Shown: in pieces, positions 1 to 64,000 of the stretch
Position numbering within the stretch: position 1 is the stretch's first letter
Layout of the letters: each line of letters opens with the position of its first letter
Assembly: GCA_964016885.1 (NCBI GenBank)
Contig: OZ024741.1
Coordinates: 261,702,001-261,766,000, forward strand
Source of the DNA: Eledone cirrhosa
Taxonomy: Eukaryota
Direction of reading: 5' to 3'
DNA length: 64,000 nucleotides
Notes under the pieces: model-generated
Told to the model about the DNA's origin: nothing
Seen by the model: only the letters and a program-made list of their open reading frames with translations
Databases searched by the model: none
Program-made: the position numbers and the translations under genes

Positions 1-429
1 TTACATACATATTTAGAGAGGAAAGTTCATATTTTTGTCCGAAGTTTTCTTTCGTTCTCTGTTAGTGTTGACCAACAGAGGTGGTAGCAGTCATCACCTC
101 ATATAAATATGCAATTTAACTGCACTATACACTTCCGTTGTCGAAAAAGCATTCAAGTCGAAATCGGTACACGATTAAGTGCAGAAATCCTGACTTTATA
201 AATGTTTTGATATTATACTGAAAAAAACCCTCAGCAATTTCTACTGTATTTTTCTCCTTTTTACTATTTGTTTATATATATCAACTCATGTGTCACTTTG
301 CTACATTCCATATACATATATTAGAGCTTTGCATGGGTGCTTGGTACCTCGTGGATTCATACTCATGTATTTATCGGGGTTGTTCCATTATCCTGTTCAT
401 CCATAGCTAACATTAAACAGGTATTCTTT

Positions 430-640
430 GATGCAGGGCTAGAAGGACAGTAGTAATAGTGGCAGAATTTGTTGAGGCTGTAAAGGTTAGAAGGACAGTA
501 GTAGTAATGGCAAAATTTTATGGGGCTGGTAAGGGCTAGAAGGACAGTAGTAGTAATGGCAGAATTTGTTGGGGGCTGGTAAGGGCTAGAAGGATCGTGG
601 TAGTAATGGCAGGATATATTGGGGCTGGTAATGTGTGAGG
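430..640. repeat. Imperfect tandem repeat, about 50-55 bp unit, 3-4 copies
   Basis: Recurrent gggctagaaggacagtagtaatggcagaattt...ggggctggtaa. Confidence 0.7.
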
Positions 641-1334
641 ACATGTTGCTGTGGTTTGATTGGTTGGAGAGCCTATGCTGGTGTGTGGGGGCGGGTGGGA
701 TTTAAATTGTGAGATAGATCGCCTACATGGCTTGGGTAAACCAGCGAGGTTTATTTTGTAGAGAAAATGGAAATATGTAATTTGTGGTGACAAACGGACA
801 AAAATAATATAATACAACAATGTATACATAACATTTTCAACTATATATATCCGGGTCTGGGTATAATTTTCAATCATATTTTATTATTTGTTTGACCCGA
901 ATAGCTTGGTCGTTTCTATGGCTTTGCGGATAATGGTTTAACCATCGTCTCAGTGGCCTTTTAACGCACGTTGTTGCTCTAGTTCACTAGTCTCTATGGA
1001 GCGCTTGCCACACATCTCGGAAGTTGTTTTTCGCTAATTTCCAATAGCCGAAATGCGATTCTCGCTAATTTATATTTGTATATATATATATATGTGTATG
1101 CATGTATATGTATAAGTACATATATATATATACATATCATCATCATCATCATTTTACGTCCGCTTTTCCCTGCTTGCAAGTGTGGGACGGGAACTGATTC
1201 TGGCTTGATTTCTACAGCTGGATGCCCTTCCTAACACCGACCTCATTTACAGTGAGTGCTGGGTGCGTTTTTGTCGTGGCAGCCCCACAACCACTTTGTA
1301 GTGGAATGATATGGACCCCAGTCCCTATCATCTC

Positions 1335-1472
1335 ATTTCTACAGCTCAGTAAATTGGAGCAATGTGAAATAAAGTGTCTTGCTCAAGGAAACAACACATC
1401 ACTCGGTCTGAGAATTGAACTCACAACCTTTCGATTGCAAGGTCAATGCTCTAACCACTAAGCCATGTGCCT
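1335..1472 (-). mobile_element. tRNA-derived SINE fragment
   Basis: Minus strand has tggcttagtggttagagc (A box-like), gagttcaattctc (B box-like) and a ccttgagcaagacac core. Related copies near 54150-54310 and 63420-63510. Confidence 0.65.
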
Positions 1473-1511
1473 CCACACACACACACACACATATATGTAT
1501 GTATGCATATA

Positions 1512-5616
<4,105 letters not shown>

Positions 5617-5618
<2 letters not shown>

Positions 5619-6504
5619 GATATTAACAAATGGAAACTATATTTATAAAACCATATTTATTTCATTATACATATTTCAAGGACACCAAGTTAAAATATGG
5701 TGTGCTTTCATCAGATAAAATATAATATAGAGAAAGAGAAAGATAGAGAAGGAGAGAGAGAGAAAAAGAGAGAGAGAGATAGAGAAAGAGCAGAACAACA
5801 GAGAGAGAAAGATGGAGAGAGAGAGGAGAGACAGAGAAAAGGGGAGAGAATGAAAAACTCTAAGTCATATCTTGTTGAGTTAACTTAACAATTGAAATGA
5901 AATGAATAAATAAAATTAGAAATGTTAATAATCATGAATGGAATATACATATATAATAGGAGAAATTTAACCATTGTTTAAATATGATTAGATGTTTAGT
6001 TAATCATTTAAAATATTGAGATCAATATATTAAAAATTGGGATCTATATATTAAGAAATCCATATATTATTAAAGATCTATATATTATATAGCACGGATC
6101 TGGTCTTTCTCTATCTCTCTCTCTTTTTTTCTCTCTCTCTCCTTCTCTATCTTTCTCTTTCTCTGTAACCCAACGGCTTATTTTAAAAATAAAAATATCC
6201 AATACTAATAATATAATTAAAGCTACACCTCCACTATCCGGGAGCTTCCAACAGCAATGGTTGCATTCTTTAAGGGTATGTCAATATTTATTTATAAAAC
6301 TGATCTATATTATATTTTATCTGATGAAAGCACACCATAATTTAAGTAGGTGTCCTTGAAATATGTATAATGAAATAAATATGGTTTTATAAATATAGTT
6401 TCCATTTGTTAATATCGTATTTTTACTCCAAATATTTGTTGAGTGCTTTATATCAGTTATAAAAATATTTGCTTGTTGTTTCCCAACAATTTAAATAGAA
6501 CCTT

Positions 6505-6507
<3 letters not shown>
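5617..6507 (+). mobile_element. ORF-less PLE derivative made of inverted pLTR segments, related to the 1716-5544 family
   Basis: 5617-5725 is an inverted copy of 6308-6418. The 3' end resembles 5280-5544. Bounded by (TA)n. Confidence 0.8.
6314..6376 (+). ncRNA. Type I hammerhead ribozyme motif, canonical core
   Basis: ATTTTAT-CTGATGA-stem II-GAAA-TATGTA-TA-ATGAAAT. The homologue at 5351-5413 has CTGATAA (C3/A8 mismatch). Confidence 0.7.
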
Positions 6508-6556
<49 letters not shown>

Positions 6557-7112
6557 AAAGTAGAATAGCTTTCACCGTATTTTTTACTAAAGGAATTTTA
6601 GCCTGATAATGGGGTTTAGACCCTCAGATAAATGGAAAAAGATGAATATTGACGTACATGTTTCAAAACATACTTACTTGATCTATATATATATATATAT
6701 ATATAATATTAAATTCAAATATTAATAAAATAGATGTTCTTGTGATCAATTAAATTCTATTATATATATTTCAGTGGTACGTGAATCAGGTTCAGCAGTA
6801 CGTCCTCATCAGATAAAATAAAATGATACATGATTCACGTACCTGATTCACGAACATGATTCATGAACCTGATTCACGTACCTCTGAAATATGTATACTA
6901 AAATTTGATTGATCACAAGAACATCTAATTTATTAATATTTGAATTTAATATTATATTAATAACTCTGGAAAATATGTACTGTAGAGTGCTTCCAATCTA
7001 CTGTAAAACTCATTCTTTGATGTACTCATTGAATCTTGTTTAACTCTTTAATATATATTGCTCCCAATTGGTTGAGCGTTTTTCTATACAATAGATTGCA
7101 TATTCAATAAAT

Positions 7113-9330
7113 ATGGATTTCTTAAACTTCCCGACATCCCTCAAGAATATACCAATACCTTCAAATGAGGAATACATGAGGAAAGTTATCGAACAAACAA
7201 ACTCTTTTATTAGAAGAATGAGATGGCGAGCATTTCATTTCGAAAATAAAGATGCTGAAAGAAAAACCAACAGCAATCATTTCGAATCTTTATTTAAATC
7301 AAGAAAGAATCCTCCATACAACAAACTCCTGGAGGATTTTGAAACTGAAATGCTCGATATAATTAAAAAAATTAAATTTAGGAAAAACCCATTTATAGGT
7401 CACCAATACCTTAGAACTCTAAAAGAAAAAATCACGGAAATAAAAAAATGTTAACAAAATATTTGTTAAATCGGAAAAAACAAATAATTTATATCGGATA
7501 AACAAAGAAGATTATAACAACTTGATTTTAAAGGAACTTAGGAAAAATTATAAAAAAGCCCCGGCTGAAGATCTTACAGAAATTAACGAGGATGCTTATA
7601 AATTAATTACCAACTTAAGAATAGAAGGAAGAACCGAGCCACTTATACCTAGGCAACCGCGGATTAACCTAAAAGATCACAAAAGAAACTTTGAGGAAGA
7701 TATGCCAGTTAGATTGATTGCTCCATCCAAATCAGATATTGGAGTAATCAGTAAAAACATCATCGATAGAATTCTACCTGCTCTTAAATTGAGATCTAAT
7801 TTGAACTTGTGGAAAGATACAAATAAAGTCATAGAATGGTACAAGAATATAGATGATAAGAAAAACCATGAATTCATCCAGATGGACATAACAAGCTACT
7901 ATTCTTCCATAACACCCAACCTACTAAATAAGGTTCTTTCATACGCTTATAAGCATACTGATCTAACCACGGATGAAATTGATATCATACTAACAGCTAG
8001 AAGAACTCTTATTAACTTCAACAATGAGTATTGGACCCGCTCAGATAGAGATAGAAACTTTGATATTACTATGGCGGCATCCGATTCTGCGCAAATCACA
8101 GATCTTCTGGGAATTTTCATATTATATATGATATATATAAAACTGCCGGAGATTACCGGTGGTTTATATAGGGACGACATTTTATTTACGGTGGTCAAAC
8201 ACAACAATATTACTAAATAGAGTAAAGAAAAGTATAATTGAATTCTTTAAAATGTCCGACCTTAAGTTAGAAGTAGAAAATGGTACCAAAATAGTTAATT
8301 TCCTAGATGTTACGTTTAACTTAAACTCTCGCTTTTAATACTCTTTTCATAAGCCCAATGAAAACTTAAACTATGTTAGTTACTACTCTAATCACCCTAA
8401 ATCTGTAAAAAAGGCTATAGTAAATAGTGTGCAAAAACGCATTAATAGAATATCAGCCAATAAAGCAATATTTGATGTAAATGCAGGATACTACAACGAA
8501 GCGCTAAAAAGAGCAGGATACGAGAATAATATAGAATATGTAGATAATAATAAAAATAACGGCATATATAAACGAAATCCTAATTATAATTCAAACACCT
8601 ATATGGCGAACAAACCGAGGAAAAGAACTACAACTAAATCAGTTATATGGTTTGCCCCCCCCCCTCCCGCGCTTCAGTAGCAGTTAGAACACCAATTGCA
8701 AACCTATTCTTTAAAGCTTTGGACCGCTCTTTCCCTAGTCAACATAAATACCATTCCATTTTTAATAGACACACTATTAAATTATCTTATTCTACAACTA
8801 TGAATATGGCCCAAAACATTGCTAAAATAAACAGTAAAATTCTAAAGCAGAATCAGCATAATGATTTTAATAATAGTGTTAACATAAATAATAATAAATC
8901 AAAATGTAATTGTAGAAATAAACCTGATTGCCCTCTGCAAAATAATTGTTTGGATAGTAATTTGGTGTATAAATGCACCGTAAAAAACTGATTACAACAC
9001 ATACAACTACATAGGATCGACTTCTTCTACATTTAAGGCTAGATTTGCGAATCATAAATGCTCATTTTCGAATTCTAATAGGAAATCATCAACTTCTTTA
9101 TCACAGCTTATATGGTCATTAAAAGACAAAAATTTAAAATACTCCTTCTTTTGGACGAAACTTTGTAATAGTGGAGTTTACCGCAATTCAAGTATATCAA
9201 GTAACTGTCCGCTTTGTACAATGGAGACCCTTTTGATTATTAATAATTATGAAAACTTAATTAACAAAAAAAGTGAATTATTCTCAAACTGCCTTCATAA
9301 AGCCTTGTCTACATTCCAAACCTCGCATAA
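7113..9330 (+). pseudogene. PLE RT-GIY-YIG ORF with several frameshifts
   Basis: SLKNIPIP..RMRW, LKDHK, QMDITSYY, GGLYRDD, NFLDV, SNHP, CNCRNKPDCPL, VYKC..NYIGST motifs spread over ORFs starting at 7113, 7522, 8429 and 8647. Confidence 0.92.
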
Positions 9331-11085
9331 GACCAGGAAAAAAACATTAAGCAACCAAGCCTGGTTTTTAGACGTACATCACCAACTGTTGAAAATATAA
9401 ATCTTAATGGCTTATCAAACTTTAATATTGCTTTATCTTCTAACCATCTATAAAGGAAATGACGTTTGAATGAATGACATTTGTTTAATAACATGCTGCC
9501 ACGTTGATATACATAACATGGCTTTTGGGATATTTTTATCTTTGATCCAGACCTTTATTTATCTATCTTTATTTTTCTATCTCTGTTTTAAATATAGTTT
9601 AAATATCTAACCTGTAAATTTTTACGGACCTTATTTTGAACTGTTGATATACATAACATATGGCTTTTGGATATTATTAACTTTGATCCAGACCTTTATT
9701 TCTCTATCTTTATTTTTCTATCTCTGCTTTAAATATAGTTTAAATATCTAACCTGTAAATTTTTACAAACTTTATTTTGAACTGTTGATCATTCACGCGT
9801 TTACATTTTTTTGTTGTATATATATATGTATGTATTTTATTTTATAGTTATGCATGTATGAATCTATTTTCTAAGAGTATAATCGTTTTCCTTTACCAAA
9901 AGTATACTGTCTCATTAATACTTAGTATATCTCTCTATATGTAGTTTTTGCAAATATGTTTATATCGTATAATAACATAATTCATAATTATTGTTAGGTA
10001 CTTCTCTGTATATAGCTTTGTGCATTTATCTTTATAACGTATAATAACATAATAATAATTATTGTTCGGTATAACGCTATATATAGTTTGTGCAAATATA
10101 TGTATATTGTACAATAACATAATCATTATTTAGAGTTCGTTCTTCCATTGAAGCTAGAACTAATATAATGATTTAATATAATATAATAAATAATAATTTA
10201 TAGTCCTCTTATTATGATAAATGCACGCACATATATATATAGCTGTAAACTCTGCGTTAATTATTATACTTTAGACAATATATCTATTTAACAATAAATT
10301 CCTCGATATTTATAACAGTAAGTACTTCATAGATTATACATACCGAAAATGTTGACACTGTTACAAGTAATTTTGTTAAAGATTACATTTATGTGAATAT
10401 TGAACAGTATATATTCTTCTTTCGCGGGCTTAGTAAATCATTTAAATTTGTTTTCATAAAACTTCGAATTTTAGAAATGTAACACATTTTTTAAATTTAT
10501 AAAACTTATAAAATTAATACAAATAACCATCAACTTTTAAAACCTAAAATTTATGTGAATATATGAACAGTATATATTTTTCTTTCGAGGGATTAGTAAA
10601 TCCTTTAAATTTGTTTTCATAAAACTTCGAAATATAAAATTTATTAAATTTATAAAATTAATACAAATAACCATCAACTTTTAAAACCTAAAATTTTGAT
10701 TCTTCACCCTAAAATAACATAAATTAAATATTTTGAAATTTAACTGCTAAGTCTATACGTGTCCGATGAACATTTCTGCATAAATTACTCCCCTTTATCT
10801 CTCCCTCTCTTTAATTATCTATCAGTTGATTTCTCAAGCCAAAACATTATAACTCCAGAGACGCCTTCCCCTATAATCCTAATTGTAGTATCCCAGATTT
10901 TAAAAACTCTAAAACTGTTACATTAAAGCAATGTTTTTCCTTACTCACACCTTCTCTATTGATTCTATTACGTTTTCCCATGTTCTCACTATTAGGGTAT
11001 AAAAGTTGAGTTTTCTCATACGTTAATCACTACCTTGATTAAATCGTAACCATCTAACATCTCAGGGTATGTCATGTATCATTTT

Positions 11086-11151
11086 ATTTTATCTGATGAG
11101 GACGTACTGCTGAACCTGATTCACGTACCTCTGAAATATGTATAATAAAAT
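11086..11151 (+). ncRNA. Type I hammerhead ribozyme motif in the 3' pLTR
   Basis: ATTTTAT-CTGATGA-GGACGT..ACGTACCTCT-GAAA-TATGTA-TA-ATAAAAT with a 7 bp stem I. Inverted copy at about 6755-6822. Confidence 0.75.
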
Positions 11152-11293
11152 TTAATTGATCACAAGAACATCTATTTTATTAATATTTGAATTTAATATT
11201 ATATTAATAACCCTGGAAAATATTTTTTTGGTAGAGTGCTTCCAATCTACTGTAAAACTCATTCTTTGATGTACTCATTGAATCTTGTTTAAC

Positions 11294-11370
<77 letters not shown>

Positions 11371-11589
11371 AGATAACAAAATATCGTTGTAGGTAATCCA
11401 GTTAGATGTTGTGAATACTTTGAATTGTGGATAGTTTTAGCGTACAGCGTTGTTTGACTCAACAATAGGCATCCGTAGGTGGCGAGTTTATGGAATCTCT
11501 TGCCTTCCTATGTAAGTTTATCTTGGAGTAATAATATTGAAAGGGTGAAGAATAACATGGTTAACAGTACAAAAAAGGATTTTATTTAC

Positions 11590-11700
11590 AGTATTAACAA
11601 TTGTTTCACTGATTAAGTTGTCTAAAAATTGCTGAACACTTGAAGCTGTGCCACGCAATTTTAAATACGTTGTTAGCTTAACCAGATCATCAGAAGGACT
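11590..11700 (-). ncRNA. Hammerhead motif with long stem II, in a PLE pLTR fragment (about 11370-11900)
   Basis: CTGATGA-T-CTGGTTAAG..CTTAATCAG-T-GAAA-CAATTG-TT; stem I is imperfect. Same family as 54561-54666. Confidence 0.6.
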
Positions 11701-12425
11701 GTTAAAAATATGCTCAGCGTCTACGAATTCAAATTACAACATCATTAATAAAGAAAGAGAGAGAAAAAAGAAAGAGAGAAAAAAAGAAAAAAAGAAAAAA
11801 AGAAAAAGATATAAAGAAAAAGGACAGAGAGAAAAAAAGATAAAGAAAAAGAAAAGGAAAAAGAAGAACAAAGAGAAAAAACAATGACAACAACAATAAA
11901 TGAATTACCCAGCAGTCATCATCCATGCGCATCACATGTCCATACCATCTCAGTCTTCTCTCCCGCACAACTTATCCCTCTTAAACGCAGTTTCTCTCTC
12001 AACACATCCATGCTCGGTCGTTCACACACATTGATATTGGACAACCAGCGGAGCATGCTTGCTTCATTTCTCTCCAGCCGTCACATATCCTCCACTGTTG
12101 CTCCCATGTCTCACTACCATGCAGCATATATATATATATGTAAATGTATACTAAGCTAAGTTATCATAACATATATAATACGTATGATGATTATGTTTCT
12201 CAGTAGAAAAGCTCAATTGATGTATTTTCAGAGCATCCACCTTAAAGTATATACTTTTTTCCTAGATACTATATGCTTTATATTCATGTACTAAATACTA
12301 TGTGTTTCTCTACCGATACATGGCTCTTTGTCTTTATATATAAATATCTTTTAATATGATTTATTGATGCCCCGGACAATCGTCATTTAATCTTTTCTAT
12401 TGACAAACATAATCATCTTACGTAA

Positions 12426-13336
12426 TCTATATATCTAAAGCAGAGAATGTCTGTTTCCCTGTCTGTCTGTCTCCCTGAAACTCGAGAACCACTCAACCGA
12501 TTTTTTTCAAACTTTACACATCTTGTGAGTGTTTTCAGCAAACAATATTTCAAATTTCCAATGCCTTAGGGTCCGCATTAAGCGAAAAACCGCATATTTT
12601 AGGCTTTAAAGGCTTCTTTTAGGAATAACGGAACAATAATCCGGGCGATTTCTTCAAAATTTGCAATATTTATGTCGTTTAAAGTGTTTTGAGCAAAAAA
12701 GATTTTCTCATGTTTTGCCCCAGGGACCGCATTAGGCGAAAAATTGATTTTGGAAGCATTTTGTTTGCGTTAGAGCCTGTAACTCGAGAAGTACCCAACC
12801 GATTTTTTTTTAACTTTGCATATGCATTACTCATGTTTCACAAATTTTATTGACTGAAAAAGATTTCAAATTTTTGCCCGGGGACCGCATTGTTTAGAAT
12901 TCTGGTTGCGTTAGGGCCTGTAACCTTAAAAGTGTCCAACTAAATTCCTTCATGTTCTCCACCACTGCAGTCCCACATGCTTACTGCTCTGTAACTATTG
13001 CTTTCATTGTATCATCATCATCACTGTTTTGCGTCCGTTCTTCTACGCTAGCATGGGTTAGACGGCATCATATCACAACAAATACATGTTCGGTTTGTCG
13101 AATGCCTTTTTACTTAACCCTATCGTCTTGGCTTTCGTGGGTTGAACATTTTACTCTCAGGCACCCAATTAAGTTAAACCCCTGGTAATCTATGACGAAT
13201 TTTTTTTATAAGCACAAAATGTAGACACCATCCCCAGGCCGAGGTATTCCGTACTTCTCTGTACTGTTTCAGAAAGGAGGGATAAACATGCCAATCTATG
13301 TTTAGAATCCCGAGCAACGCCGGGCCATTCTGCTAG
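12426..13336 (+). mobile_element. Non-autonomous Helitron
   Basis: A|TCTAT 5' end; 3' hairpin CCCGagcaacgcCGGG about 10 nt before CTAG|T; internal repeats (aactcgagaa..caaccgattttttt). Confidence 0.8.
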
Positions 13337-14191
13337 TATATGTTATAATAACTTAACTTAATAGTTTCTAGCGGATACAACGTCCAGTGCTATTGTATCT
13401 GCTGCCACAGTTAAAACATTCTTCACACCATGCTGTCTATAGTTTTGGGTGTCTCTCAGATCCCAACAGATAAAAAGGTGTTTTGTATTTTACTGGAATT
13501 TATCCAAAGACGATTCCACTGATGATTAGTTTCGCGCCTTCCATAGCTTTACCAAAATCGATAGTTGGTAATCGATTGCTTATTTTTCTTCGGCTTATAA
13601 ACTATGAAGTGGTACCGTAAGGAAAACAAGAACTTCCCAACTTAAAGTATGTACTTTTTTCCTACACCCAATGTTCTTTGTAAGCTGCGGAAATGTTTGA
13701 AAACTAATCCCCCTCCCCTGTAGCACAGTAACATTAATTGAGTACTGACATGGTATATAATGATGAATCCAACCTTTATAGAAGATGATGATGATAGTTT
13801 GTTGTTCTTTTCCTTATTTTATTACTAGAATTTTAGTATTTCTATGTAATCATTATCTTCTATGTTGTGTAAAAACAGTTCAATATATTGTTTGTCTCAT
13901 CTTTTCCGCTGTTAACATTTGTGCTTGTGGCTGATATTGTTGTATTATTCATTACTTTTAGTAGGAAAAATATATTACTTTGTTGAAAGTTTTATTAGTT
14001 AACAACTACAACATATTCTATGTGGCAAATATAACGTTGCTGTCAACAATGAAGCCATTGAAAGTCATTAACTGTAAAATAATTAGATAAAGAATCTAAT
14101 AAAAGTTTTACAGTTTTGTTATAACAAATGTGAAACAATGACATAAGCGGACATAAGTTAACATAATGTGAAGAATTGTTTGTAGAGTTAC

Positions 14192-14317
14192 CTTGCCAGA
14201 ATTCGTAAATTCTACAATATTCAGATAACCTCCTTTGCATATAATCTCCAAGAAATCTAAAATTTCGTCTTTTTTTTGAATTTTTGTGAGAAGGAATTCA
14301 TTTTCACAGGATGGACC
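14192..14317 (-). CDS. Probable PTP D2 exon (GPSCENEFLLTKIQKKDEILDFLEIICKGGYLNIVEFTNSGK)
   Basis: ttacag acceptor and gtaact donor; 126 nt. Degenerate match to G...FIxTQ...DFWxMI...IVML. Confidence 0.75.
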
Positions 14318-15225
14318 CTGTAAATAAATGAACAAAACAAACAAACACAAATTAAAAAATATTAAAGTTGGAAATCAGATGATTCAGTACAATTATGGTC
14401 TTAATGTGTGAGATTTAAGTCATAGCCTGATAGCTTGAATCTATTTGTTGTAAGAAGTAGTTATCATTGTAAAATCTAATGACAAGATATTTAGACATAA
14501 ATATACACAAAGACATACACATACTCCCCCTCTCTAACACACACACGAACAGATACACACACGAACAGACACACACACAAATTTATTATTTGATATCATA
14601 CATATAGTTTGCACAGCATAACATTTCTTTCCTCAGTCGTTGACTGGATCTTAAAATGATTCTGTAACTTTCCGACATTATCCTTCTCTCTCCTTAACAG
14701 CAATGACAAACCAAGGAATATTCAATTGTTTTGGGTCTACATTCTAGAATACTGTTCTATCTTTCCTGCCAAACAGAAGCCACAACACTAATCTAGAAGT
14801 AGAGGAAACTATGTTAACTGCACATCAAGTATTTTGTTTTAATATATACTCATGATTTGTTTTAGCTCTCATAATCTTTTGTCATATGTATTTAACATGT
14901 CTATGGTTATTAATTACCTATTCTCATTTCTCTTCCATAATCCCCTACTTGTTATCATTCTCAAGATAGAATACTAGTATTATGGATTTAGTTATAAACC
15001 CACAATATCCAACTTTCACATGAATTATTGTAACCTACTATCCCCATGACTCCTTTCTACTGATCAGTATGTTGTATAAATTGTAGTCATATCTCCCTGA
15101 TTGATATTTTTGTCATTACACATTGATGAACAGTTCAACAAATGGTAAAGAAATTAATAATCTGGCTAGGATAGAAAATGATGAGTAAAACAAAATAATA
15201 AACCATGCAGAAAGTATTTACTTAC

Positions 15226-15293
15226 ATTCAGTAAAACGGTTTCGATATTGAGATTTTGTAGCTCTTCGTTTCCTATTAAAAGATAATTGTTCT
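15226..15293 (-). CDS. Probable PTP D2 exon (E/NNYLLIGNEELQNLNIETVLLN)
   Basis: ttctag acceptor and gtaagt donor, phase 1 to 0. Position corresponds to the RVxL...YINA exon but the sequence is degenerate. Confidence 0.6.
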
Positions 15294-15593
15294 CTAGAAA
15301 ATTTATGTAAAACTTAATGAAACATCTGTATAAATAATATTTATTTAGTGATATTAGACATTGCATGTATCATATTGAAACCGAGCAATTTATTGGCCAT
15401 CAATTTACGATGAATATGTTATATAATTATCTCACATAATATCAAATCTATGAGATTTTGATATTATTTGTTTTGAGAACAATAACTTAACATAAGAATG
15501 AGCAGCCGGTTATGACTGGTTTGAACAGAAAGAGGCGAGAGAATTCTGGCCGGATACGGTCGGTTTAAATGCTAAAGGGTTAACATAATAAAG

Positions 15594-15671
<78 letters not shown>

Positions 15672-16002
15672 TATTCGAAAACATCACAACTACCTACCCA
15701 TTTAGTGTGTATAAATATAGTTATTTTCTAAAAGTGACATATTCATCATCGCAAAACAAAATATGAACAGAACTTCTTCAACTCTCGATTTTTAACCTTT
15801 ACTTTTTAAATCTTAACTTTTAGTATTTGATAAGATGGGATAACATCGAAACTGGTAATATATTTTAAATATATTTTCTAAAAACTTTTTTTTAATGTTT
15901 TTCTCTTGTTTTCAATAATCACTTTGTCGGATTAAAGAAGAAAAAAGATTATTTAAAAATACTTCAGTACTGCTTCCATTCTTACCTTTATATATATATA
16001 TA

Positions 16003-16036
<34 letters not shown>

Positions 16037-16040
<4 letters not shown>

Positions 16041-16435
16041 TATATATATATATATATTGGTAAACGGAATAGAAAATGCTGACAAATTGTTCACAGTGAA
16101 AAATAGTTTAATTAGGAATAAATGAGAATTAGTAATTGTATTGGTTAGTATTCAGTTTTGGTTTTAAGTTTTACCGGTTGCGCATTTCTAAATGCTTTTC
16201 AAAAATAATTTTGAGATAGAGCGTCCGTGATGTTTGCTCTGATCTGATTAGTTTTGGAAATTCTACCTATTTTTATGTTAAAAAAGTGGCTCCAGCGCTA
16301 TTAAAATTGGTTTTTGCGCCAATTCGTGTTGCAAAAATTCTCGTGGTCAAAACAATTTTGATTGGTCGATAGAGGTCATGTGAATGTAAAAAATTGATTT
16401 TGCGCCAAGACTGAGAAATGACTCTTTCACAACAA

Positions 16436-16529
<94 letters not shown>

Positions 16530-19522
16530 TAGTAGTAAAGTGTTCGTTGTTGTGATAATGGTTAGCAGGGATGTGTGTGCAAACCGCAGCCTGTTGACAG
16601 TTCAAATGCCTATTAAGACAAGTGTGTGTGTGAGTGTGTGTGTGTGTAGCAGAGTAATTCGTGGTAGAGGGATGGTCAGTAGGAAAGTGTCTGTAAGTGA
16701 GTGAGGATATTTTAACATGTTAAAAGATATTTTTCTGCTCTTGTCTTATACGGAGAAGTGTGTGTGTGTGTGTGTGTAGCAGAGTAATTCGTGGTAGAGG
16801 GATGATCAGTAGGAATGTGTCTGTAAGTGAGTGGGGGATATTTTAACATGTTAAAAGATATTTTTCAGCTCTTGTCTTATACGGAGAAGTGTGTGTGTGT
16901 GTATAAGTCTCTTTGTATGTTAATGTACGCGTGTGTATGTGTGTGTGTATATGTGTGTGTATGTGTGTGTGTGTGTGAGTGTGAGAGAGAATGTGTGTGT
17001 GTGTGTGTGGGTGGACCAGTATTTTTTTCCCTGGTAAAATGGTGTACATTATTCGATATTTTCAGTGAAATCGATTCTCTCAATAGAACATCAAAAACCT
17101 TAACAATAAAAGGTGTGAAATGATATTCACTATACATATATATATACATATATTCACTATATATATATATTTTTTTGTGTTGCACCATAGAACATGTGTG
17201 TTTACGTATGTCATTGTGTTTATATGTGGGTAGAGATGTGTGCTGATGTAGGTATGTATGTTGACGTGTGTATGTTGTGGGTTCGTCTTAGGGAGAAGTG
17301 TTTAGACGGGGTCCGTATTTGTTAATAAAGTAAGATTCCTTGCTGATGCGCTGGGTGTGGGTGGCATTATCTTTAAATTTGTAGAGGGGAAAGATTCTGA
17401 AGTGGGGATGATTTTGGGCGGCACAGGTATCAATGTGTTCACTCAGTGGTATTTTCCTGTATTACCGTATTTTAATTTGGGATCTATGGACAGTCATGTG
17501 TTGGCGGAGGCTGTTTTTGGTCTGGCTTATGTATTGTTCTCGACAAACTGAGCAAGTTAATACATATATTAGATTTTCTGATGCTCATGTGAAATTGTGT
17601 TTTACTATAAAACGTTGTCCTTCTTTGAAATAGAATTCCGAACCCTCTATTAGGTTGATGCAAATGCCACAGTTGGGTCTATCGCATTTTTTTTACTGCG
17701 GGTTTCGTTGTTGTGGTTGGCACTACTTTGGCATGTGTTAGGATGTTTTTTATTGACTTAGGTTGTCTTTTGCTCTTTATGATATCGTGTGTTCGTAGGA
17801 TTTGGTTCATTCTATGGTCCTTTTTCAACACAGGGATGTTCTGGAGGATGGTGTCAAAGGCCTCATTGTTGAGGGCGTTGTGTGTGGAGATGTATGGAAG
17901 AGCTTTTAGTTTCGGTTGATTTACTTTAGGGTGTCTAAGGTCCTGGGTACTGAGCTTTAGGGCACGTTGGATTCCATTGTCAATCCCTGCCTATGAGTGT
18001 GTCCTTTAGTTCTTGTAACCGTAAGTAGCAGGTGTTTTTATTGGAGACTATAGTACAGATTCTCTTGGCTAAGTTGTAGGGAATATTAATTTTAATGTGT
18101 CTAGGGTGGCAAGAGTTGAAAGGAAGATATTGCTTGGAGTCTGCGGGCTTGTAGTATATGTCTGTTTCTATTTTTCTGTTATGGATCTTAATGAGGATGT
18201 CGAGGAAGGGGAGTTGTTGATGGCTGTATTCCATCGTGAAGTTAATATTCGTGTTGAGCCCATTTATAAGGGTGTGAAATTCTTTAAGTTTCTCGACGTT
18301 TTCGTGCCAAAGGATGAAGCAGTCATCTAGATATCGCTTCCAGTTCCTTTCTATGTGTAAGTGGAGAGTGTTTCAAAATTTGTTTAGAACTTTAGTGTAG
18401 AGGGTGATTTCCAGGTATCCCATGACTAGGTTGGCATAAGTGGCGGCTGTTTTCGTTCCCATAGCGGTCCCAGATTTCTGCCTGTAGGGTTTGTTATTGA
18501 AAACGAAGTAATTGTTCTCCAAGATAAATTTGAGTCCCTCTATCACGAATTCTTTTTTGATGCGTTGTGGGAGTTCATTGTGGTAATTATCCAGCCAGAA
18601 TTGGATAGCTTCTATTCCTAGGTTGTGGGGGATGTTGGAGTATAGGTTGACTACATCGAACGTCACTAGTAGGGTTTGTTCAGAAAGTGGCATATTAGGG
18701 AGGTGATTGAGCATATCTAGGTCGTCCCTTATATAGCTTCTGATGTGTTTGAGAAAGGGCTTGAGAAGGGTATCAAAGTTGCTAAGGCGGTGGGTTTCGC
18801 AAGCGGGGCCTGCTATTATAGGTCTTAATTTGAGATCATTGGGTGCGGGGACATTGATGACTATGTCTGTGGCTTCCTTGCATGCCTTACTTATTAATTC
18901 GCTTTTATGTACTTTAGGGATACCGTAGAAAAGGCTGGATTTACTTGTGAAGTCTGTGATGAAGCTGAATTCCTTGTTAGTGAGTCCTTCTTTGTATTGG
19001 TTGATTAGAGTTTTTAGGTTTCTCATAATTTTCTGTTGATTGTAGTGTTCTGCCTTGCTGCGGTTCGCACACACATCCCTGCTCTCCATTATCACAACAA
19101 CGAACACTTTACTACTACTACTACACACACACACATACATATTTGTTGTGAAATAGTCATTTCTCAGTCTTGGCGCAAAATCAATTTTTTACATTCACAT
19201 GACCTCTACCGACCAATCAAAATTGTTTTGACCACAAGAATTTTTGCAACACGAGTTGGCGCAAAAACCAATTTTAATAGCGCTGGAGCCACTTTTTTAA
19301 CATAAAAACAGGTAGAATTCCCAAAACTAATCAGATCAGAGCAAATATCACGGACGCTCTATCTCAAAATTATTTTTGAAAAGCATTTAGAAATGCGCAA
19401 CCGGTAAAACTTAAAACCAAAACTGAATACTAACCAATACAATTACTAATTCTCATTTATTCCTAATTAAACTATTTTTCACTGTGAACAATTTGTCAGC
19501 ATTTTCTATTCCGTTTACCAAA
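16037..19522 (-). mobile_element. 5'-truncated PLE (Neptune-like) with inverted pLTR
   Basis: RT motifs YGIPKVHK, RPIIAG, FDVVNLY, GTAMG, RYLDD, PFLD and SCHP at 17980-19060. GIY-YIG remnant at about 17350-17700. 16037-16590 is an inverted copy of 19057-19522. Confidence 0.92.
19373..19409 (+). ncRNA. Variant hammerhead motif (U3-A8, A13C); identical copy on the minus strand at 16169-16205
   Basis: TTT-TTGAAAA-GCATTTagAAATGC-GCAA-CCGG-TA-AAA. Confidence 0.55.
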
Positions 19523-19919
19523 ATATAGTAACTTGTGTCTTACACCTCTATTCTTTTAACTATATATATATATAAATTGGTGGATTGTCTACGACAATGA
19601 TAACACATAGATCGCAGACCGTCCCTGAATTAAATATTTTTTCTGTTTATATTTTTTCTGTTTGTATATGCCATAATTATTCTAATTATCTGAAACTGAT
19701 GATGTCACCAGGATCTTACGTAACAAAGCCATTGAAATATATGCAATGTTTTTGCCACAATAAAATTTTAAAGGAACATCACCATTCCAACCTCCTGTTG
19801 TTTCAATGAAATCTATATATATATTCTAGACCACCCGTGTCACGTTGGGTCATGTTCACTTAAAAATAATTTTTAAATAATTAAAATATCCACAGACATG
19901 TATATAATGTGAAATGAAA

Positions 19920-20308
19920 CAGGGGCGAAGGGCGCGTGCATGCAACGGATGCAGTGCATGCGTTATTGAAGCTTGAGTTGATCAATTGCGTCAGTTGAAG
20001 CAAGCAGAATTTTGGCTGCTTACTAGATCGTAGACACATAAAAAGATAGCAAACACACACACACACAACCACACATACACACAAACACATCACAGCGTCG
20101 GTTGAAGCAAGCAGAATTTTGGCTGCTTGCTAAATCGTAGACACATAAACAGATAACACACACGCACACACTAGTTAACACTATATGCGACTTTGACCGG
20201 GAGGGTCATTTGGAGGGAATTGGGGGGCGGGGTAAGGCTGCACAGCCCCACTTTCCGCCATGGCGATTTGACTGCATGCCCTCCTTTCCAGCTTACCCTT
20301 CGCCACTG
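19920..20308 (-). mobile_element. hAT-like MITE, same family as 49099-49362, with an internal duplication
   Basis: Terminal inverted repeats CAGGGGCGAAGGG / CCCTTCGCCACTG; internal sequence matches the reverse complement of 49099-49362. Confidence 0.75.
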
Positions 20309-20780
20309 AAGTGTGTCTATGTATATATATAAATGTATATGTGTGTATATATATATATATGTATGTGTATGTGTATATATATGTGGGTGTCATAGACACA
20401 CACACACACATATATATGCACACACACTCACACTTTTATATATATATATATATATACACACACACAACACCACCAGGTCTCTCTCTCTCTCTCTATTCCA
20501 TTCTCCTCCTTTGTCTCCTTCCTCGCTCTCTATGTCTCTATTTCAATTTACTCTCTCACAACCACTATCTCTCTCTCTGTTTATGAAGGTACCCGGAAAA
20601 CCCCATATCTCTGAAGCCCATGCTCCTATTTACGTGAAACTTGTTTTATTCCATTTGTATTCCCATTTCAGGGTCAACTTTCTTTTATAATATTTTCCCA
20701 TTATGCGCCCTTTTGGCTGTATTACATTACAGGCAAACAAGCAAGCAAGCAAGCAATCACAGAGGTTTAGTTGTATATAG

Positions 20781-20881
<101 letters not shown>

Positions 20882-21139
20882 CGCGCGTGTGTGTGTGTGT
20901 GTGTGTGTGTGAAAACCTACTCTGGGATATACATACAGTTATATGGATTAACAACCATAGGCCCTTAACTGACCACGAATAGCAAGTTTATGCCAGGACC
21001 GATGATAAAGATTACAGTAAATTGAAACCAATAGGCAGAACGAATAATGTCAACGGGGCACATAATACGATTAAAAGAACAGGGATAATTATTTTGTATA
21101 TAAAGATGAGAAGGAAATTTAAATTAATCAGGTTCAAGT

Positions 21140-21660
21140 GTATCATAAAAGAGTGAAAGGTTCTATGTGGGCAAGAATGTACAATTTCATATCTAGAGTT
21201 AAGGAGATTAATTTTAGAGGTAACTATTTCTAATGCTTCTGTCAATCAAAGCTTACATTTAGTTCTACCTCCACTATAGAACTTTGCTGAATTAATAATA
21301 CTTCATCTGAAAGAGTACTGAAAAATTTTTCATAATTGAATGAGTGTATATGCTTATAGTATTTTGCTTTAAATTTATTGGTGGTAGCTCCGTTTTAATT
21401 AAATGATTTATTATTAGTTAGAACCTCACCTGTATACTTTATATTACTTCTAAAGCATTCACTTCTAAGGGGTCATGCTTCTGCAATTCTACAGTTACAA
21501 TTATTAGCAGACTTTTAACGTGCTTCATATATTTATTATTATCACCATTATAGTTAGCAGTGCTTTTGTTCCTATTACCTACGATTTCAGGCTGGCTTAG
21601 TATGGGAGCTTTTCTTTTTTTAGTTCATATAAGTCCATTTTCTCATAATTATTCATATCT
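21140..21660 (-). mobile_element. PLE GIY-YIG 3' fragment
   Basis: CNCR..CP, C.LCLTEALEI..LLN...SCPH motifs in disrupted frames. Confidence 0.75.
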
Positions 21661-22040
21661 AAGTCTAAAGACTGGCTCCTGATATTTCCACTAAATCGAA
21701 TGTATTAGAAGTGTGTGTGTGTGTGTGGGTGGGTGTGTGTGTGTTGTGTTTGTGTATAGATGTATATGTATGTATATGTATATATGTATATGTATATATA
21801 TATGTATATGTATATATGTATATGTATATACATATATATATGTATAAGTATATATATAGGTGTATATGTATATACATATATATATGTATAAGTATATATA
21901 TATATGTGTACATGTATATATGTATATATATATGTATATGTATATACATATGAATATATATACACATATTAATATGTATATACATATGAATGTGTATATA
22001 CATATATAGATATATCTATATATATATACATATATATATA

Positions 22041-22118
<78 letters not shown>

Positions 22119-22123
<5 letters not shown>

Positions 22124-22370
22124 ATACTTTGGGAGGTCATGTTGCCAATAAGAAACACACGCACCAGTTGCTTTCACTTCAATTTATTATATATTTATAA
22201 ATTTATAAAGTTATAAATTTCTGGTTGGTTGGTTGGTTCCACAACCAGATAGTTGTTTATATATAGTCATATATTCTTATTGGCAACATGACCCTCCCAA
22301 AGTATAACAATATCGGTTTCAACACACGATTTCAGATAAAGAATCTTGCTAAACAAATTCAGAAACGAAA
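22119..22370. mobile_element. Short inverted-pLTR derivative of the 49468-53353 PLE family
   Basis: 22119-22270 matches 49468-49635 and 22275-22370 matches 53278-53375. Embedded in (TA)n; the HHR core is cut off. Confidence 0.85.
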
Positions 22371-22373
22371 TAT

Positions 22374-22399
<26 letters not shown>

Positions 22400-22404
<5 letters not shown>

Positions 22405-23536
22405 AAAGAGAAAACACAGGTAAGCATTAAGAGAAGGATTTTATCCAGGTATTTACGACCGTTTCATTGGTAAGTGCAACCTTATATTGCTATACTGCAA
22501 AATACACCCTGCAGTGGAAAAAATTATCGAACGTGCCCCATATCGGAGTGGTATGAGAAGCTGTCGATTATGCGACCTTGAGCTGTTCCACATCTTGAGT
22601 TCGAAGGATAAGTTACTCAACAATAAAGATCAATTTATTGTAACCATAGACTCAAAGAGAAGTTTTCGCACTACAAGTGCAAATCGAACCCTTAACCTCT
22701 TACTACCAACTGACAAACTGCATATACTTAGACTTTATACCCTCTTGTTGTATCTAAACCCTTTTAATTACCCACAAAAACCAATACCTATATCCTCCCC
22801 TTCTCCTTCATTCCACTTCTATTTCTTCGTTTTCTTCCTTCCTTCCCTCCCCTTCTTGGCTATCTTTTCTTTTCTTCTTTCTCCCCCTTCTTTTCTTTTA
22901 TTTTTATCATTATTATATTTATCTTTATTTTTTATATATATATTTATCTCTTTATATCCCCCCCCCTCTCTCTCTCTCTATCCATCCCTCCCACTATGAT
23001 CAATTTAATTCTCTTTAACTCACTACATTCCACGACATGAAGTCTGCTATCAAAACTGATCAAGGAATCCTTCCACCCCTCCCCCTCCATCCATCTCAGT
23101 TTGTCAGTCTACTTCCTAACTCTACCCCCTTCCTGTCTCTCTATACTATTCCGTTTGTCCCCTCACCTTCTGGATCCTCTCTATACTAGTAAATACAATT
23201 CCAAATAAATGTTTTTCTCTATATATTAAGAATTATTTCAAGAGTAACTTACTCACTATTTTGAAAATTTGGACTGTGAACAACAATTATAATTGAGTGG
23301 CTGCTATTTGCAGTATAGCAATATAAGGTTGCACTTACCAATGAAACGGTCGTAAATACCTGGATAAAATACTTCTGTTAATGCTTACCTGTGTTTTCTA
23401 TTTTATACTTTATACTCCAAGATTGAACTGAATTCTTACAAACTTGTGGAGTTACCCCTAACCATACGTTGAAACCGTCCATGAAACTGGCTTTCTTAAC
23501 CAGGAACTGGATCACAAAAAGCAATTTTCTGCTTCC

Positions 23537-23545
<9 letters not shown>
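22400..23545 (+). mobile_element. Truncated PLE: inverted pLTR piece, GIY-YIG C-terminus and 3' pLTR
   Basis: 22400-22500 is inverted relative to 23305-23405; encodes RAPYRSGMRSCRLCDLELFHIL. Confidence 0.8.
23256..23359 (+). ncRNA. Hammerhead motif, U3-A8 core, long stem II insert
   Basis: TATT-TTGAAAA-T-TTGG..CCAA-T-GAAA-CGGTCG-TA-AATA. Confidence 0.5.
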
Positions 23546-23583
<38 letters not shown>

Positions 23584-23628
23584 CATCATCACCGTTTTAC
23601 GTCCGTTCTTCCACGCTAGCATGGGTTA

Positions 23629-23668
<40 letters not shown>

Positions 23669-23825
23669 GGATACTATTTATGGTTATATATATATTAAAA
23701 CTTTTTATAGTTATGTATATTTTAAACCTTAAACAGTGAAGGGCAGTAATTGATTACTACCTTATTACCAGTAAGATAAATAGCTCAATGTAATAACATC
23801 AGTTGTTCTACAGAGCAGTTATATA

Positions 23826-26787
23826 GAATTCACAAGAATCAAAGCTATGTTCAAAGCATTTATTCTCTTACAATTGTTTCATCCAAACGTAGGCTTGGTG
23901 TCTTCGGAGCATTTTTCTATGTTTGTACATATAATTGACCTCCTTTCCAACGCAGGAGACATACAGATACATATATATATATATATATATATTGATGTAC
24001 AGTGGAGTGACATATATTATACTATACTATTTTTGTACAGCAATTCAAATTCAAAATGAAAATCAAAATCAAAATTAAAATAAAAATTAAAATTAAAATA
24101 CATTCGGCAGATAACACAGATAATGCAAGAGGATAGTTTGATACCATATTTAGCAAAAACTCACAATACTATAATCAGGCATTAGCTAGATCAGGCCATA
24201 ATAATGAGATCGAGTTCCTACCTATAAAAACACATAGTTACAACATTATTTCACACAATATGTCCATGAGGAAAAATAGTAATAAGAATAATAACCACAC
24301 ACACACTAGTACGAATGGTGGCAACAAACGTAACTCACACCAGGGAGGACACCAAAATACTATAAACGGAAACATCTCACCAGACATAAAAAACAAATAT
24401 AGAAGAAGAAATAATACATCCCCCCCCCTTCAATCTAAACATCTCTACCAACCTACCTAAGGCTTTCTTCTCACTCCTGGATAAGAACTTCCCATCTGGC
24501 CACATGTACCATAGTCTTATAAATAAAAACACCATTAAAATCTCCTACTCTACCACGCCTAACATAGCACACCACATAGCTAGTAGCAATAAAAGAAGAA
24601 TTAATACTTACTTCCAACAAACTAAAACACACCAGGGGGTAAACCTTCAAAACAACGTAATATCTGCAAACCCTCATATCAATAGTAATAATAGTAATAG
24701 CACTAGTGAAATCAATAACACTGGGAGCGACAACCCCCATAGCCATAATGCAATACCTATCAACCAGACTTCTACACAACATAATAACCGGCAGGTTAAC
24801 ATCCAAAATAATTGTAACTGTAGATCTAATAGAACCTGCCCTTTAGATACAAACTGCTTAATCAAGGACATCATATATTCAATGCACCGTCAGAACTAGC
24901 AACTCTTCTGAAACCTATATAGGCTCTACTTCGAACTGCTTCAAAACCAGATGCAATTCACACCTCCATTCTTTCAAAAAACACAGTCTAGCCAACTCCA
25001 CTTCACTATCTAGCTACACACACTATCTAAAACCTAGAAATAGATCTTATACACTTCAATGGGAAGTGGTAGGTAAGGCGGCATCGTACAGACCACCTAA
25101 TAAATTCTGTAACCTCTGTCTACTAGAGACCTATACTATAATCTTCTTAAACCTTAACCTCCTTAATAAAAAAAATCGGAGGTGTTTGCGTTGCGTCGTG
25201 CCAGCACCGCTTCCGGCACTCCTTCCAAAACTTAAACCCAATATATAACAATGTCAGACTTGAACCCATCACCACTTCTAACACTACACCTCAAGGGCAC
25301 ACCTTACACCACAACTCCACACTCTCTGATCCATCCTATCTCGACACAAATCATTCCATCTATCTATAACTTTTAATATAATTACTTTCAATTACTTATA
25401 ATTATATAATGATACAATACAGTCTATATAAACTTTAAATACTAGATACGGCAATGAATTATATATGCAATTGTAATTAAATGTATGGAGTGATAACATT
25501 GGATATATATAAGATTAATTTATTAACATAAGAGATCTGTCTAATTTATATGTAGGGTGCTACAATGAATTATGTATGAATTATATATGCAAGTATAACT
25601 TGATGGATAGATTAATGACATTGTAAATGAGGGATGTATTTGTCTGCTCTAGAGATGTATTTGGTTTTGCCATGCAAACAGCAATACGCTGCTCCATAAC
25701 TTACCAGGGGTTATGTAGACAAAATTCTAATAGGTCCCCTGATATGTTCTGAGAGTAGACTGCATTTACAGTGAACTTTGATATAAAGGTATGGCACTTT
25801 GTATGGAATATTCAATTGTAGCACTATATAATAGGGAGTATTCAACATAATATAGATACCTTTAGTACATCATGATAGAGTAGACTGTATTTAAAATTGA
25901 AAACTAGATATAAATATATAACCGTCTATATAAGGGACTCAATTGAAGCGCCTTATAATGTATGTTAGAACAATGAATTTAGTTATGTGAATCAGCTAGT
26001 TACCTCCCCTCACGCATTAACTCACCTTAATTACACACCTACTTCCGGGTAATAAACCACTGTAAATTCTCGCAGCAGAATCAACCTATTCTATAAATTT
26101 GGATTAAATAACATGGAGCCTCAATACGCTAAAATAATTTAATTTAATGCATCAAACATTCAATACAGAATCATCGTTACTTATGTGATGGATGTAAAAA
26201 TCAATATCTTACTTTTTCTGAATGTGAAAATGGTGGTGGATACGAAAACTATAACTTTCCCTTGCTTCTTCTTTTTCTTTTTATTTTTCTGCACACATAC
26301 TTGTTTGATCTATACAAAAAATACCTTACCACTACAACCACCATAATACTCTTGCTTACCCGCTTAAAGTGCTTGCATTACATCTAACACCCTGCCACAC
26401 AATAATCGTAAACAAATGAGACCAATTTGCATGCTCCATGTGTAACTAACGCATACTCTACCTACTAGGTCTGACTATCAAACTATCCTCTTGAATTATC
26501 TGTGTTATCTGCCGAATGTATTTTAATTTTTATTTTTATTTTTATTTTAATTTTAATTTTTATTTTAATTTTGAATTTGAATTGCTGTACAAAAATAGTA
26601 TAGTATAATATATGTCACTCCACTGTACATCAATATATACATATGTATCTGTATGTCTCTTGCGTTGGAAAGGGGGTCAATTATATGTACAAACATTGAA
26701 AAATACTCCGAAGACACCAAGCCTAGGTTTGGATGAAACAATTGTAAGTGAATAAATGCTTTGTACATAGCTTTGATTCTTGTGAAT

Positions 26788-26790
<3 letters not shown>
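23826..26790 (+). mobile_element. 5'-truncated PLE with inverted pLTR
   Basis: 23826-24150 is inverted relative to 26478-26790. Centre encodes YNQALARSG, IKISYSTTPN, CNCRSNRTCPL, TYIGST and CNLCLLE. Confidence 0.88.
26705..26749 (+). ncRNA. Variant hammerhead motif (U4C); inverted copy at about 23866-23911
   Basis: ACT-CCGAAGA-CA-CCAAGCctagGTTTGG-AT-GAAA-CAATTG-TA-AGT. Confidence 0.6.
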
Positions 26791-26821
<31 letters not shown>

Positions 26822-27058
26822 GAGAGAGAGAGGGGGGGGGGGAGAGGAGAGAGAGTATAGTAGTGATCAAATATCATTAGGAGAAATTGAAAACTATATC
26901 AACATGAAATGGATTTTGACTCAACAGTTGGAAGATTCATCAAGTCTTTCCGGAGTTTAACTGTGGGTACAATGAAGGTAATACCAGGAGTGTTTATACA
27001 TAAGTAACATGAATATGACAACATTGCAGTTAGAGGATCAACATTTATTATGAAATTG

Positions 27059-27090
<32 letters not shown>

Positions 27091-27204
27091 TGTGTGTGCA
27101 TTAGGTTATGTTTCAGATAAACAAGAATTATATGTATATATGTGCGTGTGTTGGATAATCGATTTGGCCCCTTCTGCAGTCGTGTATTTTGGATTTTGTG
27201 ATAA

Positions 27205-27400
27205 TACAATAATTGTTTCTACTTTTGGCACAAGGCCAGCAATTATCCCAGTACGTTACCGGTACTTTATTTTACCGACCAGCTAAGGATAAAAGGCAAA
27301 GTTAACCTGGGCGGGATTTGAACTCAGCACATAAAGGGGCGTAACTCTATGCTGCAAAGCATGGCGTCCGACCCTCTACCGATACTGCCAATCCACTGTG
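27205..27400 (-). mobile_element. tRNA-derived SINE with Nin/Deu-like core; other copies at about 39808, 47093, 55255, 61060, 61265, 63695, 63960
   Basis: tggcagtatcggtag A box, gagttcaaatccc B box, gcctttcatcct..ggggtcgataaaataaagtaccag core. Confidence 0.85.
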
Positions 27401-27609
27401 ATAATACAATAATAATTGTAATAATAATGATAATAGTTATATTATTATGTTATCACATGAATTCTGATATGCGTGTGGCTATGACACGCATCTCCCAAAG
27501 CTTACTTAACTTTAAAAATCATTAAACACTCGACTCCAATTGCATTACCAGCTTCCTTTTCCTATATTTTTACCGGTTTGTGGCATAGAAAAATATTTTC
27601 TCATGAATT

Positions 27610-27645
<36 letters not shown>

Positions 27646-27656
27646 TGTGTGAAAGC

Positions 27657-27746
<90 letters not shown>

Positions 27747-27749
27747 TCA

Positions 27750-29650
27750 GTGAGAGTGAAGTGGAGTTCTGCGACGTCGATACAGACGAACTGGGCCCCT
27801 ACTTAGACTTAACTATGACACCGACTACTTAGACAGCCATGACCTTAGCCGTTTTAGCCCCAGTAGACCATAAGAGGTAGACCCCCCCCCCACCATAACC
27901 TCAATGGCAAAAAAGTCTCCCATGGGAAGGTGTATTGGGCAGACCAAAGCCATACGGACCCCCCAAAACAATGATCAGGTAAGAAAAATGGTCGCGCATG
28001 CAATAAGGACTAGTATTAAAACTACCCTAAAGGGCCACATATTCAAATTCAACAAGAAGATCTACACCCAAAATGAGGGAGCAGCCATTGGCGTGGGCAT
28101 AGCTTGTGACGTTGCCAGAATTTGTATGGTATGGTGGGAAAGGAGACTCAAAAATCTCCTTGATGAGAGCTCCATAGACCTTATCACGTACTCTCGTTAC
28201 GTACACAACATTAATATAGTAATAAAGACACCCCCACAAGAGAGTACTAACAAGTATGATTTAGAATGTAGCACAATGGAAAGCATCCAGCAGATAGCTA
28301 ATTCCATACGCCAGAGTACAACTGTAACTATCGACTACACTTCCAAACATCCTAACAGTAGACTACCTATATTAGACACGGAACTCTGGATTAACACTAT
28401 AGATGAGAGGGCCCACATTCTCCACTCACACTACGCTAAATACATGGCCTCCAAATATCTGATACTCAAAAACTCAGCAATGTCCATTAGTGCTAAGTTA
28501 AATATTCTGATCGCAGACTTGGTACGAGTGATGAAGAACATGTCCCACATATGCGACCCAACAGAAATGGAATGACACATCCAACACTTCATCAACCGCA
28601 TGGAGTTCTCTGGCTACAACCAAAGAGACAGAATCAGAGCATACGAAGGAATCACGGAGAAGTATAAGACCCTCATAGAACTGGACATGAAAGGAATTTG
28701 CCCATTATACAGGATCAAATCATGGAATAGCTTAGATAGAACTAAACATAAGATAGGGAAAGCCACCTCATGGTACGACAACCAGAGTATCATGTTCGTG
28801 GACATTAGCTAACCAGTGTAGAAAGACCCTGAGAAAGACCCACTTAAAGATTAAAGTGGTAGAAAAGCCAGGAACTACCATAAAATCCCTGATCATCAAA
28901 ACATACCCTTTTAAGAAAACCCACTGTACTAATAGGAAATATATTATATGTAACCCCCCGGATGAACTGTAAAACTAGAAACGTAGTCTATAGCATAAGA
29001 TGTACAGAGGCTACTTGCAGAAACATGAAAACAACATACATAGGCGAGACAGCTCGTAGCATAGGTGAAAGGATAGACCAAAACTGGGGGGAACTAAAAG
29101 GACGAAAAAACGGTTCAGTACTATACGAACACGCCAGATAACAGCATGATGGTAACATAGACAACATAGAAATTAAAATAATATCTAAACATAGATATGA
29201 CCCAGCAGATAGGCAAATCAGAGAGGCAAGTGAAATAGAACTTAGAAGGCCAAAGCTAAACAGAAAAAATGAATGGAATAACAACACTCAAACAAACAAC
29301 ACTGACTTATAAATATAAATAAATAAATAAATATATACACAAGCACAATAACACCAAACACATATAAGCATACACTAGTAAACTAAGATAGAATACAATA
29401 ACCAAAACACAGTCACACAAACGCGAACACACACCAAACATTATACAGACGCGCAAACACATGCGCAGAGAAGAAGACAAAAACAAATAAACAAACAGAT
29501 AAAATGAAGATGGCGTAGATATACAATACGACAGGAGGAACATAATAGGACCACTGACGATGTTGCAGATGTGCAACGAAAGAACTTTGTTAGACTATAT
29601 ATATGTGTTTATATCTATAGTATATATGTATTTTTGACCATTGGTCAGTC
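27750..29650 (+). mobile_element. Decayed PLE of the same lineage as 49468-53353
   Basis: GAAIGVGIA, SRYVHNI (decayed YVDD), HPNSRLPILDTELW, VYSIRC..YIGETARS. Degenerate HHR CTGACGA-T-GTTGC..GCAAC-GAAA at 29549-29592. Confidence 0.9.
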
Positions 29651-29717
29651 AATGTTAACATTGAGGACGAATGAATTAACTGATATAAAAGATACAGAAG
29701 CAAAAACCAACCAAACA

Positions 29718-29762
<45 letters not shown>

Positions 29763-30349
29763 TTTATATGTATATATATGTATTTATATGTATATATATA
29801 TACACACGTATGTCAGGTCACCAGTTGGTGCTACTGGTAACATGTATCCCAGTACAACCTCTCTCATGGTCGGGTCGTTGACGACTAAACTGGCAACCCT
29901 ACCAGGGTTTCTTGGTGAGGAGGGTGACTTTGGACATCCTGCTGGACTAAAAACAAAACATGTCAAAGGGCACAGGAGCTCTTAAGAGTCAATGGCCATC
30001 CAAAATTACCTGCAACCCTGATGGTATCCAATGATGTTGACTTGTTCTTCTTTTTGGTAAATATCATCTTGGTTAAGAGAGTGGGACTGGCTTTGTGCAG
30101 TGCCTTTGCTCACTATAAAAGCTTCACGGCACAGGCATTGCTTTATATCTGGAGATCTCTCTGCACTTGTCATCACATGGTACCATGGGCCCAGCACTAT
30201 GTGTCAATAATTGTCACAAGTGTAGTGTTTGTACCAGAGTTTTCAAGTCGCTGGCTGGACTAAAAAGTCACACTCGTTCAGCGCATCAGTAGGGGTTCTC
30301 CTACATGGATATAAAGTAGTGGCCGTACTCGAAAACGAGTTAGCAGCCA

Positions 30350-30412
<63 letters not shown>

Positions 30413-30505
30413 TATATATATATACATACATATAAATATATATATACATACATATATTTACATACATATATTTATATGTATGTATATATATGTATGTGTA
30501 TATAT

Positions 30506-30591
<86 letters not shown>

Positions 30592-30699
30592 GTATATATT
30601 GTATATATATATATATTCAAACAATATTAATAAAGGATAATTATATAATATATATAATATAATGTCATATATATGTAATCATATGATATATAATACATG

Positions 30700-33600
30700 A
30701 AATACATCTATCTAGGGCGGGTAAAATTCCCGAGATCCATGGACAAGTTCTCTCCAGCGGTCTCTGTCCCTCATTATCGCTGCCATGTCCTGTATCTCCA
30801 ACAGACCAGTGGCTGTCCTTAGGGCATCAACATATGTTAACCTCTGTCTTTCTCTTCCAGCGTGTCCATGCAGGGGCTCCAACAAGAGCACTGAGTGCAG
30901 TGTCAACTCTGGATGTCGGTGAGCATGTCCAGCTAACCCCAGTCTCCTCTGTGTCACTTTTGAGCTGACTTTGGGAGGCTCCCATACAGCTCTGAGTTCT
31001 TCATCCTCAGTGTATACTGATTAATGTGCAGAGCCATCCTCAGCATTCTCGTGTATCACCCGTCCACCATCTGAGTTAGTTTCTGGTCAGTGTCCAAATC
31101 TCAGACCCGTACAGCAGCACAGACTCCACTACAGCAACGAAGAGGCGGATCTTCAGGTCTTTACGAAGGTTTGACTTCCACACCGATCTCAAACTGTAGC
31201 ACACCGCCCAGATTGGCTCTTCCTCTCGACCACATCATCTTCCATATCCCCAATCTTTGCTCCCAAATACAGGAAGTCCTCAACCAATTCTAGCGGCTTC
31301 CCGCCTACATTAGTAATCTTCTCTGGCTTCTTAATATTCTCTACCAGATATTTCGTCTTAATCTCATTCATTCTCAGCCCCGCACCCATCGACACAATCT
31401 CCACCTCCTGCATCAAATCCTCTGCCTCCTTCACTGTGTGTGTCATGAAAACTATGTCGTCGGCAAATTCAGCATCCGATTTCTTTTTTGCCTTAATTCT
31501 GCTGCTCTGAACCGTTACAGTAAAGCCAGAAGCCTGGTGTTTCTCCAGCGCAAGGCGCATACAATAGTCCAATGCAATTATAAAAAGATAGGTATCCAAT
31601 ATATCTCTCTGGAGCACTCCAGCCAGTATCTCAAAGAATTCTGTCATCCCATCAGGTGAAATGACTTGGGCTTTGGTGTTGGTGTAGATCTGTGATATCA
31701 GGTCCACTATCTTCTTGGGGATTCCATAAGCTTGTAATATTTTCATCAGGCAGTAACGGTCCACAGAATCAAAGGCCTTCCTAAAGTCAATGAAAACCAT
31801 GACCGCAGGAAGGCACTTTGCTCTAGCTCCCTCTGTCCTTCTCAGCATCAGGATGTGACTGGTGGTTGATCTTCCCTCTCTGAAGCCGTTCTGGTTGTCT
31901 CTGAGCTTCTTCTCCATCTCTGGCTGGATCCTGTTAAGAATCATCCTGTTGAGGGTATTTGTCACAAGTGACGTCAGTGAGATCCTCCTGTAGTTGTTAG
32001 TGTTAGAAATATCTCCCTTCTTTGGCACTGGGACGATGTTACTGATCCTCCACTGATTCGGGGCAACTCCTTTCTCCAGTGCCTGGTTACAGAACTCCAG
32101 GATGATATCATCAAAATAACACTTCTTCATCACCTCTGATGCCACTCCATCTTCTCCATGAGCCTTGCTCCCCTTGATCTTGTTCTTGGCTCTCTGAAGC
32201 TTCTCTGTGGTGAAGGGCCCTGTCTCAATATCCATCCAGTTCCTCAAACAGCCGCCCGATCTCCCCAGTGTTCTGGGCAGTATCCTCGGGCACTATTCCT
32301 TGGATCTGACTCGAACACCTTCTCCTTGTGATCTCGTTGATGATCATCTAGCTCTCCTTACATCCAGACCTGCCAACCGCTCTCTCCACACTTCTGATCT
32401 TCTCTATCAGTGCCTCCTCCCTGGCCTCAGTGTAAGCGGTACAGAGTTCTTCCCCCATCACTTCCACATTCTCCTTCTTCTCCTCCGTAGGATCAGCATA
32501 GAATTGGTCCTTGGCAGCTTTCAGGTGTTCTCTGGCTGCATAAACTTTTGTATCTGCAGAGCTGACGTGCTTCCTTTTGTTCTTTCTCCTAGGTACCAGG
32601 GTCTCACTTGCTTCTGCCACTGCATTGGTGAAGTACCCGTACCTCCTCGTCACACTCTTCTCAGTCCCTCCAATCTCTCTCTCCTCTGTCTCTCCATAGA
32701 GATCACTGAACCTGTTTCTCACTTCTATTGAGAACCTCTTCTGTAGTTTATCATCTTCCTTGAAAGCTCCCCAGATTGCTCTCCGGGGCTGAGCCTTGCT
32801 CTTTCTTAAGCTCACCCAGACCTCACTCATAACAAGCCGGTGGTCACTGCCCAGTGTACTGAAATAGTTGTATGGTTTAGTGTTCAGAACACTATTCCGC
32901 CACTTTTTTCCTCACCAGAATGAAATCAATCTGGGTCTTGGACAGGTGCATATCTGAGATGTAGGTCCACATCTTCCCCAGATTCTTCCTAAACCTTAGG
33001 TTGGTTGCTATCAAGTTTGCCTCCAGAAGGATGTCTCTCAGAAGTCTTCCATTTCGGTTGGTGTTGTTATGGAAGTACCAGCAAGGATCTTCACTGCCCT
33101 CCTTACTCATATGTGCATTGAAGTCCCCACAACAAGTAGGATGTTGTGAGCTTGTGTGGTGTTGACAGCTCTACACATTTCCTCGTGGAACTCTTCCGCA
33201 CTCACATCACTGTATCTCTCGGTTGGACTATAGGCTGAGATGAATGTCAGTCTTGGGTTTCCATTGAAGGTCACCCTCGACACTCGTGGGGAGACAGGTA
33301 TTATTTCCCTCAATAATAGATTGGATTTTGCGCTGAAAACAAAACCCACTGCTCCTACTGCAGCATTGGTCATGTTCTTCACTGTGGTGTTGAGCTGGCT
33401 CCTCTTCCCAATCATCACACTCCTCACGTGCTCATCGTGTAGGATCCTGTGTTCTTGGATCGCAAGTATCTGTATACCATTCTCCTCAAACAGATGACCT
33501 AACTACTCCCTCTTCTCCAGCGTCGAATAGTTCTCACATTCAAAGTGTCCATTTTGATGGCTCTTCTGCAGGACATAACTGCATTCTATATATTTGTCTC

Positions 33601-33740
33601 AGAGACAACTGATCCATCATCCACTGGCCCTCCCTATGACTCTAAGCTCTAAGCCAGCAGAATCATAACGACCAGACAGGTCCTTCACAGTGTAGTTAGG
33701 GGCTCTAACCCTAGTGCTGTTAAATACACTCTCCATGTTC
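30700..33740 (-). mobile_element. Decayed non-LTR retrotransposon (RTE-group; APE + RT)
   Basis: APE motifs IQEH, SAYSPT, NRNG, QIDF and SDH. RT motifs QNGFR, FIDFRKAFDSV, GVLQ, FADD and FLYLG. Many frameshifts. Confidence 0.9.
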
Positions 33741-33975
33741 TTTTCAATGGCTGACAATATCTTACTAGCGCCACTCGAATAATGCAATTATTTAACCCAT
33801 AAATGGGGCCCTAACAGGTACTATACTCCGGGCCAGAGCAGACCTTGAAGTTATGACAACTAAGTGGTAACTCCACATTCCCCACAGCTCCTGAACTCCT
33901 AAACTGGAGCCTTGCCACTGGATGTAGTTTAATGCCGTACCCAGGACATGAAATATATATATATATATATACTTA

Positions 33976-35927
33976 GCACGCAGGGAGGCAGAGAGTAGGA
34001 GGTTTCCCAATGTTCTGCGACGGGAAGATCAGGGGCGTGCGGTGTTCCACATTGCAAGGCAGTGTGTCAATGCAAATCAGGATGTTGTTGGAGATAAATG
34101 TGTCCGGGATGATGCCAGTGTACTTAGTGTCACGAATGACCAGAAAAAGGAGGCCTGGAAATGTCATTATGAGAGACTGATGAATGTGGAGAACGAATGG
34201 GAGAGAGAGAAATTACCCTTGGTAGATCCGACAGAGGGACCAGCTATTGAGATTGACGAATATAGGGTCCAAGAGGCGATTAGGGAAATGAAAAATGGTA
34301 AGGCTGCCGGACCATCGGGAATAGTTGCTGAGATGCTGAAGGCATCAGGGGACGTAGGCACTAAACTGGTTGCACGCATCATCAATCAGGCTATATATGG
34401 TGGTGTCATACCCAAAGACTGGTGCAGCAGTATTCTCATAAATTGCTACAAAGGTAAAGGGGATGCTTTGGAGAGGAGCAATTATAGGGGTATAAAACTG
34501 ATAGATCAGGTTATGAAAGTGTCAGAAAGGATTTTAGCACAACTAATTAGAGAAAGGGTCAAACTAGATGAGATGCAGTTTGGTTTTGTGCCTGGGAAGA
34601 GTACAACAGATGCCCTCTTCTTGGTGAGACAAATGCAAGAGAGGTTCTTAGAGAAGAATAAGCCACTATACTTAGCCTTTGTTGACCTAAAGAAGGCCTT
34701 TGATAGGGTACCCCGATCTGTCATCTGGTGGTCCCTAAGGAAGCTAGGTGTTGAGGAATGGCTTGTGAGGACAGTGCAAACTTTGTACAGAGGTACTCTC
34801 AGTAAAGTCAGGGTAGGAATGGAGTTTAGTGAGGAATTCCAGATACAAGTAGGAGTACATCAGGGTTCGGTCCTCAGCCCGCTCTTGTTCATTATAGTCC
34901 TCCAAGCCATAACAGAGGAGTTTAAGACTGGCTGTCCATGGGAACTTCTCTATGCTGACGATCTGGCTCTTATAGCAGAATCAGTAGAGGAGCTAGAGAA
35001 TAAATTCCGGCTATGGAAACAGCAGTTGGAAGCAAGAGGACTGAGAGTAAATCTAGCTAAGACAAGTGTTGATGAGTAGAAAAGAGGACAAAACCCTGAT
35101 TCCGTCAGGGAAATAGCCATGTTCGATATGAAGAAAAGGAACTGGCATAAATTCTATAAAATGCACACAATGCAGGTCATGGGTACACAATAGATGTAGC
35201 GGGATAGCAGGCAAACTAACAGGTAGGGAGAAATATGTATGCAGTAGATGTACAGGGAAATTAGACACTAGAAGTCGCACTGATAGTCACATTTTTCAAA
35301 TGCGAGAGGGCGCTATAGAAGTGGTGGATAGCTTCCGGTACCTAGGAGATCAGATTAGCATGGGAGGAGGGTGTTCCGAGGCCATAGTATCTAGAATAAG
35401 GACGGGTTGGAAGAAGTTTAGGGAGCTGCTACCTCTGTTGACGAAGAAGGGTTTCTCCCTGCGTACGAAAGGCCGGTTGTATGATGCCTGTGTGAGGAGC
35501 ACGATGCTGCATGGTAGTGAGACATGGGCAGCAACCGCAGAGGATATGCGACGGCAGGAGAGAAATGAGGCAAGCATGCTCCGTTGGATGTGCAGTGTAA
35601 ATGTGCGTGAACGACTCAGCATAAATGTGTTGAGAGAGAAACTGTGTCTGAGAGGGATAGAATGTAGTGTACGGGAGAGGAGACTGAGGTGGTATGGACA
35701 TGTGATGTGCATGGAGGATGACCGATGAGTGAAGAAGTGCCAGGAAATGCCAGTTGAAGGAAGACGTGGTAGAGGTAGACCACGAAAAACATGGGCGGAG
35801 GTGGTGAGAACAGACCTCAGATCATTGAAGCTCACGGTGGAAATGACGAGGGACCGTGACGAGTGGAGAGATGCTGTGCTGAATAAGACCCGTCCCACCC
35901 TTGCAAGCAGGGAAAAGCGGACGTAAA

Positions 35928-35958
<31 letters not shown>
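33976..35958 (+). mobile_element. 5'-truncated RTE LINE with (GAT)n tail
   Basis: 345 aa RT ORF (QFGF, FVDLKKAFDRV, GVHQGSVLSP, YADD), a Cys-rich insert, RLRWYGHV..RGRPRKTW, then (GAT)n. Confidence 0.95.
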
Positions 35959-35959
<1 letters not shown>

Positions 35960-36478
35960 ATAATATATACATAATATATACAGATATATAGATATGATAT
36001 ATACATGTATATGATATATATTTATAATATACATATACATATTTACAAATATCTATTGGTTTCCTAGGATGATAACATTGACATGCAGCATGCTTAGCAT
36101 ACAGAAATAACATGCAAACAGGCTATATTAGTTATATAACACACCAGAATCTATTAATATCCTGGCATCATTGTGTGGACGAAGCACGATGTTAGAATGA
36201 AATAAATCTTATAACACATTGTGAGAAATATTGATAGTCAAGCAAAAGTTCTATTGTCAATATCTTTGCTAGTTAATTCCAATCAATTGAAACACTTCTC
36301 TCTATTAAAACGTAAGTTTCATGCTTGTATTAATTATTGTAGTTTGTCACAAATCTGTTAACATTTAAAGTCAGGAGAATTTTGTGATAGGATTAATGAA
36401 GAAATTTAAATATAAAAATTTGTTTATTATTATTATTATTTAGATGCATTTAGAAAAGTTTTAATATTTACAACTTAC

Positions 36479-36530
36479 CCTCCATTAAAGTAACTTTCGT
36501 TTTACTTTCCTCAACATGTTGTATTACATC
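36479..36530 (-). CDS. Probable PTP D2 small exon (DVIQHVEESKTKVTLME/E)
   Basis: ttttaag acceptor and strong gtaagt donor. The open frame, phase 0 to 1, bridges the flanking exons exactly. No diagnostic motif. Confidence 0.55.
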
Positions 36531-36582
36531 CTTAAAATATATGAAAATAGTTGACTAGTTTAAGCAATACAATTAAATGTTA

Positions 36583-36616
<34 letters not shown>

Positions 36617-36618
<2 letters not shown>

Positions 36619-37130
36619 GTATCTAGAATAAGGACGGGCTGGAAGAAGTTTAGGGAGCTGCTTCCTCTGCTGACGAAGAAGGGTTTCTCTCTGTATACGA
36701 AAGGACGGTTATATGAAGGAAGATGTAGTTGAGGAAGACCACAAAAAACATGGGCGGAGGTGGTGAGAGCAGACCTCAGATAGCTGAAGATCACGGTGGA
36801 GATGACGAAGGACTGTGACAAGTGGAGAGATGCTGTACTGAATAGGATGATGATGATCATGATCATCATTTTACGTCCGGTTTTCCCTGCTTGCAAGGGT
36901 GGGATGGGTCCTATTCAGCACAGCATCTCTCCACTTGTCACGGTCCTTCGTCATCTCCTCGGTGAGTTTCAGAAATCTGGGGTCTGCTCTCACCACCTCC
37001 GCCCATATTTTTCGTGGTCTACCTCTACTGTGTCTTCCTTCTACTGGGATTTCTTGGCACTTCTTTACCTAGCTGTCATCCTCCATGTGCATCACATGTC
37101 CATACCATCGCAGTCTCCTCTCCCGCACAC
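36617..37130. mobile_element. Two tail-to-tail RTE 3' fragments
   Basis: 36617-36860 (+) and 36860-37130 (-) match 35390-35950, meeting at (GAT)n/(ATC)n. Confidence 0.8.
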
Positions 37131-37855
37131 AACAATTTATGGTAGGATGTGAAAGTATTTCAGTTTACTAAAATGGTCATTTACTCTGGCTTTTACAGAG
37201 GTTTTAAAACAAATGATTCTTACAAGCCGATTTAGCTGTTTTATCAATATACTTTCATTGGTAACTCTCAGTGGGCGACGAACGGCATACCGCTATCTCT
37301 ATTACTTTGGCGTCAATTGTTCTTTAGTGAATAGCATTCAACTAAGCAATGGTACAGAGGGAAGAGAGGCTTGCTTAAGCTAAAGCATGCAGGTATGGTT
37401 GTGAGCATGTGCATGGGTTAAACCTTAATATAGTGGGTTTGCGTCATCATATCTACGTATACGTGTGCCTGGTCATATAGCAGTAGTATATCCAACTATA
37501 TTCCTGTACACGCGAACGATAGGTCACCCACATGCGCAACCATGCAGACAGACATACACAACCCATTCGTGATCGGGCACACATATACATGTATACAGGG
37601 TCCCACACATATAAAGTTATATGAATAGAGAAAATAAAGAAAGGAAGACATCCCACCGCAAGTAAACGTGAGGATTGAACTTTAGATGTTAGGAGAACGG
37701 TTAATTTGGCTTCCTAATCTTTGTCAATACTATCCTTAGAGCCTAAAAATAAAACTGGACTAATATCGATTTATATTCAATATCACTGCAATGTCCACTC
37801 TTACTATACAATATTTGAAACAACTATATACTCTGAAATCTATATATACATGTAC

Positions 37856-37932
<77 letters not shown>

Positions 37933-38320
37933 CACACATGTGTGTGTACAAGCATACACATACACACACACATATATATACACACATACATACATTCACA
38001 CAAACATACAACGTACATACATACACTTACATGAATGCACTCCACTACATATTCACACACGCAAATAAATATAAGAAAAAAATATATAAATATATATTAA
38101 CAAATTTTTGACAGCGATACATGCCCCAGCTAACAGGACAGACACGCGTGGTAAGTAATACACACAAAAGCACATATACATACGTACGAAATAGTAAACA
38201 CATACACACACTCTCACACATAAATATACATATACAAATACATAAACACGTACATACACATACATACACAAACACGTACACGTATATAATATAAACACAC
38301 ACATGTATATGTAATTATAT

Positions 38321-38367
<47 letters not shown>

Positions 38368-38490
38368 CAAAAATATAAAAATATAAACGCACACACACAT
38401 ATATAATTACGTAAACACACATATACATACATAGCTAAACAATTATACACATGCAAATACGTATATATCAAAAGCACGCACAACCAAATA

Positions 38491-38521
<31 letters not shown>

Positions 38522-38709
38522 CCACACACACACCCACACATACATAAAAATAAATAAATACACACGCACACATATACATACATACATATAGACATATATA
38601 CATATACATATATATATATATATACATATACATACATATATATATATATATATACACACATATATATATATACATATACACACATACACGTACACATACA
38701 CACATGCAT

Positions 38710-38740
<31 letters not shown>

Positions 38741-38970
38741 TGTGTGTATGTGTAAAGCTCAGTATTAGATAAGACAAATGAACCTTACATAAACGTATAT
38801 ATAGTAGTAAAGTAATAAAGCCATACAAGGCAATTAATCCATTCACCAGAGGTTTCTTAAAAGCAAAAAAAGTTTCCTTCAATCTTCAGAATGAAAAAAA
38901 GCCTGGTTTATCCACATATACATACATATACACACACAAATATATAATTATATACACACATACACACACG

Positions 38971-39086
<116 letters not shown>

Positions 39087-39324
39087 AACATATACGTACA
39101 TATATACATACATACACATACATATATATACACGCAAAAATACATACACATACACATAGGTATGTGAAGGGCGAAACAAAAAGAATATATGGGGGGGGGC
39201 TAAGAGGAGGTAAAAATATAAGGGGAGGTAAGGGAGAACATTTTTTTTAAAATATACAAGAGTACAAAAGGTAGAATCAGCAAAATAAAACCGTAGCAAA
39301 AGTAAAGAGCAGAGAAGGAGTTCA

Positions 39325-39625
39325 AGGCGGTTGATTTATCGTAGGAGTGTCAATCCAGTTACAGATCAGATGCGATTTCAGATGAGGACAGCATCTGAAG
39401 ATCTCAGTCTTTGAGTTAAGGCAAGCGGAAGTGGCTCTCAAGTTTAGCAAAATCCTATACTTTTCTGTGGTACACAAAGAACAATTCTTTGTGCCCCTTT
39501 GGTACTCCCTCGAATGGTCTAATATAGACCAATCAATAGAGTACGGGATATTACTATCCTTGAGATCCCATACCTTACTTGCGAGGGCCGTTGATGTTCG
39601 TTTATCTGAGTGTTTAAAAGAAGCG
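39325..39625 (-). mobile_element. PLE GIY-YIG C-terminal fragment
   Basis: Translates SFKHSDKRTSTALASKVWDLKDSNIPYSIDWSIL...CSLCTTEK...LNSKTEIFRCCPH. Confidence 0.8.
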
Positions 39626-39725
39626 ACATGTGAATATATATATAGTAATAATAATAAATGTGAGTTTCATAAGATGAAAGGGTGAAAGCAGCGATTCTTT
39701 GCTTAAACTTTAATCTGTTATTTTA

Positions 39726-39808
<83 letters not shown>

Positions 39809-39924
39809 ATTGTTTCTACTTTTGGTAAAAGGCCAGAAATTATCCCAGTGCATTACTGGTACTTTATTTTATCGACCCCGTAATATCACTACTCTGATTG
39901 CAGTTAATAAACATATTATCTTAC

Positions 39925-40074
39925 CTGAAACTGTTGCTCTAAAATTGATATTCCTGTTGAATGATCTATTTGCTTTATTCTAGAAAATTCTATCGGAATG
40001 TTATAGATATCAATATTATAATTCACTGTGAGAATATTTTCAACTAATACATCATAAATGAACTCCAGTTGTAT
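39925..40074 (-). CDS. Receptor-type PTP, D1 end and D1-D2 linker (IQLEFIYDVLVE...GISILEQQFQ)
   Basis: QxxFIY motif then an LExxF linker typical of tandem-domain RPTPs; gtccag acceptor and gtaaga donor; 150 nt. Confidence 0.9.
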
Positions 40075-40935
40075 CTGGACAAAAAGTGAAATAAAATAAA
40101 ATAAATCAGTTTTAATTGCATGAAACGAGAGCACCGTAATTAACAAATATATTTTTAGTAGGACAAATTTTGATATAGAAAATATATAGTAAGTTTTGTA
40201 GATGATAGGTTGATAAAGAAGGGCAAACACCTTCGTCTCATGCTTTTTGAACTTGAATTTGCTAAGATGAGTACAATAAACATTTAGGTTGAACTGTTAT
40301 AGGTAAAAATTTCATTTTGGAAAACTTTTGGGTTTACTGAATGTGTAAGATATGAGGTAAATGTGGATGGGTTAGATCAACGTTGATATCCAAAGATAGA
40401 AATGTTATTAAAAATACTAAGGAAAATAACTAAATTAAACATGGTAACATTTTGGTATGTTAAATTACTGATGCAACAGCTGTTCTCTGGAGAGAACTAG
40501 TTAAAAAAAGAAAACAATCAGAAACTGGCTTTACTATATGAAGTTGTTGAGATAGAGCAGGTGTGTGGAATAGAGGCAGAGAGAGAGAAAGAGAGCGGGG
40601 AAAATAGGGGAGATGAAACTTCTTCAACACTGGATGATGTGTGCTTTTGAGAGAGTAAGGGGGGGGGAGAGATGCTCTTTTAGTCTGTTGGATAATTGGT
40701 ACTAACGCTCAAAAGAGAAAAGACAATATTGACCTTCAATTCAGAGTTCAGAAAATACTGCAACACAATCTATACAGTTATTTAATTATCCTACCTATCT
40801 ACCACTCCCTTTAGAATTACAAATTGATAGTATATAACAGCAATGAATATTACTGTTGGAATAAAATCTAAAAGCTAACCCAAGGGAGGTTTCATGAGTA
40901 GCTTCACAATCTTATTTACATTGATATTTACTCAC

Positions 40936-41071
40936 CCGTTTTTGAACCAACTGCATCCTATCTTCGCGTAATTTGCTGATGGTCGTCAATACATCAAAAG
41001 TTTCACCCTTCTTCATTTCATTTAGAAGTATGTCAATGCAAATATAAGTTCCAGTACGACCATCACCAGCA
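40936..41071 (-). CDS. Receptor-type PTP, D1 exon with P-loop and Q-loop (S/AGDGRTGTYICIDILL...LREDRMQLVQKR)
   Basis: tttcag|T GCT GGT GAT GGT CGT ACT GGA; gtgagt donor; completes the CX5R signature in phase. Confidence 0.95.
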
Positions 41072-42354
41072 CTGAAAGGGATTCAAATGTAACAATATGA
41101 ATATAATCAGTTTTAATAGGTTAAATTATAACACTGAATTGTTTCAGAGAAAATAATATATATTCTCTCTGTTTCAGGAAAAGTAATATGAACAGGGGAG
41201 TGTAAAATGGGAAATGTGATTCTTAACTTGATAGTAAATGAAACGTTAATTTATAGTGAGTCGGGAATTTTATAATTACCGAAAATTATAAATTTAGGAA
41301 TAGAAGCAATCATATTGCTGTAGTTCTATAGAGCCATACTACCAACCAAAAACATACGCACTGCTGTTTTCACTTTCAATTAAAGTTAATTAATTAATTA
41401 GATAATTACTTCATTATGGAATTGGTTAAAGACTTTCATCACAACCTTATATACAACTGTGTAACCTTGTGTTCTTCCTCTTTATTAGTATTTATTTCAA
41501 GGTATTTATTCCCCTTACAAAATATCATGGTGGATTTCATTTCACATATTGTACTATTTATTATTCAGTTGAACTGTAGTGTATGTGTGTTTGTGTGTGA
41601 CTGCTTGTATGTGTATATCATATATCTATATTTATTACCCATAATAATAAATATTCGATGACTTGGAACACACTCGATGCTCCAATAATGTATTTACAAA
41701 TATAATGGTAAGAAACTCTCAGGAGAGCTGGACTGCAGAAGGTCTATAGAAAAGAAACCCCCATCAAGCATTTAAGCTCTTAATTTCAATGAGATATATT
41801 TACATATATATGTATATGTATATATATGTATATATATCTCCCTGAAATTAAGGGCCAAAATGCTTGATGGGGATTTCTTCTCTGTAGACCCTATGCTCGC
41901 ATTATCGGAGCTGCGATTTCTCAATTTGGAGCAGTGGCGTCTCTACCTGGAGATACTCTCTGAGGAACCCCCCATTTCATTTGCAGTTGTATTCCTTCTG
42001 CCATTACCCAACATTCATGCCCCTAGGTAAGGTTTGGCACGAATACCGATTTGAAGTTAGCGAGTTTATCTTTTACATCTGATCCCACATTTTTCTGATA
42101 ATTGAATGCTGAATCTGGCGTAATACTGCTACAATTCTTGCACTTAATTCAGCCTCCATCACTAGTGAAAGCGACCCCAAGATACTTGAATTCCTCTGCC
42201 TTCTTTGAAAATCAACTCACATGTTAAGTGATCTACATAAGCTCCCTTAAGGTGACGATGAACTGTCTCTGCAGCAGGGATTTTCATTCCTGCTTTACAG
42301 CATTCGGCAGAAACATATTAAGTGCATATACATAAATATATATATATATATATA

Positions 42355-42657
42355 TTTATTAAAATAACAGATTAAAGTTTAAGCAAAGAAGCGCTGCTTT
42401 CACCCTTAACGGGATCTTCTGAAACTAACAAAGTCAATCTGTAAACGCAGAACTGGATATTTCAAAAAACGTTGCAACCGGAGGAAGACAGGAAGACGAT
42501 ACTTTGGTTCATGGTGACGTTCGCTGGCAGCAGCGATTCTTTGCTTAAACTTTAATCTGTTATTTTAATAAATATTTGCTCTTCGGTTCTTATATATTTG
42601 ATATATATTTTCCTTATCGAGCCCTCTCTGGATTTTAGTCTTCAATTTCATTATTAT

Positions 42658-42706
<49 letters not shown>

Positions 42707-43115
42707 GAAGGTTCAGTAAGTCCGAAGAAAACTGGTGAGAGGCCCAAGGTCACTACTCAACACAAAGCAGAGTGTATATAATAACAAAGTGGAGGATTTA
42801 CATAGGAGATTTATTGCTCAATTCTGGTTACAAATGTTTCTCAGGCCGCAAGCTCGTGATATATTTATATATATATATAGTAATAATAATAAAAAAATTG
42901 AAGACTAAAATCCAAAGAGGGCTCGATAAGGAAAATATATATCAAATCTATAAGAACCGTAGAGCAAATATTTATTAAAATAACAGATTAAAGTTTAAGC
43001 AAAGAATCGCTGCTTTCACCCTTAACGGGATCTTCAGAAAAGTTTCAGAAGATCCCGTTAAGGGTGAAAGCAGCGATTCTTTGCTTAAACTTTAATCTGT
43101 TATTTTAATAAATAA

Positions 43116-43190
<75 letters not shown>

Positions 43191-43415
43191 AATAACAGAT
43201 TAAAGTTTAAGCAAAGAATCGCTGCCTTCACCCTTAACAGGATCTTCTTTTTTTAGTTACAGAAGATCCCGTTAAGGGTGAAAGCAGCAATTCTTTGCTT
43301 AAACTTTAATCTGTTATTTTAATAAATATTTTCTCTGCGGTTTTATATATTTATATATATTATCCTTATCGAACCCTCTTCAGATTTTAGTTTTCACATT
43401 TATTATTATTGCTAT
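42355..43415. mobile_element. Cluster of three ORF-less hairpins built from the pLTR of the 56743-60465 PLE family
   Basis: 42355-42660, 42875-43112 and 43188-43415 each contain opposed copies of agtttcagaagatcccgttaagggtgaaagcagcgattctttgcttaaactttaatctg, separated by (TA)n. Confidence 0.88.
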
Positions 43416-43765
43416 ATATATATAATTAGTTACAACAGGGACAACTAAAGGTACTTACATGCCATTGGATTATTCACCACAAATCATTCAGCCTTTCATA
43501 CAATTAAAAATGGCTTCCCACCTTGGAGGTTTTAGAAACTATAGGGGAGTTCTAAGGGTAGGTGATCCAGAAATTATCTATAATTTTTATAGTTACTTCC
43601 ATTTTCACTTACATTATTTAAGGTATTTGTCTATTTATACATAATTCCAAGACTACCTACTCTTAGAACTCTCTTATGTTTCTACATTGTTCAAGGTGAG
43701 AAGCTATTTTCGGATATCTATACCAAATTTGTACTAATATATATATATATATATTAGTACGAACG

Positions 43766-44548
<783 letters not shown>

Positions 44549-44865
44549 CTGTAGAAGCCATTTCTATATAAAATCTTATATTCTTATATATATATATATA
44601 TGTATATATATATAATTACAATGTGCTTATAAATCAAAATTAAAAGTTAAAGACATTTAATTATTGACAAAATGTTTCTTCCCATACCAGCAACAGCAAG
44701 TTATTTTACTTAAAAGTTTGCTTTTAGTTAGCAGGAACGATAGGAATCACCAGAGTTTAATTAAAATCCAAAACAATTAATACATTGATATATATTAGTA
44801 TTGGTGCTCTGAAATAACGCTGTATACATGAATGTATGTATAGTATATTTGTCAATATACCGTAT

Positions 44866-45195
44866 GTTTAATTAAACACATTTAGAAGACCATTCACTAG
44901 CAGTTTTAAAGTAGCGACTATGTCACTTACTTTCGGCAACGGCTCGGAGAGAGGCTGACTGCTGTTTCCTGCTGGCTGGCATTTACCTGCCTTTGCCAAC
45001 ATTTATAGCAGCTGGATTCTTATAAAATTCCAGTAATAATCAGGAGGTCAGCTTCTGTAATTTTCGGTAGAGGCAGGTGAGTGTGTGGCTTTGATAAACG
45101 CCAACCAGCTAGAAACAGCTGAAAGTAAGTAAGTGACATAGTCACTACTTAAAAACTGATAGCTAATGGTCTTCTAAATGCTTTTAATTAAACAT
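44866..45195. mobile_element. Inverted-repeat element, about 80 bp arms, TA flanks
   Basis: gtttaattaaa..agaagaccatt..tgtcacttactttc and its reverse complement; HHR-like remnants inside. Confidence 0.65.
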
Positions 45196-45249
45196 ATATA
45201 TATATATATAAATATATATATAAATATATATATAAATATATATATTTAT

Positions 45250-45284
<35 letters not shown>

Positions 45285-46776
45285 TTTTCCCTGCTTCCTA
45301 GGTGCCGGAAGCTATCAACCACTTCTATAGAACCCACTTGCATTTGAAAAATGTGTCTATCACTGCGATTACTACTGTCAACTATCCCTGTACATCTACT
45401 GCATACGTAGTTTTCCCTACCTGTTAGTTTGCCTGTTATTCTACTACATCTCTTGTGTACCCAAGATCTGCATTGCGTACATTTTATAGAATTTATGCCA
45501 GTTCCTTTTCTACATATCGAACACGGTCATTTCCTCGATGGAATCAGAGTATTGTCCTCTCTTCTACTTATCAACACTTTTGTCTTAGCTATGTTCACTC
45601 TCAGTCCTCTTGATTCCAACTGCTGTTTCCATAGCCAGAATTTCTTCTCTAGCTCCTCTACTGATTCTGCTATAAGAGCCAGATCATCAGCAGAGAGAAG
45701 TTCCCATGGGCATCCAGTCTTAAACTCCTCCGTTATGGCTTGGAGGACTATAATGAACAAGAGCTGCTGAGGACCCAACCCTGATATACTCCTACTTCTA
45801 TCTGGAATTCCTCGCTATAAACACCATTCCTACTCTCACTTTACTGACAGCACCTCTGTACATAGCTTGCAATGTCCTCACAAGCCATTCTTCTACACCT
45901 TGTTTCCTTAGGGACCACCAGATGACAGATCGGGGTACCCTATCAAAGGCCTTCTCTAGGTCAACAAAAGCTAACTATATATATATCATCATCATCATCA
46001 TCATCATCATCACGGTTTTACGTCCGTTCTTCCACGGTAGCATGGGTTAGACGGGTTGTCCTGTTGTGAGCAGTGTCCAGTCGACTGACCTTGTCTTACT
46101 CATACAGGAACTGATTCTGGCTTGATTTCTACAGCTGGATGCCCTTCCTAACACTAACCTGGGTGCTCTTTTTCCGTGGCGCCTACACATCCACTTTGGG
46201 GGGCGCGGGGTGGGGTGGGGGCATATTGTCTATATACTTAAGCTTCGGCTTGTTCCTGTGGGAAGTCAGGTGTTCTGTATTATTGCATGATGCCAGAGGT
46301 CACGGTCGTGTGTCATTGCCCTTGAGAGGTGCAATTGGGTAAGGTCGGCTTCTATCCCCTCAGCCCAGGTCTTCTTGGGTCTTCCCACGCCGCAGCTTCC
46401 ATCGACTTCTAGTGCTCTGCACCTTTTTATGCAGCTGTCATCCTTCATAGGCATCACATGTCCATACCAACATAACCTCCTCTTCTGCACATAGCATTTG
46501 ATTCCTCTTATGTTCAGTCTCTCTTTCAATTTGTTTACGCTTTGCCGTTCGCGTATATTTCTATTACACATCCATCGGAGCATGCAAGCTTCGTTTCTTT
46601 CTAATCTGCGCAAGTCTTCTACAGACAGCGCCCAAGTTTCATTACCATGTAACATTGGTGTTCGTATACACGCATCATGCAGTCTACCTTTCATTTTGAG
46701 GGAAAAGCCTTTTGCAGCTAGTAGTGGCAGTAGCTCCCTGAACTTCTTTCATCCCGTTCTTACCCTAGTTATTGTA
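45250..46776 (-). mobile_element. RTE LINE fragments
   Basis: 45300-45975 matches the RT at 34670-35345; 46266-46776 is the C-terminus of a diverged RTE. Confidence 0.85.
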
Positions 46777-46779
46777 CTT

Positions 46780-46979
<200 letters not shown>

Positions 46980-47404
46980 GTCCATGTATGTGTGTGTTTG
47001 TGTTTACATATGTAAATCAATATAGAACTCATCACAGAGGAATCAAAAGTCAAAAGAAATTCTTTAAAAAAAAACGGTGGTTATATTTGTATATGTGGAT
47101 TGGTAGTATCAGTAGAGGGTCGGACGCCATGCTTTCCAGCATAGTTACGTCCCTTTACGATCTGAGTTCAAATCCCGCCGAGGTTGACTTTGCCTTTCAT
47201 CCTTACGGGGTCGATAAAATAAAGTACCAGTAATGCCCTGGGTAATTGCTGGCCTTGTGCCTAAAGTAGAAACATATATTTGTATATAGGAAGATATGTT
47301 TTAACGTTGTCTCTTCAACTATAAACCTCCTTCATAGAAAAAGAAAGAGAGAACAAAGTCTAACCTCTAAAGTATGTAGTCATGCTTTTTATAATGTGAC
47401 AAAC

Positions 47405-47562
47405 CTGCAATGTACGATTAATGGAAATGTTGCTCCTCCTCTATATTTTATTGCATTTCTCAACTCTAAAATATATTCGGGATGTTGTGGGATGCTGTGA
47501 TCAGGCCATTTGTTAAAAAGGAAATGATCAATTGTCCAACTTTCATCTTTATCTAGAGTTGG
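47405..47562 (-). CDS. Receptor-type PTP, D1 exon with WPD loop (...FNKWPDHSIP...PLIVHC/S)
   Basis: WPD and VHC motifs within ORF 47389-47616; ttacag acceptor and gtttgt donor; the Ser codon is split AG|T as is usual in PTP genes. Confidence 0.95.
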
Positions 47563-48390
47563 CTGTAATTGAAATATGAAACAGTGTAAAATGAAACCTA
47601 TATAGTAATATAACATAATAATGTAACATATTGATACAATATAACATATAATGTAACAAATTAATACGTAACAATATTATAATGCTGTACTATATAATGT
47701 TGATTTTTTTATGTTATGTGGTTTAAGTTTTATTCCATAACTCTACATAAATTCTCTTTCAAGACAAAATGCTGCATTAAATTTGTGATTACACATGAAA
47801 TATAATTGAGTTTAATGATTACTGAGACAAAGCTGATATGTAATGACAATCTCAAATAATTCTTTCTATTTGTGGCACAGGACCAACAAGACAATCTGAA
47901 ATAACAAAGGATCGCCTAGGTAGTCTTTCAAATTGCTAGAAACAACAACCAATACTCTTTGCAATCATAAATAAGTGTCCTAAAAAAGAAATGACACACT
48001 GGATAATCTAACAAAAACCCAGCAATTCGATAAATAGAGATCAATAAAGTACCAGCCTGAACACATTACCAGAGACACATTACATATGATAGACTTAAAT
48101 TTGAAATCGTTCTCCAACATAATGACAGTCAATTGACTGAAACCAGTGAAAGTATAACATATTAAGTATATATTTCTCCCTTCTTCCATTTCTGTTTATT
48201 TTAAACAATAATTACAATTGTTAAAATATTTCCTTCAAAGATTTTATATATTTGATATCTTCCAGTATTGAAAATTACATTCAGATGTCACTCACACTTG
48301 AAATATTTCACATGACGTTTGTCTGCTCTTTGAGGCCTTTACATCTCTTATTTCCTTTTACATATTTTGAGATATCATAGAAATATTTAC

Positions 48391-48513
48391 CTTGGAAATA
48401 ATAAATCTTCGGTGTACATAGCTTGAATGCCAACTAGCAGTGATATGTGTAACTTGGATAGTGCCAAATGACTTTATTGACTGTTCATCTGGCCAATATT
48501 GTATACATTTCAT
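48391..48513 (-). CDS. Receptor-type PTP, D1 exon (MKCIQYWPDEQSIKSFGTIQVTHITASWHSSYVHRRFIISK)
   Basis: KCxxYWP motif; ctccag acceptor and gtaaat donor; 123 nt, phase 0/0. Confidence 0.95.
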
Positions 48514-49098
48514 CTGGAGAGAAAAGAAATTTATTAAATTAATACTTCTAAATATGTTTTATTAATAAAAATAATAAAAAAATCGTAAACAAATCTATTT
48601 CAAAAATACAACAACACCACAGTTATTTAAAAACGGAAATGAATAGAAGGGCAAGGACTCCAGGGTTATAGAAGAAAAGGAGGGGGAACAGTTGTCACCA
48701 AATGTAACTGAACCGGAACACCAATGTGTCTCTCAACAGAGAATCATAGGACGTTGAGGAACACAAGCAACAACTACCACTGCAACAATAATTCCCATCC
48801 CACCTAAACACCATGGGATATATTTATTACAAGATTCGAGTTGAAAAATACTCAAACCCATTTACCATCATTATGAATTGCTGATCTAAATTAGTGAAAA
48901 TATTTAAATATTTAAATATAATAAAATTACGTCTGTGTTATTAACACAGATGTAATTTTATATAGACACTTTTCCTACTCTATCAAGTGTTAAACTAGTA
49001 TATATCTTCATTGTAATGTATTGTTTGATTTATTTGTTTTCAGTGACGTTTTGCATATATATATATATATGTATACATATATATATATATGTATACAT

Positions 49099-49362
49099 CA
49101 GTGGCGAAGGGTAACCTGGAAAGCAGGGCATGCAGTCCAATCGGAAAGTGGCGGAAAGTGGGTATGTGCAGACTTAACCCCCCCCCCCCCCCCCGATCAA
49201 AGCCGCATGTAGTGCTATCTAGTTTGTGTGTTATCTTTTTTTGTGTCTATACGTTTTAGTAAGCAGCCAAAATTCTGCTTGCTTCAACCGACGCAATTGA
49301 TCAACTCAAGATTCTATAACGCATGCACTGCATGCGTTGCATGCACGGACCTTTCGCCACTG
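49099..49362 (+). mobile_element. hAT-like MITE
   Basis: TIRs CAGTGGCGAAGGGT / ACCTTTCGCCACTG; 8 bp target site duplication GTATACAT / GTATACAA. Confidence 0.85.
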
Positions 49363-49385
49363 GTATACAAGTATATATATATATG

Positions 49386-49468
<83 letters not shown>

Positions 49469-49949
49469 TGTTATACTTTGGGAGGGTCATGTTGCCAATA
49501 AGAAACACACGCACCAGTTGCTTTCACTTCAATTTATTATATATTTATAAATTTATAAATTTACAAATCTACAAACTTATAAATTTCTGGTTGGTTGGTT
49601 GGTTCCACAACCAGATAGTTGTTTATATATAGTCATAGTCCTTTCGTCACACACTCTGTGACCTCTTCAGTGACTGGGGATTCCTTTCTTTGTTTCTGTG
49701 CCTTTCCTTTCTTCTATCCTACGCTATTTTGTTTCTGTGTGTGTGTTGTGTGCTCAGTTTGCGCATGCGCCACATCCGGGTGTCTGTGTGTGTTTGTGTT
49801 CATTTATCTATTTGTTTATTTATTTATTTATTTATTTTTGGTTGGTTGTTTGTTCTATATGTGTGTGTGTTTTCATTTTGTCCTGTGTGTGTTTTCATTT
49901 TGTCCATAATTGTAAGTTGTGATGTTGCTGTTCCACTCATATTTTCTAT

Positions 49950-52113
49950 TTAATTTGGTTGTAATTCTTTTATGCTTACTGCCTCTGTAATTTGCCTAAA
50001 CATTGCATCTTTTCTGTGTGTGGATTCTATTTTTATTTCTATGTTCTCTAATCTACCCCTGTGTTCTATCTTAGCATGTTGGTAGAGCACAGATGATTCT
50101 TTATTATCTTGAAGGTCTCGCCAGTGTTCATTTATTCGTTCCCCTATACTACGAGCTGTCTCACCTATGTACACTATATTTTTGTTTCTACATTGTCCTT
50201 CAGTACATCTTATGCTATACACTACATTTCTAGTTTTACAGTTAATATGGGGGCTTATTTTACAGGTTATACATTTCTTATCTATACATGAGGATCTTTG
50301 AAACGGGTATGTCTTGCTAATAAGTGTTTTTACGGAAGTACCTGGTCTTTCTACTATCTTAATATTGAGTTTATGTTTATTTAGGGCCCTTCTAAATTTG
50401 TAGGCTAGTTCGCCTCTAGGGGTTGTATTGATGAACATTACACTCTGGTATTTATTGCTATCATACCATGAGTTTATTCTATTGGCCTTGTTCCTAGTTC
50501 TTTCTATTCTATTCCAAAATTTGCTCCTATACAAGGGGAAGGTCCCATTTATGTCATTATTTACCATTTTTTCCCATTTGGTTCTGGCTCCTCTATACAC
50601 TCTGATTCTATCTCTCTGATTGTAACCAGAGAACTGCATACGGTGGATGAAGTGTTGTATGTGTCTCTCTAGTTCTTCGGGGTTGCACATGCGGGACACA
50701 TTTCTCATCACCCGTACCAAATCCGCAATCAGTATGTTGATTTTGGTATGGTCCGAAATGGCCGAGTTTCGGTGGATCAAATGTTTGGAAGTCATGGGTT
50801 TGGCATAATGGGAATGGAGGATTTGTTTTTGGTTGTTAATGGTATCTAACCAGAGCTCTGTGTCTAGTACAGGTAATCGATGGTTGGGGTGTCTACTTGG
50901 GTAGTCTATAGTAACTCTAATGCTCTGGTGGATGGAGTTTGCTATTTGCTGGATGCTTTCCATTGTATTTTTCTCTAGTTCCTGACTGTTCTTTAGTGGG
51001 GGTGTCTTAACTACGATGTTTATATCATCTACGTAGCGGGAGTACATTATCAGGGTTAAGCTGTCTTCTAATTGTTCTTTAAGTTTTTGTTTAAGTCTAC
51101 TGTCCCACCATACCATGAATAAGTTAGCTATGTCGCCTGCAATGCTAACACCAATGGCTGCTCCTTCCCCTTGGGCATATGTTTTACCATTAAATTTGAA
51201 CATATGTTCCTTAAGGGTTAATTTTATGCTGGCCCCTACCGCATGTGCAATCATTTTCTTCAGTTCATCGTGGTTTTCGGGTGTCCGTATGGCTCTGGTC
51301 CACCCGTTCCATCTATCTGTGTGGGTTTTCTTGGCCATTGAGGTAATGGTAGGTGGTCTGCCTCTTGCTGGTCTTGTAGGGCACAGGTTGCTAAGGTCAT
51401 AAGTGTCTAGGTAACTATTACTATGGGTAAGCTTAAGTAGAAGTCCCAGCTCACTGGTATCAATCCCACGGAACTCAACCTTGCTCTCGCTGATCATTTC
51501 TACGCATTTCTCCACAGCAAAATCCACGTCAATAGATGGATACAGGGACACAACATCCATACTGCCTATTATGCAGTTTGTTAGGTCCCCAGATCGGTTA
51601 CTCGCGCCGATTCTGCTGAGGAGGTCCTCCGTGCTGTCACATACATCTGGGGACATCTCAATGATGGGGCGTATGATCAGGGAGAGGAAGTAGGACAGTC
51701 TGTAGTTACTAGCAATGTTAGCTCCACAGACTGGCCGTGTTGGTGGTCCCGCGACAGGGTCACAGCCCGTTTTATGGTCTTTTCGAAGCCCATACAACGC
51801 CGGCACGTCATTGTTCCAGGCCTGGAAGTTGTTGGCAGTCCTTTTGTTGGGCTGCATTATATTCGTCCACATCACCATATGGGCATTGAGGGCTTTTTCT
51901 CTATCCTCATGCTCCTGTGGTGTTACCTTTCTTGTGTTAGTGATGTGGGGTTGCATTGCCTGGATGTAGTTTGGCAGGCTCTCAACCGACATTCTGCCAG
52001 ACTTGTCTGTTGGAAAGCATGCTATCTCTCCATTACGCGAGCGCTGCATGAGCTTACGCAAGCCATTTGCAGATTTTTCTCCCAGTTGCTTGGCCTCTAT
52101 TCTATTATGCTTC
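49950..52113 (-). CDS. PLE RT + GIY-YIG, open frame lacking the N-terminus
   Basis: TDKSG, YGLRKDHK, RPVCGA, SMDVVSLYPS, GAAIG, RYVDD, VLD, VYSIRC..YIGET. The first about 80 aa of the 800 aa ORF call are antisense copy. Confidence 0.9.
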
Positions 52114-53105
52114 TTGGACGAATATAATGCAGCCCAACAAAAGGACTGCCAACAACTTCCAAGCCTGGAACAATGACGTGCCGGCGTTGTATGGGCTTCG
52201 AAAAGACCATAAAACGGGCTGTGACCCTGTCGCGGGACCACCAACACGGCCAGGAGCAAATTTTGGAATAGAATAAAAAGAACTAGGAACAAGGCCAATA
52301 GAATAAACTCATGGTATGATAGCAATAAATACCAGAGTGTAATGTTCATCAATACAACCCCTAGAGGCGAACTAGCCTACAAATTTAGAAGGGCCCTAAA
52401 TAAACATAAACTCAATATTAAGATAGTAGAAAGACCAGGTACTTCCGTAAAAACACTTATTAGCAAGACATACCCGTTCCAAAGACCCTCATGTATAGAT
52501 AAGAAATGTATAACCTGTAAAATAAGCCCCCATATTAACTGTAAAACTAGAAATGTAGTGTATAGCTTAAGATGTACTGAAGGACAATGTAGAAACAAAA
52601 ATATAGTGTACATAGGTGAGACAGCTCGTAGTATAGGGGAACGAATAAATGAACACTGGCGAGACCTTCAAGATAATAAAGAATCATCTGTGCTCTACCA
52701 ACATGCTAAGATGGAACACAGGGGTAGATTAGAGAACATAGAAATAAAAATAGAATCCACACACAGAAAAGATGCAATGTTTAGGCAAATTACAGAGGCA
52801 GTAAGCATAAAAAAATTACAACCAAAATTAAATAGAAAATATGAGTGGAACAGCAACATCACAACTTACAATTAAGGACAAAATGAAAACACACACAGGA
52901 CAAAATGAAAACACACACACACATAGAACAAACAACCAACCAACAATAAATAAATAAATAAATAAACAAATAGATAAATGAACACAAACACACACAGACA
53001 CCCGGATGTGGCGCATGCGCAAACTGAGCACACAACACACACACAGAAACAAAATGGCGTAGGATAGAAGAAAGGAAAGGCACAGAAACAAAGAAAGGAA
53101 TCCCC

Positions 53106-53150
53106 AGTCACTGAAGAGGTCACAGAGTGTGTGACGAAAGGACTATGACT
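53106..53150 (+). ncRNA. Canonical minimal type I hammerhead; identical copy on the minus strand at 49631-49675
   Basis: AGTCA-CTGAAGA-G-GTCACagagtgtGTGAC-GAAA-GGAC-TA-TGACT; perfect 5 bp stems I and II. Confidence 0.85.
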
Positions 53151-53370
53151 ATATATAAACAACTATCTGGTTGTGGAACCAACCAACCAACCAGAAATTT
53201 ATAAGTTTGTAGATTTGTAAATTTATAAATTTATAAATATATAATAAATTGAAGTGAAAGCAACTGGTGCGTGTGTTTCTTATTGGCAACATGACCCTCC
53301 CAAAGTATAACAATATCGGTTTCAACACACAATTTCAGATAAAGAAACTTGCTAAACAAATTCAGAAACG

Positions 53371-53444
<74 letters not shown>

Positions 53445-53466
53445 ACATATATATATACATATATAC

Positions 53467-53500
<34 letters not shown>

Positions 53501-53507
53501 GTATACA

Positions 53508-54040
53508 TAGTATCTAGAAAAAGGACGGGTTGGAAGATGTTTAGGGAGCTGCTTCCTTTGTTGACAGAGAAGGGTTTCTCCCTGCATACGAAAGGATGGT
53601 TATATGATGCCTGTGTGAGATGCACGATGCTGCATGGTAGTGAGACATGGGCGACAACTGCAGAGGATATGCGACGGCTGGAGAGAAATGAAGCAAGTAT
53701 GCTCCGTTGGATGTGCAATGTCAATGTGCGTAACCGACCAAGTATGGAGAGTTGAGAAAGAAACTGGGTATAAGGGGGATAAGTTGTGGTGTGCAGGAGA
53801 GAAGGCTGAGATGGTATGGACATGTGATGAGCATGGAGGATGACCGCTGGGTAAAGACGTGCCAAGAAATCCCAGTAGAAGGAAGACTCAGCAGAGGGAG
53901 ACCACATAAAACATGGGCGGAGGTGGTGAGAGCAGACCTCAGATCGCTGAAACTCACCGAGGAGATGACGCTGTGCTGAATAGGACCCGTCCAACCCTTG
54001 CAAGCAGGGAAAAGTGGACGTAAAATGATGATGATGATGA
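53508..54040 (+). mobile_element. RTE LINE 3' fragment with (GAT)n tail
   Basis: Matches 35385-35950. Confidence 0.9.
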
Positions 54041-54509
54041 TATATATACATATATTTATATATATATACATACATATATATATACATGTAGTGAATTAGA
54101 TTCACATGTTAGAGAATTGTTAGATACATGTTAGAGAATTGGATTCACAATCTTGAGGTTGTTATTTCGATTTCTGGATCGGGCGATGCATTATGTCCTT
54201 GAGCAAGACACTTTATTTCACGTTTCTCCTTCTACCTGGAGTTGCGACCTATAGATAGTATTAGCAACTGGAAAGACCGACGAAAACATTGTTTCTCCGG
54301 TCCGATTGGACGAAAGTCGATCGATCCTTTTATATATATATACATACATATATATATACATATATATACATATATATACATATATATACATACATATACA
54401 TATATATTTATATATATACATATATATATGAACATACATGTATATACATATATATATATATACACACATATATATACATAATATACATACATATATATAT
54501 ATATATATA

Positions 54510-55880
54510 TACAAGTTAAGAATAACATGGTTGACAAAACAAACAAGGAAATTTATTTATAGTCTTACAATTGTTTCTATGGTAGAATTGTTTATAAATT
54601 GCTAAATACTGGAGAAGTATAAATCAACTTACAATACATCTAAATCCAACCATTTCCTCAGAAACCATTAAGAAGTATAAAATATATGCGTAATGGTAAA
54701 CTTAAAAATTCAAACTACTACATCAATACTATTGTTAATGATAAATAAATAAAGGAAGGTAGACAGATGGAAATGAGAGAGAAAGACAGAAAGAAGGAGC
54801 TAAGATATAATTAAAAGTATAACCTATCGTATTAAAATACATATGATATTGATGATAATAAAGATATGTGTAGAGAAGGAGAGAGGGAGGGGAATATATC
54901 ATAGGCAAAGAGGAAGGATAAGTAAGGAAGATGAGAAAGAGATAGAGGAAGATTGAGAGTGATGAGGGAGTAGAGGGGATAGAAATTAATCAAGAATATG
55001 GGGAAGTGTAAGAAGAGGGAAGAGACAATATAGAAGAGAAAATTAATATTCGGATATGAAGAATAGAGAGAAGAAGAAAATAAACACACGGATGAGTATA
55101 CATTACTATGAAAAATAGCTAGTTTGAGATTTATTATATAATAAGATAAAATGATCGAGATAGGATATGTTTAAGTGTAGAGATATAAAGACACATGGTG
55201 AAGATATAAGGTAATAAATGATGTAAATATAAATAAAAAATAAAAATAAAAATAATTGTTTCTACTTTTGGTCAGCAATTACACAGTGTATTACTGGTAC
55301 TTTATTTTAACAACCCCGTAAGGATGAAAGGCAAAGTTAAACTCGGCGGGATTAAAAATAATGATGTTAATACAAATGTTTTTAGGTTATTCATACATAG
55401 TTCTGAAGTTTGTTGTAATTTGATATGGTAATAAGTTCTAGAAGTTTTAAAAGGAATAAGGAGAAGAACGTGGAGTTAAGTTCAGGAACTTAGATGCTGA
55501 TTTATGCCAGCAAAAAATAGTTCGCTCAATACTACTGTTAAGAAGGGTTTTACTAAAATTAAGAATTTGGAAGAGCTCCATATTACAGAGCCTACAATGG
55601 GACATACCAGTTTGATAGGCTTTAGCAGACGAGAGTATTTTCCAGCTGATCTCGTATTTAGCGCCTGCATTTTTGAGTTGCCATATTTTATTCGCGAGAA
55701 TTGTTGTATTTGATTGGTTCTTATTAATCATAGAATGTCTGTGCACATACCACCGTTTTTTGAAAACATCAGCTGTGGAACCAATGTAATACCATGCCAA
55801 ATTACCTGAGTTGATAGTACATAAGTATACTAAGTTTTTCTCAGGGCATCTGTTTAGTAGAGGGCAATTGTCGGGTAATA
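54510..55880 (-). mobile_element. PLE 3' fragment (GIY-YIG, UTR, pLTR) interrupted by a SINE piece
   Basis: CPLLNRC..LVYLC..YYIGST..RWYVH..CRLCNME at 55447-55875. Confidence 0.85.
54561..54666 (-). ncRNA. Hammerhead motif with long stem II insert
   Basis: GGTTT-CTGAGGA-A-ATGG..CCAT-A-GAAA-CAATTG-TA-AGACT. Confidence 0.65.
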
Positions 55881-55949
55881 TATATATATATTATATATAT
55901 ATATATATATAATATATATATATATTATATATATATTATATATATTATA

Positions 55950-56035
<86 letters not shown>

Positions 56036-56688
56036 AATATGGCTTTTCTTTGAAAGAATGTGGCTAAATATATCGTTTTAATATAATTGTAGAATAATTA
56101 ACTTCCGGAAACTAGGCCTCATATATTAAAAAAAAAAATTCCAACCATTTCAGCTTTATCAGAAATTTGATTGTGAAAGGTGCTTTGTTAAGATTATCCA
56201 CACTTTCTGAGAATGAAAATATTTCCAATGTACATTCGTATTATTACAATGAGGCTATGAGTAGGTCCTGAATTTAAAATAAAATAGTTTTCATGCCTAA
56301 TGCAAGGGACTCACACAATTTTGCTTCATTTAGTACAACATTTATTCCAGAACTGGCCTTTATATTAAGGAATACAAACAGCCAATCTAAACACTATATC
56401 ATATACATCAACCAGTCTACTGAACATCCAGCAAGAATGAGTAATAACATTAGATTAACCAATGTCCCTACATATCCCCAAACACATGGCTGAAAATGTA
56501 AACAAACAACTTGAGCCTATGCGTAGGAATCAAAATTACAATAACAAGATAGAAATCGATGAAGCACAAAAAAGAACCCAAATGGGAATATGCACCCACC
56601 CAAGGGCTAAAATGATTGAACCATCAAAACAAACAGTACAGGAAAAATCCCTCCGGCATTTCTCTCCATACAGAACACAAGTGAGATC

Positions 56689-56745
<57 letters not shown>

Positions 56746-57282
56746 ATAATAATAAATTTGAAGACTAAAATCCAAAGAGGGCTCGATAAGGATAAATATA
56801 TATCAAATATATAAGAACCGTAGAGCAAATATTTATTAAAATAACATTAAAGTTTAAGCAAAGAATCGCTGCTTTCCCCCTTAACGGGATCTTCTGAAAC
56901 TAACAAAGAGATTATCAGTCTACGACTTCTTTTATACCATAAACGTGGTTTTGTCTTTGCGTGTAATTGTTTTTCACCGCTCCGTTCTTTGCCAGGGAAC
57001 GTTTCCACGAACCAAAGAATCGTCTTCCTCCGGTTGCAACGTTTTTTGAAATATCCACTTCTGTGTTTACAGATTGACTTTGTTAGTTTCAGAAGATCCC
57101 GTTAAGGGTGAAAGCAGCGATTCTTTGCTTAAACTTTAATCTGTTATTTTAATAAATATTTGCTCTACGGTTCTTATATATTTGATATATATTTATCCTT
57201 ATCGAGTCCTCTTTGGATTTTAGTCTTCAAATTTATTATTATTACTATTTGGCTCCCTCGGTTGAGCACTCTATTTACTTAT

Positions 57283-59417
57283 ATGATCATGCAGAAACAA
57301 CATCTGAATATTTCTACAAAGAACATACCCGTACCAAGCAGGAAAACATACCTAAAACTCCTGATACAGAAAACAGACGCGTTCATTAAAAGGTTGCGTT
57401 GGCGTTCCTTTTATTTCGATAATCCGCGAAAAGCAGACAACAAACAGGATAAATTTGGGTTTAAAACCTATAATAACCCTCCGTGTAACCCAGCATTGCT
57501 ACTCTTCAAAAATGATGTCTTGGAACTCATACGGAGTATCAAATTTCGGAATAGGAGCAATTCCTTCCAGCAGGACCTGAAGAATAGAATTCGTTCTATT
57601 AAGGATTCTAATGCCGTGCACGTCCATTCCGACAAAACTGGCAACCTATATCAAGTAGAGTGCAGTACTTACCATCAACTACTACATAATGCTGTAACTA
57701 AGGATTACCGTAAAACTAATCGGTGCGTCATCAATGATATCAAGGATGGTGGGTTTAAAATCACCTCTGATCTCAACATCCTGGACCGGACCGAACCCCT
57801 GGACCCTATTTCTCCCCACTTTACCCTGAAGGATCACAAATCGAATTTTCCGAACAACCCCTCTATTCGGCTTATTAACCCTACAAAGTCCGATTTAGGT
57901 AGACTTAGTAAAAGGATTCTTGATAGAATCATACCTGAAATTAGAAGTTTGGCCCCTCTTGCACTGTGGAACAATTCTTTTGCGGTGATTGATTGGTTCA
58001 ACGGCATATGCAACAAGGAACATTGCCGTTTTATCCAATTCGACATCAATAATTACTACTCCTCTATCACTTTACCACTTCTCTTTAGAGCTATCAATTT
58101 CGCTAAAACACTCACAGAGGTTAAGGATTTCGAAGTTGATATCATCCCCATGCCCGTAAGTCGGTGATTAATTTCGACGACTCTATTTGGATAAAAAAAT
58201 CCAATAGTACCCCATTCGACGTGAGTATGGGCGCCAGCGATTCTGCGGAGGTTACTGATCTTATCGGCCTTTTCCTTCTTTTCTCTATCAAGGACGAATT
58301 CCCCAACGCGGGCGGTGGTTTGTACCGTGATGACGGTCTTTTGACCATGACTAAGTGCGGCCCTCGTGCTTGCGACAGGTTCAGAAAAGAACTCATAGCC
58401 TTCTTTAAAGGCTTCAACCTCTCGATACAGTTTGAGGCCAACCTCTCGGTCGTTAATTACCTCGACGTTACCCTCAATTTATCGAATGGCTTGTATTACC
58501 CGTATAGAAAGCCGAATGATACGCTTAATTACATAAGTAAGCATTCCAACCATCCTGCCAGCATACCCATGAACCTGGTAAGAAACGTTTCGTTGAGGCT
58601 TTCCTGTCTATCTACTAACGAGCATATTTTCAACGACCATTTCACATATTACAATGAAGCTCTTGCTCGGAGTGGATTTGTCGATAAGGTAGTATATACA
58701 GAGTACGAGAATAGACCTAGAAGAAATAGATCCCGACGCATTATATGGTATAACCCACCATATAATATGGAGGTGGCCACACCATTAGCTAAGATCTTTC
58801 TATCCATTATTACGAAGCATTTTCCCTCTACACATAAATATATTAAAATTTTTAATAGAAGTACTATTAAAATTTCTTACTCTACGACTCCTAACCTTGC
58901 ACATAACACCACAGCTTCAAATTTAGCTAAACTACCTAGCCGTAGGAACACGTGCAACCCTGTAGTTAGTACTAACTGTAATTGTAGGAATTGGGTTGAT
59001 TGCCCCCTATCCGGGAAATGCCTCTCTAGTAACATTGTCTACAAATGTAAGGTTGAAACACCCACGTCCCGTAGGGCCTACATAGGGTTAACCGCCAATA
59101 GATTCAAGCAGCGTCTTTACATGCATACCCATTCTTTTCGTTACCCTCTAAGAAGGAATATGACGTCACTTTCAGCTTATATCTGGAGTCTAAAAGACAA
59201 CCACACCCAATATAAGTTACACTGGGAGATCCTAGCTAGGGCTAGATCGTATAACGGAAACAAAAGACCATGTGACCTCTGCGCCGCTGAGGCCCTGGAA
59301 ATACTCTACGCTACAGACCACATCTTAAACAAAAAATCTGAGGCAATTTCGGCTTGTAAACATAAATTGCATAAAACTTTTCTGTATTACAGCCCCACAT
59401 TATACCCTAACGGATAG
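57283..59417 (+). pseudogene. PLE RT-GIY-YIG ORF, about 710 aa, one frameshift near 58147
   Basis: STKNIPVP, SDKTGN, LKDHK, QFDINNYY, MGASDSAE, LYRDD, NYLDV, CNCRNWVDCPL, VYKC..AYIG, CDLC..CKH. Confidence 0.93.
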
Positions 59418-60392
59418 TATGATCTATACGCGGATAATTTACGTCTTGATGTGGTAGCTAAGTATATGTTATGTTTATACCATTACTTATTTGCATAGGT
59501 AAGTATATATTACCTGTATGTTTCGTGAAGGTGCGTATACTTTCTAGTACGTATATTTGATTGTATATGTTATGGCGTATATTTTATATATACTGGTACA
59601 TATGCTTTTGGTTTTGTGTATACATGAGTTTTGCGTCTGTGTGAGTATGCGGGTTCGTACGTATGATGGGTGTGTGTATATGTGTACTTCGTGTTTTGGT
59701 TGACGTACGTCTCCGAACATTTGTGTATTTACATGTAGGTATGTGTGTGCATTCGTTATATACGTATTTATTTATTTATATACGTTTAGATAATTATTTG
59801 TATACACGCACACACACATACATATTTATATGTACGTGTTTTTGTATACCTATGGCGAGTGTTTTGCGTATGCGTGTTTTGCGTATGCTTGTATACCTAT
59901 GGCGAGTGTTTTGCGTATGCTTGTGTTTTGCGTATGTATTTGGATGCGTGTATGTATTTATTTAATTTCTATTACCTCTGTATTTTATTTACTTTATTCT
60001 TAACTCTGAAGCGGAGAATCATTCGGTTTCCTAGTTAGAATTTTAGTCTACGACTTCAGTTATACCATTTACGTGGTTTTGTCTTTGCGTGCAATTGTTC
60101 TCCATGCTCCACATATGACGTGTTATCTTCGTTTTCTCCGTTCATTGCCAGAGAACGTCTCTATGAACCACCTAAGAGAATATCAGTCTACGACTTCTTT
60201 TATACCATAAACGTGGTTTTCTCTTTGCGTGTAATTGTTTTTCACCGCTCCAATTAATGACGTATTATATTCGTTTTTTCCCCGTTCTTTGCCAGGGAAC
60301 GTTTCCACGAACCAAAGTATCGTCTTCCTGTCTTCCTCCGGTTGCAACGTTTTTTGAAATATCCACTTCTGCGTTTACAGATTGACTTTGTT

Positions 60393-60443
60393 AGTTTCAG
60401 AAGATCCCGTTAAGGGTGAAAGCAGCGATTCTTTGCTTAAACT
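60393..60443 (+). ncRNA. Variant hammerhead motif (U4A); copies at 57085-57135, 43041-43091, about 43255 and on the minus strand at about 42376-42426 and 56851-56901
   Basis: AGTTT-CAGAAGA-T-CCCgttaaGGG-T-GAAA-GCA..TGC-TT-AAACT. Confidence 0.6.
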
Positions 60444-61428
60444 TTAATCTGTTATTTTAATAAATATATATATATATATATATATATACTTGGCGTGGCA
60501 ATAAAATCTTTAGAATAACACTTTAAATGAAAATGCATGAATGCAATAACATCTTTACAGTCTTATGCAAAGCATTTAACTCTGTCTGGAACCATTTCTT
60601 CGACAATTTTCGAAACCAGCACAACGATTCATCTACCACCTCTTCTAATCAAGCGAAAACACATTTTCAAAGATGTTGCTTTAAAAATTTGAACACCCAG
60701 CAATTGCACAAATTTAAGTCGGGACTATAGGGTGATTGTTTGATTATTGCCACTTATCCTCTAGAAAATTTTTTTTTGTGGATTGAGCAGTTCGATGCAT
60801 GTATTATAAACTCACAAAAGGGACAGCAAAATATTATGCATGGCCTGTGACAAAATACAGCATTCATACAGAATATTACACGTGTACAACAAAGTTCAAA
60901 TTCCAACTAATATTAACTACATTTACTGCTATATATGGCACACACACTATTATTGTAAAGACTTTATTGCCACACCAAGTATATATATATATATATATAA
61001 TAATAATTTCGTTTATTGGCCACAAGGGCTGAATAATAATAACCTGGTGGTTATCATAATAATTGTTTCTACTTTTGGCACAAGGCCAGCAATTATCCCA
61101 GTGCATTACTGGTATTTTATTTTATCGACCCAGTAAGGATGAAAAGGAAAGTTAACCTTGGCGAGATTTGAACTCAGACCATAAAGGGGCGTAACTCTAT
61201 GCTGCAAAGTATGATGTCCGACCCTCTACCAATACTGCCAATCCACTGCTTTTGGTGGTTATCATAATAATTGTTTCTACTTTTGGCACAAGGCCAGCAA
61301 ATACCCAATGCATTACTGGTACTATATTCTATCGACCCCGGAAGGACGAAGTCATCAGATAGGATAAAAAAAAAGTTGATCATTTTCCCACTCACTCGAT
61401 GTTCTAATTAAGCTAGTATCCTTAAGAT

Positions 61429-61477
<49 letters not shown>

Positions 61478-61482
<5 letters not shown>

Positions 61483-61947
61483 GACGTAAAATAAGAAAAT
61501 TTAGAAAAAGATTAAAAATTAACTTACTTACTAAAATTTTCACTCCAACTAATTAGTTTCTGTAATGGGATAAAGATAGTTACGTAATATAACCATCGAG
61601 AATTCATTACGTCATCAGGGAGTCTTTCCGACTAGCCTCAGTGTCACGTGATTGATTCTTTAGAATCTGCCATTTGACCAGAGACAGCGAACTTTTTCAG
61701 TGCATGGAATCCAGTCCCCGCTAGCTGTTCCATCCACCGAATTATTATTATTTTTATATGAGTCCCCAGTGTCCGCGCATTGCCTGGAGACTTAGCTGAG
61801 AATAGACTCCCTGATGACGTAATGAATTCTCGATGGTTATATTACGTAAATATCTTTATCCCATTACAGAAACTAATTAGTTGGAGTGAAAATATTAGTA
61901 AGTTAATTTTTAATTTTTTTTTAAATTTTCTTATTTTACGTCTTTCA
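61478..61947. mobile_element. 470 bp ORF-less hairpin element whose about 150 bp arms each contain a hammerhead
   Basis: 61478-61628 is inverted relative to 61803-61947; (TA)n on the left and TA on the right. Confidence 0.85.
61806..61887 (+). ncRNA. Type I hammerhead, canonical core; mirror copy on the minus strand at 61542-61623
   Basis: ACTCC-CTGATGA-C-GTAATG..CATTAC-A-GAAA-CTAATTAG-TT-GGAGT. Confidence 0.8.
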
Positions 61948-62057
61948 TATTATTGTTCTGCATCCTCCTGCATTGAACCACCTAGGTACTATGACATAAC
62001 TTATGTATTTGCTAGCATTAGTGTACATCTGTACGCATATGTTGGTAGATATACTAA

Positions 62058-62104
<47 letters not shown>

Positions 62105-62164
62105 TTATGAAGAAAGTTTTCGAAATCTTAATTTTCTCAAGGTTTTCTTTTGATCACAATATAC

Positions 62165-62262
62165 CTTTCCATTCTCCTCAATGTTGGTTAACATCACAAT
62201 AGTATTACATTTTAACTGCCAGACCATCCTCCAAAAATCTTGTACTATATGTTGTGTAGGAC
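62165..62262 (-). CDS. Receptor-type PTP, D1 exon (GPTQHIVQDFWRMVWQLKCNTIVMLTNIEENGK)
   Basis: Canonical DFWRMVW and IVMLT motifs; aacag acceptor and gtatat donor. Confidence 0.95.
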
Positions 62263-63303
62263 CTGTTAAAATAAAATAAAAACTAGAAGTTCGATATTAT
62301 GTATACTAAGGCCATTCTAGATAATTGTCAGGATTTAAAGTGACTTTGAATTATTTGGACTAACCATGTTCGAACTTCTAATTCACATTACCCTCAATCA
62401 CTAACCTCTATCACTTCAAACATGAGATATATGAATTGCTTATGTTGTTGCTTTACAAGCTAGTTGAAGAGGGAGGAGCAGTGTCCACAGACTGTTATAT
62501 ATTCATGGCTGCTTTGGTAAGGGAAAAAGAGAGGAAGATATCCTAAAATCGAAGACCTTTCCCAAAGCTTGCAACAGAAATAGTTACGCTGAAATTTTGA
62601 AGGGTTAGGTTGTGTAAAAAACCCCACCAAATTATAGTAAGGAAGGAATCTCTACTTACTAACAAATAATTCCATCAATCCACAGTCCAGGACTGTTACT
62701 TTATGTAAGCAAACCCAAAATAGAGAAAAGGTAAAAGTAACTTTAACGTGATTTGGACTTGGTGTACATAGAACGAGGAAAATACCACAAGGTAATTTTT
62801 TCCTACGACTCTGCCAATTCGCAGATACATGTCACTAAACAGATAAAAAGAGCCATTGAAAAATAGAGAACTATATTCCACAATTTGTCTGAACTTGAGG
62901 TTAGGTATTTAAAGGAAAGAATATGGCTTTATATTGATGGTACTCTCTAACATAAACACTTAGTATATCTAACACTTAAATACAAGTTGTTGATAGGCGG
63001 TACACTTGAAATGATTGTACATAAGTTAGGTTCACCAATATGCTTAGATTTCTAAACATCAGTAACTGAAATTCATAAGTAAAACTTAATTCCAACTGGT
63101 CTTACAATGTGAATTAACGACACAGTTCTGATTTTTAGAATTTCCATTTTAATTGTCCCTCTAATAATCATGGTAAATATGTAAAAGAAGTAAAAATAAA
63201 AATGGGTAAACATAGTGTCATTAATTGAAAACACTCAAGGAGTTAGTGTTAGCCATAAACTTTCAAGAAAGTCTATTATTCTTGTATGATTAATACTACA
63301 TAC

Positions 63304-63328
63304 CTTGACAAGCTACATAACGATTATT
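63304..63328 (-). CDS. Receptor-type PTP, D1 micro-exon (NNRYVACQ/G)
   Basis: tttcag|AAT AAT CGT TAT GTA GCT TGT CAA G|gtatgt. Matches the PTP YIATQGP motif; its phase 1 end joins the next exon (G|GT). Confidence 0.85.
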
Positions 63329-63694
63329 CTGAAATAGAGAAAAATAAATTGATTAGTAAAATTGTTTATTTATCAGATATGAATGAATGAAAAACATTAT
63401 AAGATTCAATGCCAATATGTCACGTTGCTCCTTCTGCCAGGAGTTGCGACCAGTAGATAGTATCAGCAATGGATAAACCAATGGAAACATTGTTTCCTTG
63501 GTCTGATTTCATAAGGTCCACTCCACTCGGCAGGCGAATGAGGTCCAGGATCTTGTTGATCGATCAGAGTGAGAACTGAAAGATTTTACTTACAATGAAA
63601 TACAGACAATTATATATATATAAGACAGCAAACATTACAATAATAGTTTATGGAAGTTAAACTCAATTCTAACAATCATTATCTCTGACAATCA

Positions 63695-63885
63695 GGGCGG
63701 TGGATTGGCAGTATCGGTAGAGAGTCGGACACCATGCTTTGAAGCATAGAGTTACGTCCCTTTATGATCTGAGTTCAAATACCGCCGAGGTTAACTTTGC
63801 CTTTCATCCTTATGGGGTCGATAAAATAAACTACCAGTAATGTACTGGGTAATTGCTGGTCTTGTGCCTAAAATAGAAACAATTA
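63695..63885 (+). mobile_element. tRNA-derived Nin-core SINE, full copy
   Basis: A and B boxes plus the catcct..ggggtcgataaa core, flanked by acaat(c)attatctctg repeats. Confidence 0.85.
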
Positions 63886-64000
63886 TCTCTGACAATCATT
63901 ATCTCTGTTAATAACAATCATTATCTCTGTTAATTACCTTTTTGTACACCATCAAAGAGTTATGGCACTTTATGGTCTGAGTTCAAATCCCGCCGAGGTT

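Follow-up and report, generated by a model that had tools for sequence, protein, structure and literature searches.

The closest described relatives of the motif reported here are the type I hammerheads of the Hydra clade of Penelope-like elements (PLEs). In the account of this clade by Craig et al. (2021, PMC8557442), the elements are generally shorter than 3 kb, and the canonical hammerhead is called universal. For motifs of metazoan PLEs a low activity was reported (Cervera and de la Pena 2014, PMC4209133), and work on the element PAc described a protein-assisted hammerhead, whose catalytic mutants leave insertion in vitro unaffected (Frangieh et al. 2024, PMC11167929). Due to the low in vitro rates, and because catalysis is dispensable for insertion in one element, the role of PLE hammerheads is unsettled. 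Regarding the core, Perreault et al. (2011, PMC3088659) described a contact between U4 and the A6-N7 phosphate. A natural U4C variant cited in that article was much weaker in vitro and still supported viroid infectivity. Complete single and double mutagenesis data were published for one type III hammerhead, in which the single and double mutants of CUGA were all of low activity except for the C3/G8 swap (Roberts et al. 2023, PMC9901934).

The element investigated here lies in the window, i.e. the whole stretch of 64,000 nucleotides that was analysed. Its ORF (57289-59417), located between two pseudo-LTRs (pLTRs), encodes a reverse transcriptase with a C-terminal GIY-YIG-type endonuclease. It is interrupted by one frameshift near 58140-58150 and neither half has a stop codon, in agreement with the single frameshift of the original prediction. 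The N-terminal part (57289..58167, plus strand) comprises the RWR and DKT motifs and RT1-3; position 57289 is the likely start, as most reads do not preserve the ATG at 57283. The C-terminal part behind the frameshift (58140..59417, plus strand) comprises YRDD, NHPP, a CxCX5C linker and the GIY-YIG-type endonuclease with CxxC and CxH. The marks of the protein are RWR (K in most homologs), DKT, CNC-x5-C, CDLC and CKH; CCHH is absent, and no CxxC occurs between the GIY- and YIG-like halves. Neither ORF half matched Pfam at E ≤ 0.001, and the 34 longer relatives in the database are 32-46% identical.

The 5' pLTR (56909..57159, plus strand) shows two deletions in comparison to the 3' pLTR (60177..60467, plus strand), which ends in (TA)n. 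The two differ by 4 substitutions in 251 aligned bases and by 40 gap columns in all, and with 4/251 differences the family looks young. Downstream of 57159 follows an optional tail of about 90 bp (57160..57248, plus strand); copies end at 57159 or 57248, followed by (TA)n, and loose ends were seen at these two points in 2,404 and 602 reads, respectively. The unit from 57160 to 60467 has a length of 3.3 kb; its 3' UTR is of low complexity and in part duplicated. By its sequence motifs, its layout and its (TA)n targets, the element is placed as a Hydra-type Penelope-like retrotransposon, presumably of an animal. The full-length copy had also been regarded as the parent of the family, a status that is not borne out, as it differs from most reads at several flank positions. 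The presence of a further, canonical hammerhead was considered and rejected, since neither descriptor nor covariance model revealed any motif except the one with A4.

This motif extends over 57069..57144 (plus strand) and was delimited by sequence, descriptor, clade covariance model and pairing probabilities. It consists, all on the plus strand, of an outer stem Ib of 9 bp (57069-77/57136-44, from the pairing analysis), a 7-nt stem I bulge (57078-84), stem Ia (57085-89/57131-35), the core (57090-96, with A4 at 57091), stem II (57098-100/57106-08, flanked by U10.1 at 57097 and U11.1 at 57109), G12-A14 (57110-12) and stem III (57113-16/57126-29), followed by U17 at 57130. A second motif in the 3' pLTR (60377-60452, plus strand; core 60398) likewise has A4. 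The core features C3, G5, A6, G8, A9, G12, A13, A14, the A15.1-U16.1 pair and a base other than G at position 17 are kept. The U4 of canonical type I hammerheads is replaced by A here and mostly by C in a second organism (K, see below). Since the motif has the Hydra-clade type I build and lacks U4, it is hammerhead-derived and is not a canonical hammerhead member.

Folding models, which ignore core and tertiary contacts, gave a differentiated picture. All three helices can pair, and the outer stem Ib, a new 9-bp extension of stem I beyond the bulge, has a predicted pairing probability of 0.94. The value for stem Ia is 0.07, and a slipped register of stem III competes. The hammerhead fold (-12.8 kcal/mol) lies 2.8 kcal/mol above the predicted minimum (-15.6 kcal/mol), with a z-score of -0.75, and no compensatory change was seen in the helices within the family. 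A competing helix (57087-91/57109-13) was rejected as the conserved fold; its probability is 0.33 with A4 and 0.03 in the form of organism K. A type III reading from upstream sequence and a hammerhead on the minus strand were both rejected by inspection, as no fitting core or stems were present. None of 120 Rfam matches at E ≤ 1 belonged to a hammerhead family, but this search also overlooked motifs with U4 that other PLEs carry in the window. The exact motif pattern had no matches in metagenome contigs and none in viral contigs.

The 11-base core pattern matched the window eight times at up to one mismatch, in comparison to a chance mean of 0.69, and none of 100 shuffles reached this number. 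Six matches are exact CAGAAGA cores (57090(+), 60398(+), 56896(-), 42421(-), 43046(+) and 43260(+)); the remaining two are an arm with U4 at 43037(-) and an unrelated match at 17833. All six A4 copies of the original prediction were thus recovered, and they represent four insertions, with three of the six copies within the full-length element. Two further arms with A4 were found at 43248(-), which begins at position 4, and at 39668(+), which is decayed. In sum, A occupies position 4 in eight of the nine window arms covering this base and U in one. BLAST searches of the window with this region, together with alignment, revealed five motif-family insertions, all five in (TA)n.

Directly head-to-head with the 5' pLTR lies an inverted, 5'-truncated copy of tail and motif (56740..56908, minus strand; core 56896, A4), with 2 substitutions in 169 aligned bases in comparison to 57078-57248. 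A separate insertion with mixed strands (42352..42663) possesses a minus arm with an A4 core (42421) and a plus arm beginning at A15.1. Two fold-back insertions, also with mixed strands, follow. In the first (42877..43114), the plus arm has A4 (43046) and the minus arm at the junction has U4 (43037) and a stem I of 3 bp only; in the second (43180..43415), the plus arm has A4 (43260) and the minus arm is the one that begins at position 4. The decayed short copy (39642..39733, plus strand), preceded by a 22-nt inverted tail piece, retains A4 with a changed G5 and a broken stem II. As had been proposed, stems I-III pair in the copies 57090, 60398, 42421 and 43046; the core-closing pair of stem I is mismatched in copy 43260, and copy 56896 has G at position 11.1. 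The proposed UU cut site was found as C16.2-U16.1-U17, with a predicted cut between 57130 and 57131.

The minus-strand copy with U4 at a hairpin junction does exist, and it had been put forward as a natural comparison for A4. Around position 4 lies a 7-nt quasi-palindrome with this base in its middle; the sense 7-mer therefore reads U there on the opposite strand, and it occurs twice at the fold-back junction (43033 and 43044). Rather than being an allele of its own within the family, the lone U4 arm is thus probably a by-product of the fold-back junction; a point mutation could also have produced it. Only one such arm was found in the window; it derives from the junction and its stem I is shortened, so that it is hardly suited as a natural control.

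Among the 26 Hydra-clade hammerheads in File S2 of Craig et al., all have U4, which the descriptor requires, and all have C15.2; U·U at 10.1-11.1 occurs in 14 and U at the cut site in 10 of the 26. For a comparison of position 4, 79 loci of related elements were retrieved. With position 4 left free, the descriptor gave 53 matches (51 with U, one C and one A; about 0.3 per shuffle). The sole match with A4 (L057) was taken as chance, as its core is U3-A8 and its stem II is poor. A clade covariance model (R1) built from 22 related motifs gave 66 matches in these loci: 61 with U, two with C and three gapped at position 4. On inspection, two of the gapped rows have C4 and one is truncated, so that the count is 61 U, four C and no A among 65. 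In a second family, C4 was seen in two 94%-identical copies (L032 and L041), one with an open frame of 679 codons.

When model R1 was applied to the window, five arms of the family were the top five of 20 matches (15.9-21.5 bits, rough E-values of 0.0008-0.04), and the motif is therefore homologous to the hammerheads of the clade. The motif at 57069..57144 scored 15.9 bits (E about 0.04), with stem III unaligned by the model. The U·U at 10.1-11.1 and U17 were rejected as signs of decay because both are typical of the Hydra clade; U·U at this site is a known natural variant according to Perreault et al. (2011, PMC3088659). True departures from the clade are A4, the G15.2-C16.2 pair, where all 64 clade matches with letters have C-G, and a 9-nt loop III.

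Position 4 was furthermore followed in public reads, the survey covering 4 of 17 public runs (14 organism labels) that contain part of the element. In the best-matching organism (A), 4,843 RAD reads cover 57091 and six of these read C. No change from A to T was present at 57091 among the 40 of 161 variants listed; presuming how the listed variants were chosen, U4 probably has a share under about 21% in organism A, the smallest share among those listed. A contig of organism G over 56990-57159 showed three differences and a contig of organism E over 57060-57098 two, none of them at 57091, and both therefore have A4. In organism K, C4 was found at a depth of 21,533 out of 26,913 (80%, 70 contigs). 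This organism also differs in loop II (57103, 97%) and at 57133 (36%, U-A to U·G).

A4 is therefore a trait of the family and not the decay of single copies, as supported by the eight of nine arms, by the absence of U4 among the listed variants of organism A and by the contigs of organisms G and E. From A4 in the window family and C4 in organism K we infer that position 4 changed at least twice from a U ancestor, while the other core bases remained unchanged. The claim that the family was recently active with its A4 core holds insofar as A4 is a family trait, the ORF shows selection and the family looks young by its pLTRs; A specifically as the working allele is not upheld, since the sister lineage has C4, and neither is the implied ability of the motif to cut. 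Among the first 37 codons, which comprise 24 synonymous and 87 non-synonymous sites, all four majority ORF differences between organism K and the window copy are synonymous, a divergence of about 17% at synonymous sites. Both lineages thus descend via protein-coding masters, which are about 17% apart at neutral sites.

The formation of the short copies offers further clues. In organism A, the depth over the motif is about 5,900-7,700 in comparison to about 190-480 at the start of the ORF, from which it follows that short derivatives outnumber ORF-bearing copies by about 20 to 1. Seven of the nine window arms have their 5' ends at 57078-57113 and none at the cut site (57131), where the read depth also shows no upward step. 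The 3' ends of the arms, at 57159 or 57248, resemble the two initiation sites described for PAc (PMC11167929). Of the 64 joints, 15 were listed; in these, strand switches begin at many positions between 57065 and 57129, and one lands at 57131. Contigs of organism G beginning at 57130 were rejected as traces of cleavage, since they start 30 bases before the branch point at 57159, as expected from a 31-mer assembly. As the 5' ends are scattered and none lies at 57131, it is likely that the short copies are independent truncated products copied through the uncut site and are themselves not under selection. These derivatives, whether 5'-truncated or fold-back, look like mere records of the state of position 4 in the master.

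As a tentative explanation, which we favour although its probability falls somewhat short of even, the motif may be an attenuated ribozyme whose cutting is slow or protein-dependent and which is kept for a residual cut or for its fold. Reverse transcription would start at 57159 or 57248, mostly on uncut RNA, and would read through the motif. Copying would often halt or switch strand near the 5' side of the motif, which would give rise to short and fold-back copies that passively carry the A4 of the master. A strand flip at the 7-nt quasi-palindrome around position 4 may lie behind A4 itself and, in the same way, behind the lone U4 arm.

Alternatively, though this is rather doubtful, the ribozyme no longer functions at all: U4 would have been lost in a founder master, and jumping continued because cutting was dispensable, in which case the conservation would reflect a recent origin or overlapping needs such as a promoter, protein binding or template structure. 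The in vitro dispensability of catalysis reported for PLE insertion (PMC11167929) points in this direction, as does the proliferation of Naiad PLEs without canonical hammerheads described in PMC8557442. The departure from the clade at 15.2-16.2 and the 9-nt loop III with its competing slipped register would also suit a dead ribozyme, even if the swap at 15.2-16.2 retains pairing. Between organisms A and K, the downstream tail is changed at 6 of 113 sites and is thus about as conserved as the motif, whose 51-nt core part shows 2-3 changes. On the other hand, substitutions and U insertions are concentrated in the 7-nt bulge and the flanks and spare both strands of the helices. Among the variants listed, one of 42 paired motif sites is changed, to U·G, and the eight other unpaired core sites show no variant. 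If the sites were neutral, the chance of at least two changes at position 4 and none at the ten other fixed core sites would be about 0.09 (roughly 1 in 11); for the ten sites alone, zero changes at a neutral divergence of about 15-17% have a chance probability of 0.16-0.20.

The tests of variation are based on 40 of 161 variants listed and on RAD reads, which sample loci unevenly. In organism A, variants with a share of at least 21% affect none of 69 motif sites in comparison to 22 of 301 sites outside (one-sided p = 0.009, with a motif border drawn post hoc); with the 51-nt motif instead of the extended one, p is 0.056. Organism K alone gave 3/69 versus 20/301 (p = 0.35), and the union of both organisms p = 0.066. 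A variant in organisms E and K diverges directly after 57144. The lower variation in comparison to the flanks and the retention of the core bases besides position 4 are suggestive of some selection on the motif.

It is quite improbable that the motif is instead a fully working core variant, in which the outer stem and the U-rich bulge dock on loop II and, together with A7 and G15.2-C16.2, rescue the loss of U4. A bulged stem I resembles that of canonical type I hammerheads, for which a stem I U pairing with a loop II A is described (PMC2553840), and the high pairing probability of stem Ib agrees with such docking. That tertiary contacts can offset core changes was suggested by Perreault et al. 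(PMC3088659), and the second family with C4, one copy of which has a long open frame, fits as well. The mutagenesis of the type III hammerhead, however, gave no rescue within CUGA besides the C3/G8 swap (PMC9901934), the occurrence of two different non-U bases speaks for a relaxed constraint more than for one particular new contact, and no copy begins at the cut site. Retention of A4 as a 3' splice acceptor, with a pyrimidine run and CAG ending at 57092 closing a 5'-UTR intron as in Drosophila Penelope, is very unlikely: AGs ending at 57072, 57086 and 57092 do lie behind U-rich sequence and the D. virilis intron is reported to end at the 5' end of helix I (PMC4209133), but C4 removes the AG in 80% of the depth in organism K, the AG at 57086 already occupies the D. 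virilis position, and no joint ends at 57092 among the 15 of 64 listed, which come from DNA or unrecorded libraries only.

A natural U4A hammerhead was not found in the literature searched, a scope outside of which Lunse et al. 2017, Martick and Scott 2006 and the S6/S7 figures of Perreault et al. fall, and four core strings without U4 had no matches in one of two supplement files of Cervera and de la Pena. Should position 4 be free (A or C) and the motif still cut usefully, via a contact of bulge and loop or with the aid of the element protein, it would be the first natural U4A ribozyme or a case of selection against fast cutting, in a lineage spread over several animal species; we regard this as unlikely. 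A high-copy, protein-selected lineage which replaced a nearly invariant base of the catalytic core at least twice and kept the rest represents a natural experiment. If the A4 motif cuts, a class of ribozymes escapes the hammerhead consensus and all genome screens based on CUGANGA. In the opposite case, PLEs would spread in nature without cutting and the fold would have another use.

The A4 family can be compared with four known systems. It shares with the Hydra-clade PLE hammerheads (PMC8557442) the type I build, the location in the pLTR, the sense orientation to the ORF, the short stem II, U·U at 10.1-11.1, the U at the cut site, the insertion into (TA)n and the DKT, CxCX5C, CxxC and CxH motifs. 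Unlike these, with their U4, C15.2 and a loop III of 1-3 nt, the A4 family has A4 or C4, G15.2-C16.2 and a loop III of 9 nt, as well as a predicted 9-bp outer stem I past a bulge. With the minimal PLE hammerheads (PMC4209133) it has in common the pLTR location, an expected low activity and a dispersal in large numbers of truncated copies, either single or on opposite strands. The known family-wide core variant of the minimal hammerheads, U3-A8, keeps the 3-8 pair and U4, whereas the A4 family loses U4 and has a stem III of sufficient length for a monomer. The Poseidon element PAc (PMC11167929) resembles it in the two 3' ends (the tail), the AT-rich targets and the copying of uncut RNA. PAc belongs to the Penelope/Poseidon clade and has a minimal motif with demonstrated protein-aided cutting. 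Finally, the U4C viroid hammerhead (PMC3088659) likewise belongs to a naturally propagating element without U at position 4 and matches the state in organism K and in L032/L041. There, it is a sequence variant of a viroid, whereas the A4 family is a high-copy retrotransposon lineage in which the change has become fixed.

The first ATG of the main element, the Hydra-type Penelope-like retrotransposon (PLE) with A at position 4 of its hammerhead core (A4), is located at 57283 and carries an altered base in about 93% of the organism A reads covering that base and in 100% of the depth of organism K, the labels of two public read sets. The second ATG (57289) agrees with the starts of the homologs. 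Unrelated sequence was found ahead of 57158 in 816 organism A reads, and another unrelated sequence behind 57206 in 1,013 reads. These joins suggest that a part of the tail, the optional stretch of about 90 bp behind the 5' pseudo-LTR (pLTR), is common to the main element and a different repeat.

At the other end, the 3' UTR and pLTR contain a tandem duplication (60037-60170 and 60177-60314, 82% identity). A core-like 7-mer occurs between 5-bp complementary arms at about 60002-60040(+), where the GAAA box is absent; this is possibly an older decayed motif, or possibly due to chance.

Further PLEs and hammerheads are present in the window. An 808-codon open frame of another PLE (49950-52376, minus strand) gave Pfam matches to RVT_1 and GIY-YIG, both weak, and its minimal hammerheads at 49670(-) and 53111(+) have the usual U4; the element is in partial tandem. 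Four related hammerhead motifs were detected at 1810(-), 5358(+), 5714(-) and 6321(+), with an A at position 8 breaking the C3-G8 pair in those at 5358 and 1810. The open frames at 31189-33502(-) and 33952-35728(+) presumably resemble reverse transcriptases of non-LTR retrotransposons.

A second, more broken Hydra-type family (7095-9400, plus strand; 35-47% protein identity) possesses motifs at 6812(-) and 11093(+) with a U4 core, a long stem II and U15.2-A16.2. Among the loci of related elements, C4 motifs of another Hydra-type family were identified at L032:2420-2468(-) and L041:1319-1367(+). These copies are 94% identical, L032 contains a 679-codon open frame, and the family is possibly another lineage with a relaxed position 4. 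C4 also occurs as single copies at L034:1359-1396, L038:18-62 and L019:1813. The first two look like decay, because each is accompanied on its contig by a sister copy with U4; the third lies behind a different reverse-transcriptase frame. Finally, a Hydra-type hammerhead at L070:2394-2437 exhibits the core swap U3-A8, which is an already known variant.
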